Source: Prasinococcaceae sp. CCMP 1430
Taxonomy: Eukaryota; Plantae; Prasinodermophyta
Reading direction: 5' to 3'
DNA: 6,008 nucleotides
Assembly: GCA_013416795.1 (NCBI GenBank)
Contig: RQSC01000313.1
Location: forward strand, 16,741-22,748
Shown: positions 1 to 6,008 of the stretch, in pieces
Layout: each line of letters begins with the position of its first letter
Numbering within the stretch: the stretch's first letter is position 1
Notes under the pieces: generated by a model
What the model was told of the DNA's origin: nothing
What the model saw: the letters and a program-made list of their open reading frames with translations, nothing else
The model's database searches: none
Program-made: the position numbers and the translations under genes

Positions 1-1
1 C

Positions 2-472
2 GCGACGGCGCGCACGTTCAGCGTGACCGCGGCGCGCGCGGGCGCGGGCGCGGCGGCGGAGGGGGAGAGCAAGCCGCGCCCGCGCGAGCTCACGGTGTCT
101 GTGGACGGCATCCGCTGCGAAGGCGGGGGTGCGCGGGGTTGGTTCGTCCCTTCCGCGGAGGTGTACCGGGCAGACGCGTCGGACAGCGGCCGCGCGCTCG
201 CGCTCACAGTGCTCAAGACGATCACCTATGAGTGCGCGAGCCCGCAGGAGGCCGACGAGCTCGTGCGCAGCGTCAAGCAGTGGGGCATGGGCAAGAGGGA
301 GCTGGTGGACGCAGACACGCTGGGCGGTGAGCTGACCACGCTGGCGGCGATCGAGGCCGGCGTGCGCCCGCTGCGCGAACGCAGGGCGGCGCTCGCGGCG
401 CAGGTGCGCGCATTGCAGGCGGAGCTCTTGGGGGACGACGTCAAGCTCACAGACACCTCGCCCGTGACGTAG
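2..472 (+). CDS. 3' part of a protein-coding gene (5'-partial): PH-like domain followed by a short coiled coil
   Basis: Frame is open from position 2 (ATARTFSVT...) to TAG at 470-472 with strong G/C third-position bias. Beta-strand-like segments (RELTVSVDGI, GWFVP, LALTVL, TITYEC) followed by helix SPQEADELVRSVKQW resemble a PH fold, then heptad-like LRERRAALAAQVRALQAELL. The domain call is pattern recognition only. Confidence 0.6.
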   Translation, partial: ATARTFSVTAARAGAGAAAEGESKPRPRELTVSVDGIRCEGGGARGWFVPSAEVYRADASDSGRALALTVLKTITYECASPQEADELVRSVKQWGMGKRELVDADTLGGELTTLAAIEAGVRPLRERRAALAAQVRALQAELLGDDVKLTDTSPVT

Positions 473-671
473 GGGCGCCTCGGCGCGCTCGTGCCTCCTG
501 TATCAAAACATGTACTCCCTATGCGAGCAAGCACGCGCGCGCGGAGCTCGGCCGTCCAATACAAGCGAAACAAGGGGTTACCTCAAGTGGGCGGCGCGCG
601 CGCGCGCGCGCACCGCACTGGGGCGCGTCCCACGTCCAGGAGATCTTCCGCACGCGAGTCCAGCGTGAGCG

Positions 672-750
672 TCGCGAGCTCACATTGTCAGGCCGCATGT
701 CCCCACGCATACGCGTTTTGGGGCCGGCCGTCATTGCGCTGGTTCGCGCT
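672..750 (-). promoter_or_regulatory. Eukaryotic SECIS element (selenocysteine insertion sequence) in the TrxR 3' UTR, type II-like
   Basis: Minus strand reads gcgcgaaccagcgca AUGAC GGCCGGCCCC AAAA CGCGUAUGCG UGGGG ACAUG CGGCC UGAC aaugugagcucgcg. AUGA at 734-731, 11 nt spacer, AAAA at 719-716, GGCCG/CGGCC and CCCC/GGGG helix II pairing, apical CGC/GCG mini-stem, 3' UGAC at 690-687 completing the GA/GA quartet, lower helix CGCGA/UCGCG. Confidence 0.88.
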
Positions 751-964
751 GCCTCGTCTGCTGCGGCGCAGCGCCGACTCTCGTCGGCGCGCGCAGTGTC
801 AGGCGGGCGGCGGGGGCGTGTCCTGCGTCGGGGGCTGTGTGTGGTGCGAGGCCAGGCAGGCCTACCCTGGCGGGCAGGCGTCCCGCTGCGTTCGCGGTGG
901 TGGGAGGGCGGGGCACCAATGTGCGACCCCGCCCCTACCTACCACCGCTCAGGCAGCAGGTGCT

Positions 965-2269
965 CTAACCTCAGCAGCCCTTCGCCTTGGCGTCGAGCCC
1001 GGAGCGCTTGGTAATGTCAAGCGTGGTGAAGACCTCCGAGGTCGACGGGTGGATCCCCACTGTGCGGTCGAAATCCCCCTTGGTGGCGCCCAGCTTCATG
1101 GCCACCGCGTAGCCCTGGGTGACCTCGGCGGCGTTGGGGCCGAGGTAGTGCAAGCCCAACACGCGCTCGTCGTCCTGCAGGTCGCACACGAGCTTGATCA
1201 TGCACGCCGAGTCCTCCCGGCACTTCTTGCCGTTGTGCTCCTCGTGGTTGGTGCTCCACTCGAGCGGCTTGAAGTACTGGATGTACACCTCGATGTTGTC
1301 CTCGCCGTGCTTCGCGATGGCATCCTCCTCGCTCATGCCGATGGTACCGTACTCGAGCGGGGTGAAGACAGTGGTGGGCACGGTATCGTACTCCATGGCC
1401 TTGGTGCCGCCATTGTACAGGCGCTTCGCCAGCAGGACGCCAGCATTGATCGCAACGGGCGTGAGCTCCTGGCGCGCCTCGAGCACGTCGCCGATGGCGT
1501 AGATGTGCGGCACGTTGGTCTGCTCGAACTGGGCGTCGATCTTGCCATTCTTGACGGTCTCAACACCGCAGGTCTCCAGGCCAAGGTCGTCGGTGAGCGC
1601 GCGGCGGCCCACGGCGAGCATGACGGTGTCGTAGTCGTTGTCCGTCTCGAAGCCCATGTCGAGGTTCTTCAGCGTGGCCTTGACCTTTCCATCCGCGGTC
1701 TTCTCGAACTTCGTCGGGATGGCGCCACGGATGAACTGGGTGCCGTGGCGCTCCATGTACTCAACGATGGCGTCGGCCACCTGCTGGTCGAAGCCGCGCA
1801 GGGCGATCGAGCGGATGACGACGGTCACGTCCAGGCCGAGCGCCGTCAGCAGGCCGGCAGTCTCCAGCGCGATGTATGAGCCGCCGATCACGAGCGTCTT
1901 GCCCGGCGAGGACGGCAGCGAGAACACGTCGTCCGAGGTGATGCAGCACTCCTTGTCACCTGGCACACCGAGGTACGAGGGCCTGCCGCCGACGGCAATC
2001 AGGATGCGGCGGCCGCTGATGGACTTCACCTCGCCCTTGCGGTTGGTGCAGTCGATCGTGTGCGGGCCGGTGAACTTGCCCCGCGCGTTTATGTACTCCA
2101 CCTTGGCGTCGCGCAGGGCGACGCGGTAGCCCCAATTCAGCGAGCCGATGTGGTCCTGCACGCTCCCCACCAGCGTCTCCCAGTCGTGCTTGGGCTGCGC
2201 CTCCACGTTCCAGCCCATCGACTTGGCGTCGCCCATGCTCTCGCCGAGGATGCCGGCCTGGTGCATGAG
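965..2269 (-). CDS. TXNRD: Large (animal-type) thioredoxin reductase selenoprotein, last exon (434 codons plus stop); N-terminal exon(s) not found in window
   Basis: Starts LMHQAGILG (normally follows CVNVGCIPKK), GSLNWGYRVALR, NADPH-binding VIGGSYIALE and RSIALRGFDQ, FAD-binding TNVPHIYAIGD, PTTVFTPLEYG, catalytic His/Glu in GIHPSTSE, and C-terminal GC-TGA-G-TAG. True stop is TAG at 967-965. Confidence 0.95.
971..973 (-). other. In-frame UGA recoded as selenocysteine
   Basis: AAG GGC TGC TGA GGT TAG matches the Gly-Cys-Sec-Gly C-terminal redox motif of large TrxRs; SECIS present downstream. Confidence 0.93.
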
Positions 2270-2300
2270 CTGCGCGGCGCACGAGGTCGCCGTACGGAGC
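2270..2300 (-). other. 3' splice acceptor of the intron preceding the TrxR last exon
   Basis: ...gcgccgcgCAG|CTC ATG CAC. TrxR similarity stops exactly at this AG and an in-frame TAA lies upstream at 2338-2336. Confidence 0.8.
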
Positions 2301-2509
2301 GGGATGGACGCCGCGCATGGGAGCGGGGCGAGCGTTTATCGAACGAGCGTCAGCGGCCGCGCGCGCGCGCGCGGGCGCAACTGGGCCGCGCATTGGCGGC
2401 GCGCAGCGCGGCAGCCACTCGGCGCAGCCGCCGAGGCATGCCGCTCTGGCGCGTCCGCTCGCACTCGCCGGCGCTCTCACGATCGCGCGCATTTGCGCGC
2501 GTGCGACAA

Positions 2510-2563
2510 GGCAGTCCGCTGCGAGGCAGTCCGCTGCGGCAGTCCGCTGCGGCAGTCCGCTGC
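2510..2563. repeat. Minisatellite: 4 exact copies of GGCAGTCCGCTGC (13 bp)
   Basis: Units at 2510-2522, 2525-2537, 2538-2550 and 2551-2563, with a GA insert after the first. Confidence 0.95.
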
Positions 2564-2589
2564 GCAGGCGCGCGCCCCTCTCCCCCTTT

Positions 2590-2719
2590 ACACACACGCG
2601 CGCACACACACAACTCCCTCCTTCGGGCGCGCAATTGCACGCCCCACCGGTGCGCGCTCACCGCCTCTCTCTAGACTGTGACTGTACCACACACACACAC
2701 GCACATGCACACACACACA
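2590..2719. repeat. Interrupted (CA)n/(CG)n microsatellite tracts
   Basis: CA-rich runs at about 2590-2612, 2688-2700 and 2708-2719. Confidence 0.85.
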
Positions 2720-2924
2720 ACCGCAGCGCACGAAAGGGTCGCGCCGCCGCGTGCCCTTTGCAGCCATAGCTGTGCGTGGTGACCTCGCCGCGTCTCCTCC
2801 TCCCGTGTCACCACCGTGCGCTCGAGGGCCCCTCCGCGTCTGTCTGTACCGTCGGTGAGGAAAGGGGTACACGGTTGGCCGTGGAGGGGGATGGGCGCGG
2901 CCCCTGCTGGCACAAGCGCACGCC

Positions 2925-3014
2925 TGTGTGTGTGCGCGCCTGCGTCGCGCTGCGTGTCCATGCCTTCGTGCCTGCGAGTGTGTGTGTGCGTGTGTGCGTG
3001 TGTGCGCGCGTGTG
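2925..3014. repeat. Interrupted (TG)n/(CG)n microsatellite tracts
   Basis: TG-rich runs at 2925-2934 and 2978-3014; another (TG)6 at 3502-3513. Confidence 0.85.
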
Positions 3015-3479
3015 CGTACCGCCGCCGCGGGCCCTTTCGCGCACGCGCGGGGGCGCGACCGCGCCGCCGCGCGCGCCCGACGCCACCATCAGATCTCATC
3101 GCGCGACGCCGATGCGAGCGCCAAGGGGCGCGCGAGCGTGCCCCTTGGGGCGCGCGCACCGGCGCAGGTCACGGCCGCAGGCGGGGCCTCCTCCGGACGG
3201 GCCCTTTGGAGGCCCCGCAGGCTTCTGTGCGCGGAGGGCACCCGAGGCGCAGGGAGGTCAGGGCGGAAGGGAGGGCGCGCGGGGCGGGGCCAGCGTGCCC
3301 CCTTCGGCCCCCCTCGCAGCGGTGTACTCCGCTGCGACGCGGCACTCTCTCGGCGCCGTGGCGCTCTCGGGGGCTCCGAGGGGGGCCGGCAATGCGTGCG
3401 TGATGGGGATGAGGCGCCGGTAGTGCGTTTTGATGGCGGCTCTCCAGGCGACGCCGGGCGCTGTCAGCACCGTCTCTCA

Positions 3480-3835
3480 ATCGGTTGGGATCTGTGATTG
3501 ATGTGTGTGTGTGGTGGCGGGCGATCGATTTGGCGCGCGCGAAAAAGAAGGAAAGGAGAGATCAAATTCAGCGCGCAACAATCGGTGGAATCGTTCTGAA
3601 ATGCCTCAGAAGTGTTGAATGTGTTAGTCGAATGTGAATGTCGAAATCAAATCAATTTGTCTGACAAATTGAACGCAAAAAAAAATGTTCGCGGCGCGAC
3701 GTGCCCGCGGCATTCGACCGCGGCGCCATCCGTAATTATTGCATTCGGTTGGACGTCTCCTTTTGAGGCTTTCGCAATTTCTTTTGGTGCAGATTTTACG
3801 CCGCGCGAAAGCGTTTCGGCCTCGTGCGCAATTAT
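3480..3835. promoter_or_regulatory. AT-rich island, promoter-like, with E2F-consensus motifs and a 21-bp palindrome
   Basis: Abrupt drop in GC, poly-A tract at about 3677-3685, TTTSSCGC matches at 3529-3536 (+), 3537-3544 (-) and 3803-3810 (-), palindrome at 3652-3672. Confidence 0.4.
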
Positions 3836-4089
3836 GAACGCGAGAACGAGCGTGAGCGGCGATCATCGCGAAATCGTCGAGGCGGAGTCGGACGCGCACG
3901 CGCGGTGAGGAAGGCTCCTCGTGGTGAGATTTCGTCGCGAGGGATTTCGGCGGGCGCGGGAGAGGGGCCAGGGACACCGGGCCGCTCATAGTGAGGGTGC
4001 CGCAGTGGTATGGGGGCGCGGGGCGCCGGGGCGTTGCGCACTGTTCGAGAGCGCTTGTGAGGGTGTGAGCAGGTGGCCATGGCGGCGGC
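3789..4089 (+). pseudogene. Possible degenerate, frameshifted upstream SLC12 coding remnants
   Basis: ADF (3789), GDHREIVEAESDAHAR (3858-3905) ending at a donor-like GTGAGG, CEGV (4056-4067) and QVAMAAA (4070-4090) occur in the order I recall for plant CCC1 (ADF...GDYYECAEEAKEACKQ...CEGVAEIVVA...EGFRGIIQ), but not in the frame of the downstream exon. Alignment is from memory. Confidence 0.35.
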
Positions 4090-4568
4090 GATGGCTTCCG
4101 CTCGCTCATTCAGAGCGCGGGCGTCGGCAATCTGCGGCCGAATCTCATAGTCATGCGGTATCCCGAGCGATGGGAGAAGCAGGAGGCCTCAATGAGCGAC
4201 GGCGGCCTCTTCTCGCCGGGGGCCAATCCGGTGGGCCGTGGCGAGACGCCCGCCGCGAAGACGCTGCGTTCAACGGACGAAGGCGCAGGGATGGGGGCGG
4301 GGGCAGGCGCTAACGGCGGCCAGTCGCCCGGCCTGGGCGGCCGCAACGGCAGTTTCACACTATCGCGGAGATCTTCACGCCGCCGGCGCAGGTCGAGCAG
4401 CGTCGGGATCGCGCCCATCGCCGACCAATTCGTGAGCATCGTCAACGACTGCCACCACGCGGGCAAGGGCGTCGTGCTCATCCACAATATCGATGCGCTG
4501 CCGTCATCAAAGTTCGACAAGGAGCGCACTCGCGAGATCATCCAGAATCAGTCCACAATCGACCTGTA
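4073..4568 (+). CDS. SLC12/CCC cation-chloride cotransporter (plant CCC1/KCC-like), C-terminal cytoplasmic domain, penultimate exon; 5' boundary uncertain
   Basis: Frame extends upstream of the 4153 ATG as DGFRSLIQSAGVGNLRPNLIVMRYPERW, matching the family motif GLGxL(K/R)PN.V.MxYP..W; later FVSIVNDC..AGKGVVLI and TIDL. In-frame TGA at 4066-4068 and a possible acceptor CAG at 4070-4072. Confidence 0.8.
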
Positions 4569-4744
4569 GTACGTCATGCGATGGCCGGGCTCGTGCCGCC
4601 ATCGTCGCTCGCGGCGCCTCTCTCCGCTCGATGTTTTCAGGCTGCGCTGCCTCCCTGCGCAGTGCACGTGTGCGCTCCAGTCAGTGGGCTGTGCGGGCGC
4701 CGCCACGTCTCTGACGCTCTCTCCCGCGCCTCGTGACTCACCAG
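4569..4744 (+). other. GT-AG spliceosomal intron, 176 nt, phase 2
   Basis: TA|GTACGT ... gtgactcacCAG|C TGG. Removal rebuilds TIDLYWLVRDGGLMLLL, the conserved SLC12 IDxxW..DGG motif. The apparent TAG stop at 4567-4569 spans the splice junction. Confidence 0.92.
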
Positions 4745-5342
4745 CTGGCTCGTCCGCGATGGCGGCCTCATGCTGCTCCTCTCGGGCCTGCTGCGGCGCG
4801 CGGCGGCGTTCGAGGGATGCCGAATAAGGGTGTTTTGCATGGGAGAGGGGAGCGAGCTCGGGGCGCTCAAGGAGGACGTGCAGCGTTTCCTGTACGACCT
4901 GCGCATGGACGCCACCGTGACGGTGCTATCAGTGGCGGACGCCGACAAATGCCAGCACTGCAATTCGCCCAACCACGACATCGCGAGGCGACTCGAGACG
5001 TACAAGCAGTCCCTTCTGTACGTGCGGGAGTCCGCTTCGAGCGAGCAAAGCGGCGATGATGCGGATCGGAAGAGGGAGCGCAGGAAAGGACGGGTGGCCC
5101 AGGGCGTGCCCTCGGAGGCGCACGTCACACATTGCTTGCACGCGTCGCTCAAGCTCAACGCCACCGTGCGCCTGCATTCGACGGGCAAGGCCGCGCTGGT
5201 GCTGCTGTCAATGCCACCCCCTCCACCCGATGAGCCGGCGAGCAACTACATGACTTACATGGACGCGCTGCTGGTGGGCATCACTACGCCCACGATGGTC
5301 GTCCGGGGGTACAGGCGCAGCGTGGTTTCAATATATCAATAG
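4745..5342 (+). CDS. SLC12/CCC cation-chloride cotransporter, last exon
   Basis: WLVRDGGLMLLL, CRIRVF, LKEDVQRFLYDLRMDA, LKLNATVRLHS, LVLLSMPPPP, YMTYMDAL and VVRGYRRSVVSIYQ-stop are the typical KCC/CCC1 C-terminal motifs. Confidence 0.92.
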
Positions 5343-5448
5343 CGCCACTGGCCGCACGTGCGGGCCGGGTGCGCTGTTTGTCGTGTACAGATGCGGGGCC
5401 GCGCTGCGCCGCAGCGGGGGTCGCACTGGCTGCGGTTGGCGCCTGCCG

Positions 5449-6006
<558 letters not shown>

Positions 6007-6008
6007 GC

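Follow-up and report, generated by a model that had tools for sequence, protein, structure and literature searches.

A thioredoxin reductase (TrxR) gene on the minus strand of contig RQSC01000313.1 of Prasinococcaceae sp. CCMP 1430 raises the question of whether the TGA that closes its open reading frame is a stop codon or a codon for selenocysteine (Sec). The stretch of DNA analysed here (the window) is 6,008 nt long, and the open reading frame occupies positions 971-2266 of its minus strand (431 aa), with the TGA motif at its 3′-end. Direct reading of positions 979-965 on the minus strand gives GGC TGC TGA GGT TAG, which corresponds to Gly (GGC, 979-977), Cys (TGC, 976-974), the TGA (973-971), Gly (GGT, 970-968) and TAG (967-965), as described in the first-pass annotation of this locus. 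That annotation took the apparent stop for a hidden Sec codon, a reading now supported by the score of the exon on the TIGR01438 profile, its alignment to Sec498 of rat TrxR1, the endings of related genes, and a candidate SECIS element in the transcribed 3′UTR. On these comparisons, the TGA at 973-971 very probably encodes selenocysteine, in an ordinary thioredoxin reductase of the Sec type.

The coding part of the last exon runs from a Leu codon (CTC, 2269-2267) to the TAG at 967-965 (positions 965-2269, minus strand), and its assignment to thioredoxin reductase is based on Pfam, TIGR01438 and the alignment with the rat enzyme. The acceptor AG occupies 2271-2270, and it is here that exon 1 is joined on in the spliced transcript contigs. 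The exon spans the NADPH, central and dimerisation domains as well as the C-terminal redox tail. It was searched up to the Cys codon, while full-length comparisons were made with two database proteins (P0122 and P0124). Pfam returned Pyr_redox_2 (7.7e-41), Pyr_redox (1.4e-18) and Pyr_redox_dim (1.3e-26). On TIGR01438 (thioredoxin and glutathione reductase), the window exon alone scored 566.6 bits (cutoff 475.85), and this was the only NCBIfam model that exceeded its own cutoff; glutathione reductase and other models remained below theirs. The match covers profile positions 60-483 of 485, stopping two positions before the profile end. The public model of the gene (P0122) scores 694 bits on the same profile. 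The best matches among solved structures are to rat TrxR1 (1H6V and 3EAN; E=6e-160), with query residues 1-431 aligned to rat chain residues 70-497 and the HP...E region ahead of the tail kept. Because the last residue of this alignment is Cys497, the TGA (971-973) falls on Sec498, the GGT falls on Gly499 and the TAG is the true stop (965-970 for the last two codons), which agrees with the Gly-Cys-Sec-Gly tail of large TrxRs that had been invoked in the first-pass annotation. By its profile and structure matches, the exon belongs to a thioredoxin reductase of the high-Mr (animal-type) class; the source is a marine green picoalga with GC-rich DNA. The G+C content of the window is 55-76%, and ARAGORN found no tRNA in it.

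The same gene ending was found in every relative that was fetched. The 90 loci comprise 10 from the same species or its nearest relative and 80 metagenomic relatives (59-67% identity), and they represent 49 distinct 3′-ends with protein identities of 59-100%. The pattern G-C-TGA-GGN-TAA/TAG is present in all 90; the first stop is always TGA, the second never. The Gly codon after the TGA varies synonymously (GGA in 63 loci, GGT in 20 and GGC in 7). An identical ending occurs in five more distant genomes, those of Gonium, Chlamydomonas schloesseri, Acanthamoeba, Gonapodya and Lingula. A glycine codon and a second stop that are kept while drifting synonymously cannot be explained by termination at the TGA. 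This bears on the simplest alternative, in which the TGA is a genuine stop and the TrxR ends in Gly-Cys without selenium. ORF callers and the public model do read the TGA in this way, and UGA apparently still serves as a stop in the population, as the called neighbouring gene in a TARA contig (L001) ends in TGA; all four genes in the window end in TAG. A genuine stop, however, gives no reason for the Gly codon and the non-TGA second stop in 90 of 90 relatives, with their synonymous variation, nor for the conserved SECIS element downstream, and truncated TrxR1 is reported to be inactive in work cited in PMC3628699. We regard termination at the TGA as exceedingly improbable.

The loss of the last two residues is widespread in public annotation. 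A word search returned thousands of relatives, the nearest named ones being the green algae Mesostigma, Pterosperma, Pyramimonas and Mantoniella (63-66% identity), and all eight database homologues that were read at their ends stop at ...GC. The 90% cluster of the window ORF holds the EukProt protein PRCOL_00002268-RA of Prasinoderma coloniale (P0122, 539 aa), which is identical to the window exon over all 431 residues and ends ...AKGC, two residues short. The first-pass annotation had stated that the ORF caller truncates the protein by two residues, and this holds for P0122 and for these eight homologues. As a result, the catalytic Sec is missing from the public model of the one animal-type thioredoxin reductase of this alga, and analyses that use the eight other sequences, which are cut alike, will miss the active site. 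The description of the gene as belonging to a known but easily mis-annotated system was accurate. The system is of a known kind, and the window gene is a new, mis-annotated member of it. The genome of P. coloniale has a G+C content of 69.8% and encodes many selenoproteins (PMC7455551), TXNRD is among the most widespread Sec proteins of algae (PMC7539508), and green algae generally carry the Sec machinery (PMC6627142). TR is also one of the selenoproteins of Ostreococcus tauri, where 75Se-labelled bands have been reported (PMC2375036). The Sec recoding machinery that the first-pass annotation attributed to the organism is putative, on the basis of the SECIS described below and of the selenoproteins reported for P. 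coloniale (PMC7455551).

Transcription of the region downstream of the TGA is documented by five JGI contigs (L091-L095), each with a 560-aa ORF in which exon 1 is joined straight to the window exon. These environmental contigs match the window without gaps from position 2271 to positions 574-621 at 99.6% identity, and are not identical to it. The 3′UTR thus delimited covers 574-964 (minus strand), the spliced contigs ending between 621 and 574. From this span it follows that the mature mRNA holds the UGA, a hairpin directly behind it and a candidate SECIS element, and that it ends about 400 nt past the UGA. Population variants within the 400 nt after the UGA were found at seven sites, two of which lie within the elements. 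C913T, the sole SNP in the hairpin, changes a G-C pair to G-U, while G696A falls on an unpaired position in a bulge of the SECIS.

The candidate SECIS lies at 661-743 (minus strand), in the transcribed 3′UTR, and is assigned to type II on its fold and conservation. In the predicted fold, helix II is closed by a quartet formed by ATGA (734-731) and GA (689-688), and an AAAA bulge (719-716) is followed by a three-pair mini-stem (715-713 with 708-706). In the type II pattern, an AA without pairing partners follows the quartet by 10-13 nt and precedes the GA by 15-39 nt, and a mini-stem comes after it (PMC2375036). The AAAA in the window falls within this pattern, being 11-13 nt past the ATGA and 26 nt ahead of the GA. 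On its 3′ strand, helix II is bulged at two places, by 3 nt (698-696) and by 1 nt (700). Helix I pairs 743-739 with 665-661, and is interrupted by a small extra hairpin (682-667) located between helix I and the core.

Comparison with a relative whose protein is 83% identical (L009) supports the element. The two 3′UTRs cannot be aligned except at two islands, one of which is the SECIS; the other consists of the first 22 bases of the 3′UTR together with the matching far arm of the hairpin. All differences between the two SECIS copies are in unpaired positions, in the loop or bulges. All three bases of the 3-nt bulge in helix II have changed (AUG in one copy, UCA in the other), and the two copies have the same helix I pentamers but wholly different sequence in the stretch that links the core to helix I. 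Another 19 lineages have an element of the same architecture (A/GUGA-CG.., AA at 11-13 nt, mini-stem, ..GA) behind this codon, some bearing ATGA and others GTGA. The GTGA form has been described for Ostreococcus (PMC2375036).

Rfam detected no SECIS at E<=1 in the whole window, nor at E<=10 in the 381 bases from 600 to 980. This silence carries little weight, because 17 of 18 relatives with the same UGA ending were missed as well and only one passed SECIS_1. Covariance models R1 and R2 were built from other lineages, without that of the window, and were searched against both strands of the whole window. RNAalifold on 19 SECIS sequences recovered only six basal pairs, and the structure for R2 was set by hand because register shifts had spoiled the automatic consensus. 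The window SECIS was the top match of both models (R1, 10.9 bits, E=0.14; R2, 12.0 bits, E=0.077), and the copy in L009 was found at E=0.014 by R1 and at 0.006 by R2. The modest scores of 11-12 bits in the window are due to the 3-nt bulge in helix II. The same bulge places the element outside a published SECIS filter, which discards candidates with more than two consecutive unpaired bases (PMC2375036). Taking the scores together with position, strand and conservation, there is a good case for a SECIS at 661-743.

Between the UGA and the SECIS lies a long two-tier hairpin (880-963, minus strand), which starts 7-10 nt after the UGA and is a candidate SRE-like recoding helper. Its outer helix pairs 960-953 with 889-882, and is separated by an internal loop (952-949/893-890) from a long inner helix. 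The hairpin gave z-scores of -5.9 and -4.0 in the window. In L009, the outer helix is the same and the sequence of the inner helix is different. The hairpin was also considered as a SECIS in its own right and rejected: it contains a CUGA/GAA internal loop resembling a kink-turn, but this loop is not kept in L009, the AA motif is absent, and nearly every lineage has a separate canonical SECIS downstream. Matches of the hairpin to microRNA-type families in Rfam were spurious.

The hairpin and the SECIS both bear on the possibility that the UGA is read through mainly as Cys or another standard amino acid, either by Sec machinery under scarce selenium or by near-cognate readthrough stimulated by the hairpin. 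Insertion of Cys at the UGA of mammalian TrxR in selenium deficiency has been reported (refs 60 and 61 of PMC3628699, as cited there), and hairpins 6-10 nt after a stop are known stimulators of readthrough (PMC8704476), such a hairpin being present here. The conserved and transcribed SECIS counts against this, however, and the presence of UGA rather than a Cys codon in every relative argues that Sec is the selected product. Readthrough mainly to a standard amino acid is, in our judgement, very improbable, and Sec insertion is retained as the reading of the UGA.

Stable structure at this position is a recurrent feature of the gene family. When the 100 nt after the true stop were folded, a long hairpin starting 0-5 nt behind that stop was found in 17 of 20 distinct relatives (z -2.8 to -7.3), with a spacer of 6-11 nt between the UGA and the hairpin. 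Against shuffled sequences, 23 of 27 lineage representatives reached z <= -2.5 (median -4.3). Among controls, the same threshold was reached by 5 of 131 windows taken from other parts of these loci (Mann-Whitney p = 2e-14) and by 3 of 104 windows behind the stops of other long ORFs. The hairpin sequences are unrelated between lineages. In outline, they share an outer helix of 8-10 pairs and a longer inner helix, with a small asymmetric internal loop between the two, and the SECIS follows beyond the hairpin at 120-285 nt from the stop. When 12 relatives were aligned (A5), 7 of 17 predicted pairs hold their pairing through changes on both sides; 1 of 17 pairs shows such changes in the alignment of a closer group. 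Beyond the green picoalgae, comparable hairpins were found in Acanthamoeba (z -5.3 to -6.6) and in the chytrid Gonapodya (z -4.0 to -4.6), while folding of the sequence after the stop revealed no such hairpin in Gonium, Chlamydomonas schloesseri or Lingula.

At the time of PMC3628699, just two functional elements of this sort had been recognised, in SELENON and in SELENOS. No report of such an element in a thioredoxin reductase was found in a literature search that covered papers other than the original SRE paper (Howard et al., 2005). We tentatively propose, as a possibility somewhat short of probable, that the hairpin is a functional SRE-type recoding helper not previously described for thioredoxin reductase, which may have persisted or arisen repeatedly across Prasinoderma, Acanthamoeba, the chytrid Gonapodya and many of the marine green picoalgae, with losses in the Chlorophyceae and in a brachiopod. 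Its function is one that we only infer, and it offers a testable lead of moderate interest. If the proposal is true, the best-known selenoprotein with a penultimate Sec codon would have a second cis element besides its SECIS. A widely conserved TrxR element would also provide a simple system for the influence of local mRNA structure on termination versus Sec insertion, two codons from the true stop.

The remainder of the gene is more problematic. The FAD motif GGGSGG and the CVNVGC disulfide were found nowhere in the window by tblastn, including the 3.7 kb upstream of the exon, and both are present on exon 1 of TARA contigs with 99% identity, of the transcript contigs and of the public model. 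As exon 1 is absent from the window, this copy as assembled encodes no complete enzyme. The TARA contigs L001-L008 are collinear with window positions 1-2630 (to approximately 2669 across a 29-nt indel), and then run into exon 1. On the evidence of these contigs, positions 2270-2669 (minus strand) represent the 3′ part of the intron before the last exon. Exon 1 directly precedes the intron in all eight TARA assemblies, and the intron is 356 nt long in L002 and L004. The agreement between the window and the TARA contigs ends at approximately 2669, two bases from the donor site. At the opposite end of the window, four contigs (L101-L104) that carry a UBC E2 gene (5449-5955) and C-terminal exons of an SLC12 gene match the window from 6008 to 4073, and then enter the permease exon of SLC12, for which the window has no counterpart. 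Since the contigs diverge at both edges, the 1.4-kb block between them (2670-4072) fits neither of the two neighbouring wild loci, and beheads both TrxR and SLC12.

This arrangement could in principle reflect a broken gene copy, in which a real rearrangement removed exon 1 and left the Sec codon and SECIS as relics in this strain. Such a rearrangement would account for the absence of exon 1 from the 3.7 kb upstream and for a block at 2670-4072 that agrees with neither wild locus and truncates SLC12 as well. Against it, the P. coloniale model is identical over the 431 C-terminal residues and carries exon 1, eight TARA assemblies and five transcript contigs show an intact gene, the exon is free of frameshifts and premature stops, and the elements in the 3′UTR are intact. 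We consider a broken copy unlikely. Since exon 1 is present in the public model, a misassembly is a likelier cause than a real rearrangement, and the discordant block serves as a practical warning about this assembly.

With exon 1 in place, as in the wild loci, the following mechanism can be proposed for an intact Sec-type enzyme. The TGA at 973-971 would be decoded as Sec, Gly would be added next, and translation would terminate at the TAG (967-965). Recoding would be directed by the type II SECIS at 661-743 in the 3′UTR, approximately 240 nt 3′ of the UGA, and may be helped by the very stable hairpin that starts 7-10 nt past the UGA; with the UGA in the A site, this hairpin would occupy the mRNA entrance of the ribosome. 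The Gly-Cys-Sec-Gly tail would accept electrons from the CVNVGC disulfide near the N-terminus of the partner subunit and hand them to thioredoxin.

One of the known systems closest to the window gene is PRCOL_00002268-RA, with which it shares the same 431 residues. The two differ in that the public model stops at the TGA without Sec-Gly, and has the exon 1 that is absent from the window. Rat TrxR1 (1H6V, 3EAN) is about 57% identical over 431 residues from end to end, and shares with the window gene the domain set, the His...Glu region ahead of the tail, the Gly-Cys-Sec-Gly end, the penultimate UGA and a SECIS in the 3′UTR. The algal gene departs from the rat gene in an N-terminal extension of 50-70 residues in the transcript models, an insertion of 8 residues near residue 340, bulges in helix II of the SECIS, and a large hairpin immediately downstream of the stop. 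The TRs of O. tauri and other green algae are likewise of the Sec type, in a marine green picoalga and with a type II SECIS that includes a mini-stem (PMC2375036, PMC7539508, PMC6627142). The Ostreococcus-type SECIS has a G before the quartet, as do the metagenomic relatives, whereas the window gene has the canonical A, and the window lineage is 59-67% identical to the Ostreococcus-type and metagenomic relatives. The hairpin resembles the SELENON SRE and, in SELENOS, the ORF-proximal stem-loop (SL1). These belong to another gene family and to other organisms and show no sequence similarity to it, and the candidate TrxR element is longer (50-120 nt) and two-tiered. What they share is a stable, conserved stem-loop a few nucleotides past a Sec UGA (PMC8704476, PMC3628699). 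The spacer is 6-11 nt here compared with 6 nt in SELENON, and SELENOS likewise has its UGA as the penultimate codon, with a stem-loop that opens the 3′UTR.

Three further genes accompany that of the thioredoxin reductase (TrxR) in the window. A ubiquitin-conjugating enzyme E2 gene lies on the minus strand (5449-5955; UQ_con, 8.5e-50). On the plus strand are the exons that encode the C-terminal part of a cation-chloride cotransporter of the SLC12 family (4073-5342; PF03522, 7e-11) and, at 23-472, the 3′ portion of a gene without a Pfam match. All three terminate at TAG, which is also the true stop codon of TrxR.

The 1.4 kb block between TrxR and SLC12 (2670-4072) is discordant with wild sequences. 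Wild TrxR contigs are collinear with the window from position 1 to approximately 2669, and wild UBC/SLC12 contigs from 6008 to 4073, with neither set matching the block itself. With the block in place, the window lacks exon 1 of TrxR as well as the permease domain of SLC12. The block contains microsatellite-like GT/CA-rich runs (~2688-2720 and ~2960-3010), one stretch of 74-76% G+C, and another (3500-3900) of 55% G+C. A misjoin is the likely origin, with a strain-specific rearrangement as the alternative.

In one TARA contig (L002, 1-262), the N-terminal part of exon 1 is unlike that of the seven other TARA contigs and the transcripts. Upstream of position 263, L002 runs into an ORF whose sequence carries a repeat motif resembling ELWxxDGT. 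This portion represents a variant or else the chimeric end of a contig. The TrxR ORF of the transcript contigs (database protein P0124 and L091-L095, positions 1-70) starts 21 residues upstream of the public Prasinoderma coloniale model. This extension is arginine-rich and resembles an organelle-targeting presequence, so that alternative starts may yield isoforms with different targeting.

Directly after the Sec-Gly-stop of TrxR lies a two-tier hairpin (880-963, minus strand), which occupies the same position in loci L009-L090, L097 and L098. It is kept in 23 of 27 lineage representatives of TrxR genes, as well as in Acanthamoeba and Gonapodya, and is absent behind the TrxR stop in Gonium, Chlamydomonas schloesseri and Lingula. 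Many hairpin copies have in common a short motif, GCUG or GCUGA(G)-like, close to where the 5′ arm begins.

Among the metagenomic relatives, the SECIS of L015, L016, L024-L026, L036, L048, L050, L060, L064 and L078 opens with GUGA rather than AUGA, 120-200 nt after the TrxR stop. None of the GUGA-type elements tested matched Rfam SECIS_1 at the gathering score. A SECIS with the same GUGA start has been reported in Ostreococcus.
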